DNA from: a virus
Lineage: Duplodnaviria > Caudoviricetes
Virus record (IMG/VR): IMGVR_UViG_3300019874_000016
Span: 1 to 37,899 of that record
Reading direction: 5' to 3' (one strand)
DNA: 37,899 nt
Position 1 is the first letter of the stretch. Each line of letters starts with the position of its first letter. The position numbers were made by a program, and so were the translations under genes. Of this stretch, positions 1 to 37,899 are shown in pieces. The notes under the pieces were generated by a model, which was given only the letters and a program-made list of their open reading frames with translations, was not told the DNA's origin and did not search any database.

Positions 1-9
1 CAACTTCTA
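1..9 (+). repeat. 9-nt terminal direct repeat CAACTTCTA (copy at 37891-37899), probable circular assembly overlap
   Basis: Identical first and last 9 nt; an ORF continues across the junction. Confidence 0.7.
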
Positions 10-553
10 CGGCCTGATCAAAAGACTTTTGCTCTTTCTTAGCTTCTTCTTTCTCTGGCTTGTCTAACTCTCCCTCAACATAAGATGGGCCTATGATATC
101 TGGGAACAACCTTCTGGCTAACCTTGATATAGCTCTAGCGAAGCACATATCTGAAGGATACTTGTCCCAGCTACCGCCAGCCTTATATACACCGGCTAGC
201 TTAGCATCAGCAATGCTAAATCCACATGTGCAGCTATCTCCTGTATCTCTTCGTGTCCCCTTAATAGTACATTGATTGTTGCTGTTCTCTATGATCTCTA
301 GTCTGTGTCCAGCCTTACGTATAAGGTTATTCATCATGTTAGCGCTGATTGTGATCTTACCTTGGATAGAGTGCATGCCACCAAAGATCGCTTGGGTTAG
401 AGGAATATTAAGGTCTCTAGCATAAAGCATGATCATGGCTAATCCAGACTCTCCGCCAAGTGCTTGGAAGTATTTAGATTCAACAGCACGCTTGGCCATT
501 GACTGTACGATGTTCATTTCGTCTGTAGTTGGTATTAGGCTATTTTGGCTCAT
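1..553 (-). CDS. RecT/ERF-like single-strand annealing recombinase, 5' part (continues across the circular junction into 37899..37646)
   Basis: Not in the ORF track. Manual translation from ATG 553 (SD GAAAGGAG): MSQNSLIPTTDEMNIVQSMAKRAVESKYF...GSWDKYPSDMCFARAISRLARRLFPDIIG. The W..YP..M..ARA..R..R..FPD motif is typical of phage RecT-like proteins, and YqaJ exonuclease lies downstream. Confidence 0.85.
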   Translation of the reverse strand, partial: MSQNSLIPTTDEMNIVQSMAKRAVESKYFQALGGESGLAMIMLYARDLNIPLTQAIFGGMHSIQGKITISANMMNNLIRKAGHRLEIIENSNNQCTIKGTRRDTGDSCTCGFSIADAKLAGVYKAGGSWDKYPSDMCFARAISRLARRLFPDIIGPSYVEGELDKPEKEEAKKEQKSFDQAVEV

Positions 554-592
554 CTTGTCTCCTTTCGGGTTTATTTTTTTTCTCTTTCCTAT

Positions 593-622
593 ATATTACC
601 TGTCTGTTACATTTTATAACAA
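593..622 (-). promoter_or_regulatory. Leftward sigma70-like promoter for the recT early operon
   Basis: TTGTTA-18 nt-TAATAT on the minus strand; shares TTGTT..AAAATG with the promoters at 2493-2522 and 18631-18659. Confidence 0.45.
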
Positions 623-631
623 GATGAAAAA

Positions 632-645
632 TAACACAGGTGTTA
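632..645. promoter_or_regulatory. Palindromic operator candidate TAACAC-AG-GTGTTA overlapping the RBS of the Cro-like gene
   Basis: Perfect 6-bp inverted repeat; related TAACAC..GTGT sites at 2497 and 18635. Confidence 0.45.
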
Positions 646-649
646 AAAA

Positions 650-889
650 ATGAACATTCGCCGTTACCTTTTTGAGCATAACATCACAGGGAAAGACTTC
701 GCGGAACAGATAGAAGTTGCAAGGACATACCTTTCGTCTCTTATGGCGGGACGTTTGAAGCCTTCAAAGAAGCTAATTAGAAGAATTATCAAGGAATCTT
801 CAGGTAAAATAACGGAAAGAGATATCCTACAATCTACACAGGTAGAGAAACAATTATCTCATCCTATCAAACTTAAGGGAAATAAATGA
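650..889 (+). CDS. Cro/XRE-family HTH transcriptional regulator
   Basis: MNIRRYL..HNITGKDFAEQIEVARTYLSSLMAGRLKPSKKL..RI...S.GKIT..D pattern; divergent from recT. Confidence 0.8.
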   Translation: MNIRRYLFEHNITGKDFAEQIEVARTYLSSLMAGRLKPSKKLIRRIIKESSGKITERDILQSTQVEKQLSHPIKLKGNK

Positions 890-1149
890 ATATCAAGCCA
901 ATGGGCAAACGTATCTTAGTTAAAAGATCACAGCCCGAGCAGAAATCGTCAGTCATTGTGCAACTAACAGCAAACATTAGGCTTAATGAGGGGACAATCG
1001 TTGCTGTCGGAGATGTGCCTAACATGTACATAAACGACAAGGTGATCTTTGCTCCTCATACAGGGCAACCTATCAAAACTGAAGATGACAAGAACGAGTA
1101 TTTGATCTTCAAAGATGATGAGATTTTAGCTGTGGTTTTGAGCACTTGA
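886..1149 (+). CDS. groES: Co-chaperonin GroES (Cpn10)
   Basis: IKPMGKRILVKR...GTIVAVG...DKVIF...YLIFKDDEILAV is the Cpn10 signature. Confidence 0.9.
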   Translation: MNIKPMGKRILVKRSQPEQKSSVIVQLTANIRLNEGTIVAVGDVPNMYINDKVIFAPHTGQPIKTEDDKNEYLIFKDDEILAVVLST

Positions 1150-1175
1150 CATAGTATTTTTTATTATAGTAAATT
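1146..1175 (+). promoter_or_regulatory. Rightward sigma70-like promoter
   Basis: TTGACA (1146-1151)-18 nt-TAAATT, directly upstream of a structured region. Confidence 0.5.
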
Positions 1176-1182
1176 CTTTTTT

Positions 1183-1262
1183 GTTCCTCATAGATATGCT
1201 AACGGGTTCCGGGCGATCCTAGAAATTCCATTTGCAGGTCTAGTAGCGCTATAATGAGGAAC
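1183..1262 (+). ncRNA. Putative structured RNA or leader (three-way junction)
   Basis: GTTCCTCAT/ATGAGGAAC closing stem, TGCTA/TAGCG inner stem, hairpins GGGTT/GATCC and CTAGA/TCTAG; GC-richer than its flanks. Confidence 0.4.
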
Positions 1263-1278
1263 GTTTTCAAAGGATTAT

Positions 1279-1380
1279 ATGAAAGCAAAGATGAAAGAAA
1301 AAGTACTAGAAAAGATTAAAGCTAAGATGCCAGCAAAGAAAGTTAAGATGATTAAGAAAAAGATGTCTAAGTCATGCTAA
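1279..1380 (+). CDS. 33-aa Lys-rich basic peptide
   Basis: MKAKMKEKVLEKIKAKMPAKKVKMIKKKMSKSC; SD AAGGA upstream; below the ORF-track cutoff. Confidence 0.55.
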   Translation: MKAKMKEKVLEKIKAKMPAKKVKMIKKKMSKSC

Positions 1381-1607
1381 TTCGGTGCGGATGGGATTTC
1401 ATCCGCATTTGTACATATTTCCTCCTCCATACAAGCCGCAGCCATACTGATGGCCATTAGGCTTGTGCATACAGTCAATAGGGTATTATGACAATATTCC
1501 TTATCTACAACAAACTCAATGATCTTATTCTGCAGCTCTGCGCAGCGCTGTACAAAATGATCAGCCGCTGCCTCAATCTCTTCTGAAGACATTACTTTTT
1601 CTTGCAC
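1377..1607 (-). CDS. Hypothetical protein
   Basis: Last ORF of a tightly packed leftward operon. Confidence 0.55.
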   Translation of the reverse strand: MQEKVMSSEEIEAAADHFVQRCAELQNKIIEFVVDKEYCHNTLLTVCTSLMAISMAAACMEEEICTNADEIPSAPN

Positions 1608-1807
1608 TTGATTTCTTTGGATATTTTCTTAATTTCTTTAGCTACCAGGAAGTTTGACTTAGACTCTAAGCTCAATTCTGCACAGTCTTTTAAATGCTCG
1701 TAGGCGTCTTCAAAGGTATTGATGTGTAGCTTTCCTGGTTTGCAACAAGGAGACTCAATTCTCCAATCTAGCAAAGCAGTCTTAATCTTTTTCCATAATC
1801 GCTTCAT
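1592..1807 (-). CDS. Hypothetical protein
   Basis: Coupled to neighbouring ORFs. Confidence 0.55.
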   Translation of the reverse strand: MKRLWKKIKTALLDWRIESPCCKPGKLHINTFEDAYEHLKDCAELSLESKSNFLVAKEIKKISKEIKCKKK

Positions 1808-1808
1808 G

Positions 1809-1949
1809 TTATTTCCAATTGTTTTTTTCTAGTGAATCAATTCGCATTTTTAATAATCTTAAATTTTCTTCTGCCCAATGTAATCTATAAGACATATGTA
1901 AAAAACATATGCCCACACCTGCAAAACTAATCATAAATAATATATTCAT
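1809..1949 (-). CDS. 46-aa membrane microprotein (TM plus short coiled coil)
   Basis: MNILFMISFAGVGICFLHMSYRLHWAEENLRLLKMRIDSLEKNNWK; ATGA overlap with the upstream ORF. Confidence 0.55.
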   Translation of the reverse strand: MNILFMISFAGVGICFLHMSYRLHWAEENLRLLKMRIDSLEKNNWK

Positions 1950-2098
1950 AATATATTCTTAATGTTTACCATCTCTACTTCTAAAGCTCTAGTTCTTTCT
2001 TTCATATCGGCAATCATAAAGAATATGAATGAAAGTGCCGTAGAGATCGATAAATATACAGTTACTTTTTCCCAATCTCTTGGTTTCTTACCTGCCAT
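1946..2098 (-). CDS. 50-aa membrane microprotein (TM plus coiled coil)
   Basis: MAGKKPRDWEKVTVYLSISTALSFIFFMIADMKERTRALEVEMVNIKNIL; ATG 2098 preferred over the TTG at 2134. Confidence 0.6.
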   Translation of the reverse strand: MAGKKPRDWEKVTVYLSISTALSFIFFMIADMKERTRALEVEMVNIKNIL

Positions 2099-2162
2099 GA
2101 ATAAGACCCCAGTAAAGGCCAGAAGCAGCCACAAATCCTACAATAATACCACCTATAAACAT
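2088..2162 (-). CDS. 24-aa hydrophobic peptide
   Basis: MFIGGIIVGFVAASGLYWGLIHGR with strong SD AGGAGG. Confidence 0.55.
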   Translation of the reverse strand: MFIGGIIVGFVAASGLYWGLIHGR

Positions 2163-2170
2163 AAATCCTC

Positions 2171-2305
2171 CTAAGGCCAATAAGCCCGTGCTTTCATAAA
2201 ATCTACCATATCATCTACATCAGAATCTTCTAAATCGATTTCTTTGTACTCTTCTTCTTCGATATCTGGTTCTTGGTTGTCATAACATGTTTGCCAACTA
2301 CTCAT
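2171..2305 (-). CDS. 44-aa highly acidic protein
   Basis: MSSWQTCYDNQEPDIEEEEYKEIDLEDSDVDDMVDFMKARAYWP; SD GGAGG; overlaps the upstream ORF. Confidence 0.6.
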   Translation of the reverse strand: MSSWQTCYDNQEPDIEEEEYKEIDLEDSDVDDMVDFMKARAYWP

Positions 2306-2408
2306 CTGAAGCCTCCGACTCTGCATATTCCCAAGCTTGCGCTACTTGTTGCCAATCATCACCAAACATATCTATCAATTCTTCTTTCCAATCTTGTAAT
2401 TCGTTCAT
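2298..2408 (-). CDS. 36-aa acidic protein
   Basis: MNELQDWKEELIDMFGDDWQQVAQAWEYAESEASDE; SD AAAGGA; first ORF after the leftward promoter. Confidence 0.6.
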   Translation of the reverse strand: MNELQDWKEELIDMFGDDWQQVAQAWEYAESEASDE

Positions 2409-2492
2409 AAATGTTCCTTTTTTTGTTTTTTATCTTGGCTTATCTGCGACTGTTAGGGCGAACCCTGCGAGGAGAACCGCTTCGATGTGTTA

Positions 2493-2522
2493 AATATAAC
2501 ACACGTGTGTCATTTTTAACAA
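2493..2522 (-). promoter_or_regulatory. Leftward promoter with extended -10 and ACACACGTGTGT palindrome
   Basis: TTGTTA-18 nt-TATATT with TG at the extended -10 position; near-copy at 18631-18659. Confidence 0.55.
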
Positions 2523-2599
2523 CCAATATCATGTGATAGTAAATTTTGTTGATAATTAAATATTGTATTTGTATTAATACAGCCAAAGAGGTCTTATAA

Positions 2600-3049
2600 A
2601 TGACACCTAGAAAAGCTAATCCAACTCCAATGAAGGGAAATAAGTTTGGAGTTAAGCTTAAAAACCCCGATATTAGGCAGCAAGCCTATGCTGAGTACTG
2701 CGAACATGTGGCTTCTGGACTTAGTACCGATTCATTCTATTTTGAACATGAACAATTAACATGTACTTACAAAACGTTATTATCTTATATAGAAAAGTAC
2801 CCAGATGAGTTTCCCGCCATACATATGGAAGTAGCGAAAATGAAGGGTTATCAAGGTTGGGAAAAGGTAGTCGCAGATTCCGCTAAAGGACAAAACGTAA
2901 AAGCAAATACAGCATCTCTTCAAATGATCATGAGAAACAAATTCGGGTGGGATAAAGAGAAGAAAGATGTAAACAAGCAGAATCTAGCGGCTCTTATTAA
3001 GGGCATTAAAGATGGGGAGATAGTACAGAAAGAGAGTGAATCATCATAA
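2600..3049 (+). CDS. terS: Terminase small subunit
   Basis: First late gene, directly upstream of TerL; MKGNKFG N-terminus and MRNKFGW C-terminal motif typical of TerS. Confidence 0.75.
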   Translation: MTPRKANPTPMKGNKFGVKLKNPDIRQQAYAEYCEHVASGLSTDSFYFEHEQLTCTYKTLLSYIEKYPDEFPAIHMEVAKMKGYQGWEKVVADSAKGQNVKANTASLQMIMRNKFGWDKEKKDVNKQNLAALIKGIKDGEIVQKESESS

Positions 3050-4533
3050 CATCTAAGGAATGGCGTCTTAACAATCTATATCGCATTGTCGATCGCAATG
3101 GTAATAGCATTCCCTTTAAGTTAAATGCTGTTCAATCTCAAGTCTGTGCATGCACTCATAAGCGTAAGTTAATACTTAAAGCTAGGCAATTAGGTATGTC
3201 TACATATGCTGTACTTGACATTCTAGATGATGCTCTCTTTAATGAGAATTTAGCTTGTGGAATTGTGAGTTATTCCCTTGAACATGCGCAGCATATTTTC
3301 AAACGTATTATCGGTCATGCACTGGACACTTTTCCGAGTGCTCTCAAGCCTTTGGTTGGCGTTGTCACCAGCTCAGCTAGAGAGATTGCGTTCGATAATG
3401 GATCTTATTTGCGAGTGGATACGTCATTAAGGGGAGGATCTTACCCTTGTATCCTTGTATCAGAGTTTGGTAAGACATGTGCTAGATCACCATTAAAAGC
3501 AGAAGAGGTTATCACAGGTACACTACAAGCCGTCCCTAAAGATGGCAAGGTAACGATTGAGAGTACAGGGGAGGGTAACGAAGGTTTCTTTGCTGACATG
3601 ACACATGCAGCATCTCAAAGAGGTAATGACAACCTTAATCTATTAGATTATCACCTACACTTCTTTCCTTGGTTTGATGAGCCTACCTATTCTATGGATA
3701 CACCAGTTGTGTATGACATAGATTTAGAAGATTACTTCAGTCGCGTGCAAAAAGAAACCAACTGTACCCTTAGCGCACAACAGAAATACTGGTACGCCCA
3801 GCAAAAGAGAATATTGGGAGATAAGCTTAAGCAAGAGTTCCCTTCTACAGTATCGGAAGCCTTCCTTTCTTCTTCAGATGCCTATTATTACGCTCAAGGT
3901 ATTGAGGCAGCATATCAGTCTAGCAGATGTATTAACTCCTCTATTTACGATGCTTTAGCGCCTGTATATGTGGCAATGGACATTGGAGTTAATGATTTAA
4001 CTGTGATGGTATTCTTTCAGGTAGTTCATGGCGAGATACGCATTATTGATTATTATGAAGATAAGAATAAGGGGGTAGACTTCTATGCTCGCTTCTTACT
4101 TCAAGATAAGAAATACATTCTAAACACAATCTTCCTTCCTCATGACTCAGGCCATAGAGATGGCATTATCGTTGAAAACACCTATGAAAGAGAGTTTCGT
4201 AAGTTATTCTCGCATACTTCTACTAAGTTCCTAGTGCTGAAACGTAGCGACCTTAATATGGGCATATCACATGCAAAGATTAAGCTAGATCGCTGTGTAT
4301 TTAGTATAGGTAAGGTAAAGGGTCTCTTAGATCACATGTCTAAATATAGGAAGAAATGGAGTGAATCTACTGGCAGATATTTAGATGAACCATATCATGA
4401 TGTCCACTCTAACTATGCAGATGCATTTAGGTATGCCATGCAAGCAGTAAATCATATAGAAACAATTAGTACTATGGCAGGATCATTAGATAAGCACAAA
4501 AAAGCCGTAGACAATAGGCGCACACTGATATAA
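3046..4533 (+). CDS. terL: Terminase large subunit (N-terminus extends upstream of ATG 3196; start non-canonical)
   Basis: The frame is open from 3040 and includes WRLNNLY and Walker A ILKARQLGMST, Walker B ILVSE, motif III IESTGEG, and nuclease motifs AMDIG and ADAFRY. Confidence 0.92.
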   Translation: MTSKEWRLNNLYRIVDRNGNSIPFKLNAVQSQVCACTHKRKLILKARQLGMSTYAVLDILDDALFNENLACGIVSYSLEHAQHIFKRIIGHALDTFPSALKPLVGVVTSSAREIAFDNGSYLRVDTSLRGGSYPCILVSEFGKTCARSPLKAEEVITGTLQAVPKDGKVTIESTGEGNEGFFADMTHAASQRGNDNLNLLDYHLHFFPWFDEPTYSMDTPVVYDIDLEDYFSRVQKETNCTLSAQQKYWYAQQKRILGDKLKQEFPSTVSEAFLSSSDAYYYAQGIEAAYQSSRCINSSIYDALAPVYVAMDIGVNDLTVMVFFQVVHGEIRIIDYYEDKNKGVDFYARFLLQDKKYILNTIFLPHDSGHRDGIIVENTYEREFRKLFSHTSTKFLVLKRSDLNMGISHAKIKLDRCVFSIGKVKGLLDHMSKYRKKWSESTGRYLDEPYHDVHSNYADAFRYAMQAVNHIETISTMAGSLDKHKKAVDNRRTLI

Positions 4534-4560
4534 TTAAAATAAGATTATTTAGGGTTTGTA

Positions 4561-6720
4561 ATGCTAAACGACAATGAGATACGAGGAGAATTTCAAGAAA
4601 ACTATCGTTATGCTCATGACTTTTGGAATCCCTTTATCACAGATGCGAACGTTTACACTTTAGCTGCGTCCGGGTATACGTGGTCTCAGGAAGAGAGAAA
4701 AGAGCTAATTAAAGCGGGGAGAGAGCCTCTTGAATTTAATATTATGCGTCGGCCTCTCCAATTTTATTCAGGTTACCTGCGTGATAACATTAATAGTGTC
4801 GTCTATGCTCCTGTGGAGGGAAGTGATCAAAAAACGGCGGATCAGTTCACAAAGCTAGGCTATTACATTTGGGATAAGGGTGGTGGATTCCCTACCTTTT
4901 TAGATGCATGTGATGAAGGTTTCAAGAGTGGTATTGCCCTCTGCGGATTGCAGATGGACTACTCAAGGGATTTTATTAATGGTGATATATCCTTCTATAA
5001 ACGCACATACAATTCATTCTACCTTGATCCAACGTTTGAGAAGCAAGATTTAACTGATTGCTCCTTTGGAATTACAAGAGATCTAATATCTCGAACTAAC
5101 GCAAAACAGTTATTACCTTTCATTGATCCTATAGTTATCGATGATCTACAATATAGCTTTAGAGATGATAAATTTCTGTCCTATCACCCTCAGTTCACTA
5201 ATTTTTCCAGCAATCGTAATATTATTGCCTACGATCAATATTATAAGAGAATTACTAAGAAGAGAACATTTCTAGTTGATACTGAAACTTCATTCTACAG
5301 AGACATTACAGATCTTCCAGATGATGAGAAAGATAGCCTTAGAATGGGGATTAAGCGATTTGATCGGATGAGAGATGAAGCCGATATTATGGGTATCGAT
5401 GAGAAAGAGATTCCTAAGGTAGAGATCCATACAGTAGATAGGCCGTTTGTAGAGCTTAACATCATGCTCAATGGTCATAGAGTATATGTAGGCCCAGATA
5501 AGACAGGCATCGATCACACCTATCCTTTTGTTCCTATCATCGCATATATGGAGCCCTCTATTTGGATGCCATCACAGCGTATACAGGGTATAGGAGCCAC
5601 ACAGTACTTCAACCAGCGACAGTTTAATAAGCGTCATATGAAGATCGTGGATATGATGGATTCTACTATATCCACAGGCTTTAAATATCTCATTGGCTCT
5701 GTGCCAGATCCACAAGACATGCAGCAATCGGGACAAAATAAGCTCATCGGTGTTGATCCTGAGAATGCGCCAGCTGGATTAGATTCAGTTCAGCAACTTA
5801 CAGGCGGAGGAGCTAACCCAGCCCTTATAGAATACCAGAAAGTATTAGATGACTTAAGCCTAACGCTAGCTAACATCAATGAGTCGGCTCTAGGCACAGA
5901 TGAGAAAGGTAATACACAAATATCAGGAAGATTAGCCGAAGTGCGCATTGCTCAAGGACTGAGAGGTAATCGTAAGATCTTTGACCAGGTAGAGACATCT
6001 CAGCAGCTACTAGGTGGCCTTGTTCTTAAGGCTATCCAACACAACATGCCTCCTGGAAAGATCGAGCGTATCATAGGAGAGAAGCCTACAGAGCAATTTT
6101 ACTCTAAAGAGTTTGAGCAGTATGATGCCGTCATTAAGGAAGGCGTTAGATCACAAAGCCAGAAAGATGCCTACTATTATGAGCTTATCAATCTCAAGAA
6201 AGAGGGTATTGTTGATGTACCTCAAGCTGAAATCGTTCGCGCTCTACAAATGGCCGGCCTTAGTGATCTTGAAGCAGCAATGCAAAAACAAGACGAGCAA
6301 ATCGCCGAGCAAGCTAAACAGCAGCAAGAAATGCAGCAAATGCAGATCGAATCTCTCAATGCTAAGAAAGAAGCTGACCTTGGCCTTGCACAAGAGCGTA
6401 AGGCAAGAGTTATTAGTGATCTTGCTCTTAAAGATGAAAGAGAATCAGAAGCTCAGCAAAACATTGCTCAAGCCGCTCTTGATCGTGCAAGAGCTATTGG
6501 TGAGATCGCTAAGCTCAAAGAAGATCGCATATTGCAGGTATTGCAGTTTGTAAATCAATTAGAGCAACAAGAAGCAGTTGGAAGAGAAGCCCAGAAGTCC
6601 CAAGTAGGAGAGCAAGCACATGCTATCAACTCAGAAACTGAAGGGTCATCAGAAGATAAGCAAATGACTGCTGCAAGTCAGCAGATCGAACAAAATCCAT
6701 TAAACCAGGGAGGTTTATAA
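4561..6720 (+). CDS. Portal protein, P22-like
   Basis: 719 aa after TerL; GREPLEFN, YPFVP and ISGR motifs, Gln-rich helical C-terminal barrel. Confidence 0.88.
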   Translation: MLNDNEIRGEFQENYRYAHDFWNPFITDANVYTLAASGYTWSQEERKELIKAGREPLEFNIMRRPLQFYSGYLRDNINSVVYAPVEGSDQKTADQFTKLGYYIWDKGGGFPTFLDACDEGFKSGIALCGLQMDYSRDFINGDISFYKRTYNSFYLDPTFEKQDLTDCSFGITRDLISRTNAKQLLPFIDPIVIDDLQYSFRDDKFLSYHPQFTNFSSNRNIIAYDQYYKRITKKRTFLVDTETSFYRDITDLPDDEKDSLRMGIKRFDRMRDEADIMGIDEKEIPKVEIHTVDRPFVELNIMLNGHRVYVGPDKTGIDHTYPFVPIIAYMEPSIWMPSQRIQGIGATQYFNQRQFNKRHMKIVDMMDSTISTGFKYLIGSVPDPQDMQQSGQNKLIGVDPENAPAGLDSVQQLTGGGANPALIEYQKVLDDLSLTLANINESALGTDEKGNTQISGRLAEVRIAQGLRGNRKIFDQVETSQQLLGGLVLKAIQHNMPPGKIERIIGEKPTEQFYSKEFEQYDAVIKEGVRSQSQKDAYYYELINLKKEGIVDVPQAEIVRALQMAGLSDLEAAMQKQDEQIAEQAKQQQEMQQMQIESLNAKKEADLGLAQERKARVISDLALKDERESEAQQNIAQAALDRARAIGEIAKLKEDRILQVLQFVNQLEQQEAVGREAQKSQVGEQAHAINSETEGSSEDKQMTAASQQIEQNPLNQGGL

Positions 6721-6929
6721 TGGCATCAGTAAAAGGAAAAGGTGGAGGCGGAGCCTTCATGAATAACGGTAAAGGTGTTTGTTCTTACAAAGACAATCCG
6801 ATGAAAGCAGCTAGAGAAACTTCGCCTATGTGCGGGCCTGGCATGAATGCTGACCAAAAGAAAGCGAATAAGCTTTTACAAAAAGCTCAGAAGCAAGTTG
6901 ATTCACTTCGCGGTATGAGTGGAATGTAA
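6720..6929 (+). CDS. Small basic hypothetical protein (head module)
   Basis: SD GGAGG; coupled to the portal gene. Confidence 0.7.
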   Translation: MASVKGKGGGGAFMNNGKGVCSYKDNPMKAARETSPMCGPGMNADQKKANKLLQKAQKQVDSLRGMSGM

Positions 6930-7306
6930 TGGCTTTGTTGCAAGACCCAATAAGTGGGCTAATGCTTCCGAGAGAGTTTGTTGATCAGAAGGTAGCTCTT
7001 AAGAAGGTTATCGATGATCTGGTTGAAGCAGCTGTAAACTGCAACACCCACCTCAGAGAGAACTACTTCTTAGTTTTGCATATGAAGTTTGATAGTATAG
7101 GTAATTTTAATGTTAGTGCTCCTGTAGCTAGTAGTAAGCTACCTCCATTTATGAGCAATCAAATGGTCTTTTGGGTTTCTAACTCAAGAGGGATTTGTGA
7201 GCTACTGTGGATGGTAGCAGCTAAGAAGCCAGGAGAAAAGTTAAAGGTAGAGTTTAATAAATCAGGTGTCGCCTACCTGCAAGCAAAGGGTGCAATGCCT
7301 ACGTAA
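6929..7306 (+). CDS. Hypothetical protein (head module)
   Basis: TAATG coupling. Confidence 0.7.
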   Translation: MALLQDPISGLMLPREFVDQKVALKKVIDDLVEAAVNCNTHLRENYFLVLHMKFDSIGNFNVSAPVASSKLPPFMSNQMVFWVSNSRGICELLWMVAAKKPGEKLKVEFNKSGVAYLQAKGAMPT

Positions 7307-7339
7307 GGGCTAATTTACGAATATAAAACGGGAGTTTTA

Positions 7340-7957
7340 ATGAAAGAGGATACCGTACCCCCTCATGAAGAGGAAGTAGAAGCTGTCGAGGCTGTAGAGC
7401 CAGAGATAAATGAAGCAGCAGAAGAAGAAGTACAACAGGATTTAACAACTGTACCACTACATGCTTTACAAAAAGAACGTAGAAAGAGGCAGGAAATTGA
7501 GGCTGAAAATCGTTGGTTAAAGGAACAGCAGCAGCGTAAGGCTGATACAGTTCCTGAACCTGATGAGAGTAAATATGAATCTGCTACCAAAGAAGATCTC
7601 GGAAAGACAGAAGAACAAATCCTCCGAAAGGTAGAAGAGCGTCACTGGATTAAGAATAATCCAGAGAAGTTTGAAAAGATTAATGATTTATTACCAGAGT
7701 TTTTAAAACGTAGACCCAACCTAGCAGCAGCTATCGAGGGTGCTCCAAATAGATATGAAGAGGCATGGGAACTAATGGACAAATTGTCGCCTAAAGAACA
7801 GCAAAAGCTTAAGACTATACCTAAAAGAGATGCTCCCGGTGCTCCCGGAAGTGTGCCTAAGGGGGCAGTATTAAACCAATCTGTAGACGTTATGGCCATG
7901 AACGATGCCGAATTTAGTGCTTGGAGACAGTCGAAAAAGCGTAGGGTAGGGTTGTAA
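7340..7957 (+). CDS. Capsid scaffolding protein
   Basis: Acidic N-terminus, VPLHALQKERRKRQ coiled coil, directly before the capsid gene. Confidence 0.75.
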   Translation: MKEDTVPPHEEEVEAVEAVEPEINEAAEEEVQQDLTTVPLHALQKERRKRQEIEAENRWLKEQQQRKADTVPEPDESKYESATKEDLGKTEEQILRKVEERHWIKNNPEKFEKINDLLPEFLKRRPNLAAAIEGAPNRYEEAWELMDKLSPKEQQKLKTIPKRDAPGAPGSVPKGAVLNQSVDVMAMNDAEFSAWRQSKKRRVGL

Positions 7958-7970
7958 AAGGAGACATTAA

Positions 7971-8909
7971 ATGTCCGTAACAACCACAAGCAACTATGGT
8001 TCGATGGCCGACAGATGGGCACATCGAGCACTATTGCAACGTTCTAAACCACGTTGCGTACATAATCTATTTGGCAGAGCGTTTACGCTTCCCCAAAAGA
8101 ATACAGATACTATGGCGTTTAGACGCCAAGAAAACTTGAACTCAGACCCAGTAGTTTTATCGCAAGATGCTGATCCAGCTCCAGAGCAAGTTAACAAGTT
8201 CGATATCAACGTTGCTATTCAAGAGTTTGGTAAAGTTGTATTGTTATCACGTAAAGTTATATTAGTTGTTGAAGATGATACAGCTAGTGAAACTGCTGAT
8301 AACTTGTCACAAACTATGCATACTATGCTTGATAAAGTAACGCGTGATGTATGGGCTAGTTCAGTTCCACAAATTTCATGCCTTAACGGTGTTAACGGCA
8401 ATGCGATCACAGAGCTTACACAAACAGACGTAAACCGTGCTATTGCTTATTTGGACGAGAATGATTCCGAGAAGATGGCTCCTGTCATCGAAGGAACTTC
8501 ACGTTATGGCACCGGGCCTGTGGAAAGCGCATACTGGGTAACTGCACACGTTAAACTTAAGCCCGATATCCGTGCTTTAGATGCGTTTGTACCTACTTCC
8601 CAATATGGCAGCCAAGAGCCTGCTCTACAAGCTGAATTCGGAGCAACCGATGAAGCTAGATGGGTAACATCTACTCTCGTTAAAGTTACCGATGCTAACC
8701 CTCCTGTATTCAGCAATACTTTTGTAGCTGCGAATGCATATGGTTATGTTGGCCTAGATGAAGTATCTACAGAGATGATCTTAAAACCTCTTGGTTTTAA
8801 TGATTACTTAAACCGTTTCCAATCTATGGGATTTACTGCATGGTTTAACGCAGCCATTTTGGATGACTCACACATCGTCACTCTATTATCAACTAAAGCT
8901 GCGGCTTAA
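7971..8909 (+). CDS. Major capsid protein, N4-gp56-like (HK97 fold)
   Basis: LPQKNTDTMAFRR, IQEFG, SQYG...EFG...RWV and D.LNRFQSMGF..W motifs; strong SD AAGGAG. Confidence 0.85.
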   Translation: MSVTTTSNYGSMADRWAHRALLQRSKPRCVHNLFGRAFTLPQKNTDTMAFRRQENLNSDPVVLSQDADPAPEQVNKFDINVAIQEFGKVVLLSRKVILVVEDDTASETADNLSQTMHTMLDKVTRDVWASSVPQISCLNGVNGNAITELTQTDVNRAIAYLDENDSEKMAPVIEGTSRYGTGPVESAYWVTAHVKLKPDIRALDAFVPTSQYGSQEPALQAEFGATDEARWVTSTLVKVTDANPPVFSNTFVAANAYGYVGLDEVSTEMILKPLGFNDYLNRFQSMGFTAWFNAAILDDSHIVTLLSTKAAA

Positions 8910-8920
8910 GGAGTAAAATT

Positions 8921-9688
8921 ATGTCTGATCTCTTTTTAGGTCAAACCTGCACAGAGTGCTATAAGTTCGTGTCAGCTGGTACAGCTCATACATTCACATT
9001 CAACTTTCAGCCTGATAAAGTTGTATTTAACAACCTATCTGATTGGACTGGAACCGCTTCCGGTAAGCCAATATCTGTTTGGTTCCGTGGTCAAACTACT
9101 GCTGCACATGCATACCAAGAGCAAGTAATTGACTCTTCGGCAGGCGCATCATTCAACTTCTTGGATACAGCTACAAACGGTTTTACCGTTGCAGATCTTC
9201 CAGGTGGTTGCCCAGAGTTTAGAGCCAACATCACTGCGGTAACTAAGGCTTTGCCTTGTGTTATTACAACTGGTGCAGCTCATAACTTCCAAACAGACCA
9301 AATCGTAAGGATCACAGACCTTGGCGATCAAATGCCTACACCAAGAGGCATGAGCCAAATTGATGGAAACAGATACGCTATCGTTGTGTTATCTGCGACT
9401 ACATTCAGCTTGAAAGATGTGATCACTGATGATCCTATTGATTCAACTGGATATGAAACATATGTAACAGGTGGACGTTGTGATATTGAGACTAGAGTAA
9501 TTAGTCTTAATAATCCACAAGTTTACCCTTATAATGTAACTCCATATGTACCAAACCAATTTAAATATAACCCAGTTACTTACCAACTATTGGCAGGAAC
9601 TAGCGTTATGGGTTCGGATGGAGATGTATTTCTCATTGAAGTCTACAAGTTTGGCGAGGTCACAGACCTTGGCGACTTAGTAGTTTAG
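8921..9688 (+). CDS. Virion structural protein with E1-FCCH-like beta domain
   Basis: ITAVTKALPCVITT..AHNF..DQIVRI...GMSQIDG...LSATTFSL...DSTGYETYVTGG. Confidence 0.7.
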   Translation: MSDLFLGQTCTECYKFVSAGTAHTFTFNFQPDKVVFNNLSDWTGTASGKPISVWFRGQTTAAHAYQEQVIDSSAGASFNFLDTATNGFTVADLPGGCPEFRANITAVTKALPCVITTGAAHNFQTDQIVRITDLGDQMPTPRGMSQIDGNRYAIVVLSATTFSLKDVITDDPIDSTGYETYVTGGRCDIETRVISLNNPQVYPYNVTPYVPNQFKYNPVTYQLLAGTSVMGSDGDVFLIEVYKFGEVTDLGDLVV

Positions 9689-9696
9689 GGAAAACT

Positions 9697-10029
9697 ATGG
9701 GGCAAGTACCGAGAAGGTCGACAATACTAAGTGTGAGTATAGGGTATCCATGCGTTATCACAACAACTGAAGCGCACGGTTACACTTCCTTTCAGTTTGT
9801 ACGGTTGACTAATCTAAATGGATGCATGCCCCACCCTCACGGGTGTGATCAGTTAAATGGTTATCGTTTTCGCATTGTTGTTCTAGGGGACGATACATTT
9901 AAGCTTCAAGATCCCATAACGTTTGTAGATATAGATTCTACAAACTTCCCTCCGTATACTGAAGGAGGTAATTGCAATTTAATAGAACACAATTACATTT
10001 ATTATAACGATGGAAATAACAATGGCTAA
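9697..10029 (+). CDS. Stand-alone E1-FCCH-like domain protein
   Basis: Paralogous to the central domain of the upstream gene (PCVITTTEAHGY...DTFKL...IDSTNFPPYTEGG). Confidence 0.65.
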   Translation: MGQVPRRSTILSVSIGYPCVITTTEAHGYTSFQFVRLTNLNGCMPHPHGCDQLNGYRFRIVVLGDDTFKLQDPITFVDIDSTNFPPYTEGGNCNLIEHNYIYYNDGNNNG

Positions 10030-10483
10030 ACAAAAAATGGATGAACAAGAAAGAGTAAGCGAAGTTGTAGCTTCTATGGTTAGCGTGCCAGAGCCAGTAG
10101 CTATCGAAGATATGCCGTTAAATACTTTGGGGGATTATGTCAGATATAATGCCGCAGCGCGCAAAGAGAATAAAAGGCTTAAGATATGCAGACACCAGAT
10201 TAAACCATGTCCGGTGGAATTGCACCCTACAGAGCGGATTGTATTTGGTCGTAACGATCAGCCAGACAACTACCTACCAGTATATCTTAGCAATGATATG
10301 ATCGATTACAAGAATAAGCTCTATCCTGGAAAGACATACGACCTACCTAGATGCGTAGTGGAGTATCTAGCGGGTAAAGGCACTCCCATCTGGAAATGGT
10401 TCAATAATCCTGATGGATCTAAAGAGACAGGAATTTCTAGCTATACTCCTAGGTTTGCAATGAGAACAATTTACAAGGATTAA
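10010..10483 (+). CDS. Hypothetical protein (morphogenesis region; start may be 10022)
   Basis: ORF within the late operon. Confidence 0.7.
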   Translation: MEITMAKQKMDEQERVSEVVASMVSVPEPVAIEDMPLNTLGDYVRYNAAARKENKRLKICRHQIKPCPVELHPTERIVFGRNDQPDNYLPVYLSNDMIDYKNKLYPGKTYDLPRCVVEYLAGKGTPIWKWFNNPDGSKETGISSYTPRFAMRTIYKD

Positions 10484-10484
10484 T

Positions 10485-11183
10485 ATGGCCGTTCAAAGAC
10501 TCTTGTCTGATTGCTTAAGAATAATGATGTTAGCAATATCTAGAAGGAACGCTAATGATCCTGATTCTAGTCAAAGTACACTATTGCAGTACATTCAAGA
10601 TTTTATAGCTTTGGCAATGTCTAACGACGTTAGAGTATTTGAACAGTTCGGAACGTTGTCTTTTGTTATAGATGAGGGTAATCCTACAGGAGTCTACACT
10701 TTTAATGAGGTAGGCGCTGATAGTGACTTTGTCACCATCTCAACAGAAGCATTTATATCCTTGCGTGATCCTATTGATAATTCTGTTTCTTGGAATCAGC
10801 TAGATATTTTCCAAGATCCTGGACAGTTCTTTGCTATGTGGGGAATCAACAATGATGAGATCCTAATCCCTGGATATCCAACCATGATGCTATTTTATGG
10901 GAACGAATTCACCTTTAGGACTATCCCTAACACTTCTTACATTGTAAAAATTTACGGCTATAAACAAGTGCCTGAATTTTCAACTGAAGGAGACCCACCT
11001 ATACCTTATGCTTATTGGCTAAGATATATCGCCTACGGGGCTGCTATGAACTATGTAAGGGATTATAACTATGATCAAGCAACTAAGATGGCTATACAGC
11101 AAGACTTCAACCATGAAAGGAAGCTTTTGCTGGCTAGAACACACAATCAGATCAAAAATTCAAGATGTTTACCAAGGTTTTAA
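10485..11183 (+). CDS. Head-tail adaptor / tail tubular protein A-like
   Basis: Position and size, plus FRTIPN..Y.V...GY and W..YIAYGAA motifs. Confidence 0.6.
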   Translation: MAVQRLLSDCLRIMMLAISRRNANDPDSSQSTLLQYIQDFIALAMSNDVRVFEQFGTLSFVIDEGNPTGVYTFNEVGADSDFVTISTEAFISLRDPIDNSVSWNQLDIFQDPGQFFAMWGINNDEILIPGYPTMMLFYGNEFTFRTIPNTSYIVKIYGYKQVPEFSTEGDPPIPYAYWLRYIAYGAAMNYVRDYNYDQATKMAIQQDFNHERKLLLARTHNQIKNSRCLPRF

Positions 11184-11184
11184 T

Positions 11185-11364
11185 ATGGCATTCGGCAATT
11201 GGATATCAGGCGCGATTAAAAAGAAAGGCGCTCTTCACAAGGAACTCGGAGTTCCTCAGGGTAAGAAAATACCTTCTAAGAAGATAAAGACAGCCGCTAA
11301 AAAGGGTGGCAAGCTAGGTGAGAGAGCAAGATTAGCAGAAACATTATCTAAATTTAGGAAATAA
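11185..11364 (+). CDS. Small basic phage protein (59 aa)
   Basis: MAFGNWISGAIKKKGALHKELGVPQGKKIP...RARLAETL; ATG 2 nt after the upstream stop. Confidence 0.75.
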   Translation: MAFGNWISGAIKKKGALHKELGVPQGKKIPSKKIKTAAKKGGKLGERARLAETLSKFRK

Positions 11365-11365
11365 T

Positions 11366-11584
11366 ATGAGATACAAAGAATCAATGCCTCCATCTAAGAA
11401 GATGCAGAAGCCCGCTAAAAGGGTAGCCCAGCGTAAATATACAGCTGCGGATGAAGCTTATGATAAAGCAGAAGACTTTAAAGAGAATAAAAAGAAAAAA
11501 CCTGCTGACATATCTCAAGCTCTTAATAAAGCAAAAGAAGGTTATTCTAAGAAACCTAGAGTAAAAATGTCTAAGAAGAGGTAG
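11366..11584 (+). CDS. Small Lys-rich protein
   Basis: 72 aa, coupled to its neighbours. Confidence 0.65.
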   Translation: MRYKESMPPSKKMQKPAKRVAQRKYTAADEAYDKAEDFKENKKKKPADISQALNKAKEGYSKKPRVKMSKKR

Positions 11585-11586
11585 TT

Positions 11587-12198
11587 ATGGTTTGGAATGC
11601 AGTCTGGCCAGATGGAACAAAGTCAGTAAAAACTAATACGCCTACGGGTCAGGCTAACACTACTTATATCAAGACTACGCAGAATGTTAATCATTTCTGG
11701 GATAGAGGAGCTAACTTTGATGGATGCCACAATAGAGTGGACATGCCCAAGCAAGTTGGTAATCTAACGCCCCTAAATGCTAGCATGGATGGGGTTACAT
11801 ACTACAAGCAAGTATCAGCTTCTATACCAAGAGTTGAGACTTTCTATTGCAATTCTAATGGCGTTTATCAAGTTACTCCATCGTTTAAAACGGGAGATAT
11901 AGTAAGCATTTCTGACTCTTCATATACTAATATTACTACTGTAGATAACAATAGTTATGGATATATATACATGTTTGGAGATACTGCCAATGAAGATATG
12001 TCATTTGGATTCTTCAAATGCATACAAAACGTTGTACAATGTTATAGCTCTCTTACTAGATTTGATAATTCCAATGATGCAAAGACTAATCTTGTTTTTG
12101 GGAATGGAAGTAATGCGAGCGGCGCTAATATAAGAGCTAGAAGATCAGCTGGGCCTAATATATCATATCAATACCGCATAGTATATTGGGGTAAATAA
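11587..12198 (+). CDS. Putative tail structural protein
   Basis: Beta-rich, located in the tail module. Confidence 0.55.
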   Translation: MVWNAVWPDGTKSVKTNTPTGQANTTYIKTTQNVNHFWDRGANFDGCHNRVDMPKQVGNLTPLNASMDGVTYYKQVSASIPRVETFYCNSNGVYQVTPSFKTGDIVSISDSSYTNITTVDNNSYGYIYMFGDTANEDMSFGFFKCIQNVVQCYSSLTRFDNSNDAKTNLVFGNGSNASGANIRARRSAGPNISYQYRIVYWGK

Positions 12199-14051
12199 TG
12201 GATATCTATGAGATAGCAGGATATGCAACAGGCGTTTCTAAGGAAGGAGTTAACTTCCTAGAACCTAAGGATGCGTTCGCTGTTCTATTGAATGGATATA
12301 TTTATCGTCAACAACTGCAATCTAGACAGGGATTTAAGCATTTTGGAAATAGATTGTTAGATGGCAGTAGAGTTATGGGAATATTTGAACATACTCTTCC
12401 TAATGATACTAAAGACCTGTTAGTTATAACTAAAGAGTATCTTTATAAATACAATGACATTACTAATGTATTTGATCAAGTTCCTTTTACAAGTTCAGAT
12501 CCTATCACTAGTTTCCTTATACCTTCTAACGATGATTACGTTTCTGGTACTTCATATCCTGAGCCTGACGGTTCGCAAAGGTTTGTATTTACTGGTAAGG
12601 GGATGTCGGACATCTACTTCTACGATGGATCGGGAGTAAAAAGGTTCACTAACGCTACAGACAACACAGATTATCAAGCGCCAGCAGCAGGTACTTTGAC
12701 TAGGGCTACATACGTAGCATGGTTCGGAGAGCGGCTTAACTTCTTTGTTCCAGTAATAGCAGGTCAACAGCAATCACAGATGGTTCTTTACTCTGGTATT
12801 AGAAATATCGCAGGCAATGGAGACAAGTTTAATGTTCCTGGTTCAGGAGATCTATCAGCAGATACCTACGAGTACATGACAGGAGCCGTTATAGCAGGCG
12901 ATTATATGCTGCTGAACTTTAATAGATCATCTTGGACACTTGAAAAGACTAGGGATGCTTTTAACCCTTACTTTATACGCAGAATACCATCAGTTTTAGG
13001 CACAGATGCTCAATTTAGCGCTGTTACATGGAACAATCAGACTCAATCCATTGGCAAGACAGGAATATTAAACTCTGATGGCAAGCAATCTCTTAGAAGC
13101 GACAACAAGATTCCTAACTTTACGGCTGATGATATCGATCAGGCAGAATTTAATCTTACGTATGGTGGATTTGATAGGGTAAATTCTCAATTCCTATTCG
13201 CTTATCTAGGAGCTTTATCTAATTCATCTGTACTCACACAAGATCAAGTGCTCGTCAATAATTACGAAGAAGGGACATGGTCTATATACGATCAAAGATT
13301 CTCCGTATTTGGACAAACTGACAAAGGTATTGATTTAGCTTGGGATGATATTGATGAAACACAAGATCCTTCGTGGGGTCAAATGGATACCACAGAAGAG
13401 ATATGGAATAAGATTGGCATAAGTGCGACTGTACAAAAAACTCTTGCAGGAGATAATTACGGTTTTGTTTACGAATTAAATGCAGATTATGATGATTATT
13501 TTGTAGAGATAACTAACATAACTAATGCTTCATCCGCTGTTATAACGGTTGCCGAGTCAGCTTTTGCAGTAGGGGATATAGTTTCTTTTGATAGTGTAGA
13601 GGGAATGACACAGATCAACGGCCTAAAAGCCACTATCCTTGCAGCTACACTTACAAGCATTACCGTTAATCTAGATACCACGTTATTTGACGCATATACT
13701 ATGGGTGGTACTTTATCTAAGGTTATCAGCTTCTATGCAGAGACTGTGCCTTTTAATCCCTACAGAAGCCAAGGATATCGATGCTATGTATCGCATGTAG
13801 AGTTCTTGATAGATACTAACGGTGGAAATCTAATGATAGATATCTATGAGGATGAGGAAGAGGCTCCATTCAAGGCAAATGTGCTATTGCAGCCTGTAGG
13901 TACAAATAAGGCTCGGGAATGGATCACATGCATAGTGAATCAAGAGGCTAACTTCCTGACGTTTGCAATGAGTCAGCAGAATCCCTCTACTCAAGTTATA
14001 GTAACAAGCATACGAATCCATTGTGAAGTGGGAGGCTTAACTAGCTCATAA
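12198..14051 (+). CDS. Tail tubular protein B / DNA-stabilisation (nozzle) protein with inserted FCCH-like domain
   Basis: 617 aa, beta-propeller-like, in the podovirus nozzle position; FCCH-like segment ITNITNASSAVIT...GMTQING...DTTLFDAYTMGG. Confidence 0.65.
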   Translation: MDIYEIAGYATGVSKEGVNFLEPKDAFAVLLNGYIYRQQLQSRQGFKHFGNRLLDGSRVMGIFEHTLPNDTKDLLVITKEYLYKYNDITNVFDQVPFTSSDPITSFLIPSNDDYVSGTSYPEPDGSQRFVFTGKGMSDIYFYDGSGVKRFTNATDNTDYQAPAAGTLTRATYVAWFGERLNFFVPVIAGQQQSQMVLYSGIRNIAGNGDKFNVPGSGDLSADTYEYMTGAVIAGDYMLLNFNRSSWTLEKTRDAFNPYFIRRIPSVLGTDAQFSAVTWNNQTQSIGKTGILNSDGKQSLRSDNKIPNFTADDIDQAEFNLTYGGFDRVNSQFLFAYLGALSNSSVLTQDQVLVNNYEEGTWSIYDQRFSVFGQTDKGIDLAWDDIDETQDPSWGQMDTTEEIWNKIGISATVQKTLAGDNYGFVYELNADYDDYFVEITNITNASSAVITVAESAFAVGDIVSFDSVEGMTQINGLKATILAATLTSITVNLDTTLFDAYTMGGTLSKVISFYAETVPFNPYRSQGYRCYVSHVEFLIDTNGGNLMIDIYEDEEEAPFKANVLLQPVGTNKAREWITCIVNQEANFLTFAMSQQNPSTQVIVTSIRIHCEVGGLTSS

Positions 14052-14052
14052 T

Positions 14053-14319
14053 ATGGCAAAAATACTTGAATATTTAAACGTTGGAAATAGACAGGATATG
14101 ACAGTAGAAGAGCTTCTTCTGATCATAGAGAAAATGTACATCGATTTGGCTACGGCTATAAATCGTAAGCCAGACGTATATCAGAGGACTACAGATGGCC
14201 TTGTTAGTGATACTTTCCTGAGTAATGGGGACTTGAATATAAACTTAAATACAAACAAAGTTGAAATGTTGACCAATCATGACACTTCTACAACAGTCAT
14301 CTGGACAGCTTTAAGCTAG
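14053..14319 (+). CDS. Hypothetical virion protein
   Basis: ORF coupled within the late operon. Confidence 0.65.
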   Translation: MAKILEYLNVGNRQDMTVEELLLIIEKMYIDLATAINRKPDVYQRTTDGLVSDTFLSNGDLNINLNTNKVEMLTNHDTSTTVIWTALS

Positions 14320-14327
14320 GAGATTTT

Positions 14328-14984
14328 ATGGCATTTAGTGGAGAAGGAGCATTAGGCGGAGCAGGTACAGGAGCTACATTAGGTTCTTTTGCAGGCCCTG
14401 TTGGTAGTGCTGTAGGAGCAGGATTAGGAGCAGTTGCCGGAGGCATATTTGGACGTAAGAAAGAAACAGGATTACAGAAGAAGCAAAGAAATCTAGTAGA
14501 CGACTTACTAGCCTCTCTTAAAGGCCAAGGAACCTATAACGATCTATTCAATGCAGATGAAGCCTCATTCCAGAAGTCTTTTGTAGATCCTGCTAAGGCA
14601 AGATTTAATAATCAGATAGCACCACAAATACAGCAAAATGCTATAGCCTCTGGTCAACAAAGAGGAAGTGGACTTGATGATACTTTGACAAGAGCCGGAG
14701 TAGACTTAGATCAGCTTCTTAATGAACATTATATGAACTATCAGCAGGGCGCACAGAATAGACAATCTAGCGCTATATCTAATATCCTTGGTCAGCCAGG
14801 CTCAGGAGCACAGAGCGTAGGTGAGGGAGCTTCACAGGGGTTTGCAGGATATCTATCAAGCTCAGGATTCAAAGATGATCTTGCAAATATATTTGGAAAT
14901 AAAAAGCAACCCATAGACTCCATGACCGATACTTATAAAACAGCCAGAAAGGGTTTTGAAGCAGATCAACAGGAATATGTATGA
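14328..14984 (+). CDS. DNA ejection / pilot protein (glycine-zipper N-terminus)
   Basis: GALGGAGTGATLGS..GPVGSAVGAGLG followed by a Gln-rich region, typical of podovirus ejection proteins. Confidence 0.65.
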   Translation: MAFSGEGALGGAGTGATLGSFAGPVGSAVGAGLGAVAGGIFGRKKETGLQKKQRNLVDDLLASLKGQGTYNDLFNADEASFQKSFVDPAKARFNNQIAPQIQQNAIASGQQRGSGLDDTLTRAGVDLDQLLNEHYMNYQQGAQNRQSSAISNILGQPGSGAQSVGEGASQGFAGYLSSSGFKDDLANIFGNKKQPIDSMTDTYKTARKGFEADQQEYV

Positions 14985-17896
14985 CAACACCACCATCGTC
15001 TTTTGATATAGGAAGAGCTGTAGGTAATAACATTAGCGGAGCTTTTAAGAAGGTTCGAGAAGATACCTCTATAGATAATATATTAAGAGAAGCTGGAAAG
15101 AGTAAAGATCCTGAGGCAATAGATTTTGCCATTAATTCAATTATATCAAATGTTTCTACAGAAAGACAAAAGCCTGCACTTGATTTTCTAAATGAAAAGA
15201 AAAAAGGAATATTTAAAGAAAGAGAAGTAATGGCTAAACAGAAAGCTAATTTACTTCCTTCATTAAATAATGCTATTAAAGCACTAGATCTAGGAAAATC
15301 CTTTTCAACTGATGATAGAGATAAAATATTACAACTATCTGAAAAGTTTATTGATCAAGGGTTATCGGCTAACGATGCATCTTTAGCAGCGACTAGAACA
15401 TTTCTAGCTAAGCAAGAGCAAGATGCACAACAACAAGAAATAATTGATGAGAAGAAAAAAGAAGAAGAATCTTTTGGTAAGGCAGCTAAGAAAGTTGGCG
15501 GATCACTTCTAGAAGCATTTAATAGAGACAGTTTATTTGCTCAGTTAATGGGCAGGCAAAGAACTCCAGAGGAGATTGCAAAGGAACTAGAAAAAAATCC
15601 AGGATTTGGACAGCAAGTAGCTGCTAGTATAGGATCAACTGTTCCGGATCTTATTCCTATCATAGGTCTTACTCCTGCATTAGGAGGCCCAGGCGCGTTC
15701 GCTGTAGTAACGGCAATGAAAACAGCTGCCCAACAAATTGGAGAAGCTGCCAAAGCAGGTGAAATAGATCTACCCGGCGTTACACCAGGAACTAATTTAT
15801 TCTTTCAAGGAAATCCCTTTAAGAAAGGCGGTAGCATAGATAAGAATAGTAATATATATAATGAAAAGATGGCTAAAAGAGGTGAGAAGTTATTAAAGGA
15901 TAGTGCTTCTGCTTTAATTATGGGAAAAGTTTTGGAGACAATTCCAGGCCTTAAGCAAGCGATTGCCAAGACGCCTATCATAGGAAAGTACCTCAATAAC
16001 TATGCATCTGAACAAGCTGTTCTTCTAGGTGCCGAGGTAACCGCCTTATCAGCTATTCCTGCAATTGTAGAAGGAAGGCTTCCAACATCCCATGATTTTG
16101 CGCATGGTCTAGCTACGGTAGTTGCCTTCAAAGCGGGAGGTAAATTATCTGAAGTTGCTAGAAGTTCTATTGAATCAGCAAGATCAAAGAATCCAGCAGA
16201 AGTAAAAATATTCGATGAAGCATTTAGTAAACTTACCCCAGAAGAAGCCAAGTCAGTTGCTGAAGCAGAATCCCCTGAGCAGGTCTCTAAAGTTGTAGAG
16301 TCTGCTATGGATAGGCTAAAACTACGTAATGTAGAGGTTGTTGTTGATTCTGGTAAGTCTGGTAAAGTAGCTCAGAAGACAGAAGTACCAGAAGTAACTG
16401 GTAAGGGCAAGCTGCAACCTAAAGAAAAAGAAACATCAAAGGCTTTAGAGAAAATAGCTAAATCACCCTCAGAATATGTAGAAAAATATACAGAGAAGCA
16501 ACGCAAGCCGGAAGAAGGGCAAGAAAGGAAAACTCCTGCTGGACAAGCATCCGAAATGGCGCGAGTAGAGCGATTGCAAGTAAAAGAAAAGCAAGTTTTA
16601 GAAGACTTTAAAACAGCTAAAGAAGAAGTCGATAGAATCCATAAGGCTATAAAAGAGGCTAAGCCAGAGAATAAGGTTAAACTAGAAACAAATGCCTTAT
16701 ATGCTCAACGAGAGGCTGCAAAACTTAGAGAAAGCCTAAGAGATATTAAGCACGAGATGAAATGGGGACGCCCTCGGCCTACTCCTGAAGCTTTAGAATT
16801 ACAAATCTCTGAATCTTTTAAGGGAATGCAGGAAGATATAAAAAACCCAGTAGAAAAAGATGCTAAACAGATAGCTAAGATCGAGAAACAAATAGAGACT
16901 CTTAAAAAAGATCTAGAAATAGCGCAGGATTTGACAGAAAGAGGGGAGCTTCCAAAAGTAGATTATGAGGATACTTACGTACGTGTAGAAAAGCAATATG
17001 CAGATGCTTACAAAGATATGATTGAAAAAGTTTCTAACGAGATAGAGGATCTAAAAGGATCTAAAGAACCGAATGAAGTTAAGCAACTGAAAGATCTGAA
17101 TGAGTTTAGAGATAGGCTAAAGAGTAGGCTGAAGCATAATGAAGCTAAGACAACCATTCAGAAGGATAAAATTAGAGGAAAGAATCTTCTTAAGGGAGCT
17201 AAGGGAGCTTTTAATAAGCAATTATTAAAACAAATGAGACAAGATGTTGCTGAATTGCAAAGAGAATATTTTGAGCATAGGAAATTACTAGGAAATGAAG
17301 AGATAAAAACTTCAAAAGCCGCTAAAAATGCTATAGATAAACTTGTAAATGAGTATGTGAAAGATCCTTCCGATGCTAATGCACAGAAAGTTTCCAAGGA
17401 AAGTGGCGTTCCTAAAGCTGAAGTAGTGAAAGCAAAAGAATCTCTAAGTGATGTAATCAAGAAAAATGCTGAAGCAGCAAAAGATCCTACACCAGATAAA
17501 ATTAAAGAAGCTAAAAAATCAGAACTAAAAGCTAAGCAGATAATAGATAAAATATTCAGCAAATATAGTAACAATAAAGGAAAGATTTTTGTTGGAGGAA
17601 TAATATCTTCTTTAATCGGAGGAATCATCGACGAATCCTTTGATAAAGATCAAGCTAAGACATTAAAGGTGCCTCTAAAAATACTTTCAGGATTGGGAAA
17701 ATTTACATCTTATTCCACTTTTGGATTAGGTAAGGCGTTGCAAGATTTCATGAAGAGTTCTTTTGATGATTCAAGATTAGAAGAATTTAAGAAATCTAGC
17801 CCTCTTAAGAGAAATCAATTGATGAAAGAATGGAGAAAGAAGTATGGGGAAACTAGGGCTAACAGAATTTATAAGAGATGGAAAGAAGACCACTAA
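14981..17896 (+). CDS. Large internal virion / ejection protein
   Basis: 971 aa, helical and Lys/Glu-rich with hydrophobic Gly-rich segments; follows the pilot protein. Confidence 0.6.
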   Translation: MTTPPSSFDIGRAVGNNISGAFKKVREDTSIDNILREAGKSKDPEAIDFAINSIISNVSTERQKPALDFLNEKKKGIFKEREVMAKQKANLLPSLNNAIKALDLGKSFSTDDRDKILQLSEKFIDQGLSANDASLAATRTFLAKQEQDAQQQEIIDEKKKEEESFGKAAKKVGGSLLEAFNRDSLFAQLMGRQRTPEEIAKELEKNPGFGQQVAASIGSTVPDLIPIIGLTPALGGPGAFAVVTAMKTAAQQIGEAAKAGEIDLPGVTPGTNLFFQGNPFKKGGSIDKNSNIYNEKMAKRGEKLLKDSASALIMGKVLETIPGLKQAIAKTPIIGKYLNNYASEQAVLLGAEVTALSAIPAIVEGRLPTSHDFAHGLATVVAFKAGGKLSEVARSSIESARSKNPAEVKIFDEAFSKLTPEEAKSVAEAESPEQVSKVVESAMDRLKLRNVEVVVDSGKSGKVAQKTEVPEVTGKGKLQPKEKETSKALEKIAKSPSEYVEKYTEKQRKPEEGQERKTPAGQASEMARVERLQVKEKQVLEDFKTAKEEVDRIHKAIKEAKPENKVKLETNALYAQREAAKLRESLRDIKHEMKWGRPRPTPEALELQISESFKGMQEDIKNPVEKDAKQIAKIEKQIETLKKDLEIAQDLTERGELPKVDYEDTYVRVEKQYADAYKDMIEKVSNEIEDLKGSKEPNEVKQLKDLNEFRDRLKSRLKHNEAKTTIQKDKIRGKNLLKGAKGAFNKQLLKQMRQDVAELQREYFEHRKLLGNEEIKTSKAAKNAIDKLVNEYVKDPSDANAQKVSKESGVPKAEVVKAKESLSDVIKKNAEAAKDPTPDKIKEAKKSELKAKQIIDKIFSKYSNNKGKIFVGGIISSLIGGIIDESFDKDQAKTLKVPLKILSGLGKFTSYSTFGLGKALQDFMKSSFDDSRLEEFKKSSPLKRNQLMKEWRKKYGETRANRIYKRWKEDH

Positions 17897-17909
17897 TTCT
17901 AGTGGTCTT
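17886..17909. terminator. Bidirectional hairpin terminator between convergent genes
   Basis: AAGACCACTA-ATTC-TAGTGGTCTT perfect 10-bp stem containing both stop codons; T-rich on both strands. Confidence 0.6.
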
Positions 17910-18120
17910 TATTCTTTAGAGCTACCGTTTTTTTAGCTACTAAATCTGCAAAATCATGAAATAATCCTAATACCATAATATATGCAACGAAAGCACCAAT
18001 CGCATATAATAACAATGTAACAACCATTTCAACTAATCCAGATATCCATATGTAATATAATGCTGGAATTCCTATAACTAAACCTAAGAAAATAAAATCA
18101 TCTTTGAATTTTTTAAACAT
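17899..18120 (-). CDS. Two-TM membrane protein
   Basis: Long hydrophobic stretch; SD AGGAG. Confidence 0.7.
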   Translation of the reverse strand: MFKKFKDDFIFLGLVIGIPALYYIWISGLVEMVVTLLLYAIGAFVAYIMVLGLFHDFADLVAKKTVALKNKDH

Positions 18121-18154
18121 AATTCTCCTATTTTTCCATTCTATTTTATAAAAA

Positions 18155-18227
18155 CTAGGGAAGCAGGGCTCGAACCTGCGACAGCCAAATTAACAGTTTG
18201 GAGCTCTACCAACTGAGCTATTCCCTA
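18155..18227 (-). tRNA. tRNA-Asn (GTT)
   Basis: TAGGGAA TA GCTC AGTTGGTA GAGC T CCAAA CTGTTAA TTTGG CTGTC GCAGG TTCGAGC CCTGC TTCCCTA G forms a full cloverleaf with U1-A72 and G73; CCA not encoded. Confidence 0.95.
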
Positions 18228-18601
18228 AAAACGATACAATCTTCAAACATACTTAAAGTTAAGGCTCTTTTCGTCATAACTCTATCAGTGCTTATAAGAT
18301 AGCAGTGACGAGGAGTATCAATATATATAAAATCACAGTTTCTTGGATCGAAGGCCAAATTTATAGATTTTCCTTTCCAGTTTCCGCCTGCTCTTCTTAT
18401 ATTTGCTACGTAAGATCCACTAGGAGCCTTACATGAAGTACAGATCACCTTTACTCTGTATATATTGAAATCTCTTTCCACTACCAAATCATAAAAATAA
18501 GAATTCCTAATCGGAGTGCATATGTTATCAAAAAGTCCAGATAAAATATGTATAGCTCTACAAACCACTATGTAGTTTCTGTCTATGTAGTTTTCTTTCA
18601 T
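18218..18601 (-). CDS. PD-(D/E)XK endonuclease-like protein (I-Ssp6803I / group I intron-associated type), catalytic motif atypical
   Basis: YDLVVE....YRVKV.CT and CDFIYI.....YLI pattern; KVI replaces the usual QVK. Confidence 0.55.
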   Translation of the reverse strand: MKENYIDRNYIVVCRAIHILSGLFDNICTPIRNSYFYDLVVERDFNIYRVKVICTSCKAPSGSYVANIRRAGGNWKGKSINLAFDPRNCDFIYIDTPRHCYLISTDRVMTKRALTLSMFEDCIVFRE

Positions 18602-18630
18602 TTTAGAGCTATCCTATTATTTATCCCATA

Positions 18631-18659
18631 AATATAACACGTGTCTCATTTTGAAACAA
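18631..18659 (-). promoter_or_regulatory. Leftward promoter with extended -10 and ACACGTGT palindrome
   Basis: TTGTTT-17 nt-TATATT; near-copy of 2493-2522. Confidence 0.55.
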
Positions 18660-18702
18660 TACAGATAATTAATTTAATTTAAATAGAATAGTATTATAAA
18701 TA

Positions 18703-18900
18703 CTATATTTTGTTTTGATCTTTACACTTCTTGATTCTTTCTTGAATTGCTGCTCTTATAAAAGAACTCATAGATTTTTCGGTGAGCACGCAGGCCAATT
18801 TCAAATCTATGAATTGGCACTTAGGCATCTTAAAGATTACTCTTCGACAGTCACTAGTAGTCATGTATGTTTTTATGCACCCTTCTTTAAAATATGACAA
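18703..18900 (-). CDS. Ribbon-helix-helix (CopG/ParG-like) DNA-binding protein; start may be the internal MTTSD
   Basis: RRVIFKMP..QFIDLKLAC....KSMSSFIRAAIQERI. Confidence 0.65.
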   Translation of the reverse strand: MSYFKEGCIKTYMTTSDCRRVIFKMPKCQFIDLKLACVLTEKSMSSFIRAAIQERIKKCKDQNKI

Positions 18901-18961
18901 GTTAAATTTCCGTTTATATTATCCATGCGCTATTTTTAAGGCAAACCAATAAGGAGGCTAT

Positions 18962-20893
18962 ATGCCAAAATTTGCCAGACCCAATATGTACAACGGCCGT
19001 CAATCCAATCAATCTTGGACAGGGACTGCCAGATTCGCAAATACTCAAGAAGCAGCAGCAGGAGTTGACACTCAGCTAGCTATCTCCCCAGCAACACTTG
19101 CAAGCGCAGTAGGAGCACTTGTTCCCTCGGCTAGCGCAACTGTTGAAGGTGTCGTATTCCTTACTGAGGGTACATCATCTATTTCCTATCCTGTGGCTAC
19201 TAAATTCTATGCCGATAATCTAGCGATTGCTGGCGCGCCTGCATGGTCTGAGACTGTATCGGGCATTGGACAGCTTAGCACTAGCCTAGAGGCTACAACA
19301 GGCACTAACGACAACACAGCAATGACGCCTCTAAAGGTAGCTCAAGTTTTAGGAGGGGGCGGTTCATCGCCTTCTTTTACAAACGTTCTTATTTCCGGGA
19401 CGCTTGGCGTAACAGGGCTTACATCATTAAACGGATCTGCAAACATCGTAACAGGAGCAACAGCGCTTAATTTAGGCGGTGATGCTTCTACAGGATCAAT
19501 TAATCTTGGTACAGGTGCAGGAGCTAGAACTATTACCTTAGGTAATATCACTGGCGCAACAGCCGTTGCTGTAAACACAGGTACAGGTAGTTTCACAGTA
19601 ACCACAACAGGTACAGGAGATATTGTTCTTAATTCCGACGACACAATGCTTTTAGATGCTGATGGTGTTCTAGAACTGAACTCGTCCGCAGGAGTTATTG
19701 GGATCGGTAATGATGCTGATGCGCAAAACATCAACATTGGTACAGGTGCATCAGAGAGAATTATCACTGTAGGTAACGGCACAACTGCTACACAAGTTGT
19801 AATTAATTCTGGAACTGCTGGGATAAATATCGGCACTAATGCTGTAGCTCATACAGTATCTATCGGAAGTCAAACTGGCGCTTCAGCAGTCGTAATCGAT
19901 GCTGGCACAGGCCCTATCACTATCGGCACATCAATTGCAAAAACTATCAGCATTGGTAATGGGACAGGTGCTACAGCAGTAACTGTAGATGTAGGCACAG
20001 GCGCATTAAACCTTGGATCTAACGCAGTAGCTCATACAGTAACACTAGGTTCTACAACTGGCGCAGCTTCTACAGTGATTCAATCGGGCTCCGGTGTATT
20101 AAGTGTCACTTCAACAGGTGGCGCACTAACAGTCAATTCAGGTGTAGGAGCGCTTGGTATAAGCACTGACGCTTCAGCTACAGCAGTTTCTATAGCTACT
20201 GGTGCAGCCGTTAAGACATTGATCATAGGTTCCACTAACTCAACCTCTGCTACAACGCTTCAATCAGGTTCAGGCGCTTTAGCTGTTACTTCTACTGGTG
20301 GCACATTGACTGTTAACTCAGGGACTGGCGCATTAGGCATATCAACAGATGCTTCAGCAACGGCTATCTCTATCGGTACAGGAGCAGCTGTCGTTAAGAC
20401 AATTGCTATCGGTGGTACAGGCGCTAACATTATAACCATCGGTAACACACAGACTGGCGGTTCTTTATCCATTGGCGCTGCAATGACTACAGGTACTATC
20501 ACAATTGGTGGTACAGGTCTCCAAACTGGCACCATTACTTTAGGTGGGGGAACAGGCGCTCAGATTGTTAACGTAGCTACAGGCGGAACAGGAGTAAAAA
20601 CAGTTCATATCGCAGATTCCGCTGTTGCTAACCTCGTTACCATTGGTTCGACTACCGGAGCAGCTGCAACAACTATCCAAGCAGGCACAGGCCTTATTAC
20701 AATGGCTGGTAAGGTAGCTCTTAACTCAGCTGCTGGCCCTCAAATTCTTGCTGGCGCTGGTTCACCAAGTGGATCTGTAACAGCACCACAAGGTTCATTG
20801 TACCTAAGAACTGACGGTTCAAGCGTAAGCACAAGAGCGTATATCAACACTGATTCAGCAACAACATGGACAAACATAACCACAGCAGCATAA
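18962..20893 (+). CDS. Gly/Thr-rich beta-solenoid tail fibre / adhesin
   Basis: EA..G......ISPATL and AMTPLKV fibre motifs, ~10-residue I.IG repeats, C-terminal AP.GSLYLRTDG; SD AAGGAGG. Confidence 0.75.
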   Translation: MPKFARPNMYNGRQSNQSWTGTARFANTQEAAAGVDTQLAISPATLASAVGALVPSASATVEGVVFLTEGTSSISYPVATKFYADNLAIAGAPAWSETVSGIGQLSTSLEATTGTNDNTAMTPLKVAQVLGGGGSSPSFTNVLISGTLGVTGLTSLNGSANIVTGATALNLGGDASTGSINLGTGAGARTITLGNITGATAVAVNTGTGSFTVTTTGTGDIVLNSDDTMLLDADGVLELNSSAGVIGIGNDADAQNINIGTGASERIITVGNGTTATQVVINSGTAGINIGTNAVAHTVSIGSQTGASAVVIDAGTGPITIGTSIAKTISIGNGTGATAVTVDVGTGALNLGSNAVAHTVTLGSTTGAASTVIQSGSGVLSVTSTGGALTVNSGVGALGISTDASATAVSIATGAAVKTLIIGSTNSTSATTLQSGSGALAVTSTGGTLTVNSGTGALGISTDASATAISIGTGAAVVKTIAIGGTGANIITIGNTQTGGSLSIGAAMTTGTITIGGTGLQTGTITLGGGTGAQIVNVATGGTGVKTVHIADSAVANLVTIGSTTGAAATTIQAGTGLITMAGKVALNSAAGPQILAGAGSPSGSVTAPQGSLYLRTDGSSVSTRAYINTDSATTWTNITTAA

Positions 20894-20896
20894 GGA

Positions 20897-21130
20897 ATGA
20901 CAATGCAAAAATTTGATCCTGTAGAAATTAGACAAAGAGCCTTCTTAGCATTAAAGATAGAAGGTATTGCAGTCTGTGAGATTTATTGTGAAAACACTAC
21001 CGCCCTAGGAATATTTCATGATGCTCTCATGATGGCTAAAGGATACGTAGTAGATAGGATGGTAGCTGCACATAAAGAAGAACAGGCAGCAGCTGAACAG
21101 ATGCAGAAGCAATACACCGAACACGAATAA
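20897..21130 (+). CDS. Hypothetical protein (possible fibre chaperone)
   Basis: Follows the fibre gene. Confidence 0.55.
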   Translation: MTMQKFDPVEIRQRAFLALKIEGIAVCEIYCENTTALGIFHDALMMAKGYVVDRMVAAHKEEQAAAEQMQKQYTEHE

Positions 21131-21134
21131 GTTA

Positions 21135-21153
21135 AGGGGCTTAATAAGCCCCT
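21135..21153 (+). terminator. Hairpin, possible terminator or processing site
   Basis: AGGGGCTT-AAT-AAGCCCCT; no clear U tract. Confidence 0.4.
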
Positions 21154-21194
21154 GAAATGAGCAATAATAATGTTAGCTCTCAACAGAGGTAAAA

Positions 21195-21533
21195 ATGGGT
21201 CGCATACTTCCAATCGAACTAAAAGAGTTCACGGCAACAGCTGTGACAGGTTCATATCAAGCATTTGGTACTGTTCTATCTAATCCAGCATTAAAGATGT
21301 CATTCTTTAATACATCTAATGCGGATGTTTATATATCTAAAGATGGTGTGACAAATATGTGCAGGATTCCAGCGAATGGAACACTCACATTAGATGAATC
21401 AACCCTTTATTTTAGGGGTGTAGATCAAGAGTATTACGTGCCTAAAGGTTCCCAGCTATATGTTAAACAAGTAGTAGCACCTGGTGCAAGCGGATCTATC
21501 ATCGCTCACATTGTAACGAGGGTACAGGCCTAA
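21195..21533 (+). CDS. Small beta-sandwich virion protein
   Basis: N.SNADVYIS.DG....IPANG motif; SD AGAGG. Confidence 0.6.
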   Translation: MGRILPIELKEFTATAVTGSYQAFGTVLSNPALKMSFFNTSNADVYISKDGVTNMCRIPANGTLTLDESTLYFRGVDQEYYVPKGSQLYVKQVVAPGASGSIIAHIVTRVQA

Positions 21534-22018
21534 TGTCATATGCACAACTAGGTTCTACAGGCGGAGGGGGAGGAGCTGTAACGTCTGTAACAGGCGTTTC
21601 ACCTATTACAGCCAATGGAGTATCTGGGGTCGCTCAGGTAGGCGCAGTAAGCATTGGTTTAGATAATTATAGTAATCAGACAGCTACAACTGTTAATGCT
21701 ACTCCTAATAATACAATGACCTTTGCTTTATCTGCATTACCTGCAGTTTATACTTTTGATCTTAACTATACAGCATTTGATATTACAGATAATGCAGGTG
21801 CTGGATTCTCGATTTTTGGCACTATTAGAACTGATGGTGCGACAGCCGTTCTTATTGGAACTCCCGATAAGATCATAAATATCGAAGCAGCAACCCCCAT
21901 GACAGCATCGGATGCTAATTTGGTGGTATCTGGAAACAATGCAATTTTTCAAGTGACAGGCGTAGCAGCTAAAACAATCCAATGGCGATGCATCGCCTTC
22001 ATAACTCAGGTGAGCTAA
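21533..22018 (+). CDS. Tail fibre-associated protein
   Basis: GGGGGAVTSVTG linker; C-terminal domain resembles the C-terminus of 27190-28671. Confidence 0.65.
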   Translation: MSYAQLGSTGGGGGAVTSVTGVSPITANGVSGVAQVGAVSIGLDNYSNQTATTVNATPNNTMTFALSALPAVYTFDLNYTAFDITDNAGAGFSIFGTIRTDGATAVLIGTPDKIINIEAATPMTASDANLVVSGNNAIFQVTGVAAKTIQWRCIAFITQVS

Positions 22019-23661
22019 TGGCAGGCATAAGACAAGATGTTCTTTACGGAACAAACGTAGACTTCTCTAATGTTGGCCTTCCTGCTCCAACATTGCTGAC
22101 AGATGGACAAATGCTGATTGCTACTACAGCTGCAAATGCGGGTGGTACTCACATAAATGTCGGAACTATTACCTCGACCGGAGGTTCAGTTACCATAAGT
22201 TATGACACTCCCAATATAAACTTAGAAGTAGCAGGTGGAGCAGCAGTTACAAACGTCACTTCTACAAATCTAGAAAGAACTGTTGCCGGATCATCTATAG
22301 ACCTAGAAGATCTTAGATTTACTACCGCGTATGTTGTTGATCCATCCGTTACTACTGGTTCTAAGGCTAATTATTCTACAGTAACAGCAGCTGTAGCAGC
22401 TGCGGGCACAGCGGGCGGAGGAAAAGTATTCATTAGAGCCAATACTGCTCCCTATGTAGAAAGCTTCAATCTACCTACAAATGTTACCTTATGCAGCTAT
22501 GGCAGTGATCTTCAAGGGGGCTGTAATGCCACCATTTCAGGACAAATCACTGTAACTGCCACAGGATCCGCGGGTATAGCTAATGTAAATCTGCATGGTA
22601 ACGGTGTCGATCCAAGCCTATTATTCAGTGGGTCAAATAGCGTCTTTTTCACTATGCAGAACGTTATTTTTACATCTAATACAGTAGCAGCTATCCAAGG
22701 CACAAACGCTAATGCCAATATATTATCTATCAATTGTATTGGAATAGGGGATGTTGGAGACTTCTTTGATTGCACAGACTTAGCGGCTAGCTTCTCCGCC
22801 TGTCAATTCCTTAATCAATCGGGTAATCCTGGATTCGTAGGTGTTGATGTTGGGTTACAGTTTGGTAATTCATCAATGGATACTTTCCTTACAGTATCTG
22901 GCACTTCAGCTTTGAGCATCAATAATTCTCAGATAAAGAACAACATTACTGTATCTGGTGCATCTCAATTAGGAATTGAGTATTCATCAACTCAGTCAAT
23001 CGCTTTAAACGGAACTACTCAGGCTCTCCTAGCTCAGGTAGATATTAATGCTGGATCATCTCCCGGTATAACTATTGCAGCCGGCGTAGTTGTTACAGCT
23101 GATATGTGCAGTATTAATTCTTCTAATACCAATGCAGTAGACGGAACAGGTACATTTAGATACTCGGCCATGTCATTTACTGGATCATCTTCGACTATCA
23201 ATGCCACATTAACTACTCAACTCCTTGGACTTCGTCCTTATGCATCTACAACCGATAGGGGAGTAGCCTCTTTTAATCCTGTTGACTTCACAGTTGATTC
23301 AGACGGGGAGGTATCTTTAATTCCTTCTGATAGATTCGCTTGGCATAACGTTTCAGTGAGTACCACTTTAGTTTCCTTCAACGGTTATTATGCAATCTCG
23401 CCCGGAGGAGTTCTTAGCTTTACTCTTCCACCTGTAGGAGTTCTAGGAGATACAATTAAGATTTCTCTGTCAGGAGCTACAGGATGGATCATTGCTCAGC
23501 CTAATGCTGGTAGCCAAATAAGATATGGTTCAGTTCTTACTACAGTAGGAGTGACAGGTCAACTGGCCTCCACAGCTCAAGGTGACTCTTTAGAGCTAGT
23601 GGCTAGAGATGCTGACTTTTGGCAAGTACAGAATGACCAAGGTAATTTCCTTTATGTTTAA
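22018..23661 (+). CDS. Tailspike-like protein with pectin-lyase-like beta-helix
   Basis: TAATG-coupled start; YSTVTAAV.AA...GGGKVFI....Y.E...LPTNVTL beta-helix start; C-terminal domain shared with 23684-24277. Confidence 0.7.
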   Translation: MAGIRQDVLYGTNVDFSNVGLPAPTLLTDGQMLIATTAANAGGTHINVGTITSTGGSVTISYDTPNINLEVAGGAAVTNVTSTNLERTVAGSSIDLEDLRFTTAYVVDPSVTTGSKANYSTVTAAVAAAGTAGGGKVFIRANTAPYVESFNLPTNVTLCSYGSDLQGGCNATISGQITVTATGSAGIANVNLHGNGVDPSLLFSGSNSVFFTMQNVIFTSNTVAAIQGTNANANILSINCIGIGDVGDFFDCTDLAASFSACQFLNQSGNPGFVGVDVGLQFGNSSMDTFLTVSGTSALSINNSQIKNNITVSGASQLGIEYSSTQSIALNGTTQALLAQVDINAGSSPGITIAAGVVVTADMCSINSSNTNAVDGTGTFRYSAMSFTGSSSTINATLTTQLLGLRPYASTTDRGVASFNPVDFTVDSDGEVSLIPSDRFAWHNVSVSTTLVSFNGYYAISPGGVLSFTLPPVGVLGDTIKISLSGATGWIIAQPNAGSQIRYGSVLTTVGVTGQLASTAQGDSLELVARDADFWQVQNDQGNFLYV

Positions 23662-23683
23662 CAATTATAATTAAGGCAACAAT

Positions 23684-24277
23684 ATGGCATGGAATAATGC
23701 AGTTAACGCTAATCAAACAGGCGTACAGACAATTAACGCAGGCGTTTGGACTGGAAGTCCTTTAACGCAACATTCCGTATTAGTGGGTGGGGCTTCTAGC
23801 GCTATTACCAGCCTAACTTTAACCAACGGTCAGATCTTAATAGGTAGTACTGGTGTAGATCCTGTGCCCGCAGCCATTACCTCTGGTACAGGCATTCTAG
23901 TTGCTAACGCAGCAGGCTCTATTACTGTTAATGCAACAGGTGGTGGTTTAGCTTCAGTTGATGTAACTGGAACAACACAAGCAATGGCAATTAACACCCA
24001 ATATACAGCCAATAACGCTGGACTAGTAACTCTTACGCTTCCAGTAACGGCTGCATATGGTTCAATAATTGTCGTTACAGGCAAAGGAGCAGGTGGCTGG
24101 ACAATTGCTCAAAATGCCTCACAACTGATTCACTTTGGCTCTGTAGTTACCACAACAGGTACCGGAGGAGCGTTAGTAGCTCAAAACCAATTTGATAGTA
24201 TTAGAATAGAATGTACAGTTGCGGATACCACATGGACTGTACAAGGTGCACCTCAAGGAAACATCCTCTACGTATAA
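23684..24277 (+). CDS. Short tail fibre / adaptor
   Basis: WNNAVNANQTGVQ N-terminus; TLTLP..A..G...GGWTIAQN domain. Confidence 0.7.
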   Translation: MAWNNAVNANQTGVQTINAGVWTGSPLTQHSVLVGGASSAITSLTLTNGQILIGSTGVDPVPAAITSGTGILVANAAGSITVNATGGGLASVDVTGTTQAMAINTQYTANNAGLVTLTLPVTAAYGSIIVVTGKGAGGWTIAQNASQLIHFGSVVTTTGTGGALVAQNQFDSIRIECTVADTTWTVQGAPQGNILYV

Positions 24278-24284
24278 GGTATAA

Positions 24285-26432
24285 ATGGTAACTTGGAACA
24301 ATGCTTTAAATGCTAACCAAACCGGAGTGCAATATCAGAGCACAAGCGGAGCTTGGAGCGGCGTAGTTGGAAGTGCTGGGCTTCTGCTCACATCAAATGG
24401 AACAACTTCTGCGCCTACCTATAAGGATATCCTGCCTATAGGGGCATTAATGGAATTTACTACCGGCAGTAGTTCAACCTATCCTAATCCAAATTGGTTA
24501 GCTTGTGATGGATCTATAGTATCTCAGGCTACATATGCAACGCTATTTGGGAGAATGGGACTCATTGGAGGACCATATACTACTTGGACAGCTCAAGATG
24601 CTAAGAATGTCAGCAATACTAATAACGGCATTAATGCTGTAGCTTTTGGCGCGTCTGTGTATGTCTATTCAGGGGCTAATGGCACCGTAGGGTCTAGCAC
24701 TGATGCAATCACCTGGGTGCCCAGAAATTCTCAAACCTCATCTAGCCTTGTATCCCTAGCGTTTGGTAATTCTGCCTTTGTGGCAGGTGGTGCATCTGGC
24801 ATAACATCGCGATCCACTGATGGTATATCATGGACTACTCACGTCAGCGGTTCATCTTCCACAATCTTTGGAATGACATTCGGTAACTCTCTTTTCGTAA
24901 TGGGGGATGGCTTTGGAAATATTATCACATCCACAGACGGAATTGCCTTCAACACTCCTATAGTTGCGGCTGATTCTCCTTTCTCTGCTGTAGCATATAA
25001 TGGATCTAATCTTTTTATTGCTGCAAACGGTTGGGGAACATGGACTAGTACAGACGCCACAACTTGGTCAACAAGAAGCCCTTGCATTGTGGGGACTATA
25101 GCTGCGGGTGCATCCAATGCCTTGATCTGGAGCGGAACAAAGTGGGTTGCTTGCAACCCAAATAGAGCCATGATCTACACATCCACTGATCAGGTTAATT
25201 GGACTGTTAGAATCCCAGGAACTACTAGCGCTATAAGCTCTCTAACCTTTGGTCTAAGCACATATGTGTTTGCTGGGGGTGGTGGTGGTTTATCAACTTC
25301 CACAGATGCTATAAGCTGGACTCCTAGGACAAGTGGTGTAGCTACTTCAATAGGATGCATGACTTTTGGAACAGTCTTTGTATATAGCACTTCTGCATCA
25401 ATTCGTAGCTCTACAGATGCTATAACTTGGACGGCCCGCACATCTAATACAGCTTCAACTATCATGGGTCTAACTTATGGAACAGTCTATCTATACTGCA
25501 CAGCAGGTGGTGGATTGGGGTCAAGCACCGATGGAACCACTTGGACGGCTCGTACCTCTGGGACTGCTAATACTCTAAACTCTGTGACATTCGGAACAGT
25601 GTATGTGGCAGTAGGACTCGCGGGCACAATTCTATCAAGCACTGACGCTACGACATGGAATACCCGGGTATCGGGCAGTACTAGCACCATCTTTGCTGTA
25701 TCCTATGGAAACTCTACTTATTGTTGCGTAGGACAGAATGGGTTGATTCTCTCAAGCACAGATGCCACGACCTGGACCTATCGCAGCGCTAACGTTCGAT
25801 ATACTTTCGGTTCTTGTGTCTTTGGTAACAATGTATTCACTATCTGTACAGCGGGAGCGCAGTTACCTGGATCAGTTTACACATCGACCGACGCGATCAC
25901 TTGGGTTCATAATCAAGATACTCCTGTAGCTCAGTATGCAACCACCACCATAACATCACTAGCCTTTGGAAATAGCTTGTGGGTTCTGGGATCAAATATA
26001 GCAGCGAATACGCCAATGGTCAATTTATGCACGTCAACCGATGGCGTAACATGGACATCCCGAAATGGCAATACTACCTCTAATATAGGCGCAGTAGCAT
26101 TTGGCAACAACACTTATGCCTTTGGTGGAGTAGGTGTAGCAGGAACAAGTACAGACGGTATCACCTGGAAAACGATCAACCTTCAGACAAGCACTAATAA
26201 TCCTACTGTCATTAACGGTGTACAGCTACAAGTAATTCAATCCATGATCTATTCAACCACATTCGTAGCGGGGTATGGTGGAGGATTAAATGGAGGCGGA
26301 ATCTTTACAACAAATACCAATTACTCTTATAACACTGCAACGCAATTTCAATTGCCAACGGATGCTAATTCTAACATTACATCGCAATTGCCATCTGATT
26401 TACAACGAAAACTATTTATAAGAGCACTATGA
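24285..26432 (+). CDS. Tail fibre with tail-collar domain and Asp-box (STDGxTW) beta-propeller repeats
   Basis: PIGALM.F....P.NWLACDGS.VSQATYATLF collar motif; many S-T-D-[GA]-x-[TS]-W repeats. Confidence 0.8.
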   Translation: MVTWNNALNANQTGVQYQSTSGAWSGVVGSAGLLLTSNGTTSAPTYKDILPIGALMEFTTGSSSTYPNPNWLACDGSIVSQATYATLFGRMGLIGGPYTTWTAQDAKNVSNTNNGINAVAFGASVYVYSGANGTVGSSTDAITWVPRNSQTSSSLVSLAFGNSAFVAGGASGITSRSTDGISWTTHVSGSSSTIFGMTFGNSLFVMGDGFGNIITSTDGIAFNTPIVAADSPFSAVAYNGSNLFIAANGWGTWTSTDATTWSTRSPCIVGTIAAGASNALIWSGTKWVACNPNRAMIYTSTDQVNWTVRIPGTTSAISSLTFGLSTYVFAGGGGGLSTSTDAISWTPRTSGVATSIGCMTFGTVFVYSTSASIRSSTDAITWTARTSNTASTIMGLTYGTVYLYCTAGGGLGSSTDGTTWTARTSGTANTLNSVTFGTVYVAVGLAGTILSSTDATTWNTRVSGSTSTIFAVSYGNSTYCCVGQNGLILSSTDATTWTYRSANVRYTFGSCVFGNNVFTICTAGAQLPGSVYTSTDAITWVHNQDTPVAQYATTTITSLAFGNSLWVLGSNIAANTPMVNLCTSTDGVTWTSRNGNTTSNIGAVAFGNNTYAFGGVGVAGTSTDGITWKTINLQTSTNNPTVINGVQLQVIQSMIYSTTFVAGYGGGLNGGGIFTTNTNYSYNTATQFQLPTDANSNITSQLPSDLQRKLFIRAL

Positions 26433-27190
26433 TAAGATTATTTATATGCACACCAGCCTATTTAGGAAAAGTAAATGTGCAATATGCGGTATCCTTAGCT
26501 GAGACTTATAGAATCCTCGGCGGTTATGGAATAGATGTTAAATTCAAGCTAAGCACTTCTGGATCTCTTTTGTGTGCAGAAAGGAATAGACTAACTGAAG
26601 AGTTCATGTTGTCTGGCGCAACACATATGCTATGTATTGATGCTGATTTGGGGTGGAATGCCGAATCTGTGTTAAACATGTTCAAATACCAAGAAGATTT
26701 CGTTGTAGGCTGTTATCCAGCTAGAAGAGGTAAGGATTTTTTATTTCGTCCTATATTTAATAGTGACAATAAAATGCAAAGGAATGAAAAAGGCCTATTT
26801 CCCATGCAATATGTGCCTGCTGGGTTCATGTTGATCAAGAGATGTGTTATTGAAAAAATGAGAGAGTATTTCCCTGAACTTAAATTTGTTCCCAAGGATC
26901 AGGCCAATGCGCCTCATCCTTTTGGATATTCCCTATTTGAAACAAAGGTGATGGAAGGGGAATTTTGGGGCGAGGATTACATTTTCTGCCATAGAGCTGC
27001 GCAGGCAGGCATTAAGATTTTTTGTGATCCTACGATACAATTTGATCATGATGGAATTCAGGGGTCTTTAATCGAGGCTTTAGTGGAACAGCCCAAAAAT
27101 AATACTCAACAAATCTTAGAAAATAAATCTCCTGAGCCTATAAGTATATTAACCATAGAGCATCAAGAAACTCAACCAGAGGCTACCTAA
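26429..27190 (+). CDS. GT-A fold (GT2-like) glycosyltransferase
   Basis: FICTPAY, RN.L, THMLCIDAD (DxD), GFMLIKR, GEDYIFC.R, DP.I..DH. Confidence 0.8.
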   Translation: MIRLFICTPAYLGKVNVQYAVSLAETYRILGGYGIDVKFKLSTSGSLLCAERNRLTEEFMLSGATHMLCIDADLGWNAESVLNMFKYQEDFVVGCYPARRGKDFLFRPIFNSDNKMQRNEKGLFPMQYVPAGFMLIKRCVIEKMREYFPELKFVPKDQANAPHPFGYSLFETKVMEGEFWGEDYIFCHRAAQAGIKIFCDPTIQFDHDGIQGSLIEALVEQPKNNTQQILENKSPEPISILTIEHQETQPEAT

Positions 27191-28671
27191 TGGTAACTTG
27201 GAATAATGCTATTAACGCTAGACAGCAGGGTACGCAATATCAATCATCTTCGGGCGCGTGGAGCGGTGTAGATGCTTCTACGGCGGGATTTGTACTTACC
27301 AGCAATGGTACGGGTGTATCTCCAACCTTTCAGTCAGCAGCAGGAGGTACTTACTATAGCTTAACTCCTTATATTGTAGGTTCAGATGCTCATAGCCAAT
27401 ATTCAACTATCCAAACGGCGATCGATCAAGCTGTCATAGATGGAGCAAGTAACACTGTTCTTAAGGTGATTTACATTAAGCCAGGCATATATACAGAAAA
27501 CCTTACGGTGCCAGCCGGTATAGTCCTATATGGAACAAGTGCAGCTAATCCATTTTCTGCTAATCAGACGATGCCAGTTATTTTGGTAGGTCATATCCTA
27601 TTCGATAATAGTGCAGCTGATATTCAGAATGCGCAAGTTCTTAATATGGAAATTAGTAGTGCAGCTTCTTATTGTGTGCACTTCACTACACCAGTATCAT
27701 CTTTTGCTGGAATCGTTTTCACTAATGTGCTGTTTAATGCAGCATACTTCTTTAATACTCAAAGCTTTTCTATTTCAGTACAATTATATGCATGTTATTT
27801 AAACATCACCTCTAACTTATCAGCAACAGCCAGCGCAGGGATAAGCTATATAGAGGGATGGGATTGTATTGTTATTTTACCAACCATTACCATTTCTGGA
27901 TCGTATAGCTTCGATTTGACTTTCCTAAAATGTCATATCACTAGCTCTTTAGGGGGAGTTACCGGAACCACTTCAGGGGTTCTATCTGTTAATTTTGAGG
28001 CAGAGCATGATAGGTCATACAGTCTAGGAATCTCCAACCCAATTGATGTAGTGTGCTCACAGTTTTACTTTACAGCTATTGGTCTAGATCTTTTTCTAGC
28101 CGGTGGAGTTACTATTAGCCCGGTAGGTACAAATACACTATTTCTACAGGATTGCTTCATAAACCCTGTAGATGGACAAACGTTTATATCTGATATATTT
28201 ACTACATTCGGAAGCTCAACAACTATTTTAAACACAGAAATTCAAGATGCTCTTCCAGATGTGATAAATAAGTATGGTTCATATAATTTAAGCGGAACGC
28301 CTGTAGCTTTTAATTACTCTGAAGTGTGCGAGGTTCAGTCGTATGTACAGACCACAAATGCTACAGTTACCACCATAGCTTCTATTCCTATAAAGGCTAA
28401 TCAGAGCATTATTGTCTCTGGAACGGTTATAGGACAGAACTCTACATTCACAGATACTACATCGTCCCTAATATTGGCTACGGCCCATAATACTGCTGGT
28501 ACGGTTGCAACGGTTGGTGTTCCTGTGGTTACCCCTTTATCTACATCTACGGGATTGGTAACTATATCAGTATCAGGAGCAAACCTATTGATTAGGGTTA
28601 CTGGCATACTAGCTACAACATACAACTGGACATGTAATCTAACATATCAAGGGATCATAAACCAATCATGA
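27190..28671 (+). CDS. Tailspike with pectin-lyase-like beta-helix
   Basis: YSTIQTAIDQA...VIYIKPGIYTENLTVPAGIVLYG; WNNA N-terminal motif. Confidence 0.75.
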   Translation: MVTWNNAINARQQGTQYQSSSGAWSGVDASTAGFVLTSNGTGVSPTFQSAAGGTYYSLTPYIVGSDAHSQYSTIQTAIDQAVIDGASNTVLKVIYIKPGIYTENLTVPAGIVLYGTSAANPFSANQTMPVILVGHILFDNSAADIQNAQVLNMEISSAASYCVHFTTPVSSFAGIVFTNVLFNAAYFFNTQSFSISVQLYACYLNITSNLSATASAGISYIEGWDCIVILPTITISGSYSFDLTFLKCHITSSLGGVTGTTSGVLSVNFEAEHDRSYSLGISNPIDVVCSQFYFTAIGLDLFLAGGVTISPVGTNTLFLQDCFINPVDGQTFISDIFTTFGSSTTILNTEIQDALPDVINKYGSYNLSGTPVAFNYSEVCEVQSYVQTTNATVTTIASIPIKANQSIIVSGTVIGQNSTFTDTTSSLILATAHNTAGTVATVGVPVVTPLSTSTGLVTISVSGANLLIRVTGILATTYNWTCNLTYQGIINQS

Positions 28672-28808
28672 CCCTAATAATCCTAACATCTATTATCTTG
28701 GCCACATCATGCTCATACATGAAGGCTCATCCTGCCGTAGAGAAAGAGGTGATCGATGTTGTTGAAGAGGTTGTAGAGAGTGTTATTGAGGGCGAGTTGA
28801 AGAAGTAA
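28668..28808 (+). CDS. 46-aa putative lipoprotein, last late gene
   Basis: MTLIILTSIILATSC|SYMKAHPAVEKEVIDVVEEVVESVIEGELKK; lipobox-like ATSC; ATGA overlap. Confidence 0.6.
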   Translation: MTLIILTSIILATSCSYMKAHPAVEKEVIDVVEEVVESVIEGELKK

Positions 28809-28924
28809 CAAGGCATAGGTTGGATTTACACCAACGGACGAGAATTTGTCACAAAAGTGGTTTGTTCTGACGTATGCGCTGTCATGCGACTGCCTCCATA
28901 TTTGGCATCTCTGCAATGATAAGT

Positions 28925-28996
28925 TTATGAATATATCATAATAAGAGCAAAGCAAATAAAACCAACACAAAGAAAAACACACATGGGCCAAGTCAT
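28925..28996 (-). CDS. 23-aa hydrophobic peptide
   Basis: MTWPMCVFLCVGFICFALIMIYS; ATGA overlap, SD GAGAGG. Confidence 0.4.
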   Translation of the reverse strand: MTWPMCVFLCVGFICFALIMIYS

Positions 28997-29241
28997 GCCA
29001 TCCTCTCGATGTCATCCCTAGTTCTTTCCTGCGCTCTATCTACTGGCTCAGGAGCATATCTTTCTCTATCATAATGTCTTTCCTGATCAAACTGTATCTC
29101 CACCTCAGGCTTGCATATCTCTATGTCTAGTGTATAAGAGAATAGCTTTCCTACAGATATTAGGATAATCGCGGCAGCAAGGGCCATAATTCTTAAGTGC
29201 TGGTATCTTTCATAGAATTTAATCATACATACTCGGGTCAA
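28993..29241 (-). CDS. Hypothetical single-TM protein
   Basis: IMALAAAIILISVG segment. Confidence 0.55.
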   Translation of the reverse strand: MTRVCMIKFYERYQHLRIMALAAAIILISVGKLFSYTLDIEICKPEVEIQFDQERHYDRERYAPEPVDRAQERTRDDIERMA

Positions 29242-29545
29242 ATTTTTTATCTGTCTTTACTAATCGAAGCCAGTACTCATGTCCCTTTTGAGCTGCATCC
29301 CTGGATTCATAGGTTTCAACAACCCCTTTGCCATTATGATTAGATATATAAGTTTCATGCAATCCTGTGCTAACTAGGAATATCGTGGATACTAGATAGT
29401 CAGTACATTCATCCCTTTTTATCTGGACAACATAAGGCTTTAGATATTCATCAATCTTTTCCTTACTCAGATTAGGGGGACAGTTATCTAAGACATCTAT
29501 CTTAGATTTTAAGTTTTTTCTTTTTAATGACTTTTTCCTTTCCAT
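29219..29545 (-). CDS. Hypothetical protein
   Basis: VSTIFL...ET.I.......Y....A..GH pattern seen in small phage proteins. Confidence 0.6.
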   Translation of the reverse strand: MERKKSLKRKNLKSKIDVLDNCPPNLSKEKIDEYLKPYVVQIKRDECTDYLVSTIFLVSTGLHETYISNHNGKGVVETYESRDAAQKGHEYWLRLVKTDKKFDPSMYD

Positions 29546-29691
29546 TTATCTTTTCCAGATCGATTGATGTGAATTGTCGTATTTCTTTATTGTACTTTAT
29601 ATTGATCGGAGGATTTGTTGGAATATATTTCTCATTTACGTGAGATGCGTTGATGCAAAGGGTATTTTGGCCTTTAATGGTTATGCATATG

Positions 29692-30033
29692 TCAGTCGTT
29701 GGATTGCCTTTCTTTGCATAATTTTTTCCAACAAATTTCTTTATACCTAGATTTTTCCATAAGTCCGACTTTCAAAGAAAACAAATTTTCATTTGGAGTG
29801 AATGATAGTTCAGGCATCGTAAATAGAAATTTTTTTCCATATATTTTTTTTATCGCTTTCATATTTGAGCATGCTAGTTGCGTGGCATTATGCAGCCCCA
29901 TGTTATCAATTTCTAAGCAAAATGTTCCTACTATATTAAATGTTATTTTTAAAAAAATATCAGGCATTACAGTATAATCAATTAAATATGTAATTTTACA
30001 TGAATCCTGCAACGCCTTCTGAAAATAATTCAT
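29692..30033 (-). CDS. Hypothetical protein
   Basis: 113-aa ORF divergent from the integrase. Confidence 0.5.
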   Translation of the reverse strand: MNYFQKALQDSCKITYLIDYTVMPDIFLKITFNIVGTFCLEIDNMGLHNATQLACSNMKAIKKIYGKKFLFTMPELSFTPNENLFSLKVGLMEKSRYKEICWKKLCKERQSND

Positions 30034-30253
30034 AACTAACTTAAATTAAGTGTATGTGTTTATTCATTTTAATAACCTAAATTCCATACCATGCACTTAC
30101 CCAATAGCAAATTATTGTTTTATACATATTGATAAATAAGCATCTAACTTTATGTCCATGCATCATAAGCTGGATATTAAATATACGTAAAGTGTAAAAT
30201 ACCCAAACTAGATTTAAAAATTCATAACATAACAATACAAAATTTGGATAAAT

Positions 30254-31318
30254 ATGGGATATGCAGAAAAAAGAATTACTAAGGACGGAAAGATTAGGTA
30301 TCGCATGCACGTCAACCTAAAAGGTCATCCTCATGCAACAGCAACCTTTGGAAAAATGTCAGAAGGTAAAATTTGGGTAGAAAGAGTGCAAGCGGAGATG
30401 AGAAGTAATAAATACTTTAAAAAACCTGAGGCAGAGAAAAGATACCTTTATCAATTAATAGATAGATATATAGATGAAATTATGCCTACTAAGCCCAAGA
30501 GTGCTCCTAATCAGGTTCAACAGTTAAAGGAGATAAGACAGGAAATAGGTCATCTAAGGGTTAGTGATGTGACTCCTGCTATTCTTTGCAAGCTTAGAGA
30601 TGATCTATTAAAAGTTTATACCCCTAGAGGCGGAACAAGAAGCAACGCTACTGTTGTAAGATATCTTTCCATTCTATCTCATGTATTTATCATCGCTAAC
30701 AAAGAATGGCAGTGGATGGATGAAAGTCCTATGGACAGAGTAAAAAGACCTAAAGAGCCTAGAGGAAGAGTAAAATATCTAAATGCAAAAGAAAGAGCTA
30801 TAATGCTTGATGAATGTAAGAAGCATGAAATTAAATGCATATATCCAGTTGTAATAGTTGCTTTAGCTACTGGAATGAGAAAGAATGAAATATTAAGGCT
30901 TAGATGGGAAGATGTTGACTTAGATAGGGGAAAGATTATTATTCAGGAATCAAAGAACGGATATAAAAGATCGCTTGCTTTAACAGGAAAGGCCAAAGAA
31001 GTCATGATTGAATGGCATTCTGGCATTACTGTATTTTCAGAACTTGTGTTTCCATCTCTAAGAGATCCACAGAATAAGCCGCAGAAAGTATGTGAAAAGT
31101 TTAGGGGTATAGTGCGTAGGCTCGGTATGAAAGACTTCAGATTTCACGACTTGAGACATTGTGCAGCAAGTGAACTGGCAATGACTGGAGCTACGCTTTT
31201 AGAGATCTCCCATATATTGGGTCACAGAAACCATACTACAGCTTTAAGGTATGCGCACTTTGCAGACAATCACTCCGATTCAGTGATCGACAGAATGAAC
31301 AAAAGAATGTTTGCATAA
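30254..31318 (+). CDS. int: Tyrosine integrase / site-specific recombinase
   Basis: TGMRKNEI (R), K, RFHDLRH (HxxR), LGH and RYAH (Y) catalytic residues intact; N-terminal arm-binding domain. Confidence 0.95.
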   Translation: MGYAEKRITKDGKIRYRMHVNLKGHPHATATFGKMSEGKIWVERVQAEMRSNKYFKKPEAEKRYLYQLIDRYIDEIMPTKPKSAPNQVQQLKEIRQEIGHLRVSDVTPAILCKLRDDLLKVYTPRGGTRSNATVVRYLSILSHVFIIANKEWQWMDESPMDRVKRPKEPRGRVKYLNAKERAIMLDECKKHEIKCIYPVVIVALATGMRKNEILRLRWEDVDLDRGKIIIQESKNGYKRSLALTGKAKEVMIEWHSGITVFSELVFPSLRDPQNKPQKVCEKFRGIVRRLGMKDFRFHDLRHCAASELAMTGATLLEISHILGHRNHTTALRYAHFADNHSDSVIDRMNKRMFA

Positions 31319-31345
31319 ATTCTAATCATGCAATATATAAAAGAC

Positions 31346-31438
31346 ATGAAAGAGTTAGTCTTTATCTTTTTAGTTGGGCTAGGAGCATTGTTCCTAACAA
31401 TGTTCTTAGCTCTTCTATTTACAAAGAAAAACTGTTAG
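31346..31438 (+). CDS. 30-aa hydrophobic peptide
   Basis: MKELVFIFLVGLGALFLTMFLALLFTKKNC; TTGCAT-17 nt-TATATA just upstream. Confidence 0.4.
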   Translation: MKELVFIFLVGLGALFLTMFLALLFTKKNC

Positions 31439-31746
31439 AATATTCTACTTTCGCAATCATCCACTTCTAATTTTAGAACATTGAATGTAGATGTTTTATC
31501 ATCCCTAAGAACTTCCATAATATGTATGACAGACTCAGTTGATGACTTTATAGCATCGCTATCGATGATTACTGATATGTCTAATCTGTATCTTCCCATG
31601 TGATCCTTTGTTTTTGTTTCTAAGGGGGTATTTTTCATCCAAACTGGCAAAGGCCTATCCTTTGCTGGGATAAACTCTTTAGGGGCTTTAAACCCTAAAA
31701 GAAACGCATCTTTGCACTTTCTATTCATGAAGGTAGTCATACTCAC
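31435..31746 (-). CDS. Hypothetical protein
   Basis: End of the leftward early operon. Confidence 0.55.
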   Translation of the reverse strand: MSMTTFMNRKCKDAFLLGFKAPKEFIPAKDRPLPVWMKNTPLETKTKDHMGRYRLDISVIIDSDAIKSSTESVIHIMEVLRDDKTSTFNVLKLEVDDCESRIF

Positions 31747-31921
31747 CCGTATTTGCTTTTATGTTTACCCGGATAAGGGCTTCTAGTGTGTCTGCATGCC
31801 ATGATGCATACTCCTCTGGCTGCATATTTATTGGATCGTAAAACTTAGATATTCTTTCAGCTGCATCAATGATGATTCTGGAAACAGCAATTCCTGGGAA
31901 TTTTGAGTCTTCATTTTCCAT
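31721..31921 (-). CDS. Hypothetical protein
   Basis: Overlap-coupled ORF. Confidence 0.55.
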   Translation of the reverse strand: MENEDSKFPGIAVSRIIIDAAERISKFYDPINMQPEEYASWHADTLEALIRVNIKANTGEYDYLHE

Positions 31922-32078
31922 GTCTATCCTGGCATAAGGTTTCTAGATATTCTATCTTGTCTTTCAGAAGCTTATTGTATTCGTTTAATTGACAGATGGC
32001 CATACATAAGTTTCGATCGACCTGGACAAGGCCTAATAAGATGTCTCTGAGGGTTTTATCTGGTAGTTCAGTATCCAT
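31911..32078 (-). CDS. Hypothetical protein (55 aa)
   Basis: MDTELPDKTLRDILLGLVQVDRNLCMAICQLNEYNKLLKDKIEYLETLCQDRHGK; fills a gap in the operon. Confidence 0.55.
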   Translation of the reverse strand: MDTELPDKTLRDILLGLVQVDRNLCMAICQLNEYNKLLKDKIEYLETLCQDRHGK

Positions 32079-32246
32079 CTATTTTTTATCTAGCGGGTTT
32101 ATGATAATCACTACAACTGTCCAGCTTAAAATTTCTTCTTCAGTGAACATTCGTGGAGATTCTTCATATCTTCTAAAAGTTACACCGCATTCATTGTGTT
32201 TATCGGTGTAAACGTAGTCTGTGAAGTTAATTTTTTTGTTTGTCAT
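32079..32246 (-). CDS. Hypothetical protein (55 aa)
   Basis: MTNKKINFTDYVYTDKHNECGVTFRRYEESPRMFTEEEILSW...; ATGA overlap. Confidence 0.55.
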   Translation of the reverse strand: MTNKKINFTDYVYTDKHNECGVTFRRYEESPRMFTEEEILSWTVVVIIINPLDKK

Positions 32247-32530
32247 ATTTCCTCTATATCATAGGTTTTATTTATGTAACCACATTTTGGTTCACCTGCA
32301 GCCCAATCAGTCGATAGCCTTAATATTTTGTAAGCGGTTCTGTTGGACATCTTTCCTCCTCTTACCATAAGGTTCATTTCTGCTTCTTGGATTCTTAGAT
32401 ACATTTGGTGCTTGAATTCCTCTAAATCGAAGTCTGAATCATCCCATTCCGAGCAAAACTTGAAGAATTCTTCTTCTGTTTCAAAGAATTTTCCGTGTGC
32501 GTAAAACTTGTTTTTAGGTTCTTCTTCCAT
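32243..32530 (-). CDS. Hypothetical acidic protein
   Basis: SD AAAGGA. Confidence 0.6.
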   Translation of the reverse strand: MEEEPKNKFYAHGKFFETEEEFFKFCSEWDDSDFDLEEFKHQMYLRIQEAEMNLMVRGGKMSNRTAYKILRLSTDWAAGEPKCGYINKTYDIEEI

Positions 32531-32596
32531 GTTTTCTTTCCTTTGTAAAGTATACTTAGCTTAGGGAGGGGGGTTAAGACAATTCCCAGCCTTTTT

Positions 32597-33172
32597 TTAA
32601 ATTGTTGAGTAAAATTTTTTCCAATCTATGCGATTGCCTTTCTTTTCTTCTATTTTAAGCGTTGCGCCTATGACATAAGAGGGGATGTCTCTTATTTGTT
32701 TTGCCTTTCTCTTGGCCTTCTCTAATGCTGTTTGATAGGAAGATTCAGAGCATAACGAGAGTTTTAGCTTTTGCTCGAACGTAATGCCCAAGCAGGCTAT
32801 GTAATTTGGGAAGATAATCCCCCTCTTTCTCTCTTCTTGTTGTAGAATTCCTTTGAAATATGCCAGTTCTTTGTTGCTAGTATCTTCAAAACCTTCAATA
32901 CCTTTAGGTGTAACCTCTGGTGTAACCTCTACATAGGAGAAAATCTTGTTTTTGGGTTGTAAAAACTTGATGATTCTAGGCCTTCTTTGACCCTGATAAA
33001 CCAGTTGGACTAAACCTATTTTTTTAAAAAGAGCGAGAGTTTCGTTTACGTGCTTTCGGGTACAACCGCATCGATCGGCGATTGTCTTTTGCTTCATGAA
33101 TATTTTTCTGTCGTTTTGAACAAATCCGAAAAGATGATTAAGGATTTTCTTTTGATATTTTGCTAATCTCAT
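32597..33172 (-). CDS. HTH replication initiator-like protein
   Basis: FMKQKTIADRCGCTRKHVNETL..F...GLV winged HTH; central tandem DNA repeat as in lambda O-type genes. Confidence 0.6.
   Translation of the reverse strand: MRLAKYQKKILNHLFGFVQNDRKIFMKQKTIADRCGCTRKHVNETLALFKKIGLVQLVYQGQRRPRIIKFLQPKNKIFSYVEVTPEVTPKGIEGFEDTSNKELAYFKGILQQEERKRGIIFPNYIACLGITFEQKLKLSLCSESSYQTALEKAKRKAKQIRDIPSYVIGATLKIEEKKGNRIDWKKFYSTI
32907..32930. repeat. Tandem 12-bp repeat GGTGTAACCTCT x2 (iteron / origin candidate)
   Basis: Exact duplication inside the initiator-like gene. Confidence 0.45.
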
Positions 33173-33323
33173 CGTCTAGCCTTTCTAGACCGAGTATTTA
33201 CTAGTTGCGATATACTTTTCATTTTAGTATCGTATAATCATGCACGTTTGCATAATCTACGGCATTACCTGTGCTTGTTACACAAGTAAGCATCTCATCA
33301 GCCCCGCTCGATACCGGGGTCTT

Positions 33324-33346
33324 TTCCCCTGGAAAAACCAGGGGAA
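33324..33346. terminator. GC-rich hairpin TTCCCCTGG-AAAAA-CCAGGGGAA
   Basis: Perfect 9-bp stem; the T tract follows on the + strand. Confidence 0.55.
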
Positions 33347-33372
33347 CTTCTTTTTAAAAAGCTTTTACTAAT

Positions 33373-33729
33373 CTACACTTGACTATCTTTTGGGTCAACT
33401 CTTTCTATAATGTCAAGATCTCTTTCAAACATTTTTTTAAATTTATCCACAACAACCTTTGTTGCTGTTTGATGTAGGAATATAATTAAGTTATTCACTT
33501 GGCTTTTGTCGTCAAAACTCACCAGAGGGTAGCTTATTGATTTTTCTTCCTGATAATTCCATCCAGTATAGTGAGGAGGTTTAAAGTGCAGCCGTTTTCC
33601 TCTCTTTTGAACCCTAATTCCCGATAGAGACATGTTAAGGCTTTTTATGTAAACCTTAACAGTTCCCAAATCGTGCTTGTTGATTTTCTCCTTTGCGTGG
33701 GGATAAAAATCTATAAGTGTAAATTCCAT
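33373..33729 (-). CDS. SpoVG-like nucleic-acid-binding protein
   Basis: LGTVKVYI..LNMSLSGIRV.....LHFKPP....YPLVSF pattern. Confidence 0.55.
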   Translation of the reverse strand: MEFTLIDFYPHAKEKINKHDLGTVKVYIKSLNMSLSGIRVQKRGKRLHFKPPHYTGWNYQEEKSISYPLVSFDDKSQVNNLIIFLHQTATKVVVDKFKKMFERDLDIIERVDPKDSQV

Positions 33730-33835
33730 ATTTTCCTTGTCGTTTAAATTACCGTTTTGTCATATTGGAATAGAACATTAAAGGTGTTCTTTTCATATTT
33801 ACCAGTTAAGTTAAGGTTTGCCCCTGAGTTTGCTC

Positions 33836-35113
33836 TTAGGGGCTTTTTAATCCCATTAACTCTTCAAACGCTTCCCTTGTTTGTTGAACATGTACGGAAT
33901 TACCCAAGCACTTAGCTCTGTCCATCCTAAAGGGAACGACATCATCCATTCTAAGAAGCCTGGGTTGGTCTTTAGGCCACGGCTGTTGTTTTTTATATTC
34001 AGAATGCAATTTAAACTTGGACTGTTCCTTCGTCTCTCCGATGGACAATCGGGAGCTTCTCGAGCTGTCAAGGTGGGCAAGACAAAACCATCGCTCTCTA
34101 TTTTGGGGTGATCCAACCTCTTTACAGCTCTTAGTAATCCAACGGCAGCTGTACCCGATGGAGGTAAGCGAGTTAATGACTTCAACTCCTCCATTTGACA
34201 GGATTCCTTTTGTATTTTCGAGGAAAATCCATCTCGGCTTGATTTCTTTGGCCAAGCGTATGATCTCGAAAAATAAGCCGCTTCGCTCTCCCTCCAAGCC
34301 CTTTCCGCTTCCTGCAACGCTAATGTCCTGACATGGTCATTTTCCTCACGGAAACCCAGCGGTAATGATGTCAATTTTGGCATCATAACTGGGTCTCGTG
34401 GGGTCTCCGATTGCAATAGGTTTGTGATGTTTGTGCCATTCGAAATGACATTTTTGACAGAGCCATCTAACTTCAAGTGGCTTATTATAGTCGTCGTGGT
34501 GTCCTTGGATTGCGGTTCTTCCATCTTTAAATCGTTCTGTAGATTGACATTCTGAACATATTTCAGGGTTAATAATCCTTCCATAACGGACTTCATTTTC
34601 AAATGTTTTGGAGGCTCGTTCATCAGCTCTTTTACCTCCTCTGTAAAAATGATTTTCTTCTCCAAATCTTAGATTTGTTCGAGTTATTGGTGGAGTATAT
34701 TTGATATTTTTTTTCTTTAATTCAAGTCGATCTCTCAATTCAATTCTGCGTCGTAATAAATCCCATATAGATTGTCTTGTCACGCCAAAAACATGACCTA
34801 AATCAGCCAAAGACATTCCAGATTCATATCCTTGAATAGCTTGTTCAACCTGTTCTTCTGTCATTTTTTTAAGTTTACCTGCCATAGAATCCTCCTCTAT
34901 TTTTAGAGAGAATATCATTTCCAGGCACTCCTTGTCAAGACTTGTAATGTCAGGCCAAATAGGAGCTTCTTCTAAAGATCCATCTTGCATTCTGGACAAA
35001 AGCACGCCTTGGCAGTATGGGTCAAGCTCACAATAAATTGATGTCCGCACCCATTCTTCAAGAGCCTTGTCGATTCCTCCGATTCCAGAAAAGAGCGAAA
35101 GTCCATTTAACAT
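33836..35113 (-). CDS. C5 cytosine DNA methyltransferase alpha chain, with an in-frame HNH insert and two in-frame TGA inside motif IV (recoded gene or pseudogene)
   Basis: Motif I LSLFSGIGG, II CELD, III DIT, IV AGFP**PCQDIS, VI FLENT, VIII QNRERWF and X KCLGNSV are all in one frame. Confidence 0.85.
33856..34386 (-). CDS. Methyltransferase beta chain in an overlapping frame (motif IX), M.EcoHK31I-like
   Basis: An open alternative frame carries LPTLTA and NPGFLEWMMSFPLGWT; start uncertain (frame open from 34665). Confidence 0.65.
   Translation of the reverse strand: MMPKLTSLPLGFREENDHVRTLALQEAERAWRESEAAYFSRSYAWPKKSSRDGFSSKIQKESCQMEELKSLTRLPPSGTAAVGLLRAVKRLDHPKIESDGFVLPTLTAREAPDCPSERRRNSPSLNCILNIKNNSRGLKTNPGFLEWMMSFPLGWTELSAWVIPYMFNKQGKRLKS
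34346..34885 (-). CDS. HTH + HNH/zinc-finger endonuclease nested in the methyltransferase, with its own RBS
   Basis: SD GAGGAGG before ATG 34885; GMSLADLGHVFGVTRQSIW HTH; CSEC...GHHDDYNKPLEVRWLCQKCHFEWH. Confidence 0.75.
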   Translation of the reverse strand: MAGKLKKMTEEQVEQAIQGYESGMSLADLGHVFGVTRQSIWDLLRRRIELRDRLELKKKNIKYTPPITRTNLRFGEENHFYRGGKRADERASKTFENEVRYGRIINPEICSECQSTERFKDGRTAIQGHHDDYNKPLEVRWLCQKCHFEWHKHHKPIAIGDPTRPSYDAKIDIITAGFP

Positions 35114-35203
35114 TTATCCTCTTTTTTATTGCCTTAAATCACTTAATTTCCTAAGTTTATATACCTATAGGTATTTCTACCCCATGGCGTTGCTGTGGGT
35201 GTT

Positions 35204-35446
35204 TTAATCATCTTCTGTAATCATAGATTGCCCATTCCATATATACTTCTTCATTTTCTCTTTGGGGCATTTGTGGATATAAAATTCATAGGGTTTTTTT
35301 CTGCATTCTTCACAAAATAGATATGAATGATCCGGATGCAATTTTTCTATTTTTCCTTTTGAACTCCCACACATACGACAAGAAATATTAAGATGGGAGT
35401 ATTTTTTCTGCACCTTGAGCAACTTATCAATTAATTTAGGTTTCAA
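35204..35446 (-). CDS. Small C4 zinc-finger protein
   Basis: CRMC...CEEC. Confidence 0.55.
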   Translation of the reverse strand: MKPKLIDKLLKVQKKYSHLNISCRMCGSSKGKIEKLHPDHSYLFCEECRKKPYEFYIHKCPKEKMKKYIWNGQSMITEDD

Positions 35447-35449
35447 TGA

Positions 35450-35755
35450 TTACCCCAACCAAGGCTCTTTGCCTTTTTTTTTCTGTGGGAAGGAACAATA
35501 TGCCCATTCCAAGACTTTCCCGGTATCAAATCCCATCTCTTCTATGTTTATAGATCCTTCTATGACTACTATCCAATTGCCATTCTGTATCCTTCTCTTA
35601 TCTCTACAAGGCTCTCCAAATATCTCCCAATAGCATAGAGCAGTGCTTCCATAAGCATCACAGCAAGCATATATGCCATCTTCTGTGGGTTGTTCATCTT
35701 TGTATTTAATAAATTGCATTTTATTTTCTGTTTTTGTATTTTGAAAACGTTTCAC
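35450..35755 (-). CDS. Hypothetical protein (DUF551-like; likely start MQFIKY)
   Basis: I...DEQP...G.Y...V..W...P pattern. Confidence 0.55.
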   Translation of the reverse strand: MKRFQNTKTENKMQFIKYKDEQPTEDGIYACCDAYGSTALCYWEIFGEPCRDKRRIQNGNWIVVIEGSINIEEMGFDTGKVLEWAYCSFPQKKKGKEPWLG

Positions 35756-35792
35756 ATTGAATATACAATTAATCCTGTATTTCGGTAATTTT

Positions 35793-35813
35793 CCCCACAG
35801 GCGGTCTGTGGGG
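35793..35813. terminator. Hairpin CCCCACAG-GCGGT-CTGTGGGG
   Basis: 8-bp stem, T tract on the + strand; member of a three-copy family. Confidence 0.55.
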
Positions 35814-35816
35814 TTT

Positions 35817-36056
35817 TTATTTCTCGCTTAGCTTTCTTTTGAAGTAGTGCATACAAGCCTCGACGAGAGCTATTCCGACTTGTCTTTCAGCATGTTCTAA
35901 ATCAGGTGTCTTTATTAGATCTAAAGCTCCTAGTAGGATATCATCTATCGTCTTTTCGAATTCGTTCATCGTGTTCTTTCCATAGTTTTTTCTGTTCCTT
36001 TGTAGATTCGCACAGAGATTTAAAGATCTTATCAATAGTCTTTTCATCAATATCAT
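35817..36056 (-). CDS. Hypothetical protein (likely start MNEFEK)
   Basis: Overlap-coupled in the early operon. Confidence 0.5.
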   Translation of the reverse strand: MILMKRLLIRSLNLCANLQRNRKNYGKNTMNEFEKTIDDILLGALDLIKTPDLEHAERQVGIALVEACMHYFKRKLSEK

Positions 36057-36201
36057 TAGTGCAGCAGTAGTCTTTTAGATAATTAGCGCATGTATTAAAT
36101 CCCTCTCTAGGACTGATATTATTTAACTTAAAACTTTCTACTAGTAGTGAAATACCTTTATCTACAACGTCAGCTAGATCTTGTACTTTTTTATCTACCA
36201 C
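35941..36201 (-). CDS. Hypothetical protein
   Basis: GTG start with SD GGGAGG. Confidence 0.6.
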   Translation of the reverse strand: MVDKKVQDLADVVDKGISLLVESFKLNNISPREGFNTCANYLKDYCCTNDIDEKTIDKIFKSLCESTKEQKKLWKEHDERIRKDDR

Positions 36202-36409
36202 ACGCCTCCCAAAACACGCTCCTCATTCCTATCAAAAGTTCCTCAAATTCAATTTCAGTTTGTGACTCTTGAATACAAATATGAGTCATTAATAACATTA
36301 ATGCAGCTACAACATGATTTGGATTATATCCTTTTTGTAAAAACAGCTTAGTAAATTTTTTGTATATTAAATCTGTCTGTTCGCATTCAGACAACTTATT
36401 TTCTTCCAT
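36191..36409 (-). CDS. Hypothetical protein
   Basis: SD GGAGG. Confidence 0.65.
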   Translation of the reverse strand: MEENKLSECEQTDLIYKKFTKLFLQKGYNPNHVVAALMLLMTHICIQESQTEIEFEELLIGMRSVFWEACGR

Positions 36410-36420
36410 ATACCTCCAAT

Positions 36421-36449
36421 AAAAAACCCCACAGCTTGGGACTGTGGGG
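36421..36449 (-). terminator. Rho-independent terminator CCCCACAG-N7-CTGTGGGG-TTTTTT
   Basis: 8-bp GC stem plus U6 on the minus strand. Confidence 0.7.
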
Positions 36450-36516
36450 CTAGGATTAAGACTTCATTCCCCTTAATAATAATCGTTCGTTTTTTTTAGT
36501 CAAAGGCAATTTCTTT

Positions 36517-36759
36517 TTACCAGAAAGATAAAGCAACGCTTTTCTTTTTAGTATAACGTCTGCGCGCCGTTGGCTTATTTTTAGGACGTTCAATTTTTCC
36601 CCACTCTTGTATATTTTTATCAAACACCTTACCGCACCCGCGGCAACATATCTCATTTGCGCCAGGATCGAATAGGTCTAGTTGAGTGCATATTCCAGTC
36701 TTCTTTCCGCAAGGGCATGGTATTTGGGTCATTAGCCTTCCTTTAAGGATGGCAAACAT
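36517..36759 (-). CDS. Small Cys-rich basic protein (likely start MTQIPC)
   Basis: CPCG...C...CRGCG; SD AAAGGAAGG. Confidence 0.5.
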   Translation of the reverse strand: MFAILKGRLMTQIPCPCGKKTGICTQLDLFDPGANEICCRGCGKVFDKNIQEWGKIERPKNKPTARRRYTKKKSVALSFW

Positions 36760-37429
36760 ATTCTTGTTCCTGGTTTGTAGGCAATATGCATTCTCTAAAC
36801 TCTTCTTTAGTCATTTCTATATATAACTGTTCAGGAGGTGTTTTATTCTGTAAGCATTCATAGAAATATCGAGCTTGATCTATCAAACGTAAGATATAAC
36901 GATCATCTCTATGAACAACACAATTTTTTATGATTCCGTTTACATACTCTATGTAATGCCACTCTTTTGCTCCGCTCACTGCCATGCAATGCTGTACCTG
37001 AGCATAATATTTTATTGGAATCAAACTACCGTAGATTTCTGAACTAAACATCCTTGGACACTTTATTTCCAGGCCATCTATGTGTTTTTCTTCTAATCCC
37101 TCAAAAGATATCTCCCTAAATCCATCGCAGCTACATATGAGCCAGGGATATTCTATGCTTTCTAAGCAGACAGGTAAATACTCCCTATTCTGCATCTGCA
37201 TAAACATCCTAAGGGCTATATCTTCATTATCTATGCCCCTTTGTATATGTTCATTCATCACAGTAGGAATTTCATTAATGAGCTTATCATATAGATCAAT
37301 ACAGGATTGATAAGGGTTTTGTCCCATAATTGATGGCATAATGCTGGCGCTAATTTTACCTTTGCGCCAAGCAAACCATTCAGGTGTACGTTGCTGAATA
37401 TCGATTATTTTATACTTCATGATGCACAC
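36743..37429 (-). CDS. YqaJ-like (lambda Exo family) exonuclease
   Basis: QRTPEWF.WR.GKISAS, G...E..A, SCDG, LEIKCP and YYAQVQH.M.VSG motifs; partner of RecT. Confidence 0.9.
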   Translation of the reverse strand: MCIMKYKIIDIQQRTPEWFAWRKGKISASIMPSIMGQNPYQSCIDLYDKLINEIPTVMNEHIQRGIDNEDIALRMFMQMQNREYLPVCLESIEYPWLICSCDGFREISFEGLEEKHIDGLEIKCPRMFSSEIYGSLIPIKYYAQVQHCMAVSGAKEWHYIEYVNGIIKNCVVHRDDRYILRLIDQARYFYECLQNKTPPEQLYIEMTKEEFRECILPTNQEQEYVCHP

Positions 37430-37668
37430 AGTCCTTCTATTTCTTCCAAAGCAAGCTCAGGAGGTAATATTCTCTGAATGATTAATATTGCCTTTATGAT
37501 GGACACTTCTTTATTTATAAGGGCAAGTTCTTTGTCAAGTTTGTATATCTTTTCATTAACAGAGTTAAAACCATTATTCATATACATTACAGAGGCCACT
37601 ACGGCCCCCAATACTACTACTGTATCTACATGTTTCTTAATCCAATTATTCATCGACTGCATCCTCAA
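37417..37668 (-). CDS. Single-TM coiled-coil protein (likely start MNNWIK)
   Basis: VDTVVVLGAVVASVMYM TM followed by a heptad repeat. Confidence 0.65.
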   Translation of the reverse strand: MRMQSMNNWIKKHVDTVVVLGAVVASVMYMNNGFNSVNEKIYKLDKELALINKEVSIIKAILIIQRILPPELALEEIEGLCAS

Positions 37669-37899
37669 TTGTTTCTGCTTCTACATATTCTTGTTTAGAA
37701 GGCCTAGCATTCTTCCTGGCATGAGCTATCAACTTATCGAATAGCTTGTCATCTAACTCTGATAGGCTAGACACAGCTTGCCAAGCGAATAGTTTTACTA
37801 GGAAAGTCTTATCATCACCGATGGCATCTTCTAGTTCTTTAACATGCTCAGAAGTCATGATCTTTTTTTCTTCATACTTAACCTCTTCAACAACTTCTA
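37646..37899 (-). CDS. RecT-like recombinase, 3' part
   Basis: In-frame continuation (...AVEVVEEVKYEEKKIMTSEHVKELEDAIG...) whether or not the 9-nt terminal duplication is collapsed. Confidence 0.8.
   Translation of the reverse strand, partial: EVVEEVKYEEKKIMTSEHVKELEDAIGDDKTFLVKLFAWQAVSSLSELDDKLFDKLIAHARKNARPSKQEYVEAETIEDAVDE

Follow-up and report, generated by a model that had tools for sequence, protein, structure and literature searches.

A stop-first coding gap linked to HNH nuclease genes in phage cytosine methylases, and its possible crossing by a minimal prolyl-tRNA hop

How might a phage obtain a working cytosine methylase from a gene in which a stop codon parts the proline of the active site from the catalytic cysteine? 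The question is raised by the window, by which we mean the whole 37.9-kb stretch of viral DNA analyzed here, a complete-looking temperate phage contig in which profile searches identified a portal, a major head protein, a terminase-region gene, and an integrase. Two proteins of its virion region (8921-9688 and 12198-14051) matched the E1_FCCH Pfam model (E values of 3e-5 and 1e-8). An earlier note, made from the sequence alone, had described on the minus strand the codons GFP-stop-GK-stop-PCQD, that is, a catalytic motif split by a 15-nt insert, and the sequence at 34325-34357 is exactly as given there, with the gap at 34334-34348. Both in-frame stops are TGA, the Cys codon follows at 34331-34333, and the list of open reading frames (ORFs) holds no start codon in the alpha frame between the stops and the Cys.

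All parts of the locus lie on the minus strand. The upstream ORF (34346-35113) begins with a C5-methyltransferase N-half, motifs I to III in the C5-methyltransferase numbering used here (residues 1 to 76, 34886-35113), which matched PHROG 363 and 116 at residues 1 to 62 and whose predicted fold had C5-methyltransferases as best matches over about 70 columns. An HTH and a zinc-binding HNH-type endonuclease are inserted in frame between motifs III and IV, in the frame that ends in GFP-stop (34346-34885; phrog_2340 endonuclease, E value = 1.7e-21; phrog_8446 HNH, E value = 1.3e-8; weak HTH matches), and an internal Shine-Dalgarno (SD) sequence with an ATG (Met77, 34883-34897) is available to the nuclease. 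The motif IV strand then runs up to Gly-Phe-Pro (34349-34378), where CCG at 34349-34351 is the putative take-off codon, and the gap consists of a stop, two codons, a second stop, and the candidate landing triplet CCA (34334-34336). The C-half in the alpha frame (33836-34333; PF00145, E value = 2.3e-27) supplies the catalytic Cys-Gln and motifs VI, VIII, and X. Motifs I, IV (PC), VI, VIII, and X of PF00145 are therefore all present, with P and C parted by the gap, and judged by these motifs the split gene is a C5 cytosine methyltransferase. The earlier description of the other motifs as intact and in frame (I to III upstream; VI, VIII, and X downstream) was accurate, and the ORF list agrees with it that an overlapping +1 (beta) frame stays open through the insert (33856-34386, with the start at 34386 a guess; phrog_1008, E value = 5e-4; motif-IX-like stretch near 33913-33966). 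We take the two frames to be comparable to the alpha/beta arrangement of M.EcoHK31I. The predicted fold of the window protein (pTM = 0.45) confirmed only the order of the domains and left the nuclease family unnamed. In the window nuclease, the HTH and the catalytic part are separated by about 20 residues more than in most relatives (34640-34720, a low-confidence prediction).

The insert was checked against read data, as the earlier note had proposed. Logan contigs from two runs cross the gap with 0 differences and 0 gaps (X1 record 2, 34021-35360; X2 record 5, 34169-34420), which excludes an assembly slip as its origin; the two runs represent one soil sample, possibly the window's own source, and their support is not independent. 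A recoded TGA was rejected as well, since TGA ends 5 of the 30 long ORFs of this phage and TGG is used 97 times. A tRNA search of the window found no suppressor tRNA; the only tRNA gene is a tRNA-Asn (18154-18228, minus strand).

Next, we looked at how the junction is built in relatives. A search with the upstream half returned 838 proteins, and among the best 120 of these an exact GFP ending was present in 113 (the window's own among them) and a GYP ending in 1, which is far beyond chance. Loci fetched through the C-half had an unbroken GFPCQ in 78 of 80 cases; of the other two, one was gapped and one was not scored. We fetched 176 loci with 58 aligned upstream halves as the query (from viral sequences the best 80 of 275 matches, from metagenomes the best 80 of 341, and from genomes all 16) and a further 132 through the DNA pattern alone. 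Gapped junctions had the general form of GFP codons, a stop, 3 to 12 further bases, and then Cys-Gln. Once a methylase C-half had been confirmed and duplicates dropped, the 341 rows comprised 250 distinct junctions, of which 179 were gapped (the window contig, L401, included) and 71 intact, so the insert is not a peculiarity of the window assembly. Across 110 HNH-ascertained alleles the gap measured 6 nt (52 alleles), 7 nt (29), 8 nt (8), 9 nt (12), 10 nt (6), or 12, 14, or 15 nt (1 each). The 15 nt to which the earlier note had drawn attention is thus local to the window, where the gap is the longest seen. The three gap frames were represented 66, 35, and 9 times (66 in frame, 44 out of frame), and a stop came first in 100 of the 110 alleles (TAA, 40; TGA, 39; TAG, 21) and was not initial in 10. 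Because gaps occur in all three frames and with all three stops, the mechanism must be independent of frame and of stop.

Hosts, as named in record titles, included Bacillota, with a 6-nt allele (L487) in a cultured isolate of Muriventricola aceti, and various further groups; they span several phyla. The full cassette was not seen in cultured phages or plasmids among the matches listed. Cyanophage Cr-LKS3 (OM373202.1) was considered as a cultured-phage cassette and rejected, its HNH being out of frame and its methylase a different one. Loose variable-gap scans returned at least 240 loci, nearly all of them chance matches; 4 had a downstream methylase, and of these L120 and L278 were gapped. 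None of the 4 longer homologues was a continuous protein with both the HNH insert and GFPCQ, which is weak evidence. In six longer proteins (P0105, P0070, and P0121-P0124) the HNH region runs on into the beta frame; these six, L345, L449, and L357 have either no stop right after GFP or an upstream frame change, with the N-half and HNH continuing into the beta frame, and several of them retain an open Cys-Gln frame behind a Pro-like triplet. In another subgroup (L337, L353, L375, L450, L458, L463, and L467), the stop does not follow the Pro codon directly but comes after an intervening CAA or CGA sense codon, and an SD with an overlapping ATG is present in the -1 frame. We found no account of this methylase split in the open-access literature, subscription papers being mostly outside the scope of the search. 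The feature is real, widespread, and apparently unpublished.

The gap proved to be closely linked to HNH genes. Every allele with an HNH inserted between motifs III and IV was gapped (109/109), and the insert was present in none of the 71 intact alleles. A free HTH-HNH gene of one of two families lay directly upstream in 27 gapped alleles; 23 had none, and 20 had too little flank. The coupling is not perfect, given these 23 long-flank gapped alleles without HNH and one intact allele (L368) with an HNH upstream. One gapped allele, L506, keeps an insert-type linker without a nuclease and looks like a case of nuclease loss after arrival. The earlier note had proposed a recoding switch between nuclease and methylase; such a switch is unnecessary because the nuclease has its own start (an SD-like signal at 48 of the 53 such starts found among 107 relatives), and the nuclease is also a separate upstream gene or absent in the alleles just counted.

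We also evaluated whether the two halves of the gene share one history. The 80 closest relatives of one gapped C-half yielded 53 distinct junctions, 48 of them intact and HNH free and 5 gapped (4 with HNH). Among N-halves, 32 gapped rows fell on one side of a branch with 100% support and 57 intact rows on the other, the cassette N-half being monophyletic, whereas the C-halves of gapped and intact alleles mixed on the tree (8 changes, at least 4 forced). This comparison is limited because the intact set was sampled around one allele. The N and C trees were discordant, with a crossover at the cassette edge and a patchy distribution among close cassette-free alleles, as in intronless homing cassettes. 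The pattern is what would be expected if nuclease, N-half, and gap were a cassette copied onto resident C-halves. No Rfam intron matched in 15 loci and no Hint splicing domain appeared in Pfam scans of the N-half/HNH proteins; a group I or II intron or an intein was rejected, with no ribozyme core and no Hint domain detected.

The triplet before the Cys was constrained. Its first two bases were CC in 89 of the 179 junctions, C or U only at both places in 74, and included one purine in 16 and two purines in 0, although a tree of 162 rows requires at least 60 changes at these bases and free mid-gap bases were purines in 102 of 140 cases. The triplet is a Pro codon in 89/179, the same codon as the take-off in only 28/179, and otherwise near-cognate; the scarcity of exact matches is evidence against a hop. 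The third bases of take-off and landing covaried (21/20/17/121, P value = 7e-7), this being the strongest pair in the covariation scan, and a tree-aware test agreed (7.1 same versus 0.2 opposite among 15 independent pairs, median P value = 0.016). The tree-aware tests of G with G (median P value = 0.06) and of non-CC landings with a purine third base (median P value = 0.25) were not significant. Origin through duplication of the Pro codon could partly account for the third-base covariation, and transition bias is a partial alternative for the landing pyrimidines, C-to-U being the commonest kind of mutation. Taken as sequence patterns, these features suggest a triplet suited to landing by a GG anticodon. 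At the take-off, CCC was used in 0 of the 110 HNH-ascertained gapped alleles versus 22 of the 71 intact ones, and CCG in 69/110 gapped alleles; CCG is the rarest Pro codon in the window phage (14/336). The Gly codon before Phe was GGA in 2/110 gapped versus 35/71 intact alleles, and the Phe codon was TTC in 103/110 gapped alleles, a bias for which nuclease avoidance or a hop signal is a possible cause.

Stimulators of the kind known from gene 60 were not evident, which counts against a hop. The earlier note had pointed to an SD-like run inside the gap, which does not hold as a family feature (4/179 gaps). It had proposed to test whether flanking Pro codons and SD are conserved while gap length varies; the length does vary (6 to 15 nt), the SD is not conserved, and a Pro codon stands at the landing in 89/179 junctions. 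An internal SD from the Gly-Gly codons was rejected, because intact alleles have one at least as strong. Neither downstream folding nor anti-SD pairing set gapped alleles apart from intact ones, and a take-off stem-loop with a 3' barrier was not supported, no covarying pairs being found across the gap. A hairpin spanning the gap might have accounted for the landing pyrimidines and appeared in single folds, but it was likewise rejected, since 490 of 500 gap shuffles fold as well. An upstream hairpin was slightly more stable in gapped alleles (not tree corrected).

Could the gapped methylase simply be dead? On that account, which we regard as quite unlikely, the gap merely blocks recutting, and its flanks look intact since the cassette keeps homing into working alleles. 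Such an account gains from the C-halves being common to intact alleles (up to 99% identical), from the interleaving of gapped and intact alleles on the tree (25 changes, at least 6 forced), and from dN/dS in same-clade C-halves, which is higher in gapped alleles (0.22 and 0.20) than in intact ones (0.14 and 0.10). Pairwise dN/dS among close gapped alleles was 0.20 in the C-half (7 disjoint pairs; intact, 0.15, 4 pairs) and 0.07 in the N-half (7 pairs; intact, 0.18, 2 pairs). The gapped C-half values of 0.20 to 0.22 answer the earlier concern that the downstream half might evolve neutrally, but C-halves could owe low values to intact donors, and the cassette-borne N-half is for that reason the stronger test. 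There dN/dS was 0.083 (5 pairs) and 0.172 (11 pairs), compared with 0.08 in intact alleles, which is strong purifying selection and argues against a dead gene. A dead gene is also hard to reconcile with the motif IV strand, which follows the HNH and precedes the gap and is no less conserved than its counterpart in intact genes, with the HNH-less gapped alleles, which keep open frames (dN/dS of 0.22 to 0.26, 5 pairs), and with the constraint on the last triplet, which it would not be expected to show. In HNH-to-GxFP loci with enough flank, a Cys-Gln...Glu-Asn frame was open in 88/89 and continuous in 0, a count made without a profile filter; motif counts on loci chosen by the C-half profile are partly circular. 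A C5-methyltransferase N-half without the Cys has no catalytic use. Since this half is still under selection, the two halves are probably joined.

Ways of joining or using the halves other than a hop were also weighed. Removal or skipping of the gap before translation (by RNA processing or polymerase realignment), or a C-half begun at a nonstandard codon with the halves assembling afterward, is in our view unlikely: near-cognate start triplets do occur at the landing (CTG, 18; TTG, 4; ACG, 6 of 179), a GGNGG run lies about 10 nt upstream, and this methylase family already employs overlapping frames, but no in-frame ATG or GTG is found there in the 179 junctions and 89 are CCN. Gap removal is opposed by the absence of an intron family in the 15 loci and by the shuffles that fold as well across the gap, and the tolerance of C-to-U changes would suit a GG anticodon rather than RNA-DNA realignment. 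We consider it highly doubtful that the gap serves the overlapping beta frame, through coding or stop-start coupling, with the N-half kept for a role of its own. The beta frame does read through in-frame gaps, open for at least 10 codons upstream in 35/36, and where a motif-IX beta frame accompanies a +1 gap, its ATG or GTG lies in or over the gap in 7 of 14 cases; yet the landing constraint is unchanged in alleles without a detectable motif-IX beta frame and across all gap frames, and the production of the C-half is left unexplained because beta cannot supply the catalytic Cys. The beta-frame ATG or GTG in, or overlapping the stop of, +1 gaps (L331, L347, L351, L419, L459, L469, L619, and L622) suggests translational coupling of the beta subunit. 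Stop-codon readthrough, whose product would be an active enzyme with a lengthened catalytic loop, is extremely improbable. Most gaps are in frame (66/110), the window's included, as readthrough needs, whereas 44/110 are not, and the stop can be any of the three; moreover, a scan for the six-base junction with the stop exchanged for a sense codon one transition away (CAA, CAG, or CGA) gave 3 matches and 0 methylases, compared with 113 methylases in 117 matches for the stop pattern, and the window, in which the tRNA search found no suppressor, would need two readthroughs.

We therefore prefer, with a probability of roughly 0.7, to read the gap as a conserved stop-first insert that travels with an HNH gene in phage cytosine methylases, disrupts the homing target, and is crossed by a minimal stop-hop of peptidyl-tRNA-Pro. 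This reading takes together the observed position of the gap, its HNH link, the mosaic of cassette N-halves on shared C-halves, the purifying selection, and the last-triplet constraint. The Pro-tRNA hop from CCG to CCA that the earlier note proposed for the window is thus the best-supported reading, although an exact Pro match is not a family-wide rule. By analogy with MobA, the HNH nuclease would nick intact alleles near the GFP/CQ codons, and repair would copy in the HNH, the N-half, and the gap, which would destroy the nuclease target and protect the new allele. With the stop in the A site, peptidyl-tRNA-Pro would release its CCN codon, slide 6 to 15 nt, and re-pair with a CCN triplet or a near-cognate one, C-to-U changes being accommodated by G:U pairs; decoding would restart at the Cys and give an intact Gly-Phe-Pro-Cys-Gln active site. 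Ribosomes that terminate would release an N-half without activity; in insert alleles, a free nuclease translated from its own start would end at this stop as well. For a phage methylase, infrequent hops may suffice. The window allele itself may hop poorly, because its gap is the longest seen and holds two stops.

Several known systems resemble these gaps in part. Manning and Atkins (bioRxiv 2022.08.31.505936; Bonocora 2011 as cited there) treat MobA and the 50-nt gap of gene 60 as a single mobile element, in which the gap prevents nicking and persists once the nuclease is gone. As in T4 gene 60/MobA, a conserved gene for a phage enzyme harbors an HNH cassette, and the cassette brings a version of part of that gene with it; the take-off codon is followed by a stop (here in 100/110 HNH-ascertained gaps), the gap persists after nuclease loss, and more than one endonuclease family is used. 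In contrast, the host gene is a C5-methyltransferase and not a topoisomerase large subunit, the gap is 6 to 15 nt and not 50 nt, it lies inside the catalytic Pro-Cys pair, the take-off is Pro and not Gly, the landing is often merely near-cognate, no mini-SD or stem-loop was detected, and the hosts span several phyla. The methylase gaps would accordingly seem to work like MobA/gene 60 but to lack its host gene, length, mini-SD, and stem-loops.

Synthetic stop-hops, in which 9 nt specify one residue, are low-level reporter constructs (Atkins et al. 2016, PMC5009743); unstimulated stop-hops are called low-level elsewhere too, with mechanistic detail in the accessible text of PMC7026636 and bioRxiv 2024.12.09.627546. 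The commonest methylase form, Pro codon, stop, Pro-like triplet, is like these constructs, but it occurs in natural alleles. In the accessible part of the 2016 review, natural in-frame stop hopping was not known as of that date, and short counterparts had long been presumed (PMC5009743). The Streptomyces phage Hau3 terminase hop and the Magnusiomyces mitochondrial byps are similar in being short inserts thought or shown to be bypassed through tRNA re-pairing; unlike the methylase gaps, they use a rare or unused sense codon and not a stop, the byps are 27 to 55 nt long, and the available passages describe no linked homing nuclease (PMC5009743, bioRxiv 2022.08.31.505936). In ShiLan, too, a phage methylase harbors a homing HNH with neither intron nor intein, but in the available description this HNH is hidden in another frame of actinophage methylases and adds no stop (PMC11855218); the terms PCQ, bypass, and frameshift do not occur in that text. 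A ShiLan-like arrangement is found in Cr-LKS3, where an unannotated HNH ORF lies out of frame (L709 1366-1980) inside an annotated 616-aa DNA methylase; the gene before that methylase is an alpha/beta methylase with one frame only annotated.

What is known of programmed bypassing comes from gene 60 and its relatives, the yeast mitochondrial byps, and the proposed Hau3 case. The methylase family adds 179 natural variants with an all-or-none readout, and because methylation needs an exact Pro-Cys junction, minimal rules for take-off and landing become directly testable. It also represents a second, independent route by which a homing nuclease can enter an active site without splicing, at loci that gene callers misannotate as truncated proteins or pseudogenes. 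It is reasonably likely that hundreds of phage methylase genes, with hosts in several phyla, form a large natural stop-hop family in which Pro and Cys would be joined by a 6- to 15-nt tRNA-Pro hop. Little would be needed for this hop beyond a nascent chain ending in Gly-Phe-Pro, a stop, and a near-cognate triplet, and homing HNH nucleases would have spread it as a scarless form of target destruction.
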